NCBI GenBank assembly: GCA_963704725.1
Contig: OY969934.1
Span: 2,560,001 to 2,624,000 of the forward strand
Direction of reading: 5' to 3'
From: an uncultured Actinomycetes bacterium
Lineage (GTDB): Bacteria > Actinomycetota > UBA4738 > HRBIN12
DNA length: 64,000 bases
In this document: positions 1-64,000 of the stretch, piece by piece
Position numbering within the stretch: position 1 is the first letter of the stretch
Layout: each line of letters begins with the position of its first letter
Position numbers and translations under genes: made by a program
The notes under the pieces: model-generated
Told to the model about the DNA's origin: nothing
Databases searched by the model: none
What the model saw: the letters and a program-made list of their open reading frames with translations, nothing else

Positions 1-969
1 GGCCCACGGCCGGTGGGTGATCCGGAACGCGTCCTGGACCGCCGGGACGAGCTCGTGCACGATCGCGTCGCCGTACGGCCCGAGGTTCGCGGAGTTCACC
101 GCGTACGAGTCGTCGAAGAACGGGGTCTCGTGCCGAAGCTCCACGATGATCACCTGCGGCGCGCCTCCGGACAGCCACCACTCGGAGAACCGGTCGCCGC
201 CCTCCTCCTGGAAGCCGAACGGCGCCCGTTGCGGGAAGTGGCCCTGGAGGTAGACGACCGGGTAGCGACGGTGCGCGTTCGCCGGATCCTGGTAGCCGGA
301 GGGCAGCAGCACGTTCGCGCCGAGGAAGATCGGCGCCCCCCAGAACGCGCTGAGCAGGTCGCTCTGGATCTTGAGGTGCTTCACGAACGGCGTGTCGGGC
401 GGGTTCCCCTGCTGGCACGTCCCGCCGTCCGGAACGGGATCCGAGGGTTCGATCGCTCGGTCGAGCTCGAGCGCGATCGTGCCGCTCGTCGGCGACAGGT
501 GCATCGGGACGGGCGTGCTCATGAGATTGCCGGGAGAGTCGAGGAAGAAGCCCCCGTCGCCACACGGCTGGTGCAGCTTCACCGTCGAGCCGTCCGAGCG
601 GCGGAACGTCGTGTACACGTTGAGGAAGGCCTGGACCGTGTAGTCGCCGGCCGGGAGATCGCCGAGCGAAGGGAACGGGTAGCCGAGGACGTTCGCGCTG
701 CCGTCGACCATCATGGCCTCGCCGGGCGAGATGTTCGACACGTCGCGCCCCCAGAACGGCACGCCGCCGGCGACGAACACCTGGAACCGCGGGTCCGAGC
801 TCGAGTCGTTGGAAACGATCACGAACACGCGGCCGTCCGCGTGCTCCGCCCGCACCGAGTCTTCGAACGTCACACGGAACGCGAGCGTCACGATCGTCTG
901 GGCGTCGGCGCCGATCGGCACGAGCAGGGTCAGCGCGGCCAGGACGGCGAGCAGGGTCCTCCAGCGCAT
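1..969 (-). CDS. Secreted esterase / alpha-beta hydrolase-fold protein (enterochelin-esterase-like), truncated by the window edge
   Basis: Not in the ORF track. Manual translation from ATG 969 (SD GGAGG upstream) gives signal peptide MRWRTLLAVLAALTLLVPIGADA, then SDLLSAFWGRPIFLGANVLLPSGY...YPVVY...PFFDDSYAVNSANLGPYGDAIVHELVP. Open to position 1. Confidence 0.75.
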   Translation of the reverse strand, partial: MRWRTLLAVLAALTLLVPIGADAQTIVTLAFRVTFEDSVRAEHADGRVFVIVSNDSSSDPRFQVFVAGGVPFWGRDVSNISPGEAMMVDGSANVLGYPFPSLGDLPAGDYTVQAFLNVYTTFRRSDGSTVKLHQPCGDGGFFLDSPGNLMSTPVPMHLSPTSGTIALELDRAIEPSDPVPDGGTCQQGNPPDTPFVKHLKIQSDLLSAFWGAPIFLGANVLLPSGYQDPANAHRRYPVVYLQGHFPQRAPFGFQEEGGDRFSEWWLSGGAPQVIIVELRHETPFFDDSYAVNSANLGPYGDAIVHELVPAVQDAFRITHRPWA

Positions 970-1002
970 CGGGTCCTCCCCCTCAGGATGGCTGGCGCGA
1001 CT

Positions 1003-2403
1003 CTATCCGCCCGCGACGTCGCGCGCCGCGCGGCGGACGATCTGGATGCACTCGTCGATGCGGTCGCGATGGGTCCGGTGCGACAGGATGCACGCCCGGA
1101 CCGTGAAGCGCCCCTCGATCACCGTGCTCGACAGGAACACCCGCTTCGAGGCGTTGATGCCCGCGAGGAGGCGCTGGTTCGCGGCGTCGTCGAGATCGCG
1201 CAGGCGGAACGGCACGACGGTGAGCTCGGGCTGCCACGGCAGCTCGAGCTCGGGGATCGCCTTGAGCCCCTCGTACAGGCGCTCGGCCAGGTCGAGCTTC
1301 TCGTCCAGCGCCTCGCGGAACGCCGCAACCCCGTGCAGCTTCAACGGGAACCACACGCGGAGGCCACGGAAGCCGCGCGAGAGCTCGGCCGAGTACTCGG
1401 CGAAGTTCGGGATGTGGGCGTCGGCCGCGAGGTCTTGCAGGTAGGCGCTCGTGCCGACGTGGTGCGCCTCGCGGAGCTTCGCCCCGTCGCGGACGACAAG
1501 CGCGCCGGTCCCGTACGGCAGGAACAGGCCCTTGTGCGGGTCGAGCGTGATCGAGTCGGCCCGCTCGATGCCCCGGAACCGCTCGAGCCCCCGTTCGGTG
1601 AGCTGGAAGAACCCGCCGTACGCGGCGTCGACGTGGAGCCACAGTCTCTGGGCTGCCGCGACGCCGGCGATCTCGGCGATGGGGTCGATCGCGCCGGTGT
1701 TCGTGGTACCGGCCGAGGCCACCACCGCGAACGGCGTGAGACCGGCCGCGCGATCGTCCGCGATCCGCCGCCTGAGGGCGTCGACGTCCATCCGGAGCGA
1801 CGGGTCGGTCTCGACCGCGTGGACGTTGCCGACCGGGAAGCCGGCGAGCATGGCCGCCTTCGTCACCGAGGCGTGGACCTGCTCGCTGACGTAGAGCGTG
1901 CCCGAGAGGAAGTCCTCGGGGAGCCGGTCCTTGCGCGCCGCGACGATCGCCGAGAAGTTGGCGATCGACCCACCCGAGGTCAGCACGCCGCGCGACGCGG
2001 GCGGGAACGAGAACAGGTCGCACAGCCAGCGGACCACGTTGTTCTCGATCTGCGCGCCCACGGGCGCCGCTTCCCACAGGTTCACGAACCGATCGATCGT
2101 GTTGGACAGGAGGTCCGCGAGCGACGCGGCGTACAGGCCGCCGCCGGGGATGTAGGCGAGGAACCCCGGGCCGGCGTTGTCGTGCGCGTGGCGGGCGATC
2201 GTCTCCACCAGCTCGAGCAGCGGCCCGAACTCGCCCCCGGTCTCCGGCGGCGACTCGCGGTGCGCGTCGGCGGCCTCGACGGCCCCCTCGAGCCCGTGGG
2301 AGGCCGACTCGGGTCGGCGGCCCAGGAAGTCGATCGCGTAGGCAAGCGCCGCCTGGCCCATCTCCCGCATCTGCTCCGGTGACGGGTCGAGCGGGTAGCC
2401 CAT
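1003..2403 (-). CDS. PLP-dependent group II (aromatic-L-amino-acid-type) decarboxylase
   Basis: Motifs GVLTSGGSIAN, AGTTNTGAIDP, LWLHVDAAYGG and DSITLDPHK (PLP lysine). Confidence 0.9.
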   Translation of the reverse strand: MGYPLDPSPEQMREMGQAALAYAIDFLGRRPESASHGLEGAVEAADAHRESPPETGGEFGPLLELVETIARHAHDNAGPGFLAYIPGGGLYAASLADLLSNTIDRFVNLWEAAPVGAQIENNVVRWLCDLFSFPPASRGVLTSGGSIANFSAIVAARKDRLPEDFLSGTLYVSEQVHASVTKAAMLAGFPVGNVHAVETDPSLRMDVDALRRRIADDRAAGLTPFAVVASAGTTNTGAIDPIAEIAGVAAAQRLWLHVDAAYGGFFQLTERGLERFRGIERADSITLDPHKGLFLPYGTGALVVRDGAKLREAHHVGTSAYLQDLAADAHIPNFAEYSAELSRGFRGLRVWFPLKLHGVAAFREALDEKLDLAERLYEGLKAIPELELPWQPELTVVPFRLRDLDDAANQRLLAGINASKRVFLSSTVIEGRFTVRACILSHRTHRDRIDECIQIVRRAARDVAGG

Positions 2404-2414
2404 GGACGCGGAGC

Positions 2415-2624
2415 CTACCCCGGCAGGCGCGCGGTGACGGACTCGAGGAGCCGGCGAGACGCCGCCGCCACCTCGTCGACCGCAGCCGCGAAGGCCTCCT
2501 CGTGGCGCTTGGAGGGTGCCCGGAACCCGCTCACCTTCCGCACGTACTGGAGGGCGGCCTCCTGGATCTCCTGCTCGGTCGCGGGGACGTCGCCCTCACG
2601 CAGTCGCTTGATGCTTCGGCACAT
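2415..2624 (-). CDS. DUF2277-family small protein
   Basis: MCRSIKRL...ATEQEIQEAALQYVRKVSGFRAPS...EAFAAAVDEVA matches the family pattern as I recall it. Confidence 0.8.
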   Translation of the reverse strand: MCRSIKRLREGDVPATEQEIQEAALQYVRKVSGFRAPSKRHEEAFAAAVDEVAAASRRLLESVTARLPG

Positions 2625-2690
2625 GGGCCCGATGGTACCGGCTGCGCGGCGTGCGAAGATGGGCGGGCGCACCAGGACGGAGGGACGCAG

Positions 2691-3545
2691 GTGAAGGCCG
2701 ACGCGGAGCGCGACCGCAAGAAGGACACGCACCTCGATGCGGAGGACCGCCGCAGCAAGATCCCGAAGAAGGCGTACGAGAAGGAGCTCCGCCGCCTCCA
2801 GGAGGAGCTCGTGAAGATGGAGGACTGGGTGGCGGCGACCGGGGCGCGGATCGTGGTCCTGTTCGAGGGCCGCGACGCCGCGGGCAAGGGCGGCACGATC
2901 AAGCGGATCACCCAGTACATGAACCCCCGCATCACGCGGATCGTGGCGCTGCCCAAGCCCACCGAGCGCCAGCGGACCCAGTGGTACTTCCAGCGGTACG
3001 TCGACGAGCTGCCCGCGGCGGGCGAGATCGCCCTGTTCGACCGGAGCTGGTACAACCGCGCCGGCATCGAGAAGGTCCTGGGGTTCTGCACGCCCGAGGA
3101 GCACCTGCGGTTCCTCCGGCAGTGCCCGACCGTCGAGCGACTGATGACCGAGGACGGCATCACGCTCATCAAGTACTGGTTCTCGGTCTCGGACCAGGAG
3201 CAGGAGCGGCGGTTCCGGGCCAGGATCGACGACCCGATCCGCCGGTGGAAGCTCTCGGAGACCGACCTGTTCTCGCGCTCGCGCTACGTCGACTACTCGC
3301 GGGCGCGGGACGAGATGTTCGTGCACACCGACATCCCCGAGGCGCGTTGGTACATCGTCGAGGCCGACGACAAGCCGAGGGCCCGGCTCAACTGCATCTC
3401 GCACCTGCTGTCGATGATCCCCTACCAGCGCGTGGACCATCCCCGCATCGAGATCCCCCCGCGCCAGCCCGACGGCGGCTACCTTCGCCCGCCGCGCGAG
3501 GCCTTCCTCGCGGTCCCCGACCACGCGTCGACGCTGACCTCGTAG
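2691..3545 (+). CDS. ppk2: Polyphosphate kinase 2
   Basis: FEGRDAAGKGGTIKR, QWYFQRY, FDRSWYNRAG; GTG start at 2691. Confidence 0.93.
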   Translation: MKADAERDRKKDTHLDAEDRRSKIPKKAYEKELRRLQEELVKMEDWVAATGARIVVLFEGRDAAGKGGTIKRITQYMNPRITRIVALPKPTERQRTQWYFQRYVDELPAAGEIALFDRSWYNRAGIEKVLGFCTPEEHLRFLRQCPTVERLMTEDGITLIKYWFSVSDQEQERRFRARIDDPIRRWKLSETDLFSRSRYVDYSRARDEMFVHTDIPEARWYIVEADDKPRARLNCISHLLSMIPYQRVDHPRIEIPPRQPDGGYLRPPREAFLAVPDHASTLTS

Positions 3546-3579
3546 CGCCGGGTCCTTGCCCGGGTCGGCGACTCACCCT

Positions 3580-5622
3580 ATGCTGCTCGAACGCATGTTC
3601 GACGCCCTGGAACGGCTCAACCCCGAGCAGCGCGCCGCCGTGGAGCACCTCGGCGGGCCCCTGCTCGTGGTGGCGGGCGCCGGCTCGGGCAAGACGTGGA
3701 CGCTGGCCTGCCGGGTGGCGCGCCTCGTCGACCGCGGCGTGCCCCCGGAGCGGATCCTGCTCCTCACGTTCACGCGCCGGGCTGCCCGGGAGATGCTCCG
3801 CCGCGCGCAGACGCTCACGGCGGGCGGCGGGGTGGGGCGGGTGTGGGGCGGGACGTTCCACGCCACCGCCAACCGGCTGCTGCGGGTCCACGGTCGGGCG
3901 CTGGGCCTGCCCCCCGGGTTCACCGTGCTGGACCGGACCGACACCGCCGACCTCATGGACCTGATCCGCGGCGAGCTGGGGCTCGGCGAGGGCGAGCGAC
4001 GGTTCCCGCGCAAGGAGACGCTCGCCGACGCCTACTCCCGCACCGTCAACGCACAGACCAAGCTGGCCGACGTCCTGGAGCGCGAGTACCCGTGGTGCGC
4101 GGACGAGATCGACGGCATCCGTTCGATCTTCGAGCGCTACGTCGAGCGCAAGCGCGGCCAGAACGCGCTCGACTACGACGACCTCCTGCTCTACTGGCAC
4201 GCGCTGGGGCGACATCCGGCGGCGGGGGCCGCGGTCCGCGAGCTCTTCGACCACATCCTCGTGGACGAGTACCAGGACACGAACGCCCTGCAGGCGGACA
4301 TCCTGTCGGCGCTGCGTCCGGACGGTCGAGGGCTCATGGTGGTCGGCGACGACGCCCAGGCCATCTACGCGTTCCGCTCGGCCACGGTGCGCAACATCCT
4401 GGAGTTCCCCGAGCGCTTCCCCGGCACCACGATCGTGAAGCTGGAACGCAACTACCGCTCGACGCGGCCGATCCTGCACGCGACGAACGCCGTGATCGCG
4501 CTCTCGCCGCAACGGCACGAAAAGACGCTGTGGACGGAGCGAGCGGATGGCGAACGCCCCTTGCTCGTCACCTGTCTCGACGAGCGCGATCAGGCCGACG
4601 ACGTGTGCCGGGCGATCCTCGAGCACCGCGAGCGCGGCACACCGCTGAAGGAGCAGGCGGTCCTGTTCCGCGCCGGACACCACAGCGACGTGCTCGAGGT
4701 CGAGCTCACGAGACGGAACATCCCGTTCGTGAAGTACGGCGGCTTGAAGTTCCTCGAGTCGGCCCACGTGAAGGACGCGCTCGCGGTGCTCCGGATCGCC
4801 GACAACCCTCGCGACGAGGTCTCGTGGTTCCGCGTGCTGCAGCTCCTGGACCGGGTGGGACCGACGGGAGCCCGGCGCCTGATGGCGGCGATCGGCGTGA
4901 CGGCCCCCGGCGACCCCATGGTGCGCTTCCTGGAGCAGGCGATCGCCGTTCCGGCCGCGGCCCGGACCGAGCTCGACGGGCTCCGGGAGGCGTTCCGCGA
5001 CCTCGCCGACGGCCGCCCGCCGGCCTCCCAGGCCGAGCGGGTCCGGCGATTCCTCGAGCCGCTCCTGCGCCGCCGGTACGACCAGCCCGAACCGCGCCTG
5101 CGCGACCTGGAGCAGCTCGAGCAGCTCGCCGCCGGGTTCGAGACACGCGAGCGGTTCGTCACCGACCTCACGATCGACCCGCCCGTCTCGACCTCGGACC
5201 TGGCCGGGTCGCCGCACCTGGACGAGGACTACGTGATCCTGTCGACGATCCACTCGGCCAAGGGCGGCGAGTGGGACGTCGTCCACGTGATCCACGCGGC
5301 CGACGGCATGATCCCCTCCGACATGGCCACCGGCGACCCCGACCAGATCGAGGAGGAGCGCCGGCTGTTCTACGTCGCGCTCACGCGGGCGCGAGACACC
5401 CTTCGGGTGACGTTCCCGCTCCGGTACCACCGCTCCAACCGCGGGCTCGAGGACCGGCACTGGTATGCGCAGCTCACCCGGTTCCTGCCCGAGGAGGTGC
5501 GCGGGAGGTTCACGCTCGGCACCACGTACTCGGACGCCGGGCCGGACGCTCCGCTCGCGGTCGCGACGAGCGGGACGGCCGGCGCCGTCGACGCGCTGCT
5601 CGCGGGCCTGTGGTCGGAGTGA
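3580..5622 (+). CDS. UvrD/Rep/PcrA-family ATP-dependent DNA helicase
   Basis: AGAGSGKT, LVDEYQD, VGDDAQAIYAFR, LERNYRS, STIHSAKGGEW, EERRLFYVALTRA. Confidence 0.93.
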   Translation: MLLERMFDALERLNPEQRAAVEHLGGPLLVVAGAGSGKTWTLACRVARLVDRGVPPERILLLTFTRRAAREMLRRAQTLTAGGGVGRVWGGTFHATANRLLRVHGRALGLPPGFTVLDRTDTADLMDLIRGELGLGEGERRFPRKETLADAYSRTVNAQTKLADVLEREYPWCADEIDGIRSIFERYVERKRGQNALDYDDLLLYWHALGRHPAAGAAVRELFDHILVDEYQDTNALQADILSALRPDGRGLMVVGDDAQAIYAFRSATVRNILEFPERFPGTTIVKLERNYRSTRPILHATNAVIALSPQRHEKTLWTERADGERPLLVTCLDERDQADDVCRAILEHRERGTPLKEQAVLFRAGHHSDVLEVELTRRNIPFVKYGGLKFLESAHVKDALAVLRIADNPRDEVSWFRVLQLLDRVGPTGARRLMAAIGVTAPGDPMVRFLEQAIAVPAAARTELDGLREAFRDLADGRPPASQAERVRRFLEPLLRRRYDQPEPRLRDLEQLEQLAAGFETRERFVTDLTIDPPVSTSDLAGSPHLDEDYVILSTIHSAKGGEWDVVHVIHAADGMIPSDMATGDPDQIEEERRLFYVALTRARDTLRVTFPLRYHRSNRGLEDRHWYAQLTRFLPEEVRGRFTLGTTYSDAGPDAPLAVATSGTAGAVDALLAGLWSE

Positions 5623-5632
5623 CGGCTCGCCC

Positions 5633-6751
5633 TCAGACGCCCGCGGCGAGCGGCGCCGGATCGTAGGCGCAGGCCGGATCCTCGCCGAGCGGGTCGCCGG
5701 TCGCGGCGAACGCGCGGGAACGCGACCCGCCGCACGCATCCGCGAACCCGCACACGCCGCACCGCCCCGAGAACTCGGCGGCGCGGATCGAGCGCAGGAG
5801 GGCGCTGTCCCGGTAGACGCGGACGACGTCGTCCATGCAGACGTTGCCGAGGCGCACGGGCAGGAACCCGGAGGGGTAGAGATCGCCGGCGTGCGACACG
5901 AACAGGATCCCCTTGCCGTCCCGCGTCCCCACGCTCTGCGCTCGCGACCGTTCGGTTGCCGGGCCGAGGAGCCGCCGGAGCCGAGCCGAGAGCGATCCCC
6001 CGAGCGATCCGGGCCGCGAGGCCGCCTCCACGCCGGCCTCACGCGCCGACACCACGCGACGGAAGAAGGGCGCCTCGACCGTCCGCACGACGAAGCCGTA
6101 CCGCGACGCGTCGTACAGGAACCGGGTCACGTCCTCGTGCTCGGCCGGCGAGAGCTCCTCGAGGTCGGTCCCCCGTCCCACCCGGATCAGGAAGAACACC
6201 TCCCAGATCCTCGCCCCCCATCCACGCACGAGGGCGGCGACGTCGGCGAGCTCGCGGACGTTGCGGCGCATCACGGTCGTGTTGATCTGGACGTCGAGCC
6301 CCTCCTCCACGAGCATGCGGACGGCTTCCTCGGTCCGCGCGAAGTGGCCGGCCACGCCGCGGATCGACTCGTGGGTGTCGGGCCGGGCCCCGTCGAGGCT
6401 GATCGAGACGGTCCTCGCCCCGGCCTCGCGCATCCGGACCGCGGCCGCGCGGTGAAGGAGCGGCGTGACGCTCGGCGCGAACCCGATGGGGAGCCCGCGA
6501 GCGCGCGCCCGCTCGGCGAGCTCGAACAGGTCGGCCCGCCGGAACGGGTCTCCTCCCGTGAAGATCAGGACCGGTCGGTTGGGCTCGAAGCGGGCGAGGT
6601 CGTCGACGAGCCGCATCCCGTCCGCGGTCGAGAGCTCTCCCGGGAGCGGCTCCGAGATCGCTTCCGCGCGGCAGTGCCGGCACGCCAGGCCGCACGCCCT
6701 CGTCGTCTCCCAGAACACGAGGATGGGAGCCAGGTCGAAGTTCACCGGCAT
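5633..6751 (-). CDS. Radical SAM/SPASM protein, TIGR04053 / AhbD-like (heme-biosynthesis associated)
   Basis: WETTRACGLACRHCRAEA (CX3CX2C), TGGDP, C-terminal CGVCGFADACGGSRSRA...DPAC; overlaps the hemG/hemY stop. Confidence 0.85.
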   Translation of the reverse strand: MPVNFDLAPILVFWETTRACGLACRHCRAEAISEPLPGELSTADGMRLVDDLARFEPNRPVLIFTGGDPFRRADLFELAERARARGLPIGFAPSVTPLLHRAAAVRMREAGARTVSISLDGARPDTHESIRGVAGHFARTEEAVRMLVEEGLDVQINTTVMRRNVRELADVAALVRGWGARIWEVFFLIRVGRGTDLEELSPAEHEDVTRFLYDASRYGFVVRTVEAPFFRRVVSAREAGVEAASRPGSLGGSLSARLRRLLGPATERSRAQSVGTRDGKGILFVSHAGDLYPSGFLPVRLGNVCMDDVVRVYRDSALLRSIRAAEFSGRCGVCGFADACGGSRSRAFAATGDPLGEDPACAYDPAPLAAGV

Positions 6752-8136
6752 GCGGATCGCCCCCTCACGATCGCGGCTTCCAGAACGAGCCGCGCGGCGC
6801 GCTCTCCGTCGCGGACGCAGTCCGGGACGCCGACGCCCCGGTACGCCTGGCCCGCCACGAACACGCCCGCCGGCAGGTCGCGCTCGATCTCGCGGACGAG
6901 ATCGAGGTGCCCGACGTCGTACTGCGGCATCGAGCGCGGCCACCGGACGACCCGGGCGTCGTCGGGGACGGCCGGCATCCCGAGCAGGTCCGACAGGGCT
7001 CGAGCGACGCTCCGCACGAGGTCCTCGTCCGAGCGGCCGGGCCGCTCCGGGGCGCCGTCGGCTCCGACGAAGCACCGCACCACCGCCCGGCCGCCGAACG
7101 CCGGCTCGGGCCACTTGCGCGAGACGAACGTGCACGCCGTCATCTCGAGGGCGCCGCGCGGCGCGAGGAACCCCGAGCCGGGCGGGAGCCGGCGTCCCGT
7201 CCCCTCGCCGTAGACGAGCAGGACTACGCTCGTCGAGGCCGAGCGCATCCGGCGGAGCCCGGCCGAGGACGCCGGCGCGACGCTCTCGACGAGGCCGGCG
7301 GTGACGAACGCCGGCGTGGCGAACACCACCGCGTCCGCCAGGATCGCGTCTCCGCCCGCCCGGACGACGAACATGTCGCCCGCGCGCTCCACAGCGTCGA
7401 CGGGCATCCGCGTGCGGACGCGATCGCCCAGCCCGTCGCCCAGGGAGGCGGCCAGGCGGTCGAGCCCACCGCGGAGCCGCAGGAACATCGGCGCACGCCC
7501 GCCTCCACGACCCGCCGACGCGGCGGCCCGCGCCCCCCGGATCAAGCCGCCGTGCCGGCGCTCCCACGTCGCGAGCTCGGGGAACGTGGCCAGGACCGAG
7601 AGCCGGTCGACATCGCCGGCGAACACCCCGCCAAGCAGCGGGGCCACGAGCGCGTCGGTGGCCTCGTCCCCGATGCGGCGGCGGACCAGCGAGCCGAGCG
7701 ACTCGTCGCCGGCCGGCGCCGGAGCCCGGCGGAGGAGATCAGCGGCCGCCCGCATCTTCCCCGACCAGGTGAGGCCGGGCCACCGCAGGAGCTCGAGGGG
7801 GCTCGCCGAGATCCCGAACGGCCCGGAGGGGAGCGGCAGCAACCCGCGCCGCGTCAGGACCTGCGCCGCCGCGGTGGCCGGCTCGGCCAGGTCGTCCCCC
7901 AGGCCGAGCTCGCGGCACAGATCGGCCGCCCACGGCTTGCGCGCGACGAGGGAATCGGGCCCGGCCTCCAGGCGCAGGCCCCCGACCTCGACGGACCGGA
8001 TCTTGCCGCCGGGCTCGCCGGCCGCCTCGAAGACCGTCACGTCGGCGCCGGCCGAGGCCAGCCGGTACGCCGCCACCAGCCCCGCCACGCCGGCGCCGAC
8101 CACGACGGTGCGGGGGACCGAGCGCGCGTCGAGCAT
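6742..8136 (-). CDS. hemG: Protoporphyrinogen/coproporphyrinogen III oxidase (HemY/CgoX type)
   Basis: VVVGAGVAGL FAD motif, GGKIRS, EAGPDS, PQYDVGH, GVGVPDC. Confidence 0.9.
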   Translation of the reverse strand: MLDARSVPRTVVVGAGVAGLVAAYRLASAGADVTVFEAAGEPGGKIRSVEVGGLRLEAGPDSLVARKPWAADLCRELGLGDDLAEPATAAAQVLTRRGLLPLPSGPFGISASPLELLRWPGLTWSGKMRAAADLLRRAPAPAGDESLGSLVRRRIGDEATDALVAPLLGGVFAGDVDRLSVLATFPELATWERRHGGLIRGARAAASAGRGGGRAPMFLRLRGGLDRLAASLGDGLGDRVRTRMPVDAVERAGDMFVVRAGGDAILADAVVFATPAFVTAGLVESVAPASSAGLRRMRSASTSVVLLVYGEGTGRRLPPGSGFLAPRGALEMTACTFVSRKWPEPAFGGRAVVRCFVGADGAPERPGRSDEDLVRSVARALSDLLGMPAVPDDARVVRWPRSMPQYDVGHLDLVREIERDLPAGVFVAGQAYRGVGVPDCVRDGERAARLVLEAAIVRGRSACR

Positions 8137-8212
8137 CGCGAGCGAACCTAAGGGGCCGGGGCCCCGGGCTCGGGGGCCGAGGGTCCCCGAGCGTGCGGCG
8201 CGTTCGGCCTCG

Positions 8213-10411
8213 CTACCGCCGGCCGTTCGCCCCGGCGGGCGAGGGATGGGAGAGCCGGGCCGAGGCCGCGAGCGCCAGGCGGACGTCGTCCTCGTTCGCG
8301 GGATGGCCCGAGAACCGGTCGCGTTCGAACAGGCGGACCACGAGCTCGGCGTCGGCCCGCTCGTCCGGACCGAGTAGCGGGCGCGCGGCGCGCAGGAACT
8401 CTGCGGCCGTCTGGTGCTCGGCTCGGGCCCGGCCTCGGGAGGCCATCGCCGACTCGAGCTCGGCGAACGCCCGGGCCGCCCCCGCCGGCGGCGGCCTCCG
8501 GCGCCGCCTCGCCCCTCGCCGGCGCAACAGGAGCGCGCCGATCGCCCCCAGCGAGATCGCCGCCACCAGGAGGGGCCATGCCCGCGCCACCGCCATCACC
8601 GCCCGCCCGGAGGCCCGGGCGGCGTCGCGGACGGGCTCGGGAACGGCCGCGGACAGGAACCGGCCGATCGCCCGAACCACCTCGGGCGCGACGAGCCGCT
8701 GCGCCAGGCTCACGCTCGCGGGCGGCACCCCGAAGGTCGGGTCGTACGGGACCCATCCGGCTCCGGGGTAGAAGACCTCGACCCACGCGTGGGCGTCGGA
8801 GGCGCGGACCTCCCAGTAGCCGGTGAACGGGTTCCGGTCGCCCGGGCCGAACCCGGTGACGAACCGGGCCGGGATCCCCGAGGCCCGAAGGAGCACGGCC
8901 ATGGCGCTCGCGATGTGCTCGCAGAAGCCGCGGCGGCCCTCGAAGAGGAAGTGGTCGACGGCGTCGACGCCCGGCGGGAACGGCGGGATGTCGAGGTCGT
9001 ACCGGGTGTTGCGGCGCAACCACGTCTGGACGGCCTCGACGGCGTCGTAGCGGGTCGGCGCTACCGCCGTGATCCGCCCGGCCAGCAGGCGGACGCGCTC
9101 GGGCAGCTCGCCCGGCAGCTGCAGGTACGGCTCGAGAGCAGCGTCGAGATCGGGATCGCGAGGCATCGAGTCGAACGTTCGAAGGACGTCGGGCGTGACC
9201 GCCGGGACGTCGGACATCACCGAGTACACGACACCGTCGTCCAGCAGGATCGGCGCACGAACGGAGCCGTAGGCGTCGATCACGAGCCGCGACGACGGGA
9301 AGTACGCCTGGACGGGCTTCCACGCCCCGAACACGACGTTCGGCAGGTCGGCCTCCACGTAGAAGGTGGCCAGCACCCGCCGGGAAGGCAGGAAGACGGA
9401 GCCGCCGTCGGTCGGCGACGCCACGCCGAAGACGTCTTCGTACCCCTGGGTCACGGGAAAGGTCCGGTCGTCGGACGTCGTCCACCGCGTCCCGTCGAAG
9501 GTGTCGTACGCCAGCCCGCGCCACAGGGCGGCCTGGGGCGATCGCACGCGCATCACGATCGCGTCGGACAGATGACCGCGGGAGCGCAGGTCCACGCTCG
9601 AGCTGAACCCCGGGTAGGCCAGGTCCGTGAATTCGGCCACGCCGTCGGCGCCGCGGGTGAGCCCCGGGTTGACCACCTGGCCGTCGAACCCGGCGAGCAC
9701 GGTGGCGTGATCGGCCCGGAAGGGCGGCAGGGCCACGGTCAGACCCGGGAGCCGGGGAAGCGCCAGGAACATCGCGGTGGCGGCGACGGCGGACAGGGCC
9801 ACCCAGGCGCTCAGCATCCGGATCGTGGCGGGCCAGGAGGAACGCCGCGCGGGCGCCACGGGGCGGCGGATCTCGACCACGGCCGGGGTCCCGGCGGCGC
9901 CCGGCCCGAGCGTGACGAACAGGTACGTCCCGGCCAGGGCGAGCCACGGCAGGAGGAACAGGAGGAACCCCGTCCCGAACGACAGCGCCCCGGCCTCGGC
10001 GATCAGGATCAGACTCGAGATCACCGAGAAGCCGAGATCGCGGCGGCGCGGGACGTCGAACGAGTGCAGGACCTGGACCCACAGGAACAGCGAGGCCAGC
10101 GGCCGCCGGGCGTCGTCGAAGGACTGCGCGCCCTCGACGCCGCGCAGGAACGACCCCAGCGCCACGAGCAGCCCCATCGCCAGGGCGACCTTCGCCAGGA
10201 TCGAGGGATGGTGCCGTCGCGCGTACGAGTACGCGTACCCGGCGGGGACGAGCACGAGGGCGCCGACCGAGCTCGCGGCGTCGACGGCTCCCTGAGCCAC
10301 CACGGCGAGCACGGCGACCTCGACCATGACCGCCACCACGATCCGGATCCGTCTCGAGTCCTCCGGCACGCCCTGGATCCGCCGCAGACGCTGGGCGATC
10401 GTCGCGCTCAC
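8213..10411 (-). CDS. Membrane protein with DUF3488 and transglutaminase-like domains
   Basis: N-terminal TM helices; GFCEHIASAMAVLLR, HAWVEV and YDPT give the Cys-His-Asp triad. GTG at 10411 overlaps the DUF58 stop. Confidence 0.88.
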   Translation of the reverse strand: MSATIAQRLRRIQGVPEDSRRIRIVVAVMVEVAVLAVVAQGAVDAASSVGALVLVPAGYAYSYARRHHPSILAKVALAMGLLVALGSFLRGVEGAQSFDDARRPLASLFLWVQVLHSFDVPRRRDLGFSVISSLILIAEAGALSFGTGFLLFLLPWLALAGTYLFVTLGPGAAGTPAVVEIRRPVAPARRSSWPATIRMLSAWVALSAVAATAMFLALPRLPGLTVALPPFRADHATVLAGFDGQVVNPGLTRGADGVAEFTDLAYPGFSSSVDLRSRGHLSDAIVMRVRSPQAALWRGLAYDTFDGTRWTTSDDRTFPVTQGYEDVFGVASPTDGGSVFLPSRRVLATFYVEADLPNVVFGAWKPVQAYFPSSRLVIDAYGSVRAPILLDDGVVYSVMSDVPAVTPDVLRTFDSMPRDPDLDAALEPYLQLPGELPERVRLLAGRITAVAPTRYDAVEAVQTWLRRNTRYDLDIPPFPPGVDAVDHFLFEGRRGFCEHIASAMAVLLRASGIPARFVTGFGPGDRNPFTGYWEVRASDAHAWVEVFYPGAGWVPYDPTFGVPPASVSLAQRLVAPEVVRAIGRFLSAAVPEPVRDAARASGRAVMAVARAWPLLVAAISLGAIGALLLRRRGARRRRRPPPAGAARAFAELESAMASRGRARAEHQTAAEFLRAARPLLGPDERADAELVVRLFERDRFSGHPANEDDVRLALAASARLSHPSPAGANGRR

Positions 10412-11643
10412 CGTCCCGTCCTCACTCGAGCCCGCCGGAACACCTCGGCCAGGTCGGAGCCGGAGGAGGTCCGGTACACGAGCGCCCCGGCCCCGGTGAG
10501 GGCGTCCTCGAGCATGTCGACCCGGGACGGCTCGAGGTGCGGGACCCGGCGGGCCCCGTCGAACGTGTGGACCTCGACGAGGACGATCGCCACGCGCGGC
10601 GCCCAGGGGACGAGGTCGGCCACGGCCGGGACCAGGACCTCCGGGTCGTTGGCGCGCCACGTCGGCGCCACGAGCAGGAGGGCGGAGGCGCCGAGGACCT
10701 CCTCCCCCAGCTCCCCCACCAGGTCCGTCAACGACATCCCGGCGCCGGGCCGGAGCTCGGCCAGCCACCGAAGGGTCCCGGCCGGATCCGTGCGGGAGAC
10801 CGAGACGGGCCGGCCGGCGACGCCGGCCACGAGCCGGACGCCCTGGGCTCGGCCGTGCGCGGCGAAGGCCACCGACGCCCCCACCGAGCAGCACACGTCG
10901 AGGGGGGTCGGCCCGCCGTCCGGGGCCGCGTCGGCCACGGCGTCGATCACCACGGTCAACCGGCGCGTCTGCTCGCGCTCGAACTCCCGCACCATGAGCG
11001 CGCCGAGCCGGGCGGTCGAGGGCCAGTGGACGTGCCGCATGGAGTCGCCCACGCGGTACTCGCGGATGCCGAGGTAGTCGGGGCCGGTGCCGCGTCGCGG
11101 GGCGCTGTGGATGGCCCGCTCCGGCGTGGGGGCGGACTCCAGGAACGGCAGCTCGTCGAGCCGGACCAGCCTGGGGTAGACGACCGTCGGGCTGGCCACC
11201 TGCCGCCGCCGACGCCGCACGGCGACGCCGAAGGGGGCGGCCGAGGCCACGACGACGTCGGAGATCTCGTGCACCCCACGGACGGCGGCCCGGCGGCGGG
11301 TCTCCACGATCACCGTCTCGCCCGGACCGAGCCCCGGCACGAACGCCGCCACCGGCGCCAGGTGCTCGTCGACCAGCTCCAGGGCCAGCCGAGGCGACCG
11401 GGAGCGGTTCCGAAGGACGATCGACGCGCGCACCTCGTCGCCCTGGAACGCCTCCATCGGCGCCCGGCGCTCCACCTCGATCCGACGGATCATCCGTCCG
11501 GGCAGCGCGAACCCGGCCATCGTCGCGCCGAGAAGGCACGACGCCAGGACGAGCAGCCACCCCGCCTGCACGCTCGTGCCGACGACGAACAGCAGCGCGG
11601 CCCCGGCGGCGAGGGCGAACGCGCGCCGCCTGGGACGGGGCAT
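10408..11643 (-). CDS. DUF58 (vWA-like) protein
   Basis: GIREYRVGDSMRHVHWPSTAR...LMVREFE; lies between the MoxR and transglutaminase genes. Confidence 0.88.
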   Translation of the reverse strand: MPRPRRRAFALAAGAALLFVVGTSVQAGWLLVLASCLLGATMAGFALPGRMIRRIEVERRAPMEAFQGDEVRASIVLRNRSRSPRLALELVDEHLAPVAAFVPGLGPGETVIVETRRRAAVRGVHEISDVVVASAAPFGVAVRRRRRQVASPTVVYPRLVRLDELPFLESAPTPERAIHSAPRRGTGPDYLGIREYRVGDSMRHVHWPSTARLGALMVREFEREQTRRLTVVIDAVADAAPDGGPTPLDVCCSVGASVAFAAHGRAQGVRLVAGVAGRPVSVSRTDPAGTLRWLAELRPGAGMSLTDLVGELGEEVLGASALLLVAPTWRANDPEVLVPAVADLVPWAPRVAIVLVEVHTFDGARRVPHLEPSRVDMLEDALTGAGALVYRTSSGSDLAEVFRRARVRTGR

Positions 11644-11647
11644 CGGC

Positions 11648-12625
11648 CTAGCGGGAGGCGCCGAGGGGGACCGGCACGCGCTCGAGCAGCTCGCGGACCA
11701 CGTCGCGGGCGGTCCCGCTGGCCACGGTCCCCCGGCTGCGCGGGATGAGCCGGTGGGCGAGGACCGGGCCGGCCATCGCCTTGACGTCGTCGGGCAGCAC
11801 GAACGCCCGCCCCTGCATCGCGGCGCGAGCCTGCGCCGCCCGCGTCAGCCAGATCATCGCCCGGGGCGACGCGCCGAGCAGGATGTCGCCGTGCTCTCGC
11901 GTGGCCTTGGCCAGAGCCACGACGTAGTCCAGGACGGGCTCCTCGACGTGGACGGCGCGAACGGCGTGCTGGTGCTCGACGACGTCGCGGGCCGACACGA
12001 CCGCTCCGAGCTCCTCGATCGGGCTTCCCGAGAGCTGCCGGCGCACGATCTCGCCGGCCGCGGCGTCGTCGGGGTATCCCACGCTGACGGTCATGGTGAA
12101 CCGGTCGAGCTCCCCTTCGGGGAGCGGGTAGGTGCCGTGCTGATCCACCGGGTTCTCGGTCGCGACGACCAGGAACGGCCGGGGCAGCGGGTACGTGACG
12201 TTCTCCACCGTCACCTGCCGCTCCTCCATCGGCTCCAGGAGCGCCGACTGCGTTCGGGGCGTCGTGCGGTTGATCTCGTCGACCAGGACGACGTTCGCGA
12301 ACACCGGCCCCGGGACGAAGCGGAACTCCCCCGAGGACTGGTCGTAGACCGAGATCCCGGTGAGGTCGCTGGGGAGCAGATCCGGGGTCGCCTGGACCCG
12401 GTGGAACGACCCGTCGATCGACGCCGCGAGCGACCGGGCGAGCATGGTCTTGCCGACGCCGGGCACGCCCTCGAGCAGGAGGTTGCCCTCGGCGAACAGG
12501 CAGATCACGGTGGCCTCGACCTGGTCGCGGACCCCCGCGATGACACGTCCGATGTTGTCCGCCACGCGGCGCATGGCGGCAGCGGTCGTGCCGAGATCAC
12601 CCTCCGACGGCATCCCTTTGGGCAT
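11648..12625 (-). CDS. MoxR-family AAA+ ATPase
   Basis: LLEGVPGVGKT, TPDLLPSD, DEINRTTPRTQSALLE, GTYPLPE, GASPR. Confidence 0.93.
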   Translation of the reverse strand: MPKGMPSEGDLGTTAAAMRRVADNIGRVIAGVRDQVEATVICLFAEGNLLLEGVPGVGKTMLARSLAASIDGSFHRVQATPDLLPSDLTGISVYDQSSGEFRFVPGPVFANVVLVDEINRTTPRTQSALLEPMEERQVTVENVTYPLPRPFLVVATENPVDQHGTYPLPEGELDRFTMTVSVGYPDDAAAGEIVRRQLSGSPIEELGAVVSARDVVEHQHAVRAVHVEEPVLDYVVALAKATREHGDILLGASPRAMIWLTRAAQARAAMQGRAFVLPDDVKAMAGPVLAHRLIPRSRGTVASGTARDVVRELLERVPVPLGASR

Positions 12626-12705
12626 CGACTCCCCGGGCGCGGGCCTTGAACCCGACGCCGGGACTCCACCCGGAGGCCGGCATGCTCGCCGGACTATCGG
12701 TGGAC

Positions 12706-12927
12706 CTACGGCTGGCGAACGAGGACGCGCTGCCGATCGCGAGCGCGCAGCGAGGGTCGCTCCAGGCGATCGGCGAGGCGTCGGAGCAGCGCGGCGGTCG
12801 CCCGGGTCCGACCGCGCTCCTCGCACGGCTCGGTGACGACGGCCCGGTCCACGGCGCGCCGGATGTCGCCCTGGCGGAGGTCTCCGAGTTCCTTGCGGAA
12901 AGCTGGCATCACTTGCTCGTCCCCCAT
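12706..12927 (-). CDS. Small hypothetical protein (73 aa)
   Basis: ATG lies just past the palindromic operator, divergent from the MarR gene; no recognisable domain. Confidence 0.45.
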   Translation of the reverse strand: MGDEQVMPAFRKELGDLRQGDIRRAVDRAVVTEPCEERGRTRATAALLRRLADRLERPSLRARDRQRVLVRQP

Positions 12928-12934
12928 CGCTCGT

Positions 12935-12954
12935 GTATCTTGACGTGAAGATAC
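12935..12954. promoter_or_regulatory. Palindromic operator GTATCTT-N6-AAGATAC, probable binding site of the adjacent MarR regulator
   Basis: Perfect 7-bp inverted repeat in an AT-rich divergent intergenic region; a weaker related site (CTTTATGTCAAGAC) overlaps the MarR start codon. Confidence 0.7.
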
Positions 12955-12969
12955 TCACGGGAAAGCTTT

Positions 12970-13533
12970 ATGTCAAGACTCTCGAGCAAGAGCGAAGTCG
13001 CCGCGCCCCGGGATCGCGTCGACGAGCACGTCGAGCAGGCGGTGCGGGAGTTCCCGGAGGTCGACCCGGCGGTCGAGGCCATCCTGGCCAGGATCGACAA
13101 GCTCGAGCGCTACCTCAACAAGACCATGGCGGAGACCCTGGCCCGGCACCGGCTGGGCGAGGGCGACTACAAGGTCCTGGTGAGGCTCCGCCTGGCCGAG
13201 GGCAACCGGCTCTCCCCCGGCGAGCTGAGCGACTCCCTGATGCTGTCGACCGGGGCCATGACGAACCGCCTGGACCGGCTCGAGGAGCGGGGCCTCGTCG
13301 TGCGAAAGCCCGAGCCGCGTGACCGCCGCGGCGTCCTCGTCGAGCTCACCGCCGAGGGCCACGACGCGCTGGCCGCCGCCATCCACGAGCAGGCCGCGAG
13401 GGAGATCCAGCTCCTCGGCGTGCTGAGCGAGGACGAGAAGGCGGCGGTGAACGACTTGCTGCGCAAGCTCCTCCTGCACTTCGAGGAGCTGCTGGGCCCC
13501 CCGCCGCGGCGCCGCGGCCACCTGGACGTCTGA
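12970..13533 (+). CDS. MarR-family regulator (TamR/PecS-like)
   Basis: DRVDEHVEQ...LSPGELSDSLMLSTGAMTNRLDRLEERGLVVR...DRRGVLVELT winged helix. Confidence 0.9.
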   Translation: MSRLSSKSEVAAPRDRVDEHVEQAVREFPEVDPAVEAILARIDKLERYLNKTMAETLARHRLGEGDYKVLVRLRLAEGNRLSPGELSDSLMLSTGAMTNRLDRLEERGLVVRKPEPRDRRGVLVELTAEGHDALAAAIHEQAAREIQLLGVLSEDEKAAVNDLLRKLLLHFEELLGPPPRRRGHLDV

Positions 13534-13556
13534 GGGACGGGTCGCGCGGCTTCCGC

Positions 13557-15155
13557 TCAGCCCTTCGCAGAGCGCTTCTTCAGGTCCGCCAGGATCTCGC
13601 GGGCGGCGTTGGCCCCGGGGGCGCCGGTCACCCCGCCGCCGGGGTGGGCCCCGGAGCCGCACAGGTACAGACCGGGCAGGCCGAACCGGTATCGCGCGTG
13701 CCCGAGCAGCGGCCGCCACACGAAGAACTGGTCGAGCCCCGGCTCTGCGTGGTACACGTGGCCGCCCGAGAGGCCGTAGTCGCGCTCGAGGTCGACCGGC
13801 GTGATGACCTGCCGGGCCAGCACCTGCTCGCCGAGACCCGGTGCGTGCTTCTCCATCGTCTTGATCACGACGTCGCCGAGGTGGTCCCGCTCCGACCCCC
13901 AATCGCCCTCGCGCAGCGCGTACGGGGTCCACTGGACGACGATGCTCATCACGTGGCGGCCTTCGGGCGCGAGGCCCGGGTCGTTGATCGTCGGGATCGT
14001 CGCCTCGAGGTAGGGCTCGTCGCTCATCCGCCCGTACTTCGAGGCGTCGAACGCGTGCTCCAGGTCGTCGATCGAGGGCGCGATCAGGATCCGGCCGGCC
14101 ATGGGCTCGGGCGAGTCCGCGCCGCGGAACGCCGGGAGGCCGGACAGCGCGAGGTTCACCTTCGAGACGGTGCCCGGCGTTCGGATGTTCGAGGCGCGCC
14201 ACCGCAGGTGCGGGCCGATCTCGACCGGGTCGACGAGCGTGGTCAGCGTGCGCTTGGGATCGGCCGAGCTCACCACGGCGCGGGCATGGATCTCCTGGCC
14301 GTCCTCGAGGGCCACGCCGTACGCCCGGTGGCTCCTCGTCAGCACCCGCGTCACCTCCACGCCGGTCCGGATCTCGGCGCCGAACGCTCGCGCCGCGGCG
14401 GCCAGCGCCTCCGCGAGGGCGCCCGGCCCGCCCCGCGCCACGGCGGACTGGCCCGCCGCCCCGCCGTCGTTGCCGGCCGAGTCGGCCAGCAGCACCGTCG
14501 TCGTCCCGGCCGACCACGGGCCCATCGCCGTGTACTGGGTGGCTCGCGCCGCGATCGCGGCGCGCACGGCGTCGCTCTCGAACGCCTCGGCGACGTAGTC
14601 GGCGATGGCCATGGGGATGGCTCGGGTTGCCTCGCGCCCGGGCCGGGGTCCGAGGCGACGGAACGCGTTGCCGAGCTTCAGGCCGTTCAGGGCGTCGGCG
14701 ATCGAGGGGTCCTTCACGTCGGGCGGCGTGATGGCGTGGAGGTAGGCCAGGAAGCTCGCCAGGGCGCGGATCTTCCTGTCGAAGTCCGGATAGGCCTGGG
14801 CATCGGCCGCCGATCGCTCCCGGAGCCCGGCCGCGGTCCGAGATGCGTCCGCCCACAGCGTGAGCGGGGCCCCGTCGGGTTGGGGGGCGAACACGCGCAC
14901 CGAGGGCTCCACGAGGTCGAGCCCGTGCTTGAGGAGCCCCAGGTCGGCGATCACCGATCGCCGGAGCCTCCCCACGGTGTGGACGATCCCCGGAGCGCGG
15001 AAGCCGTCCGCGATCTCGATCGTGTCCAGGATCCCGCCGACGCGCTCGCGCCGTTCGAGCACGAGGACGCTGCGTCCCGCCTTCGCCAGGTACGCCGCCG
15101 TCACGAGCCCGTTGTGGCCCGCGCCGATCACGATCGCGTCGTAGGGCCGCGCCAC
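13557..15155 (-). CDS. Phytoene-dehydrogenase-like FAD oxidoreductase (PYROXD2-like)
   Basis: YDAIVIGAGHNGLVTAAYLA; C-terminal LYLCGSGAHPGGGVTGAPG. Confidence 0.88.
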   Translation of the reverse strand: MARPYDAIVIGAGHNGLVTAAYLAKAGRSVLVLERRERVGGILDTIEIADGFRAPGIVHTVGRLRRSVIADLGLLKHGLDLVEPSVRVFAPQPDGAPLTLWADASRTAAGLRERSAADAQAYPDFDRKIRALASFLAYLHAITPPDVKDPSIADALNGLKLGNAFRRLGPRPGREATRAIPMAIADYVAEAFESDAVRAAIAARATQYTAMGPWSAGTTTVLLADSAGNDGGAAGQSAVARGGPGALAEALAAAARAFGAEIRTGVEVTRVLTRSHRAYGVALEDGQEIHARAVVSSADPKRTLTTLVDPVEIGPHLRWRASNIRTPGTVSKVNLALSGLPAFRGADSPEPMAGRILIAPSIDDLEHAFDASKYGRMSDEPYLEATIPTINDPGLAPEGRHVMSIVVQWTPYALREGDWGSERDHLGDVVIKTMEKHAPGLGEQVLARQVITPVDLERDYGLSGGHVYHAEPGLDQFFVWRPLLGHARYRFGLPGLYLCGSGAHPGGGVTGAPGANAAREILADLKKRSAKG

Positions 15156-15157
15156 GG

Positions 15158-16780
15158 CTACGCCACCTCGTCCTTCCGTCTGGGCCCCTTCGAGGCCGAC
15201 CGCTGGGCCTTCAGGAGCTCGAGCGCCGCGATCCGTCCCGGCGCGCCCATGATGCCGCCGCCGGGGTGCGTGGCCGAGCCGCACATCCACAGGCTCTTGA
15301 TCGGCGTCCGGTACCGCGCCCATCCCGGCACCGGCCGGTTGAAGAAGAGCTGCTCCAGGCTGAGCTCGCCCTGGAAGATGTTGCCCTCGGTGAGGCCGGT
15401 CAGGTCCTCGATGTCCTTGGGGCTGAACACCTGCTTGTGCAGGATCAGGCTTCGGATCGCGGGGAAGCGCTCCTCGAGGGTGTCGATCACGGTCTCGCCG
15501 AACGCGTCACGCTCCGCGTCGTCCCACACCCGGCCCTCGGACAGGTGGTACGGCGCGTACTGCACGAAGCACGACATCACGTGCTTGCCGGGGGGCGCCA
15601 TCGTCGGGTCGACGAGGGTGGGCAGGATGCAGTCGATGTACGGCCGGCGCGAGAAGCGTCCGTACTTCGCGTCGTCGTACGCGCGTTCCATGTAGTCGAC
15701 GCTCGGCGAGAAGCTGATCGCGCCTCGCAGCCACTCACCCTTGCCGGGCCTGCACGCGAGCTCGGGGAGCGCGTCGAGCGCGAGGTTCACCTTGCCGCTC
15801 GATCCTCGGTACTTGTAGCGCTTCACCTCGTCCAGGAACGACGCGTCCAGATGCGCCGGCTCGACGAGCCGCAGGAACGTGAGGTGCGAGTCCACGCTCG
15901 AGAGCACGGTCCCGGCGGCGATCTCCTCGCCGGACTCCAGCACGACGCCGGTGGCCCGGCCGCCCCGGACCTCGATCCGCGCGACCGGCGCCTCCATCCT
16001 GATCTCGGCGCCGAGCGATTCCGCGGCGCGCCCGATCGCCTCCGAGATGCCGCCGGTGCCGCCGCGCGGGATCCCCCATGCTCGGAACGCGCCGTCGATC
16101 TCGCCCATGTAGTGGTGCAGCAGCACGTACGCGGTGCCCGGCGAGCGCACGCCCTGGAACGTCCCGATGATCCCGGACGCCGACATCGTGGCGATCAGCG
16201 GATCGGTCTCGAACCACTGCCGCAGGAAGTCGGTTGCGCTCATCGTCATGAGCTGCACGAAGGTGTGCTGCAACCGCTCCGGAAGCTGCCCGAACGACTT
16301 GGCCAGCCCGGCGACCGGCATCCAGTCGAACGGGTTGATCTTGCCGGGGTCCGGCGGGACGAACGAAAGGATCGGCTTGACGAAGCGCGCCATGTCGGCC
16401 ATGAGCTGGCCGTACTCCTCGTAGGCCTCGGCGTCGCTCTTGGACCACCGCCGGATCTCGCGGATCGTCTTGCCGTGGTCGTTCACGCGCCACAGCGAGT
16501 CGCCCTCGAGCGGCGTGATCGTGCCGTCGAGCGGCAGGATCTCGAGCCCGTGCTTGGGCAGGTTCAGCTCGCGGATGATCTCGGGGCGGAGCAGCGAGAC
16601 GACGTAGGACATCTCGCTGAAGCGGAAGCCGGGGATGACCTCCTCGGTGACCGCGGCGCCCCCGAGGACGTGCCGCTTCTCGAGCACCAGGACCGAGCGG
16701 CCGGCCCGCGCGAGATAGGCGGCCGCGGTGAGACCGTTGTGCCCGCCCCCGATGACGACCGCGTCGTAGCGCTTGGCCAC
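15158..16780 (-). CDS. Phytoene-dehydrogenase-like FAD oxidoreductase (PYROXD2-like)
   Basis: YDAVVIGGGHNGLTAAAYLA, PGTAYVLLHHYMG, CGSATHPGGGIMGAPG. Confidence 0.9.
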   Translation of the reverse strand: MAKRYDAVVIGGGHNGLTAAAYLARAGRSVLVLEKRHVLGGAAVTEEVIPGFRFSEMSYVVSLLRPEIIRELNLPKHGLEILPLDGTITPLEGDSLWRVNDHGKTIREIRRWSKSDAEAYEEYGQLMADMARFVKPILSFVPPDPGKINPFDWMPVAGLAKSFGQLPERLQHTFVQLMTMSATDFLRQWFETDPLIATMSASGIIGTFQGVRSPGTAYVLLHHYMGEIDGAFRAWGIPRGGTGGISEAIGRAAESLGAEIRMEAPVARIEVRGGRATGVVLESGEEIAAGTVLSSVDSHLTFLRLVEPAHLDASFLDEVKRYKYRGSSGKVNLALDALPELACRPGKGEWLRGAISFSPSVDYMERAYDDAKYGRFSRRPYIDCILPTLVDPTMAPPGKHVMSCFVQYAPYHLSEGRVWDDAERDAFGETVIDTLEERFPAIRSLILHKQVFSPKDIEDLTGLTEGNIFQGELSLEQLFFNRPVPGWARYRTPIKSLWMCGSATHPGGGIMGAPGRIAALELLKAQRSASKGPRRKDEVA

Positions 16781-16903
16781 CAGGCCATCGTAGGGGGGCG
16801 CCCGCTCGCCGCCCACGACCTCCTTGACTGCAGGTCAGAGGGGTCGCGGGGGGGAGACCGGGTGCGCGGCTACGCTACCGACGGACCATCCGCAGGAGGC
16901 ATC

Positions 16904-18094
16904 GTGAGCGTCGGAACCGCGTTCCACCCACGCACGTCCGGGCTGAACTCGAAGATGGCGTGGGGCGAGTGGTCGGGCTACTTCGCCGCGGCGGTCTACG
17001 CCGACTTCCACGACATCGAGTACAACGCGATCCGGGAGCAGGCGGCGCTGATCGACGTCTCCCCCCTGTACAAGTACGCCGTCACCGGGCCCGACGCCGC
17101 GCGGCTCGTCGACCGCGTCATGACGCGCGACGTGTCGAAGCTGCGCGTGGGACGGGTCTTCTACACGCCCTGGTGCAACGAGGACGGCAAGGTGGTCGAC
17201 GACGGCACCGTCACGCGCCGCGCCGAGCGCGAGTTCTTCTGGACGGCGGCGGATCCTTCCTACCGCTGGTTGGTCCTGAACGCCGCCGGTCTCGACGTCG
17301 AGATCGAGGACGTGTCCGAGCAGATCGCCGGCGTCGCCCTGCAGGGTCCGCGTTCGCGGATGGTCCTGGAGGCCGCGAGTCGCGCCGAATGGGCGGATCT
17401 CGCGTACTTCGGGCACCGACGCACCGAGATCGGCGGGGCGGATGTCCACGTCACGCGGACCGGCTACACGGGCGACCTCGGCTACGAGGTGTGGGTGCCC
17501 GTCGACGCCGCGGTCGACGTGTGGGACGCCCTGTGGGAGGCCGGCGAGCCTCACGGCATCCGACCGGCCGGCATCCACGCCCTGGACGTCTCGCGGGTCG
17601 AGGCCGGGCTCATCCTCATCGAGGCCGACTACACGAGCGCTCGACACGCGATCACCCAGGAGCAGATGTACTCGCCGTTCGAGATCGGGCTCGGCCGGCT
17701 GGTCGACCTGGGCAAGACGAGCTTCGTCGGCCATCACGCGCTCGAGCTCGAGCAGCGCCGGGGCGGCCCGGCCAGGCGCCTGGTCGGGCTCGACCTCGAG
17801 TGGAGCGGCATCGAGGCTCTGTACGCCAAGCACGACCTCCCGCCCCAGGTCTCGCCGTATGTCAACCGGGACCCCGTGCCGGTCTACCGGTCCGGCACGC
17901 AGGTGGGCCGCGCCACCAGCATCGCCTGGGGGCCGACGATCAAGCGGATGGTCGGGTTCGGCTCTCTCCCCCCGGCCCTGGCAGCCCCCGGCACACGCGT
18001 GTCGGTCGAGTGGAGCGTCGAGGGCGAGCGCGGCAAGGCGGGGGCGACGGTGGTCGAGCTCCCCTTCCTCGACCTCGAGCGCAGGCGCGCGTAG
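16904..18094 (+). CDS. GcvT-like folate-dependent aminomethyltransferase family protein
   Basis: EYNAIREQAALIDVSPLYK, GKVVDDGTV, TRTGYTGDLGYE, LDVSRVEAG. Confidence 0.9.
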   Translation: MSVGTAFHPRTSGLNSKMAWGEWSGYFAAAVYADFHDIEYNAIREQAALIDVSPLYKYAVTGPDAARLVDRVMTRDVSKLRVGRVFYTPWCNEDGKVVDDGTVTRRAEREFFWTAADPSYRWLVLNAAGLDVEIEDVSEQIAGVALQGPRSRMVLEAASRAEWADLAYFGHRRTEIGGADVHVTRTGYTGDLGYEVWVPVDAAVDVWDALWEAGEPHGIRPAGIHALDVSRVEAGLILIEADYTSARHAITQEQMYSPFEIGLGRLVDLGKTSFVGHHALELEQRRGGPARRLVGLDLEWSGIEALYAKHDLPPQVSPYVNRDPVPVYRSGTQVGRATSIAWGPTIKRMVGFGSLPPALAAPGTRVSVEWSVEGERGKAGATVVELPFLDLERRRA

Positions 18095-18146
18095 GCGGTC
18101 GTCACACCAACTCCATCTGCGACGGGGCGCCGTCCGGGATAATCGA

Positions 18147-20108
18147 GTGAGCGTGCCGAACCGGTCCCGATCCTCGCTCGCCCTGATCGCGGCGTCCGGA
18201 GGCACCGTGGCGCTCGTCATCGCGCTCACCGGGAGCCTCGTGGCGTCGGCGATCGCCGGCCTCCTGGCCCTGGCGACCGCGCTCGTGGTCCTCCGAGCAC
18301 GCGTCGCGGCCGAAGCGACCGACGCGGTCCCCGAGGCCGATGCCGTCCCCGAGCCCACCGAGGCCGATGCGCCCCCCGACCCGTCACGGCGTCGGTTCCT
18401 GCGAGCCGTCGTCACCGGGCTGGGCCTCGTCGCCGTCGCCGGGGGATCCGCGCTCGGCGCCGTAGTTCGGCGGCTCACGCGCCCCGACCCCCGGCCGATC
18501 CTGGAGCGGACGGTGGGCGACCTCGGCGCCGAGTACGTCGAGCTCGTCACGCGCGCCTATCACCCCGAGCGCTCGGGCGACCTCCAGCTCCTGGTCACGC
18601 CCTTCTCGAGCTCCAACTACGCGAACGAGTCGCGGTCGCTCCTGCCCAACGACCCCCGATCCAGCCACGCCGTGGTGTGGATGTACGGAGAACGCGTGCC
18701 CATCGTCGTGTGGGCCCCCGGCCTCGTCGAGCCGCAGGACCACGAAGAGCGCGTCACGCTGGCCGATCTCGCGCCGACGACCGCACGCCTGATCGGGTTC
18801 GACGGGTACGCGGCCGCGGACGGCGTCCCGCTGCCCGGGATCCCGGCCCCGACCGGCGCGCCACCGCGAGTCGTCGTCACGTTCGTGATCGACGGCGGCG
18901 GCTGGGACGTCCTGCGGAAGTGGCCCGAGGCGTGGCCGAATTTGAAACGCCTCATGCGCGAGGGCGCCGCCTACCGCAACGCGATCACCGGCTCGTTCCC
19001 CGCCGTGACCGCCTCGGCGCACGCGACGATCGGCACCGGCGCGTACCCCCGGACGCACGGGATCACCGGGCACAACGTCCGGCGGGACGGACATCCGGTC
19101 AAGGCGTGGGGCGACCCGGGACGGGTCGATCCCTCCTTCCTCCTCGAGCCCACCCTGGCCGACCGGTGGAGCGCGGCGACGGGCGACGGCGCTTGGGTTG
19201 GTGAGATCGGGTACCAGGTCTGGCACCTCGGCATGCTGGGGCGGGGCGGGCGCCCCCTCGGCGACCTGCCCGTGGGGGTCTTCTGGGACGAGCCGGGCGG
19301 CAGCGGCGGGTGGAAACCGCACAACCCGGACCTGTACCGGCTTCCGGCGAGCGTGCCGGCCCCGGACCGGCTCGACTCGCTCACGGCCGCCTACCGCCCG
19401 CCGCCCGCCTCGCCCTACGACCGGTTCATCGCGAGCGACGCCAAGTCGATGTGCTGCTTCCCGCCGGTGGTCCGCCTGCAGGGAGAGCTCATCGAGTCGA
19501 CGTTCGAGTCGGAGCCCATCGGCGGGGACGGCGTGCCCGGCCTGCTCTACCTCAACTTCAAGGCGCCGGACTACTCGGGCCACGTCTACAACATGGACGA
19601 CCCCCGGCAGGCCGAGGTCCTCGGCGCCGTCGACGGCGAGATCGGGCGCCTGGCCGACCTGCTCGAGCGGCGGTTCGGACCCGGCGGGTTCGCGCTGATC
19701 GTCACGGCCGACCACGGCCAGTGCCCACTGATCGACCCCAGCGGCGGCGTCCGGATCGACCCGATCCAACTCGAGTCGGACCTGGTGCGGGAGTTCGGCA
19801 AGAGCGTGTTCGGCCTCGTCGAGCTCGTCGCGCCGTCCGAGGTCTACCTGAGCTCCCGGGCCCTCGCCGACGCCGGCTACAGCGCCGAGGACGTCGCCGC
19901 GTTCCTCGCCGGCTACCGGTACGGGGAGAACATCGGGCCCTACGTCCGGCCCGCCGCGATCCGGCGGGACCGGCTCGGCGACCGAACGTTCGCCGCGGTC
20001 CTGCCGAAGAGCTTCATCGCGGACCTCGCAAACCTCGATCTCTCGGGTTACGGGAGCTCGAGCTTCGCGGATGCGGATCCCGGGGGGATCCCCGCCGTCA
20101 CCTGGTAG
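18147..20108 (+). CDS. Membrane-anchored alkaline phosphatase superfamily protein (PafA/PhoK-like, apparently circularly permuted, internal Tat motif)
   Basis: VVTFVIDG, VTASAHATIGTG, PDYSGH and VTADHG motifs; SRRRFL follows two TM helices. Confidence 0.8.
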   Translation: MSVPNRSRSSLALIAASGGTVALVIALTGSLVASAIAGLLALATALVVLRARVAAEATDAVPEADAVPEPTEADAPPDPSRRRFLRAVVTGLGLVAVAGGSALGAVVRRLTRPDPRPILERTVGDLGAEYVELVTRAYHPERSGDLQLLVTPFSSSNYANESRSLLPNDPRSSHAVVWMYGERVPIVVWAPGLVEPQDHEERVTLADLAPTTARLIGFDGYAAADGVPLPGIPAPTGAPPRVVVTFVIDGGGWDVLRKWPEAWPNLKRLMREGAAYRNAITGSFPAVTASAHATIGTGAYPRTHGITGHNVRRDGHPVKAWGDPGRVDPSFLLEPTLADRWSAATGDGAWVGEIGYQVWHLGMLGRGGRPLGDLPVGVFWDEPGGSGGWKPHNPDLYRLPASVPAPDRLDSLTAAYRPPPASPYDRFIASDAKSMCCFPPVVRLQGELIESTFESEPIGGDGVPGLLYLNFKAPDYSGHVYNMDDPRQAEVLGAVDGEIGRLADLLERRFGPGGFALIVTADHGQCPLIDPSGGVRIDPIQLESDLVREFGKSVFGLVELVAPSEVYLSSRALADAGYSAEDVAAFLAGYRYGENIGPYVRPAAIRRDRLGDRTFAAVLPKSFIADLANLDLSGYGSSSFADADPGGIPAVTW

Positions 20109-20114
20109 CGAGCC

Positions 20115-22808
20115 TCACCCGCTCACGTCCACGACCACGACGTCTTCGTCGCCCGAGATCGCCACGCCGCCCCGGCGGTGCTGCTTGGCCCGGTACATCG
20201 CGGTGTCGGCGTCGCGGATCAGGTGCTCGCACCCCCGCGCCATGTCGAGCGCGAGCGTCACGCCGACGCTGACGCCGATCCGGATGTTCCCGCCATCGGC
20301 CACGGAGATCGGGTCATCGAGGCACCGGCACAACCGCTCCGCCGCCGCCACCGCGTCGGGCGCGCTCCACACGTCCTGGCACAGGACGACGAACTCGTCG
20401 CCGCCGTAGCGGGCCACGGTGTCGGCGGGGCGGACCGCCCCCGAGAACCTGTGGGCGACCTCGATGAGCACCCGGTCGCCGACGTCGTGCCCGAACTCGT
20501 CGTTCACGCGCTTGAACCCGTCCAGGTCGAGGAACATCACGGCCACCCCGGGACCCCCGCGGTCGAGCCGGGCGAGGGCGATGCTCATCCGGTCCAGGAG
20601 GAGCTCCCGGTTGGGCAGGTCCGTCAGCGGATCGTGCATGGCGCGCTGGGCGAGCGCATCCTCGGCGGCCTTGCGAACGCTGATGTCGTCGAGCATGACG
20701 ATCGCGAAGTCGGGCTGCCCCTCCTCGTTGCGGACCAGCGAGACCGTCACGTGACACCAGATCCGGTCGCCACCCCGCCGCCGGTACTGGCGATCGACCT
20801 CGTAGTGGTCGATCCCCCCTCCGGCGAGCCGCGCGAACTCCTCCGGGATGTCGCCCGGACCCGGCTCGGCGAGGAAGGTGCCGAGATGGAGGCCGAGGAG
20901 GTCCGCCCGGCCCACGCCGAGCAGCTCCGCGATCGCGTCGTTGGCCTCGAGGACGTGGCCGTCGAGCGACAGGCGGGCGATCCCGATCGCGGCGTCGTCG
21001 AAGACCGCACGGAAGCGCCGCTCGCTGGCGTGGAGCGCGAGCTCCGCCACCTTCTTGTCCGTGACGTCCTGCATGATCCCCTGCCACATCGCCGGACGGC
21101 CCTGCTCGTCCCGAGCGACCGCCGAACGCTCCTCGATCCACACGACCCGCCCGTCCTTGCGGATCATCCGGTAGGCCGCGGTGAGTGACCCGCCCGACTC
21201 CATCGCCTGCTGGCCGAGCCGCTCGACCTCCTCCAGGTCGTCCGGGTGCACCGCCTTCGCCCAGCCCTCGTCGGTGGCCAGGAACTCCTCGGGCGTGTAC
21301 CCGAGCACGTCCTCGATCTGCGGGCTGATGTACTCGGGCTCGGCGTCGTCCGGGTCGGCGACGCCGATCCGGTCGACGAACGTGATCGCGGGTAGCTGTT
21401 CCACGAGCGTGCGGTACCGCAGCTCGGCGGTGCGGAGCGCGTCCTCGGCGAGGTGCTTCTCGGTCACGTCCTGGTACGCGCCCTGCCATACGGACACGTG
21501 CCCGTCGGCGTCGACCAGTGGGCGCGACGAATCGTGGATCCAGACGACGCGCCCGTCCGGGCGGACCATCCGGTACTCGGCCTCGATCGGCGCACAGGCC
21601 GCACGCGCCGCGACGCCCTCGGCGTCGACGCGCGCCAGGTCCTCCGGGTGGACCATGCTCGCCCAGAGCCCGGCACCCTTCACCCAGTCCTTCGGCGTCA
21701 CGCCGAGCATCTCCTCGATCTGCGGGCCCACGTACACCGCCGCGGTGAGCGAGGGATCCTCCGGGTCGAACCGGAAGAGGTAGGTGGCCACCGGAAGCTG
21801 CTCGACGAGCGTGCGATACCGGGCCTCGGCCGAGCTCAGGGCGTCCTGTGCGAGCTGGCGCTCCGTCACGTCGTGGACGATCTCGTAGACGAGGGCGCGG
21901 CCGCCGATGGCGATCGAGCCGGTGTAGATCTCGACGTGGCGGATCTCGCCGTCCGCGAGGCGGTGGCGAAGCCGCAGGAAGGGCCGCTCCTGCGTGTTGG
22001 CGAGCCGCATCTCCTCCAGGACCACGTCCGGGGGGTCGGCGCGGAGCACGGCCGTCCCCTCCTTCACGAGACGATCGAGCGGGTACCCGTAGAAGTCGAG
22101 CGCGGCCGGGTTGGCGTCGACGATCTCCTCGGAGACGGGATCGAGCAGCAGCATGACCGCGCGGTTGCCGGAGAAGAGGCTGTGGTACTGCGCCTCCTGC
22201 TCGCGGAACGCGGCCTGGACTGCGAACCGTTCCGTGATGTCGCGCACGCTCAGCACGATGCCGCCCACGGTCGGATCGGACAGGCGGTTGTGGTAGTGGA
22301 CCTCCACCCATCGCCAGGACCCCGTCGCGTCGCGGACCCGCACCTCGAGCCCGCCGGTCACGCCGGGATGTCCCACCCCGGCGGCGAAGGTCGAACGCAC
22401 CAGGGGCGCGTCGTCGGGGTGGACGAGGTCGATCGCCGAGGTTCCGAGGAGCTCCTCCGGGCGCACGCCGAACAGTCGCTCCGAGCTCGGCGCGACGTAC
22501 GTGAGCACGGCGCGCTCGTCCAGCACCACGATCAGGTCGGAGGCGTGTTCGACGAGCGAGCGGTGGCGCTCCTCCGACGCGCGCAGGGCCTCCTCGGCGC
22601 GGGATCGATCGAGCTCCGCTCGGCGGAGCCACCGAAGCCCGACCAGCACGGCCGCGACCGCGATCAGGGCGACGCCGGCCTGCCCTCGATGCTCGTCCCG
22701 GATCTCGAAGACCAGGATGGCGACGGGCGCGATCAGGAACGCCACGCCGAGCAGAAGGGTGCGCGGCGCGCGCGGGCGGGGACGCTCGGGCGAGGATGCT
22801 CGCATCAC
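20115..22808 (-). CDS. Membrane-anchored multi-PAS/PAC diguanylate cyclase
   Basis: Two TM helices, about five PAS domains, HDPLTDLPNR, FLDLDGFKRVND and ARYGGDEF; no EAL domain. Confidence 0.92.
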   Translation of the reverse strand: MMRASSPERPRPRAPRTLLLGVAFLIAPVAILVFEIRDEHRGQAGVALIAVAAVLVGLRWLRRAELDRSRAEEALRASEERHRSLVEHASDLIVVLDERAVLTYVAPSSERLFGVRPEELLGTSAIDLVHPDDAPLVRSTFAAGVGHPGVTGGLEVRVRDATGSWRWVEVHYHNRLSDPTVGGIVLSVRDITERFAVQAAFREQEAQYHSLFSGNRAVMLLLDPVSEEIVDANPAALDFYGYPLDRLVKEGTAVLRADPPDVVLEEMRLANTQERPFLRLRHRLADGEIRHVEIYTGSIAIGGRALVYEIVHDVTERQLAQDALSSAEARYRTLVEQLPVATYLFRFDPEDPSLTAAVYVGPQIEEMLGVTPKDWVKGAGLWASMVHPEDLARVDAEGVAARAACAPIEAEYRMVRPDGRVVWIHDSSRPLVDADGHVSVWQGAYQDVTEKHLAEDALRTAELRYRTLVEQLPAITFVDRIGVADPDDAEPEYISPQIEDVLGYTPEEFLATDEGWAKAVHPDDLEEVERLGQQAMESGGSLTAAYRMIRKDGRVVWIEERSAVARDEQGRPAMWQGIMQDVTDKKVAELALHASERRFRAVFDDAAIGIARLSLDGHVLEANDAIAELLGVGRADLLGLHLGTFLAEPGPGDIPEEFARLAGGGIDHYEVDRQYRRRGGDRIWCHVTVSLVRNEEGQPDFAIVMLDDISVRKAAEDALAQRAMHDPLTDLPNRELLLDRMSIALARLDRGGPGVAVMFLDLDGFKRVNDEFGHDVGDRVLIEVAHRFSGAVRPADTVARYGGDEFVVLCQDVWSAPDAVAAAERLCRCLDDPISVADGGNIRIGVSVGVTLALDMARGCEHLIRDADTAMYRAKQHRRGGVAISGDEDVVVVDVSG

Positions 22809-22945
22809 CCGTGTTCTCGGATGCGGACAAGTCCCAACACAGCGCTCGGTGTCCCGGCACCCCTGGGTCGATGGGCCGATGGGCGAATCACGCGGGTCGG
22901 GCTGCGGGGAACCCGCACCCGTGCCCCGTGGTAGCGTCGCGCTCC

Positions 22946-23113
22946 ATGGCGGCGCACCGGTTCGCCCGGACCCTGGAACGGCTGCTCGAGATCGAGGCCC
23001 CGCTGCTGCGCTTCTTCACGGACTCCGCGGCCGCGCACATGGACCGCGACGCCGATCTCGACGAGATGGTGGAGCGGGCCATCCCGGTGTTCGAAGCCGC
23101 CGCCCGCCGCTGA
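22946..23113 (+). pseudogene. 55-aa ORF resembling the fused N- and C-terminal ends of a class I/II aminotransferase (internal deletion relic)
   Basis: N-terminal LERLLEIEAPLLRFFTDS and C-terminal DEMVERAIPVFEAAARR resemble, from memory only, the termini of an actinobacterial aminotransferase family. Confidence 0.4.
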
Positions 23114-23120
23114 TCGCTCG

Positions 23121-24380
23121 ATGCCCGTCGAGACGGACGAGCGCGACCGGGCCCTCCTGTCCGGCCGAGATGGCGAGGCCGCAGCGCTGGCGATGCGCAT
23201 CGTCCTCGAGATGGCCGGGATCATGGGGGCCGACCACCTGATCGACGTCGTCTCCGCGCACGTCGACGGGTGCCTCTACCATGGCCGGGCCGGCCTGGAC
23301 TTCGCCGAGCGGCTCCGCGCGGGAGGCGCCCGGGTGGCCGTGCCGACGACCCTCAACGTCGGCGCCCTCGACCTCCTGCACCCGGAGCGCTCCCGGCTCG
23401 ACGCGGCCACGGCCGCCGACGCCCGCCGGCAGATGGACGCGTACGTCGCGATGGGCTGCCGGCCGACCTGGACGTGCGCGCCCTATCAGCTCCCCGAGCG
23501 GCCGGCGTTCGGGCAGCACGTGGCGTGGGCGGAGTCGAACGCGATCGTGTTCTGCAACTCCGTGCTGGGGGCGAGGACGAACCGCTACGGCGACTTCATC
23601 GACGTCTGCGCCGCGATCACGGGGCGAGTGCCGTTCGCCGGGCTGCACCGCGACGAGGAACGCAGGGCTCGGGTCGTCCTTCGGCTCGACAGGGTACCGC
23701 CGCGGATCCTCGGCTCCGACGTCCTCTACCCGGTCCTGGGACACGTGCTCGGCCGGGAGGCCGGGACCGACGTGGCCGCGATCGTCGGCCTCCCGCGCAA
23801 CGCCACCGAGGATCGGCTCAAGGCGCTCGGGGCCGCGGCGGCCTCCTCCGGCGCGGTGGGGATGTTCCACGCGGTCGGCGTCACGCCCGAGGCGCCGACC
23901 CTCGATGCCGCCACCGGGGGCGAACCGGTGCCCGAGGTCGCGGTGACGCCGGAGCGGCTCCGCGCCGCGCGGGACGAGCTCGGGGCGGCCACCGGGCGCG
24001 CGCTCGGCGCGGTGTGCGTCGGGACGCCTCACGCGTCGCTCGCGGAGCTGGAGCGGCTCCGCGACCTGCTGGCGGGCGAGCGCCTCCGCGTGCCGTTGTG
24101 GGTGAACACCGGCCGCGACGTGCTCGCCGAGGCCGAGCGTGGAGGCGTGGCCGGAGCGCTCGAGGCGCTCGGCGTGCGGATCGTCGTCGACACGTGCACC
24201 TACCTCACGCCGCTGATCGGCGAGGTCGACGGCCCGGTCATGACCGACTCGGCGAAGTGGGCGTGGTACGCGCCGGCCAACCTGGGCGTGGAGGTCGTCT
24301 TCGGCGGCCTCGAGGAGTGTGTTCGCTCGGCCGCGGCGGGCCGCGTCGTCCGCGACGAGGAGCTGTGGGGCGATGCCTGA
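23121..24380 (+). CDS. Aconitase X catalytic (large) subunit, DUF521
   Basis: AHVDGCLYHG, TWTCAPY, AWAESNAIVFCNSVLGARTNRYG, VCVGTPH, VDTC, MTDSAKWAWY. Confidence 0.92.
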   Translation: MPVETDERDRALLSGRDGEAAALAMRIVLEMAGIMGADHLIDVVSAHVDGCLYHGRAGLDFAERLRAGGARVAVPTTLNVGALDLLHPERSRLDAATAADARRQMDAYVAMGCRPTWTCAPYQLPERPAFGQHVAWAESNAIVFCNSVLGARTNRYGDFIDVCAAITGRVPFAGLHRDEERRARVVLRLDRVPPRILGSDVLYPVLGHVLGREAGTDVAAIVGLPRNATEDRLKALGAAAASSGAVGMFHAVGVTPEAPTLDAATGGEPVPEVAVTPERLRAARDELGAATGRALGAVCVGTPHASLAELERLRDLLAGERLRVPLWVNTGRDVLAEAERGGVAGALEALGVRIVVDTCTYLTPLIGEVDGPVMTDSAKWAWYAPANLGVEVVFGGLEECVRSAAAGRVVRDEELWGDA

Positions 24381-24780
24381 GGCCCGGGTCCTCGTCACCG
24401 GCACCGCGGAGGGCGAGGTGCTCGTCCTGGACGAGCCGCTCAGCTTCTGGGGCGGCGTCGACCCCGCGACCGGCCTCGTGATCGACGTCCACCACCCCCA
24501 GCGCGGCTCGAACGTGGCCGGCCGGGTGCTGGTCATGCCCTCGGGCCGGGGCTCCAGCTCCAGCTCGAGCGTCCTGGCGGAGGCCATCCGGGCGGGCACG
24601 GCTCCCGCCGCGATCGTGCTGCTCGAGCCGGACCCGATCGTCGCCCTCGGGGCCATCGTCGCCCGCGAGCTCTACGGAGCTCGGGTGCCGGTCATCGTCG
24701 TCGGTCCACACGCGGAGCTTGCGGGTGGTCGCCTCCGCATCGACGCATCGGCCGAGCCCGCGCGCGTCGGACCGGCCTGA
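24373..24780 (+). CDS. Aconitase X swivel (small) subunit, DUF126
   Basis: PLSFWGGVDP, GRGSSSSSSVLAE; overlaps the DUF521 stop. Confidence 0.92.
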   Translation: MPEARVLVTGTAEGEVLVLDEPLSFWGGVDPATGLVIDVHHPQRGSNVAGRVLVMPSGRGSSSSSSVLAEAIRAGTAPAAIVLLEPDPIVALGAIVARELYGARVPVIVVGPHAELAGGRLRIDASAEPARVGPA

Positions 24781-24804
24781 GGACCGCCGGACGTCACGCT
24801 CGCT

Positions 24805-24822
24805 CGGTGACGCGCGTCACCG
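24805..24822. promoter_or_regulatory. Perfect 18-bp palindrome CGGTGACGCGCGTCACCG (CRP-like GTGA-N6-TCAC)
   Basis: Intergenic palindrome about 55 bp upstream of the small ORF at 24878. Confidence 0.45.
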
Positions 24823-24877
24823 TGCTTCGGCGCGGTGGCGCGGCATCCTTCAGCGAACGAGCGAGAGGCGGTGGGAC

Positions 24878-25039
24878 ATGCGGCGCATCAGGATCGAGCG
24901 GAAGTCGGAGGCGCGATGGATGCGCGACCGCGATGTCGTGCTCCCACTGGACGCCCGCGACCCGGCCGTGCTCCGGGCCAAGCAATTGCTGCGCGAGCGG
25001 TCGGATGCGACCGTGCGGAACGCTGCGGGTGCCCCGTAG
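24878..25039 (+). CDS. Small hypothetical protein (53 aa)
   Basis: MRRIRIERKSEARWMRDRDVVLPLDARDPAVLRAKQL; purine-rich SD-like GAGAGGCGGT upstream. Confidence 0.5.
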   Translation: MRRIRIERKSEARWMRDRDVVLPLDARDPAVLRAKQLLRERSDATVRNAAGAP

Positions 25040-25114
25040 GCCCGAGTTCGGGGCCCTCGGACGCCGACGATCGACAGGGCAGACACCTGGAATCACGCGA
25101 TCCCATGGCCATCG

Positions 25115-25522
25115 TCACGGGACGATCTCGAACGCAGGAGCGTGAGCCGGGCGAACGACCGTGAGATGCCTTCGATCGAGCGTCGCCAGGCGCACGACGC
25201 GAAGGCGCTCCGCGGTGGCCACGACAGAAGCGTCGACGGTGCCGAGGGGAAGGTCCCGGTATTCGGCAACGAGCTCGGCAATCCGGATCCAGTCGGCGGG
25301 GTGAACCGGCTCCGCGATCAGGTTCCCCGCCGCCAGGTCGCCGAGGAATCGGACCTCTGCCTCCGCGCCGAGCCGCGTCTCGAGGAGGTAGGTCACCTCG
25401 GTCACGACGAGCTCCGGGACGATCAGGGGCCCGGGATGGCCTTCCAGCAGTGCCAGGCTGGCGTCGTGGTCGCGATCGTCCTCGTCGACGTAGGCGTACA
25501 GAGGACCGGCATCGACGATCAA
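25115..25522 (-). CDS. vapC: VapC PIN-domain toxin (copy 1)
   Basis: IVDAGPLYA...VVTEV...LGTVDASVVA...ATLDRRH acidic PIN residues; start overlaps the antitoxin stop. Confidence 0.9.
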   Translation of the reverse strand: MIVDAGPLYAYVDEDDRDHDASLALLEGHPGPLIVPELVVTEVTYLLETRLGAEAEVRFLGDLAAGNLIAEPVHPADWIRIAELVAEYRDLPLGTVDASVVATAERLRVVRLATLDRRHLTVVRPAHAPAFEIVP

Positions 25523-25746
25523 CGAGATCGGCGGGCCTCCCGCCGCAGGATCTCCTCGATCTTGCGGGCGGTGTCACGACGGCCGCTCCGGCCGGCCTTC
25601 GCGGCCATCAGACGCCGGCGCCCGGCGCCGAGGTGGGACTCGATGGCCTCGCGCGTGAGCTCGGACACCGTCGTCCCTCGCCGCTCGGCTTCGTGGCGAA
25701 GCCGCGCGTCGAGATCGTTCGAGAGCTTCACGGTCGTCCGCTTCAT
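25519..25746 (-). CDS. vapB: VapB / CopG ribbon-helix-helix antitoxin (copy 1)
   Basis: MKRTTVKLSNDLDARLRHEAERRGTTVSELTREAI RHH pattern, directly upstream of the PIN gene. Confidence 0.88.
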   Translation of the reverse strand: MKRTTVKLSNDLDARLRHEAERRGTTVSELTREAIESHLGAGRRRLMAAKAGRSGRRDTARKIEEILRREARRSR

Positions 25747-25762
25747 GGTATGCCAGCATACC
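25747..25762 (-). promoter_or_regulatory. vapBC1 operator and -10 box (GGTATGC-N2-GCATACC; TATGCT 8 nt before ATG, probably leaderless)
   Basis: Perfect 7-bp inverted repeat abutting the start codon. Confidence 0.65.
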
Positions 25763-25840
25763 CTTCGCCAGTCACACGTCAACCGGAGGGGGCGATACTG
25801 TCTTGCTCCTCTTGGCCGCGCCGTGCGGTCGGAGAAGCGC

Positions 25841-25949
25841 CGACCTCCCACATTCAGGAGCTCGAAGAACCGGAGAGCCGGGACCGCGATTGTCGTCGAC
25901 CGAGACGAGGAACTTGCTCATGATTCCGCAAGGTAGCCGGATATGCGTG
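25841..25949 (-). pseudogene. Internally deleted relic of a vapBC2-like operon (promoter + antitoxin N-terminus fused to mid-toxin)
   Basis: 25891-25949 aligns by eye with 27800-27858 (MSKFLVSVDD vs MSKILVSVDD); 25841-25890 aligns with 27422-27470. Confidence 0.7.
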
Positions 25950-25952
25950 AGC

Positions 25953-27054
25953 ATGAGCGAGACAAGAGGTCCCCGGCCCCGGCCACAGATCGAATCCTCG
26001 CGTCCTACCGCCACCGCGGGGTTCACGGGGGGGCGACTGGTCGCCGGCATCGCCGTCTTCCTTATCGCCGCGGTCTCGATCGGGGTGGTGTACCTGGCCT
26101 TCCGCAGGGCACCAGAGCCCGCCGCGCCTCCAGTGCAACCGACCCTGCGAGCGAACGGCCCGATCTGGTTCCTCGGAGGTGACGAGCCAGGATCCGTGTT
26201 CGGTCCCTCCTCCGTCTACCGCGTCGACCCGACGACCGGGACCATGGAGAGCGTGCCGACGTCAGGCGACCTGAATTCCATCACCGGGCTGGCGGTCTCC
26301 CCCGATGGCGGGATCGTGGCGCTGTCGAACGGCGGGGGCGAGTTCCCACCCCGCAACATCTACGTGATGGGGTCCGATGGCAGCGATGTGCGGCAGATCA
26401 CGTCGGGCGAGTTCTCCGAGGTCGCGCCCGATTGGTCACCCGACGGCAGCAGGATCGTCTTCTCGAGCACTCGGTGCTGCGCGACGGAGTCCTCGGGCGG
26501 CAACTACGCGCTCTACACGATGGACCCGGACGGCTCGGATCTGCGACAGCTCACGTCCGGCTCGGAGAGCGACGTATCCCCGGCGTGGTCGCCCGACGGC
26601 AACCAGATCGCCTACGTCCGATTCCCAACCTCCGATTCCTCGGACACGAATCCGTGGCAGATCTGGGTCCTGAACGCCGACGGAACCGATCCGCGACGGC
26701 TCACGAACGAGGGCCGATACGACGATGCTGTCGCGTGGTCACCGACCGGCCGGGAGCTCGCGTACATCAGCCATCTGTCCAACGATGAAGATTGGGAGGT
26801 CCGCGTCATCCCCGTTGAGGGAGGCGATCCGCGGACGATCTTCCAGTGCTCGAGAGCGTGCATCGCCGGCGGGTTCACGTTTGGCCTGGTCGCCCGACGG
26901 CTCCCAGATCGCTTTCACGATCAACTCCGGCGCTCCGGGTGACCCGAGATGGGAGATCGTGCTCGCCGACGCGGACGGCGGGAGCTTCGGCGTCCTCGAC
27001 ACCCAGGGAGTCGGCGCGTGCTGTCTGTCGTGGGTTCCCGCCGAGGGATCGTGA
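25953..27054 (+). CDS. Membrane-anchored TolB-like PD40/WD40 beta-propeller protein, frameshifted near 26880
   Basis: One TM helix then repeated P(D/A)WSPDG blades. Removing one T from TTT at 26880-26882 restores GGFTLAWSPDGSQIAF and continues to the stop at 27054. Confidence 0.8.
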
Positions 27055-27091
27055 ACTCCGCCTCGGTTGGTATCGCGACTACCGGCCACCT

Positions 27092-27131
27092 CCAACAACG
27101 CTCAGGCACGAGGTCTGAGCGTTCTTGGACC
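27092..27131. repeat. 40-bp direct repeat copy 1: hairpin AACGCTCAGGC-ACGAG-GTCTGAGCGTT plus TGGA att core
   Basis: Identical to 28226-28265; followed by the att-like arm TTGGGGGGATCGTATTCGAGC. Confidence 0.9.
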
Positions 27132-27168
27132 TTGGGGGGATCGTATTCGAGCTTCACGCGAGACTCCC

Positions 27169-27585
27169 TCACGTGGTTGAGGGCGACTCTCCAAGAAGCG
27201 GACGGGTGATCTCGCCGGCGAGGGCGACGATCCTCTCATCATCGGTCACGAGCGCCACGCCCCGCTCCTCTGCCAACGCCACGTAGGCCGCGTCGTACGC
27301 GGTGAGCCCGCGGGCCACCCAGGACGCAACGGAGTGCAACGCCGGCTCCCCGACCTCGAACAGGAGGTCATCGAGGGCTTCCGCGAGTTCGAGGAGCGCT
27401 TCCTCCGTCCATTTCCAACGCCGACCCGCCACATTCAGGAGCTCGAGGAACAGGAGGGCCGGCACCGCAACGAACAAACGACCAGCCCGGTACTCGCTCC
27501 GAAGCTCGCGCGCCTCGGCGGATCCACGCTGTTCGGCAGCGAACCACTTGAGCACCACCGAGGCGTCGAGCACGACCTCGGTCAA
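27169..27585 (-). CDS. vapC: VapC PIN-domain toxin (copy 2)
   Basis: VVLDASVVLKWF...LFLELLN...LTAYDAAYVALAE...LVTDD; TTG start overlaps the antitoxin stop (TTGA). Confidence 0.9.
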   Translation of the reverse strand: MTEVVLDASVVLKWFAAEQRGSAEARELRSEYRAGRLFVAVPALLFLELLNVAGRRWKWTEEALLELAEALDDLLFEVGEPALHSVASWVARGLTAYDAAYVALAEERGVALVTDDERIVALAGEITRPLLGESPSTT

Positions 27586-27830
27586 CGAGAGTCCCGCTCC
27601 GCTCGTACCGCCGCCGTTGCCTCCTCCTCGGCAGGCTGGGCCTCGAACAGCCTCTCGAGCCGAGTGAGGGCACGCCGGGCTTGCGGGCCGGCGCCGGGTC
27701 CGCGATCCGCGCCCAGGTCGCGCGCCGCCAAACGAGCCAAGTAGGCACTGCGACTCAGCCCGGCTGCCTTTGCAGCACGGTCGATCCGGGCAAGCAGCTT
27801 GTCGTCGACCGAGACGAGGATCTTGCTCAT
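27582..27830 (-). CDS. vapB: VapB / RHH antitoxin (copy 2)
   Basis: MSKILVSVDDKLLARIDRAAKAAGLSRSAYL RHH pattern. Confidence 0.88.
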   Translation of the reverse strand: MSKILVSVDDKLLARIDRAAKAAGLSRSAYLARLAARDLGADRGPGAGPQARRALTRLERLFEAQPAEEEATAAVRAERDSR

Positions 27831-27838
27831 GGACCCCA

Positions 27839-27855
27839 GGATATCCCGGATATCC
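27839..27855. promoter_or_regulatory. Tandem palindromes GGATATCC-C-GGATATCC, probable vapBC2 operator
   Basis: Two 8-bp palindromes 8 nt upstream of the vapB2 start. Confidence 0.6.
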
Positions 27856-27970
27856 GTGCGCCGGCAAGCGTTTCCTTGCCCGGGCCACGGATCGATCGTG
27901 CAGGCACCACGGCCGAGAGTTCAACGGCAACTGGCGAGGTGGGCGAACGAGGCACAAGGCGGGGTATGTC

Positions 27971-28252
27971 ATGGTCCGCATGCCGGAACACCCGAGAGCC
28001 CGAACGGCCGGCTACGTCTTCGAACATATCCTCGTGATAGAAGACTTCCTTGAGCGCCACCTCATGCCGGATGAGCAGGTGCATCACCGAAACGGCGTTA
28101 GGGACGACAACCGTCTCGAGAATCTGGAGCTCTGGATCCGTCCACAGCCCAGTGGCATACGGGTCGAGGACGCGATCGCCTGGGCCTACGACATCCTCGC
28201 CCGCTACGCGGGCCTGGCGGCACCCCCAACAACGCTCAGGCACGAGGTCTGA
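27971..28252 (+). CDS. HNH endonuclease (phage/homing type), N-terminus probably truncated
   Basis: NGNWRGGRTRHKAGYVMVRMPEHP...YVFEHILV...EQVHHRNGVRDDNRLENLELW. Similarity begins near 27920, upstream of the first ATG; the stop codon lies inside the 40-bp repeat. Confidence 0.82.
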   Translation: MVRMPEHPRARTAGYVFEHILVIEDFLERHLMPDEQVHHRNGVRDDNRLENLELWIRPQPSGIRVEDAIAWAYDILARYAGLAAPPTTLRHEV

Positions 28253-28265
28253 GCGTTCTTGGACC
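28226..28265. repeat. 40-bp direct repeat copy 2: hairpin plus TGGA core, the distal junction of the ssrA-integrated element
   Basis: Identical to 27092-27131; followed by TATTCGAACTCGG (28277-28289), the reverse complement of CCGAGTTCGAATA (38052-38064). Confidence 0.9.
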
Positions 28266-28319
28266 CAGGGGGATGCTATTCGAACTCGGGCACGGCGCTC
28301 GTCAAGCTGCTCACTGATC

Positions 28320-28455
28320 TCACGGAAGGATCTCGAACGCGTGGGCGTGAGCTGGACGCACAACTGTGAAGTGCCTGCGATCGAGCGTGGTCAGGGTGCA
28401 CAAGGCGGAGACGCTCCGCTGTGGCTGCGACCAGGCCATCGACAGTACCGAGGCG
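28320..28455 (-). pseudogene. vapC: Frameshifted C-terminal fragment of a vapC1-like toxin
   Basis: LGTVDGLVAATAERLRLVH / LTTLDRRHFTVVRPAHAHAFEILP versus vapC1 LGTVDASVVATAERLRVVRLATLDRRHLTVVRPAHAPAFEIVP. Confidence 0.8.
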
Positions 28456-28499
28456 ATGAGTTTCCCCCCATACTGATCGCCCTTGGCCTGCACGAACAT

Positions 28500-28944
28500 G
28501 TACGTGTAGAAGCCGGCTTCGGTCACCTGAAGGACCCGGCAGCTCGTCTTGATCGAGTGGCCCTCAGCGACCATCACCTTGATGACGGCGAACCGGCCTT
28601 TTGGGGCACCGCCCCCTTCAGCAGTTGCTTGGCTCGTCGTTCGGCGGCCAGCTCCGCCTCCAAGGCGTTGATCCGACGCCGCGCGGCGGCGAGCTCGGAG
28701 CGCTCGGCCGTGCTCAGGCCCGGCAGATCGCCGCGGTCGATCCGATCCTGTTTGCGCCAGTTGTAGATGCAGGCGTCACTGATGCCCAGATCCTCGGCGA
28801 CCTCGGTGAGGCTTCGTCCAGCCGCCAGCAAGTCCAGGACCTTCCGCCTGAACTCCGGCGGATAGCTCCTCGGCATGCCGTTCCTCCTTGCTCTCGAGCA
28901 TGAGGATCCCAGCAAACCGACTCAACAGGACCGAGGGCAGACCA
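28500..28944 (-). mobile_element. Truncated IS3-family element (left IR, intact orfA 28574-28876, first ~25 codons of orfB)
   Basis: OrfA MPRSYPPEFRRKVLDL...GISDACIYNWRKQD HTH; CCCCAAAAG frameshift window; orfB start CRVLQVTEAGFY; IR-like TGGTCTGCCCTCGG from 28944; no DDE domain. Confidence 0.85.
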
Positions 28945-29022
28945 CCCTGCAATCGGGCTCCGCTTGACTCCCTATGTGGACCCCGGATGCCCGTGGCGTT
29001 CGCCAATGAATCCACGGCACCG

Positions 29023-29478
29023 TCAGCACAACACGTCGCCTCCCGACGGTGGCATGTAGGCGAATGACCCCAGAGGCTCCGGAATGGAATAGACAACGTT
29101 GTCAGCCTGGAATAGGCCCCGCGCCTTCGTAACGTATGCCCTGTTGTGCGTACACCCCTGCACGGTCTTGTTCCGAGTAACCTGAGTGACGTTGTACACG
29201 TTCCCGCTATCGACGCACGTCCCAATTTGTGTCCTGGAAGAGCCGTTCCAGTACGCCGCACAGACGATGACCCTAATCCAAGTGGGATAGCAGCCAGGTG
29301 TGATCACCTTCATCTGAGCTTTGAAGAGTGGGTTGCCGTTGCTGTTAAGTACTGGATGCCACATGTTCAGGCTCATGAAGCAATCCTGCGCCTTGGCCGG
29401 TGGCGGTGCGGTCACCGTCAAGGATGTGAGGAGCGCTGCGGACACCAACACGGTTGCGATCTTGGATGTGAGCTTCAT
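29023..29478 (-). CDS. Secreted hypothetical protein, 151 aa with 6 Cys
   Basis: SD GGAGG; Sec signal ending AKA|QD; GC markedly lower than the host genes. Confidence 0.75.
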   Translation of the reverse strand: MKLTSKIATVLVSAALLTSLTVTAPPPAKAQDCFMSLNMWHPVLNSNGNPLFKAQMKVITPGCYPTWIRVIVCAAYWNGSSRTQIGTCVDSGNVYNVTQVTRNKTVQGCTHNRAYVTKARGLFQADNVVYSIPEPLGSFAYMPPSGGDVLC

Positions 29479-29542
29479 GTTGGCCTCCTGCCCAAAGGCC
29501 GTGCGTCTCTAAGTCGGCGCCCGCATTAGTGCAACGGGCGAC

Positions 29543-29836
29543 CTACCCCGTGCTCCCCGGTGGGGGAAGAGGAACGTCTGGTGGATCGACTGATCCCGTA
29601 AGCATCGCGGGGGGCACGAGTACCTGCTCAGTACCATCAGGCGCGATACCGACCACCTGACCTGTCCAAGTCGCGCTCGATGAAACCTGAGGAGCGTCCA
29701 TTGCACGCGCGCCTGGCACCCCCCACAGGTACAGCACGATGGCGCCAACGGTCAGCGCCATGGCCACGTATCCACTGCGCCTAACCACCTGACACACCGG
29801 CCCTCGCCTCCTCACCCTTGCCCGAGACTGACCCAT
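29543..29836 (-). CDS. Small possibly exported hypothetical protein (start uncertain; alternative ATG at 29761)
   Basis: Hydrophobic stretch ending ARA| followed by a Pro-rich tail; same orientation as neighbours. Confidence 0.35.
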   Translation of the reverse strand: MGQSRARVRRRGPVCQVVRRSGYVAMALTVGAIVLYLWGVPGARAMDAPQVSSSATWTGQVVGIAPDGTEQVLVPPAMLTGSVDPPDVPLPPPGSTG

Positions 29837-29960
29837 CCCACCGGATCGTACCGCCTCGATTCCAGGCAGGCAGTCGGACGAAGGGTCTACTCAATCGTTC
29901 TGGAGGAGTCCCCAACGCGAGTTGGCTGCCGGGCACCTCCTCGCCCGGCGGGTGATCAGC

Positions 29961-32732
29961 TCATTCAGCGACGCGCATTACCTCGCCAAGGTCCACCGCA
30001 CGGGCGCGCCGGTTGGCGAAGGCGGCCCCGCTCCATGTCAGGAGGCCGGCGAGTGCGGCCGTCAAGACAAAGAGCGCTCCGGGGATGAGAAACAGCGGCT
30101 TGGGCGGGATGGTGGGGATCGGATCAAGCAGTGGAACGGTCACCCGAGCCGCGAGGATGGCGAGTCCTCCTCCAACGGCGAATCCGACGGCGATCATCCC
30201 CCCGAGCTCAATGGCGAGCGCCCTTCGATGCTGTCCGTGCTGCATCCCCATGCGTATTGACAGGGCGTAGGAGACGATCTGCGACCGTTGGCGTGCCTGC
30301 AGATACATGAGCATGCCCACGAACGTGAGCGCTGCAGCGATCAGCCCAAGAGCGTTGATGATCAGGAACGTGTCGATCGCTGCCGAGATCGCAGGGATGT
30401 CCTCTACCTCGGCGGCTGTCACGATGAGCGACGGGGCGACCTGCAACGTCGCGAGCGCCCGACGCACCGCGCCTGGTTCGCCCCGGATCCACAGCTCGGC
30501 CCCATGTCGTTGGAGCGGATTCAGGGGACTATCAAGCCGTTCCAGCAGACCTTGCTCGTCAACTACGACCAGCGGCCTCAGCGAGAACAACCCCGGAAAC
30601 GCCTTCGGCCGTGCCACCACCTCGACCGGAACCTCGGTCGTTCCGACCAGGATTTCGCTCACGTCGAGCTCCCCCGCGGCCGCCAGCACGACGGGCAGCG
30701 GACCACCCTCGCTCGGTACCCGCAGCTCCCGGACAAGGGTCTGGATTGGCTCGGCCGCAAACGCATCGTTCCAGTACGCGGCTTCCGCGAACGAGCCCGG
30801 GTCGACGGCGAGCAGGTCAAGGGTCCGACCGGACGGCAATCGGGCTCCCTCCCCCACCTGCACCACACGCGTGACCGGGAAGGGGAAGTCCGGCGGCGCC
30901 TGTGAGATGTAGTCGATGCTCGCCGCGACGTCGCTGCCGACGAAGACCCTCGCCTTCGCGGTGACCGTGGTCTCCAACGACGTGGCAACCGCCTGGGCGT
31001 GGAGGAACAGCCCAAGGCAAAGCCCCGCCGCCCCGATCAAGGCGATGACCAGCGTGCCACCCGTGGCGAGCCGTCGCGCCGCCAGGTAGATGCTCGGTGA
31101 GGCGCGGCTGGTCGGCCGACGCAGCAGCCCGAAGATGAGATGGGCAAGGCGCCCGCCCAGAAAGGCAAACCCCGCAAGCAGCAGCGAGGGGAACGCAACA
31201 AGCGCGAGGCTCGGTCGCGAGACTCCGAGCGCCGGATCGGTGAAGAACGCCCCCTCATGGTCCAGCCTTCGCAACGCGATGTAGCTCAGCCACACCACCA
31301 CGAGCTCGACAGGCACGGCCGCGACCAACCGCGCGAACCGGCGATCATGCGGGCTGACGATGCGGACGAAGGCGACCTCGGCCACGATGGAGGTCAGCAG
31401 GATGGAGCCAACGAGGGCGACTGCCGACCGAGCGGCGGCATCCGCGTAAGCCGCACGGTCGACTGACCCGCCCGGTCCAAGGAGGGTGACCACGACCACC
31501 GCGAGCAGCAGTCCGAGCACGCCGCCCGTGATGGACGGGAGCACGGACTCCAACGCGTTCCTCGCCCCCACGCGGGCCGGGGAGGTACCTCGAGCAAACA
31601 GCCAGGCGGCCTCGACACGTCGTGTACGCATGCCGAAGGCACCTGCGGCGGCAACGACCACCAGGGCGACAGCCAACGCCGCAAGCTCCAGCACTTGGGC
31701 CGGACCTTGGATCGTCGCGATTCGGCGTTCCGCCTCCTCGACGACTTCGTGGATCAAGGAGCCGAACGTTGTTTCTGCATCCTCGACCGGTGGCCCCCAC
31801 CGACCGCAACAGCCCAAGATGCGGCCGATGGGCGTCTCTCCGAACGAGAACGTCCCGACCTGGGCCTGGTAGGCGTCGAGCGAGCGGACGTCCTCCAATG
31901 TGACGCCTGTTGGAGCCGCGACCGGTGCCTGCCATGAGAACGTGGCCGACGACCCTCCCAGTTCGCGCGTGAGTTCGATGACCTGATCGAAGTCGGCGAG
32001 GATGGGCTGGGCCGGGGGTGACGATCCCAGGCTCACCAGCCGGAACTCGTCCTGCCACTGGAGCCAGTAGCCGCCGGGCGGCCAGGCGAAGTAGATGTCG
32101 CGATACACGCCGTCGACCCGCACATTGATCTCGGACGCGCGAGCGCCGTCCCCGCTCAGGAGATGGACTTCATCACCAGGCCTGACCCCGAGCTCGTTTG
32201 CGATCAGCTCAGGAAGCCAGACGCCGTCGCCGTCGACCCCGGAGAGGCGCTCGACATGAGCGAGCACGCCGGGCGATGCGAACAACCGGCCCGCCTGTGT
32301 TCCCGCTCGTCCCTCGAACGACAGGGCGACAGGGTCACCCAGCACTGCAGCGAGCGGGCCTCCCAGTACAGGACTTCCCGAAGCAAGCCGGCCGAAGGCG
32401 TCGTTCAACTCGCGGACTGCGGGCGTTTGAAGCCCGTCATTCACACGAACCGGATCGAGCGGAAGGCTCTTGAACGTGTAGGTCAGGCCGGCCAGGTACC
32501 GCGTGATGTTCGGCCGATCGATCGCTCCCCTGATCAGATCGCTGGAGGTCGCCGACAAGAACAGCGGGTAAGCCGCCGCCGCCAGCACAAGGAGTAGCGC
32601 CCCCGCCACAGCGGCGGCAAACAGCGCTGGATACCTAAGCTGCACGAACGGGGCCCGCCGCCAGATCGCACCCTTCCGGCGAGGCGGACGCCGGACGCGG
32701 GCCTGCGAACGGGCGGCTGCGGCCCCGCTCAC
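29961..32732 (-). CDS. Large FtsX/MacB-like ABC transporter permease (923 aa), no cognate ATPase adjacent
   Basis: TM-large extracellular domain-TM cluster repeated twice; RRVEAAWLFARG and ALSIRMGM...LAIE FtsX-like loops. Confidence 0.8.
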   Translation of the reverse strand: MSGAAAARSQARVRRPPRRKGAIWRRAPFVQLRYPALFAAAVAGALLLVLAAAAYPLFLSATSSDLIRGAIDRPNITRYLAGLTYTFKSLPLDPVRVNDGLQTPAVRELNDAFGRLASGSPVLGGPLAAVLGDPVALSFEGRAGTQAGRLFASPGVLAHVERLSGVDGDGVWLPELIANELGVRPGDEVHLLSGDGARASEINVRVDGVYRDIYFAWPPGGYWLQWQDEFRLVSLGSSPPAQPILADFDQVIELTRELGGSSATFSWQAPVAAPTGVTLEDVRSLDAYQAQVGTFSFGETPIGRILGCCGRWGPPVEDAETTFGSLIHEVVEEAERRIATIQGPAQVLELAALAVALVVVAAAGAFGMRTRRVEAAWLFARGTSPARVGARNALESVLPSITGGVLGLLLAVVVVTLLGPGGSVDRAAYADAAARSAVALVGSILLTSIVAEVAFVRIVSPHDRRFARLVAAVPVELVVVWLSYIALRRLDHEGAFFTDPALGVSRPSLALVAFPSLLLAGFAFLGGRLAHLIFGLLRRPTSRASPSIYLAARRLATGGTLVIALIGAAGLCLGLFLHAQAVATSLETTVTAKARVFVGSDVAASIDYISQAPPDFPFPVTRVVQVGEGARLPSGRTLDLLAVDPGSFAEAAYWNDAFAAEPIQTLVRELRVPSEGGPLPVVLAAAGELDVSEILVGTTEVPVEVVARPKAFPGLFSLRPLVVVDEQGLLERLDSPLNPLQRHGAELWIRGEPGAVRRALATLQVAPSLIVTAAEVEDIPAISAAIDTFLIINALGLIAAALTFVGMLMYLQARQRSQIVSYALSIRMGMQHGQHRRALAIELGGMIAVGFAVGGGLAILAARVTVPLLDPIPTIPPKPLFLIPGALFVLTAALAGLLTWSGAAFANRRARAVDLGEVMRVAE

Positions 32733-32955
32733 TGCAGCCGATCTCTCAAAGGGCTATGAAGGCCAGTCCCAGGGTACTGACACGTACCCCTTCGATGGCC
32801 GACGTGTGTCGGTTCTCGGCACAGGCCACCTGAGGTCAGGTCGCGCCGAGGCCCCCCAACTCGGCGCGGAGACACGCCCCAGGCGGACAGCCACGTCAGG
32901 CCGACCCCGTGGACCCTGGCCACCACGAAGTCCAAGAGGGCCACTCGTGGGCTGA

Positions 32956-33207
32956 TCAGCAGGGGACCGTGAAACACTGCCCCACATTGGTGTTGCAGAT
33001 GCAGCCCGGATTACACCCCGTGCACGTGTATGCGACGGTGCCGCCAGAACAGCTCTTGCAGCTCGATCGGCAACACGTCGTGGCAGCCTGAGCGGGCACC
33101 GCCTGCGACAAGATGCCAAGTCCAGCCCCCACCGCCGCGATTCTCCCTGCGAGGCGAAGGAACCGCCTGCGACTTGGTGACGCGACGCCATCGTCATCTG
33201 CGGCCAC
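32956..33207 (-). CDS. Tat-exported cysteine-rich miniprotein precursor (83 aa; 42-aa mature part with 10 Cys)
   Basis: SD GGAGG 8 nt before GTG 33207; SRRRFL Tat motif, hydrophobic region, AQA| cleavage site; mature ATTCCRSSCKSCSGGTVAYTCTGCNPGCICNTNVGQCFTVPC. Confidence 0.85.
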   Translation of the reverse strand: MAADDDGVASPSRRRFLRLAGRIAAVGAGLGILSQAVPAQAATTCCRSSCKSCSGGTVAYTCTGCNPGCICNTNVGQCFTVPC

Positions 33208-33233
33208 GATCGACACCTCCCTTCCTGCTCCGA

Positions 33234-33833
33234 TCACGTGAGGGCCCGCACGTCGTCGCCTCCGATCTTCACCTCCTCTCCGAAGGCCACACCGACAAGC
33301 CGGGCCAGTTCCGACACGGTGTTCGGGAATCCCTTGCTGGCAACCATGCCCCCTCGATCAAAGACAAAGGCATGAGGTGTCGATGACGTCTCGAGGGCTC
33401 GTGAAACATCTCCGTCATCCTGATAGAGGACTACGGCGCCCGTCCGCTGGAGCAGCGCTTCGTCTGTTTCGGCAAGATGGCCCTCTGAAACGACAAACGT
33501 GGAGATGGGGAGACCATCCGCGTCGGTTGACTGGATCTCCCCGATGAGCTGTTTGCACGGCCCGCAGGAGGGATCAACAAGCAAGAGAACGCCGCGCTGC
33601 GCTAGCATTCTTGAACTCTCGAAACGCCTTCCCTGCCGGTCGCGGACGCTGAACCTCGCAATTCGGCTCCCAACGGATATGCCACCAGCTGCGGATGCGG
33701 CGCTGCCTTTGATGAGCCTCTCTGCCGCCTCAAGAAGCTGAACGCTCCGGCGGAGGACGCCCGCAGTGACGAAGGCGTTCAGGCAAGTGACCAGCGCAAG
33801 GAGTGCGAACGCGACGATCCACGGCCAACTCAT
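33234..33833 (-). CDS. Membrane-anchored thioredoxin-like protein (MauD/TlpA-like)
   Basis: N-terminal TM, G(I)SVGSRIARFSVRD, VDPSCGPCKQL (CXXC) and cis-Pro loop STPHAFVFD; ATGA-coupled to the mauE-like gene. Confidence 0.85.
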   Translation of the reverse strand: MSWPWIVAFALLALVTCLNAFVTAGVLRRSVQLLEAAERLIKGSAASAAGGISVGSRIARFSVRDRQGRRFESSRMLAQRGVLLLVDPSCGPCKQLIGEIQSTDADGLPISTFVVSEGHLAETDEALLQRTGAVVLYQDDGDVSRALETSSTPHAFVFDRGGMVASKGFPNTVSELARLVGVAFGEEVKIGGDDVRALT

Positions 33834-34414
33834 GACGCCTCCAATCCCTGCGAACTCCTGGCCCGGCGGTGGGCGCTCAAGAACGCGCCGGTCGCCAAGG
33901 CGAGCCGCCACAGGCAGATCGTCAAGAGTCCGGACAGAGCGACGCCCAGGAAGTCGGTGCCGGGAAGAGCCTCCCCGGCTGGACTCCGAAGTGGGGCCCA
34001 AAGCCCCACGTCGTTACGGGTGGCGAACACGGCAATCGCCGCAGCAAGTGCAATCAAGCCGAGGTTTCGACTGACGGTCCACCAGCTGATCAACCTTGAA
34101 GAATCACCGAAGCAGCCGCAGGGAACCCTCTCGCCCCGACGGAGGACGATCACGACCGCACCCGTGAAGCCCAGGAGAATAGTCGTGGTCAGCACCGCCA
34201 CCCATGGGACCGCGGCCCCCAGCAGCAGTCCGAAGCCCAGGAAGACTTCGGAAGCCGCGACGGCGAGCGCTACCCCGGGAACGACTCTGGCCGGGACGAG
34301 CCGATATCGCCAGACCGCCTCGCGGTACGAGGCGCGGTCCAGCAGCTTGATGGCGCCCCCGGCCACCAGGAGGCCGCCGAGGACCAAACGACCTGCGAGC
34401 AGGAAGCCTTGCAT
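33830..34414 (-). CDS. MauE/DoxX-family redox membrane protein
   Basis: RLVLGGLLVAGGAIKL...YRLVP...E...VPCGCFG...RNL pattern; 4-5 TM helices. Confidence 0.88.
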   Translation of the reverse strand: MQGFLLAGRLVLGGLLVAGGAIKLLDRASYREAVWRYRLVPARVVPGVALAVAASEVFLGFGLLLGAAVPWVAVLTTTILLGFTGAVVIVLRRGERVPCGCFGDSSRLISWWTVSRNLGLIALAAAIAVFATRNDVGLWAPLRSPAGEALPGTDFLGVALSGLLTICLWRLALATGAFLSAHRRARSSQGLEAS

Positions 34415-35344
34415 GCTCCCCCACCGCGACGTACGAAGTGCCGATGAGGGTTGCACACCTGAGCATCGAGGCGCAACCCACTCATTCGACCTACGTCGGG
34501 CCCAGGCCGCCCGCCTGAGCAAGACCCGGCACCCTCCGGGTTAGGCAGTCGGCTCTGTCTCCACAGAATCTCCCCCTTGTCCCCGCCCGGCGACACGCCT
34601 CCTCGTCGACTCGCCGTGCTGCCGGTCCGAACAATCCGGTTAAGGGCCACGGTCCCCACCCCAGTCCCCCCGCGCTTGCCGAGACTCCACGATTTCTCAC
34701 CCCCTCGAGAGACGGTCCTCGCCTTAGCTCCAGGCACGAAGGGGGACTCGATGGGGAGTGAATGGGGAGTCGGACCCGACAACATCGGCTCGACAACCGA
34801 AGAGGTCTCGGCGATCCACTGGTTCGCCGCGAGCAGGCTCCGAAGGCGACGGCACGCTCGCCACCGGCGGTCGGTTCGGGCAGATGAGCGGAGATGCGCG
34901 GCAGCACCGGCGCGACGGTCAGGGACGCGAGCCGGACGAGCGAGCATACGGCCCCGAACCCGGGCACCTCATGGCGAGGCGCGCTCGAAGAAGACGGAGG
35001 CCGGACGAACGCTCGGACGGCGAGCGGACGGACCGGAGCACCCGGTGGGCCCGTGGAGGTCCGCGGAGTGATGCCCGCGCCGGATGCCGAACGGCGAGCT
35101 CGGCCGGCGGCTGAGGAAGCGTGCACGGCGGCGATGAAGGAGGTGAGCACGGGCACGAACTGGAGATCCGTCGACCTGACGGTGAGTGCGCTTGCGCCCT
35201 GGCGCGGCGTCGCGCTTCCCCATAGCCGTGGAAACGGCGCGTGGGCGGCGCGACGGCGCCGGGTGCGGGAGCGCAAAAGGCCAGGTCACGGGGCCTCTTT
35301 GCCGAAGGCCACCCACCGAAGGAGGGGGGAGCTGTGCCCAGAAT

Positions 35345-36331
35345 ATGGTTCGAGCAGAACGAAACGACCTTCACCGCGTGGTCTCGCTCGATGAACGAGA
35401 CCACGCGATCTTCCTCAGCCTGCTCGAGCACAAGGTCCTCACCACCTACCAGATCAAGAACCTCTACTTCCGCTCCTTCAGACGAGCCCAGCACCGGATG
35501 AAGGAACTGAGAGATCTTGATCTGGTCTCATCGTTTCAGGTGGGGAGGGGTTTCGGGGAGGGGAGGCCGCCAGCGTGCTGGTACCTCACCAAGCCCGGCC
35601 TCGTCGAGATCGCCGACGCCAAGGACGTCCGGGTCTCCGACCTGCCCTGGGTCCCCGATCACAGCTACCGGACGAACAAGATCCTTGCCCACCGCCTCGG
35701 GGTCAACGCGTTCTTCTGCGCCCTCGCCGAGGCCTCCAGAGCCCACGAGGGTCACTGTCTCGTCACCTGGCGGCCCGAACACTGGGTCCGCACCAGGGCC
35801 GCGGAGGTCAAGCCGGACGGGTTCGGGCGGTACCTGCACCCGGGCGGCGCTTGCGAGTTCTACCTGGAGTACGACCGGGGCACCGAGGCGTTCGGCGCGC
35901 TGTCGCGAAAGCTCGCGGGCTACCTCCGGCTCGCGGCGGGGTGGACGAAGGAGCAGGAGCTTCCGGGCCTTCCGAACCTCCTCATCATCGTCCCGGAGGG
36001 GGTGCGCGAGGGGGAGGTCGGCTCGGCCTTCCGTCACGCCACCGGGAGCCTGCACGTCTCGGGCCCGCTCGCGACCTCGTTCCCGCTGTACGTGGCGAGC
36101 GAGGACGTCCTCACTGAGCTCGGCGTGCTCGGGGCCGTGTGGAAGCACCTGCCCACCGACGGCGATCGCCTCTTGCTCCTCGACCTGCCGGCCCAGCCCC
36201 GCGACCTCCACCAGTCCGCTCGATGCCTCGGCCGGCACTTCACAGACGCTGACGCCGGCCAGCGTCGTCGGATCTCCCCTGTCTCGACCACACCCCGATT
36301 CCGCGCCCTGCCGCCCCGACATGCCCCTTGA
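35345..36331 (+). CDS. Replication-relaxation family protein (Replic_Relax)
   Basis: N-terminal wHTH (LDERDHAIF...HKVLTTYQI...YF), LAHRLGVNAFF, VKPDGFG, FYLEYDRGTE, KLAGY. Confidence 0.85.
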   Translation: MVRAERNDLHRVVSLDERDHAIFLSLLEHKVLTTYQIKNLYFRSFRRAQHRMKELRDLDLVSSFQVGRGFGEGRPPACWYLTKPGLVEIADAKDVRVSDLPWVPDHSYRTNKILAHRLGVNAFFCALAEASRAHEGHCLVTWRPEHWVRTRAAEVKPDGFGRYLHPGGACEFYLEYDRGTEAFGALSRKLAGYLRLAAGWTKEQELPGLPNLLIIVPEGVREGEVGSAFRHATGSLHVSGPLATSFPLYVASEDVLTELGVLGAVWKHLPTDGDRLLLLDLPAQPRDLHQSARCLGRHFTDADAGQRRRISPVSTTPRFRALPPRHAP

Positions 36332-36573
36332 CCCCGCGCCGCGCGAATGCGCGCGGGCTCGAGGACGACCACGATCGCCGTCGCGACGGGATCACCCCGG
36401 CATCGGCCGACGAGCACGACGCCCCGGGAGCGACACCTGCCCGGACTACGCTTGCGCGTTCGGCGACGGGACGGCCGGAGCCACCCAAGCCAGGAGCTCT
36501 TCGACCCTTGGCCCGAGCCCTGGTCGACCTGGCACTGGCACTGGATCACGAGAACGAGGAGGACGAGCGATGA
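36328..36573 (+). CDS. Small hypothetical protein coupled to the recombinase (start uncertain)
   Basis: TTGA overlap with the relaxase stop and ATGA overlap with the recombinase start; helical C-terminus ALRPLARALVDLALAL. Confidence 0.5.
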   Translation: MTPRRANARGLEDDHDRRRDGITPASADEHDAPGATPARTTLARSATGRPEPPKPGALRPLARALVDLALALDHENEEDER

Positions 36574-38150
36574 ACGCGGTGATCTACCTCCGGGTCTCGA
36601 CCAAGGAGCAGGCCTCCAACGACGAGGCCGGCGAGGGGTACTCGATCCCGGCCCAGCGGGAGGGGTGCCTTCGCCACATCGCCGAGCGAGGGTGGAGCCT
36701 CGCCGGGGAGTTCACCGACGCCGGCGAGTCGGCCCGCACCGCCGACCGTCCGCAGCTGAAGGCCATGCTCCGCCGAGTGGCCGAGGGCGGGATCGGAGCC
36801 GTCGTCGTCCACAAGATCGATCGGCTGGCCCGCTCGATGGAGGACCACGTGGCCATCAGGGCGGCGCTGCGTCACGCGGGGGTCCAGCTGGTGTCCGTGA
36901 CCGAGAACATCGAGGAGACGGCCTCTGGGCGCCTCGTGGAGGGCATCCACGCGCTCATGGCCGAGTTCTACTCGGCCAACCTGGCCGGTGAGATCCGAAA
37001 GGGCATGACCCAGAAGGCCAAGATGGGCGGCTGGCCTACCAAGGCACCGATCGGCTACCTGAACGTCCGGGAGAAGACGGCCGGCAAGGACATCGCCAAG
37101 GTGATCCTCGACCCCGAGCGAGCCCTGCTCGTCCGAGAGACGTTCCGGCTGTACGCCACAGGCGACTACTCGCTTCCCGAGCTGCAGGCGGTGATGCACT
37201 CCAAGGGGCTGACGTCCCCGTACGCGAGGAGGCCGGGCGCTCCGGTCTCGATCTCCAAGCTCGCCGAGCTCCTGGCGAACCCCTTCTACCTCGGGGTCGT
37301 GCAGTGGGGAGGCGCCCGGTATCCCGGCCAGCACAAGGCGCTCATCCCCCAGAGCCTGTTCGACCGGGTCCAGGAGACTCTGCGGGCTCGCGACGTCGCC
37401 GGGGTTCGCCAGCGGCGCCACGAGCACTACCTGAAGGGGCTGCTGCACTGCGGGGAGTGCGGGAGGCGCCTGTCGCTCACGCTCGCCAAGGGCAAGTACC
37501 TCTACTTCTACTGCCTGGGCCAGCGAGGGACCGCGCGCACCGGATGCCGCCAGCCGTACATCCTGGCCGGGGACGCAGAAGCGCTCGTGGAGGACCTGTA
37601 CGAGAGGATCCAGCTTCCGCCCTCCTGGGTGAGCCGGCTCACCGAGGAGCTGGAGGCCGAGATCGTCGAGCGGCAGGCCGAGGCCTCGGAACGCCGGGTC
37701 CTCCTCACGAAGACGCTCGCCAAGGCGGCCGATGAGCGCGGCAAGCTCCTGCAGGCTTTCTACGCGAACGCGATCCCGCTCGATCTGTTGAAGACGGAGC
37801 AGGACCGCATCGGCATCGCCGAACACGCCGCCAAGGACGAGCTCCAGTCGGCGGAGGGCGACCTCGAGGGCTGGCAGGACGTGCTGGGGACCGCCATCCG
37901 GCTCGCCGGTAACTGCCACGCTGCCTATCTGAAGGCGCGACCCTCGGTGCGACGACGCTTCAACGACGCCGTACTCGAGGCCGTCTACATCAAGGATCGC
38001 AAGATCGGCCGGGCGGAGTTCTCTGAGGTCTTCGCGCCTGTCTTCTCTCGGCCGAGTTCGAATAAGGCACTGAAAGTGGAGGCGGGGGGAATCGAACCCC
38101 CGTCCTCGGGCGTCCACTCGGGTCTTCTCCGGGCGCAGCCGGCGGGTTGA
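36570..38150 (+). CDS. Large serine recombinase (resolvase + recombinase + Zn ribbon); last 24 codons come from antisense tmRNA sequence
   Basis: AVIYLRVST catalytic Ser, VVHKIDRLAR, APIGY, LANPFYLG, LKGLLHCGECG, YFYC...C; ends SSNKALKV|EAGGIEPPSSG. Confidence 0.93.
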   Translation: MNAVIYLRVSTKEQASNDEAGEGYSIPAQREGCLRHIAERGWSLAGEFTDAGESARTADRPQLKAMLRRVAEGGIGAVVVHKIDRLARSMEDHVAIRAALRHAGVQLVSVTENIEETASGRLVEGIHALMAEFYSANLAGEIRKGMTQKAKMGGWPTKAPIGYLNVREKTAGKDIAKVILDPERALLVRETFRLYATGDYSLPELQAVMHSKGLTSPYARRPGAPVSISKLAELLANPFYLGVVQWGGARYPGQHKALIPQSLFDRVQETLRARDVAGVRQRRHEHYLKGLLHCGECGRRLSLTLAKGKYLYFYCLGQRGTARTGCRQPYILAGDAEALVEDLYERIQLPPSWVSRLTEELEAEIVERQAEASERRVLLTKTLAKAADERGKLLQAFYANAIPLDLLKTEQDRIGIAEHAAKDELQSAEGDLEGWQDVLGTAIRLAGNCHAAYLKARPSVRRRFNDAVLEAVYIKDRKIGRAEFSEVFAPVFSRPSSNKALKVEAGGIEPPSSGVHSGLLRAQPAG

Positions 38151-38426
38151 TCTCACCTCGAGGCTCCCGCCGGCGGAGCACCTCTCGGCCAGCCCGGGTG
38201 CGATGTCCGGCGGCGGCCCCCGGGCGGAACCGTCTCCGTAAGCCTGCTCACGACGCCCGACCCCGAGTCGCAGGCGGACCTGGGCGGACGGCTGCCTAAC
38301 TCAGTTAGGCGGCGAGCGCGTAGTTATCGGCGCTTGTGTTGATCCCGGCTTTTCACGAGGCATCCGGGGACCTCGGCCCGCTTCCCCCGAGCGGTTCATC
38401 GCTCGAGTCGAAGCCAGTACACCCCC
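38077..38426 (-). ncRNA. ssrA: tmRNA; tag reading frame 38305-38331 encodes ADNYALAA; CCA not fully encoded
   Basis: 5' GGGGGTGTACTGGCTTCGAC and 3' GGGGGTTCGATTCCCCCCGCCTCCA with G3.U70; tag ends YALAA*; directly downstream of smpB. Confidence 0.95.
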
Positions 38427-38444
38427 ATATGCAGTTGTTCACCG

Positions 38445-38450
38445 AGTATA
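38445..38450 (-). promoter_or_regulatory. -10 box TATACT of ssrA
   Basis: 18 nt upstream of the mature tmRNA 5' end. Confidence 0.6.
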
Positions 38451-38456
38451 CGGCGG

Positions 38457-38931
38457 CTACCGACGCCGCCCCGCCTCGCGCAGCATCTCGCGCTCGTGCT
38501 CGCGCTCCGCGAGCGCCTGGCGCTTCTCGTACTGGCGCTTGCCACGCGCCAGCCCGAGCTCCATCTTGGCGATCCCGTGGACGAAGTAGACGCGCAGCGG
38601 CACCAGTGCCAGTCCGCGCTCCGCAGTCTTCCCGATCAGGCGCTCGATCTCCTTGCGATGCAGGAGCAGCTTCCGAGTCCGGATGGGGTCGTAGACGCGC
38701 TTGTCCATGGCCTGCTCGTACGGCGGGATGTGCATCCCCTCGATCCACACCTCGCCGTCGCGGACCCTCGCGAACGACTCGGCCAGCGAGCCGCGGCCCG
38801 CCTCGAAGCGACTTGACCTCGGCCCCGGTGAGCACGATGCCGGTCTCGAAGTGCTCGAGGATCTCGTAGTCGCGCCGGGCGCGCCGGTTGGAGACGACGG
38901 TTCGCTCGCCGGGGTCCGCCTTGGGGCTCAT
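38457..38931 (-). CDS. smpB: SsrA-binding protein SmpB, with a one-base frameshift near 38802
   Basis: NRRARRDYEILEHFETGIVLTGAEVKSLR in one frame, then GSLAESFARVRDGEVWIEGMHIPPY...RTRKLLLHRKEI...ARGKRQYEKR in another; span is 3n+1. Confidence 0.9.
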
Positions 38932-38942
38932 GACGCCGGAGC

Positions 38943-39848
38943 TTAGACGTCGAGGAAGCGGCGCATCCCGACCAGGCCGGCCAGCAGCGCCACGGCGACG
39001 CCGGCGACGATCAGCCACGGGATCACGGCGATCACGTCCGAGTTCGTGACCCACGGGATGAACTGGATCGTGCCGTAGAGCGGGTTGATGAAGAAGACCT
39101 TCATCCCGAACAGGAACAGGATCGCCGCCGCCGCGCCGATCAGGCTCTCGAACACCCCCTCGACGAGGAACGGGATCCGGATCCGCCAGTTGGTCGCGCC
39201 GACGAGCTTCATGATCCCGATCTCCTTGCGCCGCGCGAACAGACCCATCCGCACGGTGTTGGCGATCAGGATCGACGCCGCGACGAGCATCACCAGCGCC
39301 ACCAACAGCACGCCGACGCGGAAGACCCTCGTCACGGAGAAGAGGCGATCAAGGAAGTCGCTCTGATCCACGAGCGTGTCGATCCCCGGCGTGGCGCACG
39401 CGTAGCGCCCCTGATCCTGCTCGCAGCCGAGGACGGCCGCCACCTCCCGGAACCGTTCCGGATCGCTGAGCTTGACCCGGAGCGAGGCGGGGAGCGCGTC
39501 GCAGTCCACGTTGTCGACGAGCGCGCGCTGGTTGGCGAACAGTTCCTTGAACCGCGCGCAGGCGTCCTCCTTGCTCTCGAACGTCACGTCGTCGACGACG
39601 TCGAGCTCGGAGATCGTCTGGGTGATCGACGCGACCCGGTTGGGGTTCACGGGGTCGCTGAGGTACACGGCGACCTCCACGTTGCCGGTGGTCGCGGAGA
39701 TCATCAGGTTCACCTGGCGGCTGATCAGGAGCGCCAGGCCAAACAGCAGCAGCGCGATGAACGTCGTGCTGATCGCGGCGAACGCGACGAGCCCGTTGCG
39801 GCGCAGGCCCGACGTCGTCTCGCGGAAGAAGTACTCGAACCCCGCCAC
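38943..39848 (-). CDS. ftsX: Cell division permease FtsX
   Basis: LRRNGLVAFAAI, IANTVRMGLFARRKEIGIMKLVGATNWRIRIPFLVEG. Confidence 0.93.
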   Translation of the reverse strand: MAGFEYFFRETTSGLRRNGLVAFAAISTTFIALLLFGLALLISRQVNLMISATTGNVEVAVYLSDPVNPNRVASITQTISELDVVDDVTFESKEDACARFKELFANQRALVDNVDCDALPASLRVKLSDPERFREVAAVLGCEQDQGRYACATPGIDTLVDQSDFLDRLFSVTRVFRVGVLLVALVMLVAASILIANTVRMGLFARRKEIGIMKLVGATNWRIRIPFLVEGVFESLIGAAAAILFLFGMKVFFINPLYGTIQFIPWVTNSDVIAVIPWLIVAGVAVALLAGLVGMRRFLDV

Positions 39849-40525
39849 TAGCTGTAGACCCCGCGGGCCTGATCGCGGATCACGCGGCCCTTGTCGAGCT
39901 CGATCACCCGGCGGCGCATCGCGTCCACGATGGCCTGGTCGTGCGTGGCCATGACCACGGTGGTCCCAATACGGTTGACCTTGTCGAGCAGGCGCATGAT
40001 CTCGACCGACGTGCTCGGGTCGAGGTTGCCCGTCGGCTCGTCGGCCAGCAGGACGAGCGGCCGGTTCACGCACGCCCGGGCGATCGACACGCGCTGCTGC
40101 TCGCCGCCGGACAGCTCGTCCGGGAAGTTGTTCAGCTTCTCGCCGAGGCCGACGAGGTCGAGGATCTCGGGCACGCGCTGGTCGATGACGCTCTTGGGCT
40201 TGCCGATCACCTCGAGCGCGAAGCCCACGTTCTCGAACACGGTCTTGTCGGTCAGGAGCTTGAAGTCCTGGAAGACGGTTCCGATGTTGCGACGCAGGTG
40301 CGGGGTCTTCCACGCCGTCAGCTTGGCCAGGTTCTTCCCGGCGACGTAGATGTCGCCCTTCGTCGCCGGCTCCTCCTTCAGCAGGAGGCGGATGAACGTC
40401 GACTTGCCAGAGCCGGACGCGCCGACGATGAAGACGAACTCGCCCTTGTCGACCTCGACCGAGACGTCCTCGAGGGCGGTCGTGCCGTTCCGGTAGACCT
40501 TCGTGACGTGCTGAAGACTGATCAT
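39848..40525 (-). CDS. ftsE: Cell division ATP-binding protein FtsE
   Basis: [43 protein letters not shown]. Confidence 0.95.
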
Positions 40526-40624
40526 CGCCTGATTCCCGGGGAAGGTTGGGGGGTGACCGCGGCGGAGTCTAACAGAGGACCTTCGCGACCGGAACGAAGC
40601 ACGACCGGATAGCCTGGACCCCCG

Positions 40625-43063
40625 ATGGAGACCGCGACCAGGGCCGTCCCGACGCCTCCCACGACGGCCCCGAGCGCCGAGCGCCCCTCGCGCGCCCGCC
40701 GCCTCGTCGTCGCGGCCGGCGGACCGGCGCTGATCGTCGCCTCGGTGCTCGTCGCGCTTCGCGGGTTCGCGTTCCTCCCGTTGCTGACGAACCAGCACCC
40801 CGACATCCTCACGTTCTGGCTCCCCCGGTCCTGCCTGCTCGGCGACGCGCTGCGCGCCGGCCACGTCCCGCTGTGGAACCCGTTCGAGATGGCGGGGACG
40901 CCCTTCGCCGCCGACGCGCAGTCGGGATGGCTCTCGCTGCCCACGATGGCGCTCTCGTGGGCGTTCGGGTGCGGCGACGGGCTCCGCGCGCAGATCGTGC
41001 TGAACCCGATCCTGGCCGGTCTCGGGCTGTGGTGGTTCCTGCGCAAGGAGGGCCTCGGGCGCCTCGCGGCGACGGCGGGCGGGCTGTCGCTGGCGATGGC
41101 GATCGCGGCCTCGGTGGTGGCGATCTCGATGCCGTTCGCGGGGACGCTCGCGTGGACGCCGCTCGCGCTCGTCGGGGCCTCGGGGTTCTTCACATCGGAC
41201 GGCTGGCGCAGGTTCGGGTGGCTCGCGCTCTCGGCGTTCGCGTGGGGGCAGGTCGCGGCCACCCACCTGTCGCACGGGCTGCTGATCTGCACCGCGCTCG
41301 TGGGGGCGTACGTCGTCGCGAGAGCCGTTCAGGAGGTGCGCGCCGGCTCGCTCCGGGCACGGACCGCCGTCCTGATCGGGCTGGGCTTCCTCGCCTTCCT
41401 TCCCCTGGCGAACCTCGCGATCCTCGTCCCGCGCATCGTGCTGGTCGATCGCTCCAGCCTGCGGGTCGGGTACGGGGCGCTGAAGGGGACCGTTCCCCTC
41501 GTGACATCGCCGGAGGAGCGGCCCATCCCCGACCACGGGGTGTGGAGCGCGTGGCCGCTCGCGCTCGCGTCCACGCCGGGCGCGTACGTGGGGGCGGCGA
41601 TCCTGCTCGCGATCCCCCTCGCGTTCCGCGATCGGGCGCGCCGGCATCTGGTGTGGGCCGTCGCATCGGTGGGCGTCGCGTCGTATGTCCTCACGCTCAC
41701 GTTCCTCGTCGGCGCCGGATGGTTCCGGGCCGCCGTGGCCCGGCTGCCGTTCGGCGACGTGTACCTGCACAACCCGGGGCGGCTGCGATACGCGGCGTTC
41801 CTCGTCGTCCCGGTGCTCGGGGCGATCGGCCTCCAGTCGCTGTTCGACCGGCGGCCATCCTTCCCGCAGGCCCGGCGATGGCTCGCCGTCGGGGCGGGCG
41901 TGTTCCTGGTGCTGCCGCTCGTGCTCGGCGCGAAGCCGCAGCGTCTCGTCGTCTTCGCGATCGGCGTCGTGGTCGCCACCCTGCTCGTGCGGGCCCTGGC
42001 GACGGGGCGGCGATGGGCGGCGGGCGCGCTCGTGGCCGCCCTCTGCGCGGAGCTCCTCGCCGGAGCGCTGTGGTCCTCCGCCTATCACGGAGGAACCGTG
42101 TATCTCGGGCTCGAGGGCAGCGACCACCCCGCGCTGCTGCACGGCCCGGTCCGGTGGCCCGACGTCGACCTGAACGCCTACCTGCGCCCCGGGCCGATCG
42201 CTCGCGAGATCGCCGCCCGCGGCGACGGCCGGTATCTCGCGTGGATCCAGCCCGCCGCCGTCTTCAACAAGGGATACCTGTTCTCGCAGGGGGAGAACGA
42301 CTGGCCGGCCCTGCTCCTCGGCCGGGCGGTGGTGTTCGGCCTGCACGACGCGCTCGGGTACTCGCCGATCCAGGTCCAGCGGTACTGGACCTACATCCGC
42401 GCGACCGACAGGCTGCCGGTCTTCTACAACGCCGCCGTGATCCAGGAGCCGTCACTCGAGGACGTGCGGCTCCTGGGGGTGCGGTACCTGATCTTCCACG
42501 TCGGCCAGCCTGCGCTTCCGCGCGTCACGGGCGACGTCGTGGCGTCCGAGGACGGGTACCGACTGCTCAGGATCGACGGCGCCGAGCCGCGCGTGAGCGT
42601 CGTCCCGGCGTGGACGGTCGTGGCCGACGGAGGCATCGCCCTGGAGGCCGTGTTGCGGCCGGGGTTCGACCCCGCGGCCACCGCGTACGTCGAAGGCGAT
42701 CCGAAGATCTCGCCCGTCGAGGGCACGACCCCCGGAACGGCCACGTACCGCGAGGAGCGCCCAGAGGACGTCCGGATCGACGTCACGGCGAACGGCCCCT
42801 CGCTCGTCCTGGTCCGGAACGCGTGGGAGCGCGGATGGAGCGCCACGGTCGACGGGCGACCCGCGCGGCTCGTGCGCGCCGACTCGTTCCTGCAGGCCGT
42901 GCCGGTGACGGCCGGGCACCACGAGGTCCGTCTCGTCTACCGCGAGCCGGCGATCGGCGAGGGTCTGCTCGGGTCGGCCGTCGCGTGGGGGATGTTCGCC
43001 GTTGCGCTCGCCGGCGCGATCTTTTCGGCGAGGCGGGCGAGAAGGAAGGAGATGAAGGACTGA
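40625..43063 (+). CDS. YfhO-family multi-pass membrane protein (GT-C-like glycosyltransferase)
   Basis: [19 protein letters not shown], many TM helices, C-terminal [10 protein letters not shown]...[15 protein letters not shown]. Confidence 0.85.
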
Positions 43064-43069
43064 CGCGGG

Positions 43070-44183
43070 CTACGAGCCCCGCTCCTCGGCGCGACGCCTC
43101 AGCTCGGCCTCGATCAGCTCCCCGATGTCGCCGTCGAGGACGCGGTCGACGTCGCCGATCTCCAGGCCGGTGCGGTGATCCTTGACCAGGCGGTAGGGGG
43201 CCAGGACGTACGAGCGGATCTGCGATCCGAAGTCGATCCCCTTGCGCTCGCCGCGCAGGTTCTCCAGGCGCTCCTGCTGCTGCTCGCGCATCCGCTCGAA
43301 CAGCCGCGACTTCAGGATCCGCATGGCGACGGCGCGGTTCTGCAGCTGCGAGCGCTCGTTCTGGCACGCGGCGGTGATCCCGGTCGGCAGGTGCGTGATC
43401 CGCACGGCCGAGTCGGTGGTGTTCACGGACTGGCCGCCGGGACCCGTCGAGCGGTAGACGTCGATCCGCAGGTCCTTGGGGTCGATGTCCACGTCCTCCT
43501 CGGTGGCCTCCTCGAGCAGCGGGATCACGTCGAGGTTGGCGAACGACGTGTGCCGGCGCTTCTGCGCGTCGAACGGGCTGATCCGGACGAGCCGGTGCAC
43601 GCCGCGCTCGGCCGAGAGCAGGCCGTACGCGTTCGGACCGTGGACCACGAACGTCGCGCTCTTGATCCCGGCCTCGTCGCCGAACAGCGTCTCGTCGACC
43701 TCGACGTCGAGCCCCTCGCGCTCGGCCCATCGCAGGTACATGCGCAGCAGCATCTCGGCCCAGTCCTGCGACTCCGTGCCGCCGGCGCCCGCGTGCAGCG
43801 TGGCCACGGCGTCGTTCTGGTCGTGCTCGCCGCCGAGGAGCGTCGCCAGCTCGAGCCGCTCCAGGTCCCGTTCCAGCTCGCGCACCGTCTTGGCCAGCTC
43901 GGCGGACAGGTCGGCGTCGGACTCGGCCTCCAGGAGCTCGTCCATGGCCCGCGCGTCGCCGAGGCGGCGGACGAAGGCGTCGTAGCGGTCGAGCTCTGCC
44001 TGCAGGCGCGAGAGCCGTGTGGTCAGCTGGCGGGCGTGGTCGGGGTCGTCCCAGAGCGAGGGATCGGCCGCCTGTTGCTCGAGCTCGGCCGCCTGCGCGC
44101 GCTTGCCGTCGACGTCAAAGGAACTCCTTCGCGGCGGCGATGCGCTCGGCGAGGTCCTCGAGGTGCTGGGTGTGCTCGCTCAT
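43070..44183 (-). CDS. prfB: Peptide chain release factor 2 with programmed +1 frameshift (CTT TGA C at 44120-44114)
   Basis: ATG 44183 ... AAG GAG TTC CTT TGA C with internal SD AGGAG; SPF and GGQ motifs downstream. Confidence 0.95.
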
Positions 44184-44221
44184 CGCCGGGCATCGTACCC
44201 GCCGGGTCCTATCCTGCCGTC

Positions 44222-45076
44222 GTGTCCACCCCCGGCGACCTCGCGCCCGGCGACCGCCTGGGCCCGTACCGGATCGAGGAGCCGCTCGGCCGGGGCGCCG
44301 TGGGCGTCGTGTTCCGCGCCGCGCGGGAGCCGGGCGGCGAATGGGTCGCGTTGAAGGTCCTGCGCCCCGAGCTGTCCCACGACGACGTGTTCCGGCGCCG
44401 GTTCGCGCACGAGGCGAGGGCCGCCGGGGAGGTGCGGCACCGCCATCTCGTTCAGGTCCTCGATGCCGGGGAGGCGGAGGGTCGTGCCTACCTGGCCGTC
44501 GCGTTCGTCCGCGGCCGCACGCTCGAGGAGCGGCTCGGGGTCGAGGGCGCCCTCCCCGTGGCCGACGTCGTCCGTCTCGTCGCCCACGTTGGGTCGGGCC
44601 TGGACGCGCTGCACGCCGCCGGCATCGTCCATCGAGACGTGAAGCCCTCGAACGTGATGCTCGACGAGGAGGGGTCCGCCCTGCTCACCGACTTCGGGCT
44701 GGCCAAGGGCCGCGCCTACACCGTCCTCACGCGGCCCGGCATGGTCATGGGAACCCTCGACTACCTCGCGCCCGAGCTGCTCCGCGGGGCCGAGGCCTCG
44801 CCGGCGAGCGACCGGTACGCGCTGGGGTGCCTCGCGTTCGAGTGCGCCACCGGGCGCCCGCCGTTCGCGGACCGGTCGATGGTCCAGCTCGCCTCCGCGC
44901 ATCTGGACGAGCCACCGCCCGACGCGTCGGCGCGGCGTGAGGACCTCCCGCCCGGGATGTCGTGGGCCATCACGCAGGCGCTGTCCAAGGAGCCGGCCCG
45001 GCGGCCGCCGACGGGGACGGCGTTCGCGAACCTGCTGGCGATCGGCTCCGGCGGCGGGACCCCGTCGCCGGCCTGA
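44222..45076 (+). CDS. Hanks-type Ser/Thr protein kinase (kinase domain only)
   Basis: LGRGAVGVV, VALK, HRDVKPSN, DFG, GTLDYLAPE. Confidence 0.92.
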   Translation: MSTPGDLAPGDRLGPYRIEEPLGRGAVGVVFRAAREPGGEWVALKVLRPELSHDDVFRRRFAHEARAAGEVRHRHLVQVLDAGEAEGRAYLAVAFVRGRTLEERLGVEGALPVADVVRLVAHVGSGLDALHAAGIVHRDVKPSNVMLDEEGSALLTDFGLAKGRAYTVLTRPGMVMGTLDYLAPELLRGAEASPASDRYALGCLAFECATGRPPFADRSMVQLASAHLDEPPPDASARREDLPPGMSWAITQALSKEPARRPPTGTAFANLLAIGSGGGTPSPA

Positions 45077-45080
45077 CCGG

Positions 45081-47120
45081 TCAGCCGCCCCGGGCGTCGA
45101 GCTCGGCGAGCCCCGACGCGGCCCGGGCACCGGCCTCGGCGTCCCCCAGCCGCTCCGCGAGCCGGGCGGCGCGGGTCCACAGCTCGCGGGCGCGCTCGCC
45201 GGCGTCCAGCTCCGCGGCCCGGGCGGCGGCCCGCTCGAGGTACACCAGGGCCTTGGCCCGCTCGTCGCTGCGATAGAAGTAGAAAGCGAGCTGCTCGAAC
45301 CGCTCCCCCACCTGAGCCCCGAACCGCTCCTCCATGGCCGCGCCCACCCGGCCCGAGAGCTCGCGGATCGCCGCCGGCGTCAGCGTCGACAACGCCGCCT
45401 CCTGCAGCAGGCCGTGACGGAACGTGCATTCGAGCTCGGGGAACCGGCGCACCTCTCGCACGATCTCGGCCCGCAGCAGCGCGGCCAGGTCGGCCTCGGG
45501 ATCCGCGCTCCCGGCGACGGCGGTCGCCACCGGCGCCGGGAACTCCCGGCCCACGACGGCCGCCACCTGCGCCAGCCGGCGCGGCCCGGGATCGAGACGG
45601 TCGATCCTGGCGACCAGGAGCGCCTCGAGCGCGGGGGGGAGGTCGGCCGCCGCACCGGGGCCGATCGTCCAGGTCCGGCGTCGGTCACCGCCGGACTCCA
45701 CCAGCGCGCGCACGAGCTCCTCGACGAACAGCGGGTTGCCCTCGGCCTTCGCCACGACCTCCTCCCGCACCGTCTCCCCGAGCAGCCCGGGCGGCACCAT
45801 GGCGTCCACCAGCGCGCCCGAAGCCTCGGGGGAGAGGGGCGGCAGCGAGAGCTCCTCGACCCGGTGCGGGTACCCGGCCTGCGCGGCCAGCCGGAACGCC
45901 CATCCCTGCGACGCGGGATCCGGGCGGAGCGTGGCGGCAAGCAGGATCGCCGAACGGTCGGTCAGGTCGAGCAGCCGCTCGGCCAGCTCGCGCGTGGTCC
46001 GGTTCGCCCATTGCAGGTCGTCGATCGCGACGACGAGCGGCCGCCTGGCCGCGACCGCCTCGGCCCACGCGACATACGCGTCGCGTTGTCGCGCCGCCAG
46101 GTCCTCGGGGGAGAGGACGAGGAGCCCGCGCTCCGACTCGGGATCCAGCCGCAGCGAGAGCACCAGGCCGAGGTACGGGAGCAGCTCGTCCCCCGCCGCA
46201 CCGAACAGCGCCCCGGCGCGGGCCCGGAGCTTGGTCCGAACGGCGACGTCGGCGTCGTCCTCGACCGCGCCGATCCACGTCCGCAAGATGTCGGCGAACG
46301 GCCCGTGGGAGGCCTCGGCTCCGTACGAGGCGCAGGCACCCGCGAGCCACGTGGCCTCGTCGCCGACGAGGTCCCGCAGCGCGTCGAGCATCCGCGTCTT
46401 GCCGAACCCGGCCTGTCCCAGGATCAACAGGGCGTGGCCCCGGCCGGTCCGGACGTCCCGAACGGAGCTGGCGAGGCGGGCAAGCTCGCCGTCCCGGCCG
46501 ACGAGCGCCGTCGAGGGCCGGGGCTCGCCCGTTGGCCGCGGACCGACCAGCCGGGACGCGGCCACGGGCTCCGCCCGCCCCTTCACGGTCAGGTCCCCGA
46601 GCGGCTCGAGGACGAAGCGGCCCGCGAGCCGCTCGGCGGTCTTGGGACCGACGGCGATCGTCCCCGGCTCGGCGGCCCCCTGGAGCCGCGCCGCCACGTT
46701 CGTCGTGTCGCCGAGGGCCACGATCCGGGCATCCCGGCCGCCGACCATGCCCACGGCGACCGGGCCGCTGTTCAGCCCGACGCGGACGTCGAACCCCTGG
46801 ATCCCCCACGCCGCCTCGACCTCCGCCGCGTACCCGGCGGCGATCCCCACGATCCGCAGCGCCGCGCGCGCCGCCCGTTCGGGATCGTCCTCGTGGGCGA
46901 TCGGGACGCCGAAGTAGGCGCAGATCCCGTCGCCCATGAACGCCTGCACGCTGCCGCCGAACTCCTCGACGGCGCGGCTCATCCGGGTGACGAACTCCCC
47001 GACCAGGGCCTTCACCTCGTCGGGCCCGAGCCGCTCCCCCAGGCCGGTCGAGCCCACGATGTCGCCGAACAGCGCCGTGATGGGGCGCATCTCGTCGCCG
47101 TGTCCCATCGGATCCGTCAC
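45081..47120 (-). CDS. Class III adenylate/guanylate cyclase fused to an AAA/STAND ATPase
   Basis: ALFGDIVGST, FMGDG, GDTTNVAARLQ; GQAGFGKT; IDDLQWA; GNPLFVEE. Confidence 0.9.
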   Translation of the reverse strand: MTDPMGHGDEMRPITALFGDIVGSTGLGERLGPDEVKALVGEFVTRMSRAVEEFGGSVQAFMGDGICAYFGVPIAHEDDPERAARAALRIVGIAAGYAAEVEAAWGIQGFDVRVGLNSGPVAVGMVGGRDARIVALGDTTNVAARLQGAAEPGTIAVGPKTAERLAGRFVLEPLGDLTVKGRAEPVAASRLVGPRPTGEPRPSTALVGRDGELARLASSVRDVRTGRGHALLILGQAGFGKTRMLDALRDLVGDEATWLAGACASYGAEASHGPFADILRTWIGAVEDDADVAVRTKLRARAGALFGAAGDELLPYLGLVLSLRLDPESERGLLVLSPEDLAARQRDAYVAWAEAVAARRPLVVAIDDLQWANRTTRELAERLLDLTDRSAILLAATLRPDPASQGWAFRLAAQAGYPHRVEELSLPPLSPEASGALVDAMVPPGLLGETVREEVVAKAEGNPLFVEELVRALVESGGDRRRTWTIGPGAAADLPPALEALLVARIDRLDPGPRRLAQVAAVVGREFPAPVATAVAGSADPEADLAALLRAEIVREVRRFPELECTFRHGLLQEAALSTLTPAAIRELSGRVGAAMEERFGAQVGERFEQLAFYFYRSDERAKALVYLERAAARAAELDAGERARELWTRAARLAERLGDAEAGARAASGLAELDARGG

Positions 47121-47161
47121 CGCACCTCCTGCCGGCCGAGCCTAATGGACGCGACCCGGTG

Positions 47162-47177
47162 TGTGACCGGCGTCACG
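47162..47177. promoter_or_regulatory. CRP-like site TGTGA-N6-TCACG
   Basis: In the divergent intergenic region between the cyclase-ATPase and the small ORF. Confidence 0.45.
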
Positions 47178-47261
47178 CCGATCACGTGGCGCCCAGCACC
47201 GACCGGCGCCTTCGGCCCCCGTAGCGTCGGACCCCGGAACCGGCAGGAAGGGAGAGGTCGA

Positions 47262-47528
47262 ATGAGCGCCATGACGGAGAGCCTGGGACGCAGGTACGGG
47301 GCTCGCGCGCCGCGGTGGCTCGCGATCGCCCTCGCCCTGCTCGCGTTCGCGATCATCGCGTCCGCGGTCGTCAGTCTCGCGGCGGATCGCTCGCCCGCGA
47401 CGACCCGCGACCCGGGACCGAGCCTGAGCGATCCGGCCGGGCGGCGCGGCGACTTCCACCACGGAGTCGTCAAGCGCGGTTCGGTCGCGGACCAGGGCTT
47501 CCGCGGCGGACCGGCCAGGCGAGGTTGA
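47262..47528 (+). CDS. Small single-pass membrane or exported hypothetical protein
   Basis: SD-like GGGAGAGGT; hydrophobic WLAIALALLAFAIIASAVVSLAA. Confidence 0.6.
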   Translation: MSAMTESLGRRYGARAPRWLAIALALLAFAIIASAVVSLAADRSPATTRDPGPSLSDPAGRRGDFHHGVVKRGSVADQGFRGGPARRG

Positions 47529-47604
47529 GCAGGACGTGATGAGCACCCGTCGACGCCACGACGGGCGGCGCCGGTGAGAGAACCCCCTTCGCTCCCGGCA
47601 GTAG

Positions 47605-47632
47605 GAAGGGCCGGCCTCCGGGCCGGCCCTTC
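47605..47632. terminator. Hairpin between convergent genes (secA terminator)
   Basis: GAAGGGCCGGCC-TCCG-GGCCGGCCCTTC, a perfect 12-bp stem. Confidence 0.75.
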
Positions 47633-47670
47633 GCCTGTCCCCCGGCCCGATCGCGTGGCTGTGGCTCGGC

Positions 47671-50346
<2,676 letters not shown>

Positions 50347-50495
50347 GGGGAACCCCTTCTGGAACCGCTGGGGAGGGCCGGGTTCCTATGGTACCGGAGC
50401 CCTCCGCAATGGCTCGAAGCTGCCACGATGACGGCCGCGAGGGCACGGGCCGTCCCGTGGGTATCCCTAGCATTCGACCGCACAGGAGGGCCGCG

Positions 50496-51623
50496 GTGAC
50501 CGATGTCAGCACGGAGAGAGCGGATCCCATGATCTCGCTCCGGCACGTGTCGAAGGCCTACGACGGGACCTCGGAGGCCGCGGTGGGCGACCTCTCGCTC
50601 GACGTCCCGCGCGAGGCCACCGTGATGCTCGTCGGCCCCTCGGGGTGCGGCAAGACGACCACCCTGAAGATGATCAATCGCCTCATCGAGCCGACCGCCG
50701 GCGAGATCGTCGTCGACGGGCGGGACGTGATGGCCGCCGACCCCGTGCAGCTCCGGCGCGGGATCGGGTACGTGATCCAGCAGGTCGGGTTGCTGCCCCA
50801 CCACACGATCTTCGACAACATCGCCACGGTTCCCCGGCTCCTGGGGTGGGATCGGGCGCGCACGCGCGACCGGGTCCTCGAGCTGGCCGCGCTCCTGGAC
50901 CTGGACGAGGCGTTCCTGTCCCGCTACCCGGCCGAGCTGTCCGGCGGCCAGCGGCAACGGGTCGGCGTGGCCCGAGCGCTGGGGGCCGACCCGCCGATCC
51001 TGCTCATGGACGAGCCGTTCGGGGCGGTGGACCCCATCGTCCGCGCCCGGCTCCAGGACGAGTTCGCCGCGCTCCGCACCCGGCTGGGCAAGACGGTCGT
51101 GTTCGTGACCCACGACGTCGACGAGGCCATCAAGCTCGGCGATCGCATCGCGATCATGAACGTCGGCGGGACGGTCGAGCAGTACGCGCCCCCCGAGGAG
51201 ATCCTTCGTACCCCGGCCACGGAGTTCGTCGAGAGGTTCGTGGGCAGCGAGCGCGGGCTCAAGCGCCTCTCGCTCATCCGCATCGCCGACATCGGGGTCG
51301 AGGACGGCCCGGTCGTGGCGTCGACCGATACGGCCGAGGAGGCCCGGCGCGCGATCGACGCCTCGCCGTTCGACTGGGCCTCGGTCGTGGACCGGGGCGA
51401 GCTCCTCGGGTGGATCGACCGCGCGGCGCTCGACGGCGCCCGCACCGTGGCCGAGCTCACGCCCCGGCGGTTCGTCGCGTACGTCACGTCGTCGAGCTCG
51501 CTGCGGGAGGCGCTCGACGCCATCGTCACCTCGCGCACCCGAGTCGCCGTGGTGGCGAGCGAGGGCCAGCGCTACCTGGGGATCCTCACGATGGAGCGGA
51601 TCTCGAGGGAGATCGTCGAGTGA
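50496..51623 (+). CDS. Osmoprotectant (glycine betaine/choline/proline) ABC transporter ATPase with CBS domains
   Basis: GPSGCGKTTTLKMINRLIEPT, LRRGIGYVIQ, LSGGQRQRVG, MDEPFGAVDP. Confidence 0.92.
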   Translation: MTDVSTERADPMISLRHVSKAYDGTSEAAVGDLSLDVPREATVMLVGPSGCGKTTTLKMINRLIEPTAGEIVVDGRDVMAADPVQLRRGIGYVIQQVGLLPHHTIFDNIATVPRLLGWDRARTRDRVLELAALLDLDEAFLSRYPAELSGGQRQRVGVARALGADPPILLMDEPFGAVDPIVRARLQDEFAALRTRLGKTVVFVTHDVDEAIKLGDRIAIMNVGGTVEQYAPPEEILRTPATEFVERFVGSERGLKRLSLIRIADIGVEDGPVVASTDTAEEARRAIDASPFDWASVVDRGELLGWIDRAALDGARTVAELTPRRFVAYVTSSSSLREALDAIVTSRTRVAVVASEGQRYLGILTMERISREIVE

Positions 51624-52333
51624 CCACGCTCGCGGCCGCGAAGTTCTGGGACTGGACCTGGATCGGTCACAACCTCGACGAGATCTGGGCCCGGACGCTC
51701 GAGCACGTCGAGCTCACGGTTCTCGCCGTCGTCATCGGCTTCGCCATCTCGCTCCCGCTCGGGGTCCTGGCTCACCGGCATCGGGCGACCTACCCGCCGA
51801 TCGCGTTCGTCGCCGGCGTCCTCTACACGATCCCGAGCCTTGCGCTGTTCGTCACGCTGATCCCGCTCACGCACCTGTCCCGGACGACCGCGCTGATCGG
51901 TCTCGTGAGCTACACGCTCCTCATCCTGATCCGCAACGTCGTCGCCGGCCTCGACGCCGTACCCGAGGACGTGCGCTCGGCGGCGATCGGCATGGGGTAC
52001 GGCCCGCGACAGATGCTCTGGCGCGTCGACCTGCCGCTCGCCCTGCCGGTCATCGTCGCGGGGATCCGGCTGGCGACGGTGACCACGATCGGGCTCGTGA
52101 CCGTCACCGCGGTGATCGGACAGGGGGGGCTCGGGCACTTCATCCTGCTCGGCATCCAGCAGTTCCGGCCCATGGCCACCCTCGTCGGCTCGGTGCTCTC
52201 CGTCGCCCTTGCGGTCGCATCCGACGCCGGACTGGTCGCCGGACAGCGCCGGCTCATGCCGTGGACCCGCGGCCCGGACCGAGCTGCCGAGCCCGCCCCC
52301 CGACCGGACGCGCAGAGCAGCACGGTGGTGTGA
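51620..52333 (+). CDS. Osmoprotectant ABC transporter permease
   Basis: YTIPSLALF, AAIGMG...LPLALPVIVAGIR, GGLG. Confidence 0.9.
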   Translation: MTTLAAAKFWDWTWIGHNLDEIWARTLEHVELTVLAVVIGFAISLPLGVLAHRHRATYPPIAFVAGVLYTIPSLALFVTLIPLTHLSRTTALIGLVSYTLLILIRNVVAGLDAVPEDVRSAAIGMGYGPRQMLWRVDLPLALPVIVAGIRLATVTTIGLVTVTAVIGQGGLGHFILLGIQQFRPMATLVGSVLSVALAVASDAGLVAGQRRLMPWTRGPDRAAEPAPRPDAQSSTVV

Positions 52334-52334
52334 G

Positions 52335-53018
52335 ATGAGCGTCTGGAACTGGCTGACGGATCCGGCGAACTGGTCGGGATCGGCGGGCATCCCGACCCGG
52401 GTCACCGAGCACCTCGAGATCTCCGTCGTCGCCGTGCTCATCGCCATGGCCATCGCGCTGCCGGCCGGACTCGCCATCGGCCACACGAGACGGGGCGAGT
52501 TCGTCGCGGTCCAGGTCGCCAATCTCGGCCGCGCGGTCCCCTCGTTCGCCATCTTGTCGATCGTGTACCAGGTGGTGCTGCAACTCGCGCCGAGGTCGGC
52601 GTTCGGGTTCGTCCCCACCGTCGTGGCGATGGTCTTCCTCGCGGTCCCGCCGATCCTGACGAACGCCTACGTGGGCGTGCAGCAGGTCGACGCCGAGACC
52701 GTCGAGGCCGCACGGGGCATGGGGATGACGGGACGACAGGTGCTGCGCTCCCTGGAGATGCCGCTCGCCTCGCCGTTGATCGTCACGGGGTGCCGAACGG
52801 CCGCGGTCCAGGTGGTCGCGACCGCGACGCTCGCGGCGCTCATCGCCGGCGGCGGGCTCGGCCGATTCATCATCGACGGGTTCGCCACGCAGGATCAGCC
52901 CCAGATGATCGGCGGGGCAGTGCTGGTCGCCGCGCTCGCCATCGCGACCGAGCTGCTCTTCGCCATCATCGCCCGGCTGACGGCCCCGCGCCTGTCCTCG
53001 GCCCGCCGACGCGGGTAG
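52335..53018 (+). CDS. Osmoprotectant ABC transporter permease
   Basis: NLGRAVPS, EAARGMGMT...EMPLA, ATATLAALIAGGGLG. Confidence 0.9.
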   Translation: MSVWNWLTDPANWSGSAGIPTRVTEHLEISVVAVLIAMAIALPAGLAIGHTRRGEFVAVQVANLGRAVPSFAILSIVYQVVLQLAPRSAFGFVPTVVAMVFLAVPPILTNAYVGVQQVDAETVEAARGMGMTGRQVLRSLEMPLASPLIVTGCRTAAVQVVATATLAALIAGGGLGRFIIDGFATQDQPQMIGGAVLVAALAIATELLFAIIARLTAPRLSSARRRG

Positions 53019-53188
53019 GAACGAGGCCAACCGGGGAACGCTGCCCTGAGCCCCGAGATCTTCGGGAACCGTGGAAGATGGGGGCCGCGACGGCCGTTGT
53101 CGGTGTCGTCGAGCATCATGGCTCGAACATCCCTGCGCGGCAGGGATCGGCTCGGACCAACCCGGTCCGAAGAAGGGGAGGTTGACCC

Positions 53189-54160
53189 ATGCGGAAACAC
53201 CGCAGGCTCGTCCTCGGGGCGGCCCTGCTCGCGACGGCACTCGTGCTGGCCGCGTGCGGGTCGGGTGAGGACGGAGGAGCGACCGGCTCGACCGGCGACG
53301 GCGGGACCACCGCCGCCACGGGCGCGACCGGCGCCACACAACCCGAACGGGGGACGATCATCGTCGGGGTCTCGGGCGCGTTCCCCGAGAACCAGGTGGT
53401 CGCCGAGATGTACGCCCAGGTGCTCGAGAACGCGGGTTACACCGTCGAGCGCCAGCTGGACCTGGGGACGAGGGAGATCTCGGACCAGGCGCTGTTCAGC
53501 GGCGACATCGACCTGAAGCCCGAGTACCTCGGGTTCGAGCTGCCGGCGCTCGATCCCGAAGCCGACACGACCGGCGCCGCGGACGAGATCGAACAGCTCC
53601 TCACGCCGCTCTACGCGGACAAGGGCGTGGACGTGCTCGACTTCTCACCGGCCAACAGCACGAACGCGTTCGTCGTGACGCCCGAGACGGCCGACCAGTA
53701 CGGCCTGTCGACGGTGAGCGACCTCGCGCCCGTGGCGGCCGACCTGACGCTGGGCGGTCCACCCGAGTGCCCGGACCGTCCGTTCTGCATCGTCGGGCTG
53801 AAGGACGTCTACGGGGTCGAGTTCGGCGACTTCAAGCCGCTCGACTTCGGCGGTCCGCAGACCGTGGCGGCGCTCGAGGCCGGGGCGATCGACGTCGCGC
53901 TGCTGTTCTCGCTCGACCCCACGATCAGCGACAAGGGGTGGATCTCGCTGGAGGACGACAAAGACCTCCAGGCGGCCGGCAACTTCGTCGGTGTGATCCG
54001 CTCGGACGCGAACAACGAGGAGATCACCGGCCTGGTCAACGGCGTCACGACCTCGCTCACGACCGACGGCATGCTCGACCTGGTCAGGCGGATCGCCATC
54101 GACGGTGAGGACACGGCCGCCGTGGCGACCGACTACCTCACCCAGCAGGGACTGCTCTGA
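53189..54160 (+). CDS. Osmoprotectant ABC transporter substrate-binding lipoprotein
   Basis: Lipobox LAAC; FPENQVVAEMYAQVLE, PEYLG, ECPDRPFC. Confidence 0.9.
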   Translation: MRKHRRLVLGAALLATALVLAACGSGEDGGATGSTGDGGTTAATGATGATQPERGTIIVGVSGAFPENQVVAEMYAQVLENAGYTVERQLDLGTREISDQALFSGDIDLKPEYLGFELPALDPEADTTGAADEIEQLLTPLYADKGVDVLDFSPANSTNAFVVTPETADQYGLSTVSDLAPVAADLTLGGPPECPDRPFCIVGLKDVYGVEFGDFKPLDFGGPQTVAALEAGAIDVALLFSLDPTISDKGWISLEDDKDLQAAGNFVGVIRSDANNEEITGLVNGVTTSLTTDGMLDLVRRIAIDGEDTAAVATDYLTQQGLL

Positions 54161-54164
54161 CGCT

Positions 54165-54203
54165 GCGGCTCCCGGGGGCGGGTCCCCCCGCTCCCGGGAC
54201 CGC
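54165..54203. terminator. GC-rich imperfect hairpin between convergent genes
   Basis: GCGGCTCCCGGG...CCCGGGACCGC between the binding-protein and TIGR03086 stops. Confidence 0.5.
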
Positions 54204-54802
54204 TACCCCTGCCGGCCCAACCTTGCCAGGAGCTTCGTCTGGGCGCTCGCGCCGGGCGCCACCTCGAGCACCGGGCCGAGGGCGCCCGCGGCCCGCCACG
54301 GCCCCTCGAACGGCTCGAACGCCTCCTCGCACGCCTCCACCAGCTCCTCGGGGAGGTCCTCGTCCGCGCCGAGGGCGCGGGCCAGGTCCCACGCGTGACA
54401 GAACACGTCCACGAACCGCTCCTGCGCGTACAGCCTCGCCGGCACGTCGCCCCAGGACAGGTTCACGAGGCGGTCCAGCGCCCCGGCCTGCTCGAACGCG
54501 TCGCACGCCGCCCCCGCGGCCGAGCGCCACGCCGCCGCGGGGTCGTCGCCGAGCAGGTCGCCGTCGAACCGGTCCCCCACCTGCGCGATCGTCTCTCCGG
54601 CCACGAGCGGCGGGACCCACGCGTGGCCGGAGACCATGTGCTCCAGCAGCGCGCGGACCTCCCATTCCGTGCACGGCGTCGGGAGCGCCAGGTTCTCCTC
54701 GCGCACCCGGGCCACGACGGGCTCCGACCACTCGACCGTTCGTCGATGCGCCTGCGTCAGCTCCACCTTCGGGTCCCCCTCGTCGGTCGCGGCCCGCATC
54801 AT
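54203..54802 (-). CDS. TIGR03086-family (DinB/MDMPI-like) metal-binding protein
   Basis: PTPCTEWEVRALLEH and HAWDLARA motifs. Confidence 0.88.
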   Translation of the reverse strand: MMRAATDEGDPKVELTQAHRRTVEWSEPVVARVREENLALPTPCTEWEVRALLEHMVSGHAWVPPLVAGETIAQVGDRFDGDLLGDDPAAAWRSAAGAACDAFEQAGALDRLVNLSWGDVPARLYAQERFVDVFCHAWDLARALGADEDLPEELVEACEEAFEPFEGPWRAAGALGPVLEVAPGASAQTKLLARLGRQG

Positions 54803-56391
54803 GACGTCTCGGACCGAACATCGCCGAACGCGTCCGGCGAAGCGGCGGCGGGCACGGCGACCCGGTTGCGGATCCCCGCGCCGCTGACGGCGGCGCCCGC
54901 GAGCAACAGGCCCGCCGCGATCGTCATCGCCAGGTGGAACGCGTCCGTCGAGGACTCGCGGACGGCCCGGCGCAGCTCGGACGACGCGCCGTCGGGGGCG
55001 GGGTTCAGCGGTGCGATCTCCGTGCGGGTCGACTCGTCGATCGGCACGCGCTGCCCGACCCCGGAGACGAAGCTCGCGGCCACCGCGATGAAGATCACCG
55101 CACCGGCGAGCTGCGGACCAACCCGGGAGACCGCGTTGTTGATGGCCGAGCCGACACCGGCGTTGCGGGTCGGGATCGACGTCATCACGGCGGTGGTGAG
55201 CGGCGCCACCATGAGCGTCAGCCCCGCCCCGAACACCAGGAGGGCCGGCAGCACGTCGATCAGGTAGCTCGTGGGCGGCACCCAGCTGCCGGGATCGCCC
55301 GCGTGGAGCCTCCACGCCGTGGCGTCGACCGGCGCTCGAGCGAACCACAGGATGCCGAGCGCCATGACGGCCGGGCCGACGGTCATGAACAGCCGCGGCC
55401 CGACCCGGGCGGCCAGGCCGCCCATCCTGGACGAGAACACCGCGAGGAGCGCGCTCGCCGGAACCCCCGCCACGCCCGCCGCCCCGGCGGTGTAGCCGAT
55501 CGTGCCCTGCAGGAACAGGCCGAGGTAGTAGAACGACACGTACAGCGACCCGTAGATCAACACGGTCGAGACGTTGGCCACGGCGAAGTTCCGCGACCGG
55601 AAGAGGTCCAGCGGCACGAGCGGGTTCGGCGACCGCCGCTCCAGGAACGGGAACGCCACGGACGCCGCGGCCCCGACGCCGAGCGCGACGAACGGCACCG
55701 CGCTGGACCACTCGGTCTGCTGCCCGCGGATCGCGCCGAACGCGAGGCCCCCGACGCCGAGCGCGATGGCGGCCGCTCCCAGCCAGTCGAACCCCCGCGC
55801 GGCCGACTCGTCCCGGGACTCCTCGACGTGGCGCAGCGTCGCGTACAGGCCGAACGCGACGAGCGGCAGGTTGATCAGGAAGATCGAGCGCCACGACAGC
55901 GCGTCGACGAAGATCCCACCCACGAGCGGCCCGAATATCGTGGTCGCCGCCGACGCCCCCGCCCAGATCCCGTAGGCGCGGCCCTGCGACTCCCCCTGGA
56001 ACGTGGCATTGATGAGCGCGAGCGATCCCGGGACGAGCATCGCGCCGGCCGCCCCCTGGAGCACGCGGAAGGCGATCAGGAACTCCATCGTCGGCGCGAT
56101 GGCGCACAGCAGCGACGTCGCGCCGAACGATGCGAGCCCGAGCGCGAACAGCCGGCGCCGCCCGTACCGGTCCGCCAGCGCTCCGGCCAGGATGAGCAGC
56201 GAGGACAGCGAGAGCAGGTACGCGTTGTAGACGTACGACTGCGCCTCGAGGACGCCGAGGAATCGGCTCGGCAGCTCCTGCCCGATCCGGGGCAGGGCCA
56301 CGTTCACCACGGTCGAGTCGAGGAAGACGACGCCGGAGCCCAGGACGACGGCGACCATCGTCCAGCGCTCCCGGGTCGCGCGCTCGTTCAC
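54799..56391 (-). CDS. MFS transporter, DHA2/EmrB-like
   Basis: FLDSTVVNVALP, GALADRYGRRR, WRSIFLINLP. Confidence 0.92.
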   Translation of the reverse strand: MNERATRERWTMVAVVLGSGVVFLDSTVVNVALPRIGQELPSRFLGVLEAQSYVYNAYLLSLSSLLILAGALADRYGRRRLFALGLASFGATSLLCAIAPTMEFLIAFRVLQGAAGAMLVPGSLALINATFQGESQGRAYGIWAGASAATTIFGPLVGGIFVDALSWRSIFLINLPLVAFGLYATLRHVEESRDESAARGFDWLGAAAIALGVGGLAFGAIRGQQTEWSSAVPFVALGVGAAASVAFPFLERRSPNPLVPLDLFRSRNFAVANVSTVLIYGSLYVSFYYLGLFLQGTIGYTAGAAGVAGVPASALLAVFSSRMGGLAARVGPRLFMTVGPAVMALGILWFARAPVDATAWRLHAGDPGSWVPPTSYLIDVLPALLVFGAGLTLMVAPLTTAVMTSIPTRNAGVGSAINNAVSRVGPQLAGAVIFIAVAASFVSGVGQRVPIDESTRTEIAPLNPAPDGASSELRRAVRESSTDAFHLAMTIAAGLLLAGAAVSGAGIRNRVAVPAAASPDAFGDVRSETS

Positions 56392-56393
56392 GA

Positions 56394-57770
56394 TCAGAGC
56401 CCGTACCCCTCGAGAAGCCGGAGCCACACCTCGCTCACGGTGGGGAACGCCGGCACGGCATGCCACAGCCGGTCGAGCGGGACCTCGCCGACGACAGCGA
56501 TCGTCGCCGCGTGGACGAGCTCCTGGACGTCGGGGCCGGTGAAGGTCGCGCCCACGATCACGCGGCGGTCCTCGTCGACCAGGATCTGGCTCGTCCCCGA
56601 GATGCCGTTCCCGCGCGTGTACGCGCCCGCGACGTCGCCGGTCCCGTACCGCACGGCGCGCACCGTGAGGCCGCGGTCGCGCGCCTCCGCCTCGATGGGC
56701 CCCACCGCCGCGACCTGGGGGTCGGTGAACGTGACCCGGGGGATGGCCCGGAGGTCGGCCACGTCCCGAACGTCCTTGCCGGCGATCACGTCGCCGACGA
56801 GGCGCCCCTGGTACTTCCCCATGTGAGTGAGGAGCGCCAACCCGCTCACGTCGCCGACCGCGTACAGCCAGTCGCCGTCCACGCCGCGAACGCGGAGCCG
56901 GTCGTCCACATCGACGCGCTCGAGACCTACGGTCTCCAGACCGACGTCGGAGGTGTTCGGACGCCGCCCCACCGCCACCAGGAGCTCGTCGCCGGCCACC
57001 GCCGTGCCGTCCCCGAGCGCCACGACGACCTCGCGATCGTCGTGGCGACGGACCGAGATCGCCTTCGTCCCGGTGAGGACGCGGATGCCCTCGGCCTCGA
57101 AGGCCGCTCGGAGCTCCTCGCCGGCGAAGGGCTCCTCGCGCCCGAGGAGCCGCGTCGCGCCCTCGACGACGGTCACCTCCTCGGAGCCGAGACGGCGGAA
57201 GGCCTGCGCGAGCTCGACCCCGATCGCCCCGCCGCCGAGGACGACGAACCGCCGCGGGATCGCCTTGGCCGACGTCGCGTCCCGGTTGTCCCACGCGCCG
57301 GCCTCGGACAGACCGTCGATGGGCGGGACGACCGAGGACGACCCGTTCGCGAGCACGACCGCCCGTCGCGCCGACAGGCGCCTGGTGACGTCTCCCGACT
57401 CGACCTCGACGATCCGTGCCCCGGCCAGGCGCCCGTGACCCCGCACGAGCTCGATCCCCTTCTCGTCGAGCCACGGTGTCTGCGTCCGGTCGCTCCACGA
57501 GCTCGTCATGTAGTCGCGCTGGGCCAGCGCCGCCTCCACGTCGATCGATCCCGTGACGGCCTCGGCCGCGCCGGGCACGCGCCGGGCCGCCGCGAGCACG
57601 TCGCCGGGCCGGATCATCGTCTTGCTGGGGATACACCCGTAGAACGAGCACTCGCCGCCGACGAGCCGCTCCTCGACGATCGCGGCCGACAGGCCGTTGT
57701 CCACGGCCCGACCCGCGGCGTTCTCTCCCGGCGGTCCTGCGCCGATCACGATGACGTCGAACTCGTCCAC
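56394..57770 (-). CDS. Dihydrolipoamide-dehydrogenase-family pyridine nucleotide-disulfide oxidoreductase
   Basis: IGAGPPG, GGECSFYGCIPSK, LGGGAIGVE, VTFTDPQVA. Confidence 0.9.
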   Translation of the reverse strand: MDEFDVIVIGAGPPGENAAGRAVDNGLSAAIVEERLVGGECSFYGCIPSKTMIRPGDVLAAARRVPGAAEAVTGSIDVEAALAQRDYMTSSWSDRTQTPWLDEKGIELVRGHGRLAGARIVEVESGDVTRRLSARRAVVLANGSSSVVPPIDGLSEAGAWDNRDATSAKAIPRRFVVLGGGAIGVELAQAFRRLGSEEVTVVEGATRLLGREEPFAGEELRAAFEAEGIRVLTGTKAISVRRHDDREVVVALGDGTAVAGDELLVAVGRRPNTSDVGLETVGLERVDVDDRLRVRGVDGDWLYAVGDVSGLALLTHMGKYQGRLVGDVIAGKDVRDVADLRAIPRVTFTDPQVAAVGPIEAEARDRGLTVRAVRYGTGDVAGAYTRGNGISGTSQILVDEDRRVIVGATFTGPDVQELVHAATIAVVGEVPLDRLWHAVPAFPTVSEVWLRLLEGYGL

Positions 57771-57970
57771 GGAGCCTCCTCCCGCTCGCTGTGAGGAACA
57801 CCTCGTCGCCGTGCCCGATTCCCCCGGGCCTCGTTCAGACGATCCCGGCACACAGGCGCAAGCTCGGCATCCTACGAGCGGTGGCGATGGAGCGGGGCCC
57901 GGACGAGGAGACGGCGCGGGCTACGCGGGGAGGCCCGGACCGTGCGCGAACGCGCCGAGCGTGATGGCCG

Positions 57971-58666
57971 TCAACTGATCTCGATCATCTTCTCGCGAAC
58001 GGCGTAGACGACCGCCTCCATCCGCGAGTGCAGGTGGAGCTTCTCCAGGATGTTCCGGATGTGGTTCTTCACGGTGTTCTCGGAGATGTAGAGCTGCCGG
58101 GCGATGTCGCGGTTGTTGAGGCCCTGGGCCACGAGCCCCAGCACCTCCATCTCGCGGTCGGTGAGCTTGGGGGCCGGCATCTGGGGCTTCTCCCCCGAAG
58201 CCTTGCTGATGGCAGCGAACTCGGTGAGGAGCTTGCTCGCCATCGAGGGACTGATCCTGGACTGGCCGGCCCACACCGAGCGGATCGCGTCGGCGACCTC
58301 CTCGATGGGGATCTCCTTCAGCAGGTAGCCCGATGCCCCGGCCTTGATCGCCTCGTAGAGGTCGGCCTCCTCGTCCGAGATCGTGAGCATGAGGATCTTC
58401 ACGTGCGGGAGCACGTCCTTGATCTCGGTGGCGGCCTCGATCCCGGACCGCTTCGGCATCCGGACGTCCATGAGGATCACGTCCGGCATGAGCTCCTGGG
58501 CGCGCTCGACGACCTCGACGCCGTCGGACGCCTCGCCCACCAGCTCGAGGTCCTCCTCCTGGTCCAGAACCATCTGCAGGCCACGCCGGAACAGGGCGTG
58601 GTCGTCGCAGACCAGGACACGGAGTCGCTCGGCCTGCTCGGGTCGTTCGGACGTCTCGTCGCTCAC
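57971..58666 (-). CDS. NarL/LuxR-family response regulator
   Basis: DDHALFRRG, DVILMDVRMP, LTDREMEVL...ISENTVKNHIRNILEKL. Confidence 0.95.
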   Translation of the reverse strand: MSDETSERPEQAERLRVLVCDDHALFRRGLQMVLDQEEDLELVGEASDGVEVVERAQELMPDVILMDVRMPKRSGIEAATEIKDVLPHVKILMLTISDEEADLYEAIKAGASGYLLKEIPIEEVADAIRSVWAGQSRISPSMASKLLTEFAAISKASGEKPQMPAPKLTDREMEVLGLVAQGLNNRDIARQLYISENTVKNHIRNILEKLHLHSRMEAVVYAVREKMIEIS

Positions 58667-58670
58667 GCGC

Positions 58671-59066
58671 TCACCCGTCTTCCGCCTCCGGCTCTGTCGC
58701 CGGCTCCTCGCCCGTCCGCTCCGGGGCCGCTTGTGCCGATTTTACGCGACTGGCCCCCGCGATCAGTCGGGTGCGGCGCTTCTCGTGGTGGTCACGGATC
58801 TGCCGCTCGAGCTTCTCGGCGACCAGGTCGAGGGCGGATTCCACCTCGGAGGCGTCGGCGCTGGCCCGGAAGGTCTTTCGCGGCGTGTCGGCCACCGCCT
58901 CCACCCGGCGCGCGCCGCCCTGCCGCGGGTTCTTCTCCGAGATCACCTCGACCTCGAGACGTGTCAGCTTGGGGTCCATCCGTTCCAGGCGCGCCAGCTT
59001 GCGCTCGGCGGTCGCGCGGAGCTGATCGGTGATGCGGGTGCCGCGCCCGATGAGATGCAGATCCAT
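58671..59066 (-). CDS. raiA: Ribosome hibernation factor HPF/RaiA (short form)
   Basis: ITDQLRATAERKLARLER...ALDLVAEKLERQIRDHHEK; located downstream of comF. Confidence 0.88.
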   Translation of the reverse strand: MDLHLIGRGTRITDQLRATAERKLARLERMDPKLTRLEVEVISEKNPRQGGARRVEAVADTPRKTFRASADASEVESALDLVAEKLERQIRDHHEKRRTRLIAGASRVKSAQAAPERTGEEPATEPEAEDG

Positions 59067-59108
59067 GCCGTCCTCCCTCGTGGCGAGCCGCCATCCGGCC
59101 GAGGCGAG

Positions 59109-59347
59109 GGGCTCGCGTCCGGCTGACCTGGTCTTTGCCCCCACACCCGCCTGCCGGGGTGATCGACGGTCATCGACCGGCTTCGCACCCTCTCCCGGCG
59201 AGGTCGCCCCCGCCGAGGCAGGACTGACATCTAAACCGCGCCATGCTCACCGACCAACTGTCGGCTTACGTGGGTCGCTTCGCCCGCGGCTGGCCTCGAC
59301 TACCGGGGAGCGATTCCCCGGGCAACCACAGACCCGGACGCGAGCCC
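59109..59347 (-). ncRNA. raiA-motif structured RNA
   Basis: 14-bp terminal stem GGGCTCGCGTCCGG/CCGGACGCGAGCCC; blocks GGTCTGTGGTTG, CCACGTAAG, TGAGCATGG, AGTCCTGCC and GTGTGGGGGCAAAGACCAGGTCA match the motif as I recall it; comF-raiA context; TATACT at 59355-59360. Confidence 0.88.
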
Positions 59348-60033
59348 GAGGTCGAGTATAGGGCCGCCATCGCGCCGGACGCCGCACGCGCCGCCGTGAG
59401 CACGGACACCTCGCGCGCGCCCGAGGCCAGCAGCGCCTCGGCGCAGGCCGCCGCCGTGGCCCCCGTCGTGAGCACGTCGTCCACGAGCAGCACCCGACCC
59501 GGCGGCGTGCCCAGCGCCGTGAAGCGGCCGCGCATGGCCAGCCGCCGCTGCTCACCCGAACGGCGAGCCTGTGGGCCGGCGTCGGAGACCCGCCGGAGCA
59601 GCGGCACGAGCGGGACGTCCAGCCGCCGCCCCACCACACGGGCCAGCGCCTGCGCCTGGTCGAACCCCCGGCTCGCTCGCCGCCGGCGCGAGAGCGGCAC
59701 CCACGTCACCGCCTGGGCCGGCAGCTCCCACGAGGCAGCCATAGCGTCCCCGAGCGCCTCCGCGACCGGCCGCCACCCGGCGAACTTCAGCCGGTGGACC
59801 GCGGCCCGGGCCGGCCCGTCGAACAGGAACGCCGCCCGGGCATGCAGCAGGGATCGAGGCGGGCAGTGGGGGCACTCGGCGACGTCCCGCCGGGCCGGCG
59901 CTCCGCATCGCTCGCACCACGGCGCCGACAGGGGGACGAGGTCCGACCGGCACCCCCGGCAGAACGGCCACGGCCCGGATCCGCAGCCCGCGCACCGCCT
60001 GGGGAACAACGCATCCAGGAGCGCGGCGAGCAC
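59266..60033 (-). CDS. comF: ComF-family (double zinc ribbon + PRTase) protein
   Basis: LFPRRCAGC, CERCG, RGFDQA, LLVDDVLTTGAT; the ORF tail runs into the raiA RNA. Confidence 0.9.
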   Translation of the reverse strand: MLAALLDALFPRRCAGCGSGPWPFCRGCRSDLVPLSAPWCERCGAPARRDVAECPHCPPRSLLHARAAFLFDGPARAAVHRLKFAGWRPVAEALGDAMAASWELPAQAVTWVPLSRRRRASRGFDQAQALARVVGRRLDVPLVPLLRRVSDAGPQARRSGEQRRLAMRGRFTALGTPPGRVLLVDDVLTTGATAAACAEALLASGAREVSVLTAARAASGAMAALYSTSGSRPGLWLPGESLPGSRGQPRAKRPT

Positions 60034-60068
60034 CCGACGGACCCTAGCGCGCCCCACCGACGCGCCGA

Positions 60069-63928
<3,860 letters not shown>

Positions 63929-63932
<4 letters not shown>

Positions 63933-64000
63933 CGGCGCTTTCGTCCCTGCGGCGGCTTCTCGGCCTCGTCGATCAGCATCACCGGGATCCCGTCCCGGAT
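63929..64000 (-). CDS. Trm112-family protein, C-terminal part only
   Basis: IRDGIPVMLIDEAEKP...* with GTGA overlap onto pgi/pmi. Confidence 0.8.

Follow-up and report, generated by a model that had tools for sequence, protein, structure and literature searches.

Why should the gene of a site-specific recombinase run across the attachment site of its own element and end inside a tmRNA gene, so that the enzyme has one C-terminus when inserted and another on the circle? The locus raising this question lies in a window of 64,000 nt, the whole stretch of DNA analysed, and all coordinates are positions within it. Inspected base for base, the mobile element comprises 28264-38080 (9,817 bp) and is inserted at the very 3' end of the tmRNA gene, as the initial annotation had proposed for both the ends and the att geometry. 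Our answer, which we consider probable, is that in this 9.8-kb element the gene of a large serine recombinase (LSR) spans its own att site into antisense tmRNA, that the enzyme recombines the attP of the circle with the 3'-terminal bases of tmRNA or tRNA genes, and that the inserted gene bears a junk tail, whereas the circle would bear a conserved amphipathic helix likely needed for full activity. Host site, junctions and recombinase gene are the following:

38076..38426, minus strand: intact tmRNA gene (ssrA), whose T-arm and 3' acceptor strand make up the B arm of attB
38077..38080, no strand: core at the tmRNA junction, the final acceptor-stem bases and the discriminator base of tmRNA
38052..38076, no strand: proximal attP arm within the LSR coding sequence (13-bp arm 38052-38064 and 12-nt spacer)
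28260..28289, no strand: distal junction (core 28260-28263, 13-nt spacer, 13-bp arm 28277-28289)
28221..28263, minus strand: B' arm, the hairpin that followed tmRNA before insertion
27959..28252, plus strand: HNH gene outside the element, ending in the hairpin, with a shorter 5' end than in relatives
27092..27156, no strand: second hairpin-core-arm junction (core 27126-27129, decayed arm, 14-nt spacer)
36570..38150, plus strand: LSR, integrated form, 526 aa; codons 1-503 from the element, the final 23 from antisense tmRNA

Both ends carry TGGA (38077-38080 and 28260-28263), flanked by spacers of 12 nt (38065-38076) and 13 nt (28264-28276), and the arm 28277-28289 is the exact reverse complement of 38052-38064 over 13 bp. 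A perfect 13-mer match has a chance of 2.5e-9 per position and of at most 2.3e-6 over 30x30 offsets, and this 13-mer occurs four times in the 3.45-Mb genome, each time at an end of the same element family. The rebuilt attP has 55 bp with inverted arms, and the core common to both ends has only 4 bp, as is typical of large serine integrases. Its symmetry axis is a single base, 1 bp off for either dinucleotide, and the 12 versus 13 nt are fixed across the family: the proximal spacing is 12 nt in 19/19 junctions by free-gap matching, and the distal one is 13 nt in 23 of the 25 arms found with a free gap, the reversed control pattern giving 0. ARAGORN and Rfam place the tmRNA at 38074/38076-38426 on the minus strand. 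The predicted empty site, in which the hairpin directly abuts the tmRNA, is present in 17 of the relatives' 21 non-self loci, nine of them with the HNH gene; in the other four the hairpin follows an att arm. No paper on the HNH-hairpin module was found among the literature matches listed. Folding the 3' region of tmRNA together with each of the two downstream sequences relied on a crude linker model and carries no evidential weight. The junction list of the initial annotation was right for the inner arms but overlooked the second junction at 27092-27156, which is left over from an earlier insertion at this site.

The recombinase itself matches the Pfam families Resolvase (PF00239, E 1.6e-35), Recombinase and Zn_ribbon_recom, and has a resolvase domain with catalytic serine and arginines, a Recombinase domain and a four-cysteine zinc ribbon with an inserted coiled coil. 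Across 116 sequences R8, S10, R85, R88, C294, C315 and C326 are invariant and C297 is nearly so. Its best fold match is the SPbeta integrase (E 7e-20), and its best relatives in phage and plasmid records are only 24-36% identical. The AlphaFold model of the 526-aa form has a mean pLDDT of 90.6, with residues 497-507 and 513-526 below 50; in this model no catalytic or DNA-binding domain extends past about residue 492, which lies before the crossover, and the tail may therefore be dispensable. The gene overlaps 74 nt of the tmRNA on the opposite strand. Three other assignments were rejected: a SCCmec Ccr recombinase (NCBIfam CcrA, CcrB and CcrC at 115/900, 109/900 and 49/700 bits, below cut-off), membership in XisF, and a tyrosine-integrase island of the tRNA/tmRNA type, as the enzyme is a serine recombinase and the duplicated gene fragment is absent.

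How the enzyme may find its target is indicated by the T-loop sequence GTTCGA, which in the RNA gene lies 11 nt from the core at 19/19 junctions, and in attP 16 nt from it. The 11 versus 16 nt correspond, on the RNA-gene arm, to the displacement of the zinc-domain motif by 5 bp between attB and attP described for large serine integrases (PMC11722253). The downstream host arm is unconserved, the B' arms (n=22) having 28% identity and no TCGAAC. GTTCGA in the T-loop appears to serve this LSR family as zinc-domain motif. Going by known LSR structure, the zinc domain would bind GTTCGA, which the host offers in its T-loop at a distance of 11 nt from the core, and attP 5 bp further out on both arms, and crossover would take place within the CCA of the core, probably at CC, so that the RNA gene would stay whole up to the discriminator base with nothing duplicated. 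The downstream host arm would hardly be read, which would make retargeting among tmRNA and tRNAs as well as stacking of elements possible. Two traits depart from canonical LSR sites: a single base is the symmetry axis of attP, and B' is without the zinc-domain motif. Sister LSRs of the same genome are found at tRNA-Ala(CGC) (93.6% identical, matching distal arm 12 kb away) and tRNA-Ala(GGC) (93.5%, 4 kb), and sister enzymes also at tRNA-Leu and tRNA-Glu, for whose elements a search for distal arms found none. The sister elements end at equivalent arms followed by unrelated B' sequence. The specificity for ssrA was therefore overstated in the initial annotation. The LSR/att pair that it announced for engineering would, as a tool, not be a single orthogonal pair, but an enzyme for a T-arm half-site that has more than one natural target.

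What the enzyme gains or loses at its C-terminus depends on a short piece at the far end of the element:

28264..28369, plus strand: orphan LSR 3' end, 35 codons that would complete the enzyme on the circle and encode an amphipathic helix; this copy has a hydrophobic moment of 1.47

When the ends are joined computationally, the LSR reading frame has 538 aa on the circle versus 526 aa in the integrated form, both ending exactly as predicted beforehand, and the tail swap is family-wide, the LSR reading in one frame into the antisense T-arm at 24/30 loci. Among the 120 best homologues 70 end in antisense-tRNA tails and only two in a circle tail of the YSN type. The circle tails, 31 arms chosen by pattern and partly related to one another, have a hydrophobic moment of 1.15 at a DNA identity of 31%; base shuffles give 0.68 +/- 0.06 and residue shuffles 0.78 +/- 0.07, and 0 of 2000 of each kind reach 1.15. 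They range from about 21 to more than 100 aa. The antisense tails (34 scored, 17-115 aa) have a moment of 0.65. AlphaFold leaves the integrated-form tail disordered and models a natural circle-type tail as a helix (362-374), with a pLDDT of about 62-65. Since the amphipathic helix is kept although the DNA is only 31% conserved, the circle-encoded tail is probably functional, and the helix likely matters for enzyme activity. The idea of a state-dependent tail is thus strengthened by protein-level selection on the circle tail; the control of directionality that the initial annotation also suggested for it is conjectural.

Joined junctions of the attP type were found in 17 metagenome contigs, of which seven carry only the last 21-23 LSR codons and eight have no tblastn match to this LSR; a full LSR is present in two (39% and 42% identical), one of which departs there from the reading frame of the family. 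These junctions may be tandem relics rather than circles. A circle or an empty site of this very element was not seen, the attP pattern had 0 matches in viral contigs, no sequencing run contained more than 0.14 of the words, and no RNA run was among the matches listed. In contigs of four runs on 27800-38500 the 38080-28264 joint was absent from the 15 of 35 joints covered, a count that says nothing on excision.

The remaining genes show what else the element brings along:

36328..36573, plus strand: small ORF (81 aa at most) that overlaps both the stop of Replic_Relax and the start of the LSR, with a conserved C-terminal helix; candidate directionality factor
35345..36331, plus strand: Replic_Relax gene (PF13814), putative mobilisation or replication protein
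32956..34414, minus strand: cargo, MauE-like, MauD-like and a small Cys-rich protein with a twin-arginine-like signal (read by eye)
29961..32732, minus strand: cargo, FtsX-like permease of 923 aa (weak match, under the Pfam cut-off)
28320..28876, minus strand: vapC 3' remnant (28320-28456) beside a transposase orfA remnant (28577-28876)

With its own integrase and a PF13814 relaxase-like gene the element may be an integrative mobilisable element; Replic_Relax copies of 74-87% identity precede the sister LSRs at tRNA-Ala(CGC), tRNA-Glu and tRNA-Leu. No conjugation, transfer or mating-pore genes were recognised among the 20 ORFs scanned, so transfer would need a helper, and no tRNA was found inside the element. 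The helix of the small ORF is present in 16 loci with LSRs of 40-100% identity, and the ORF has no match in Pfam or NCBIfam. Complex prediction with LSR residues 275-503 gave a score of 0.59 (best control 0.02), with at least 56% of contacts agreeing between runs and a partner pLDDT of at least 64. Of the calibration pairs, 116/157 solved and 2/215 mismatched ones reached the mark, but at scores up to 0.60 only 18 solved pairs and both mismatched ones did. The prediction gives weak support, and the small ORF is a weak candidate for a recombination directionality factor (RDF). Excision might use it as such, and the integrated form with its junk tail might have lower activity, for which Mx8 is a reported example; this would make the inserted state more stable.

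Besides this reading, the swap could be neutral, attP lying at the gene end for compactness, both forms being equally active and the helix being a protection from proteolysis or a leftover, which we consider possible, if clearly less likely. This would agree with folded LSR domains that end upstream of the crossover, with a circle-tail helix modelled at low confidence, with the wide range of circle-tail lengths and with the SPbeta integrase, whose 28 C-terminal residues are disordered in maps (PMC11722253); moreover, integrated-form enzymes must presumably still excise. However, the amphipathic pattern is kept in the LSR frame only, in DNA diverged as far as given above, it is lacking from the antisense tails, and the truncated integrase of Mx8 is reported to show reduced activity (as cited in PMC4701971). 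A directionality switch is rather unlikely in our view: the circle helix and the small-ORF helix would compete for a site near the zinc domain and the coiled coil, the circle form only integrating and the integrated form being switchable to excision. Both are short conserved amphipathic helices, the complex prediction points weakly the same way, and the RDF of SPbeta acts via a helix packed between zinc domain and coiled-coil hinge (PMC11722253), but such weak complexes pass more often wrong than right by the calibration of the tool itself, and no interface was obtained, which makes the common site a conjecture.

Even less probable is control at the RNA level, with LSR transcription antisense into ssrA, or a read-through tmRNA transcript, silencing the inserted integrase. 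It has the 74-nt overlap on opposite strands in its favour, but a scan for sigma-70 types found 0 promoter- or terminator-like sites in 34500-38600, which leaves the antisense control suggested by the initial annotation unsupported, and the same enzyme sits at tRNAs differing in length and expression. That the boundaries are wrong, the unit reaching to the junction at 27126 or having been inserted by another enzyme with the hairpin as part of the element, is largely refuted and very improbable: there is a second hairpin-core-arm junction 1,134 bp further out and GC is low to about 25000, but the perfect inverted match is with the inner arm, the outer one being decayed, hairpin and HNH gene of relatives abut tmRNA without any LSR, and the sister elements stop at equivalent arms before unrelated B' sequence.

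The overlap layout is already known from ssrA of Dehalococcoides, and novelty was overstated in this respect, as the published text on DsiB has the same arrangement and hypothesis, its authors having proposed that full function of the enzyme may be confined to the circular form (McMurdie, 2011, PMC3146451). Compared by the arrangement described there, both are LSR islands at ssrA in which the 3' end of the gene overlaps att, the stop codon comes from antisense ssrA (in DsiB also from a neighbouring island), and tandem stacks occur. They differ in that DsiB has a reported 20-bp direct repeat with crossover in the T-loop, only ssrA as target and a six-gene module (dsiA, RecF-like, ParB, Mom, embedded tRNA), whereas here a 4-bp core lies at the discriminator, tmRNA and several tRNAs are used and Replic_Relax and the small ORF accompany the LSR; no DsiB-type module genes were among the 20 ORFs scanned. 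The tail swap is also reported for streptococcal rumA ICEs with a single serine integrase, where att inside the integrase gene alters the C-terminus on integration and a functional difference between the tails was proposed too, but these are full conjugative elements that target a protein gene and exchange 3' ends reciprocally (Ambroset, 2016, PMC4701971). In myxophage Mx8 attP likewise lies inside int and integration swaps the C-terminus and lowers activity, but the enzyme is a tyrosine recombinase and 112 residues are replaced by 13 (as cited in PMC4701971, PMC4383910).

Integrases of the SPbeta SprA, Bxb1, phiC31 and A118/LI type share with this LSR, at 15-18% identity, the domain order, the coiled coil of the zinc domain, sites of about 50 bp and, on the RNA-gene arm, the 5-bp motif shift (PMC11722253), but here the motif is on one attB arm only and the attP arms lie 12 and 13 nt from the core. 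Mycobacterium AICEs also have an actinobacterial serine recombinase in tRNA-Leu, termed rare there, but carry an FtsK-type transfer gene, none of which was recognised here, and the text concerned does not mention a tail overlap (Ghinet, 2011, PMC3218068). Tyrosine-integrase islands resemble this family in target class and tandem arrays, but restore the gene by a duplicated fragment, and the Islander paper states that serine integrases were not known to target tRNA or tmRNA genes (PMC4383910). Serine integrases at RNA genes may already be in the TIGER database or Fig. 3J of PMC13626063; the main text of the Durrant preprint mentions neither tRNA nor tmRNA (0 occurrences), and its supplements may list such sites.

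In the literature searched we found no test of the 2011 proposal that the enzyme is complete only on the circle. The element described here is intact, and its sites and both enzyme forms are defined; together with a candidate RDF, this makes that proposal directly testable. Islands with a 4-bp core would evade duplication-based island finders, since there is no duplicated fragment for an Islander-type method to find. A recombinase reading the T-arm half-site without damaging the RNA gene could serve as a portable tool for integration, albeit one that has several targets in each genome. A bolder version, to which we give little credence so far, is that of a widespread LSR clade which uses the universal tRNA T-loop as a one-sided attB and sets its own direction by altering its gene, and in which a circle-only helix would complete the integration-competent enzyme, insertion removing this helix and freeing its site for a translationally coupled upstream helix peptide as excision factor. 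If true, it would provide a tool for scarless cargo insertion behind tmRNA and tRNA genes in many bacteria, and the directionality mechanism would be new to serine integrases.

The element, 9,817 bp in size and with a GC content of 66.7% vs 72.3% in its flanks, is inserted at the 3' end of the tmRNA gene (ssrA), and the features are as follows:

28264-38080: the element
36570-38150, plus strand: gene of the large serine recombinase (LSR)
38076-38426, minus strand: tmRNA
36328-36573: small ORF overlapping the LSR start, candidate directionality factor (RDF)
27959-28252 and 28221-28263: HNH gene and hairpin, host sequence beyond the distal end
27092-27156: second hairpin-core-arm junction, arm decayed

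The 13-bp inverted arms (38052-38064 and 28277-28289), the spacers of 12 and 13 nt, the TGGA core common to both ends and the two forms of the LSR (526 aa integrated, 538 aa on the joined circle), which had been claimed in the initial annotation, are all present in the sequence, and the one-base asymmetry of attP, the site formed by the joined ends, is fixed. The LSR has resolvase, recombinase and zinc-ribbon domains with intact catalytic and zinc residues, and its predicted fold resembles the SPbeta integrase. The element is real and intact, and it and its sites are very probably as assigned. Over 14 bases (28260-28273), the distal arm and core match the 3' terminus of tRNA-Ala(GGC) of the same genome exactly, so that the attP arm imitates the end of a tRNA. 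The cargo cluster at 32956-34414 encodes MauE-like and MauD-like proteins alongside a small Cys-rich one that carries a twin-arginine-like signal; together they may be a disulfide-rich secreted peptide and the helpers that fold it. The window also carries a raiA RNA motif (59114-59342, minus strand, 141 bits).

An LSR gene that lies across its att site at an RNA gene is already known. According to the available text of McMurdie 2011 (PMC3146451), an LSR at ssrA, like the one here, overlaps the att site and stops in antisense ssrA, and was proposed to be possibly fully working only on the circle. Tail exchange by serine integrases is described for rumA, with Mx8 cited, in the part available of Ambroset 2016 (PMC4701971). 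The accessible passages of two further papers call tRNA-Leu serine recombinases rare (Ghinet 2011, PMC3218068) and state that serine integrases were not known at tRNA genes (Islander 2015, PMC4383910). The att geometry is undescribed in the available portions of PMC12884075, PMC13626063, PMC10654092 and the Durrant preprint, and in PMC12424338; our literature searches found no T-loop half-site geometry, multi-target range, circle-tail selection or RDF candidate.

The hairpin pattern matches 22 of 294 class genomes (reversed control, 0). Since the hairpin directly follows the tmRNA core in 17 of 21 loci outside the source genome, the attB rebuilt in the initial annotation is a natural configuration, and the relatives sought there, with HNH and hairpin abutting ssrA, exist at nine of these 17 loci. 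Three of the remaining four hairpins lie behind an att arm like that in the window and one behind an arm of related type; the counts take in one unpublished genome (G197), on which no result rests. Base pairing links the hairpin's far arm to the 3' strand of the tmRNA acceptor: 96.7% of cells are paired, three pairs are changed on both sides (3/500 shuffles) and the tmRNA strand shows U.G wobbles. Of the 294 class genomes, 25 contain HNH homologues; in 21 of 24 non-self loci the gene ends directly behind a T-arm and core that lie on the other strand, and 15 of these loci have the hairpin (counts including unpublished G069). The tmRNA-linked module was seen at 27959-28263 and at loci L099, L100, L112-L115 and L121-L144. 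Its patchy occurrence points to a mobile unit of its own, perhaps a free-standing homing endonuclease.

The joined attP pattern was found in 17 metagenome contigs, which confirm the junction geometry. A complete LSR is present in only two of them, in frame in a phage-like contig and out of frame at the site in the other; seven have just the last 21-23 LSR codons and eight no match. These junctions may be tandem relics and are thus no proof of excision, and no excised circle of the element itself was seen in the sequencing runs and contigs searched. Earlier insertions at the same point are shown by the second junction with its decayed arm, by vapBC pairs and by remnants: behind ssrA lie two complete vapBC-type pairs (25115-25746, 27169-27830) and two remnants (25838-25922, 28320-28456). 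PIN genes also stand 3' of tmRNA at loci L006, L011 and L021.

On the circle, the tail encoded at the distal end would replace the antisense one. Among 31 distinct arms (32 collected, one near-identical dropped, that of the window outside the set), the hydrophobic moment of the 14 codons past the DNA arm averages 1.15 when read in the LSR frame, vs 0.78 and 0.76 in the others, a value matched by 0 of 2000 shuffles, at 31% DNA identity. The circle tail of the window reaches 1.47, against an average of 0.65 for 34 antisense tails. These values speak for selection on the circle tail, with no specific role implied. All folded LSR domains end before the crossover; AlphaFold predicts a disordered integrated tail and, at low confidence, a helix for a natural circle-type tail. 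A functional tail is somewhat favoured, and control of direction by it appears unlikely. In more distant relatives (L063, L066, L068, L073, L077), the frame past the joined site runs 104-143 aa and resembles a helix-turn-helix protein by eye, so that joining would add a whole domain.

The terminal helix of the small ORF recurs in 16 loci. Its predicted complex with the LSR has weak support, with a score of 0.59 (best control 0.02, shared contacts at least 56%, partner pLDDT at least 64), where scores of at most 0.60 also occurred in 18 of 157 solved pairs and in both mismatches that passed (2/215); we regard it as a putative RDF and as a lead only.

Both attP arms contain GTTCGA, as does the T-loop. 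In each of the 19 proximal junctions matched with gaps left free, the T-loop lies 11 nt before the core and the arm 12 nt after it; the distal spacer is 13 nt in 23 of 25 arms, which places GTTCGA 16 nt from the core. The available text of PMC11722253 describes a zinc-domain motif shifted between attB and attP, the same as the 5-bp difference here, and the T-loop is probably read as this motif. Recognition looks one-sided, since identity among the 22 downstream host arms is 28%, with no TCGAAC in common. Because the two ends of a tRNA-Leu element disagree in the first base of the core, and those in the window in the base after it, crossover should lie within CCA, and we infer CC; insertion would leave the RNA gene intact through the discriminator.

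The source genome (3.45 Mb, one contig) encodes four sister LSRs:

tRNA-Ala(CGC): 93.6% identical
tRNA-Ala(GGC): 93.5% identical, 5'-truncated
tRNA-Glu: 46% identical
tRNA-Leu: 25% identical

Matching distal arms were found for both tRNA-Ala copies. The family is no specialist for ssrA, the targets observed being tmRNA, tRNA-Ala (three anticodons), tRNA-Leu and tRNA-Glu. LSR matches at E <= 1e-60 occur in 32 of 294 class genomes. Among 30 loci listed, including that of the window and one from unpublished G029, 24 run in one frame without stop into the antisense T-arm; in four the T-arm is absent at that spacing, and two lack the 3' end. The best 120 protein homologues comprise 70 antisense-tRNA tails, two circle-type YSN tails and 14 others, 34 being without the anchor motif used. 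Most records in which the distal arm occurs bear the title uncultured Actinomycetota. Homologues P0010, P0023, P0035 and P0050 (87-91% identical to the LSR; P0096, 85%) have a different circle-type tail with an RCVNR motif, apparently supplied by the arm of a sister subfamily, which is consistent with tandem insertion between subfamilies. Furthermore, two Replic_Relax genes of the source genome (G000:C1:1922874-1919932 and 2382011-2379290) are 74-87% identical while their paired LSRs share only 25% and 46%, which suggests that integrase modules were exchanged.
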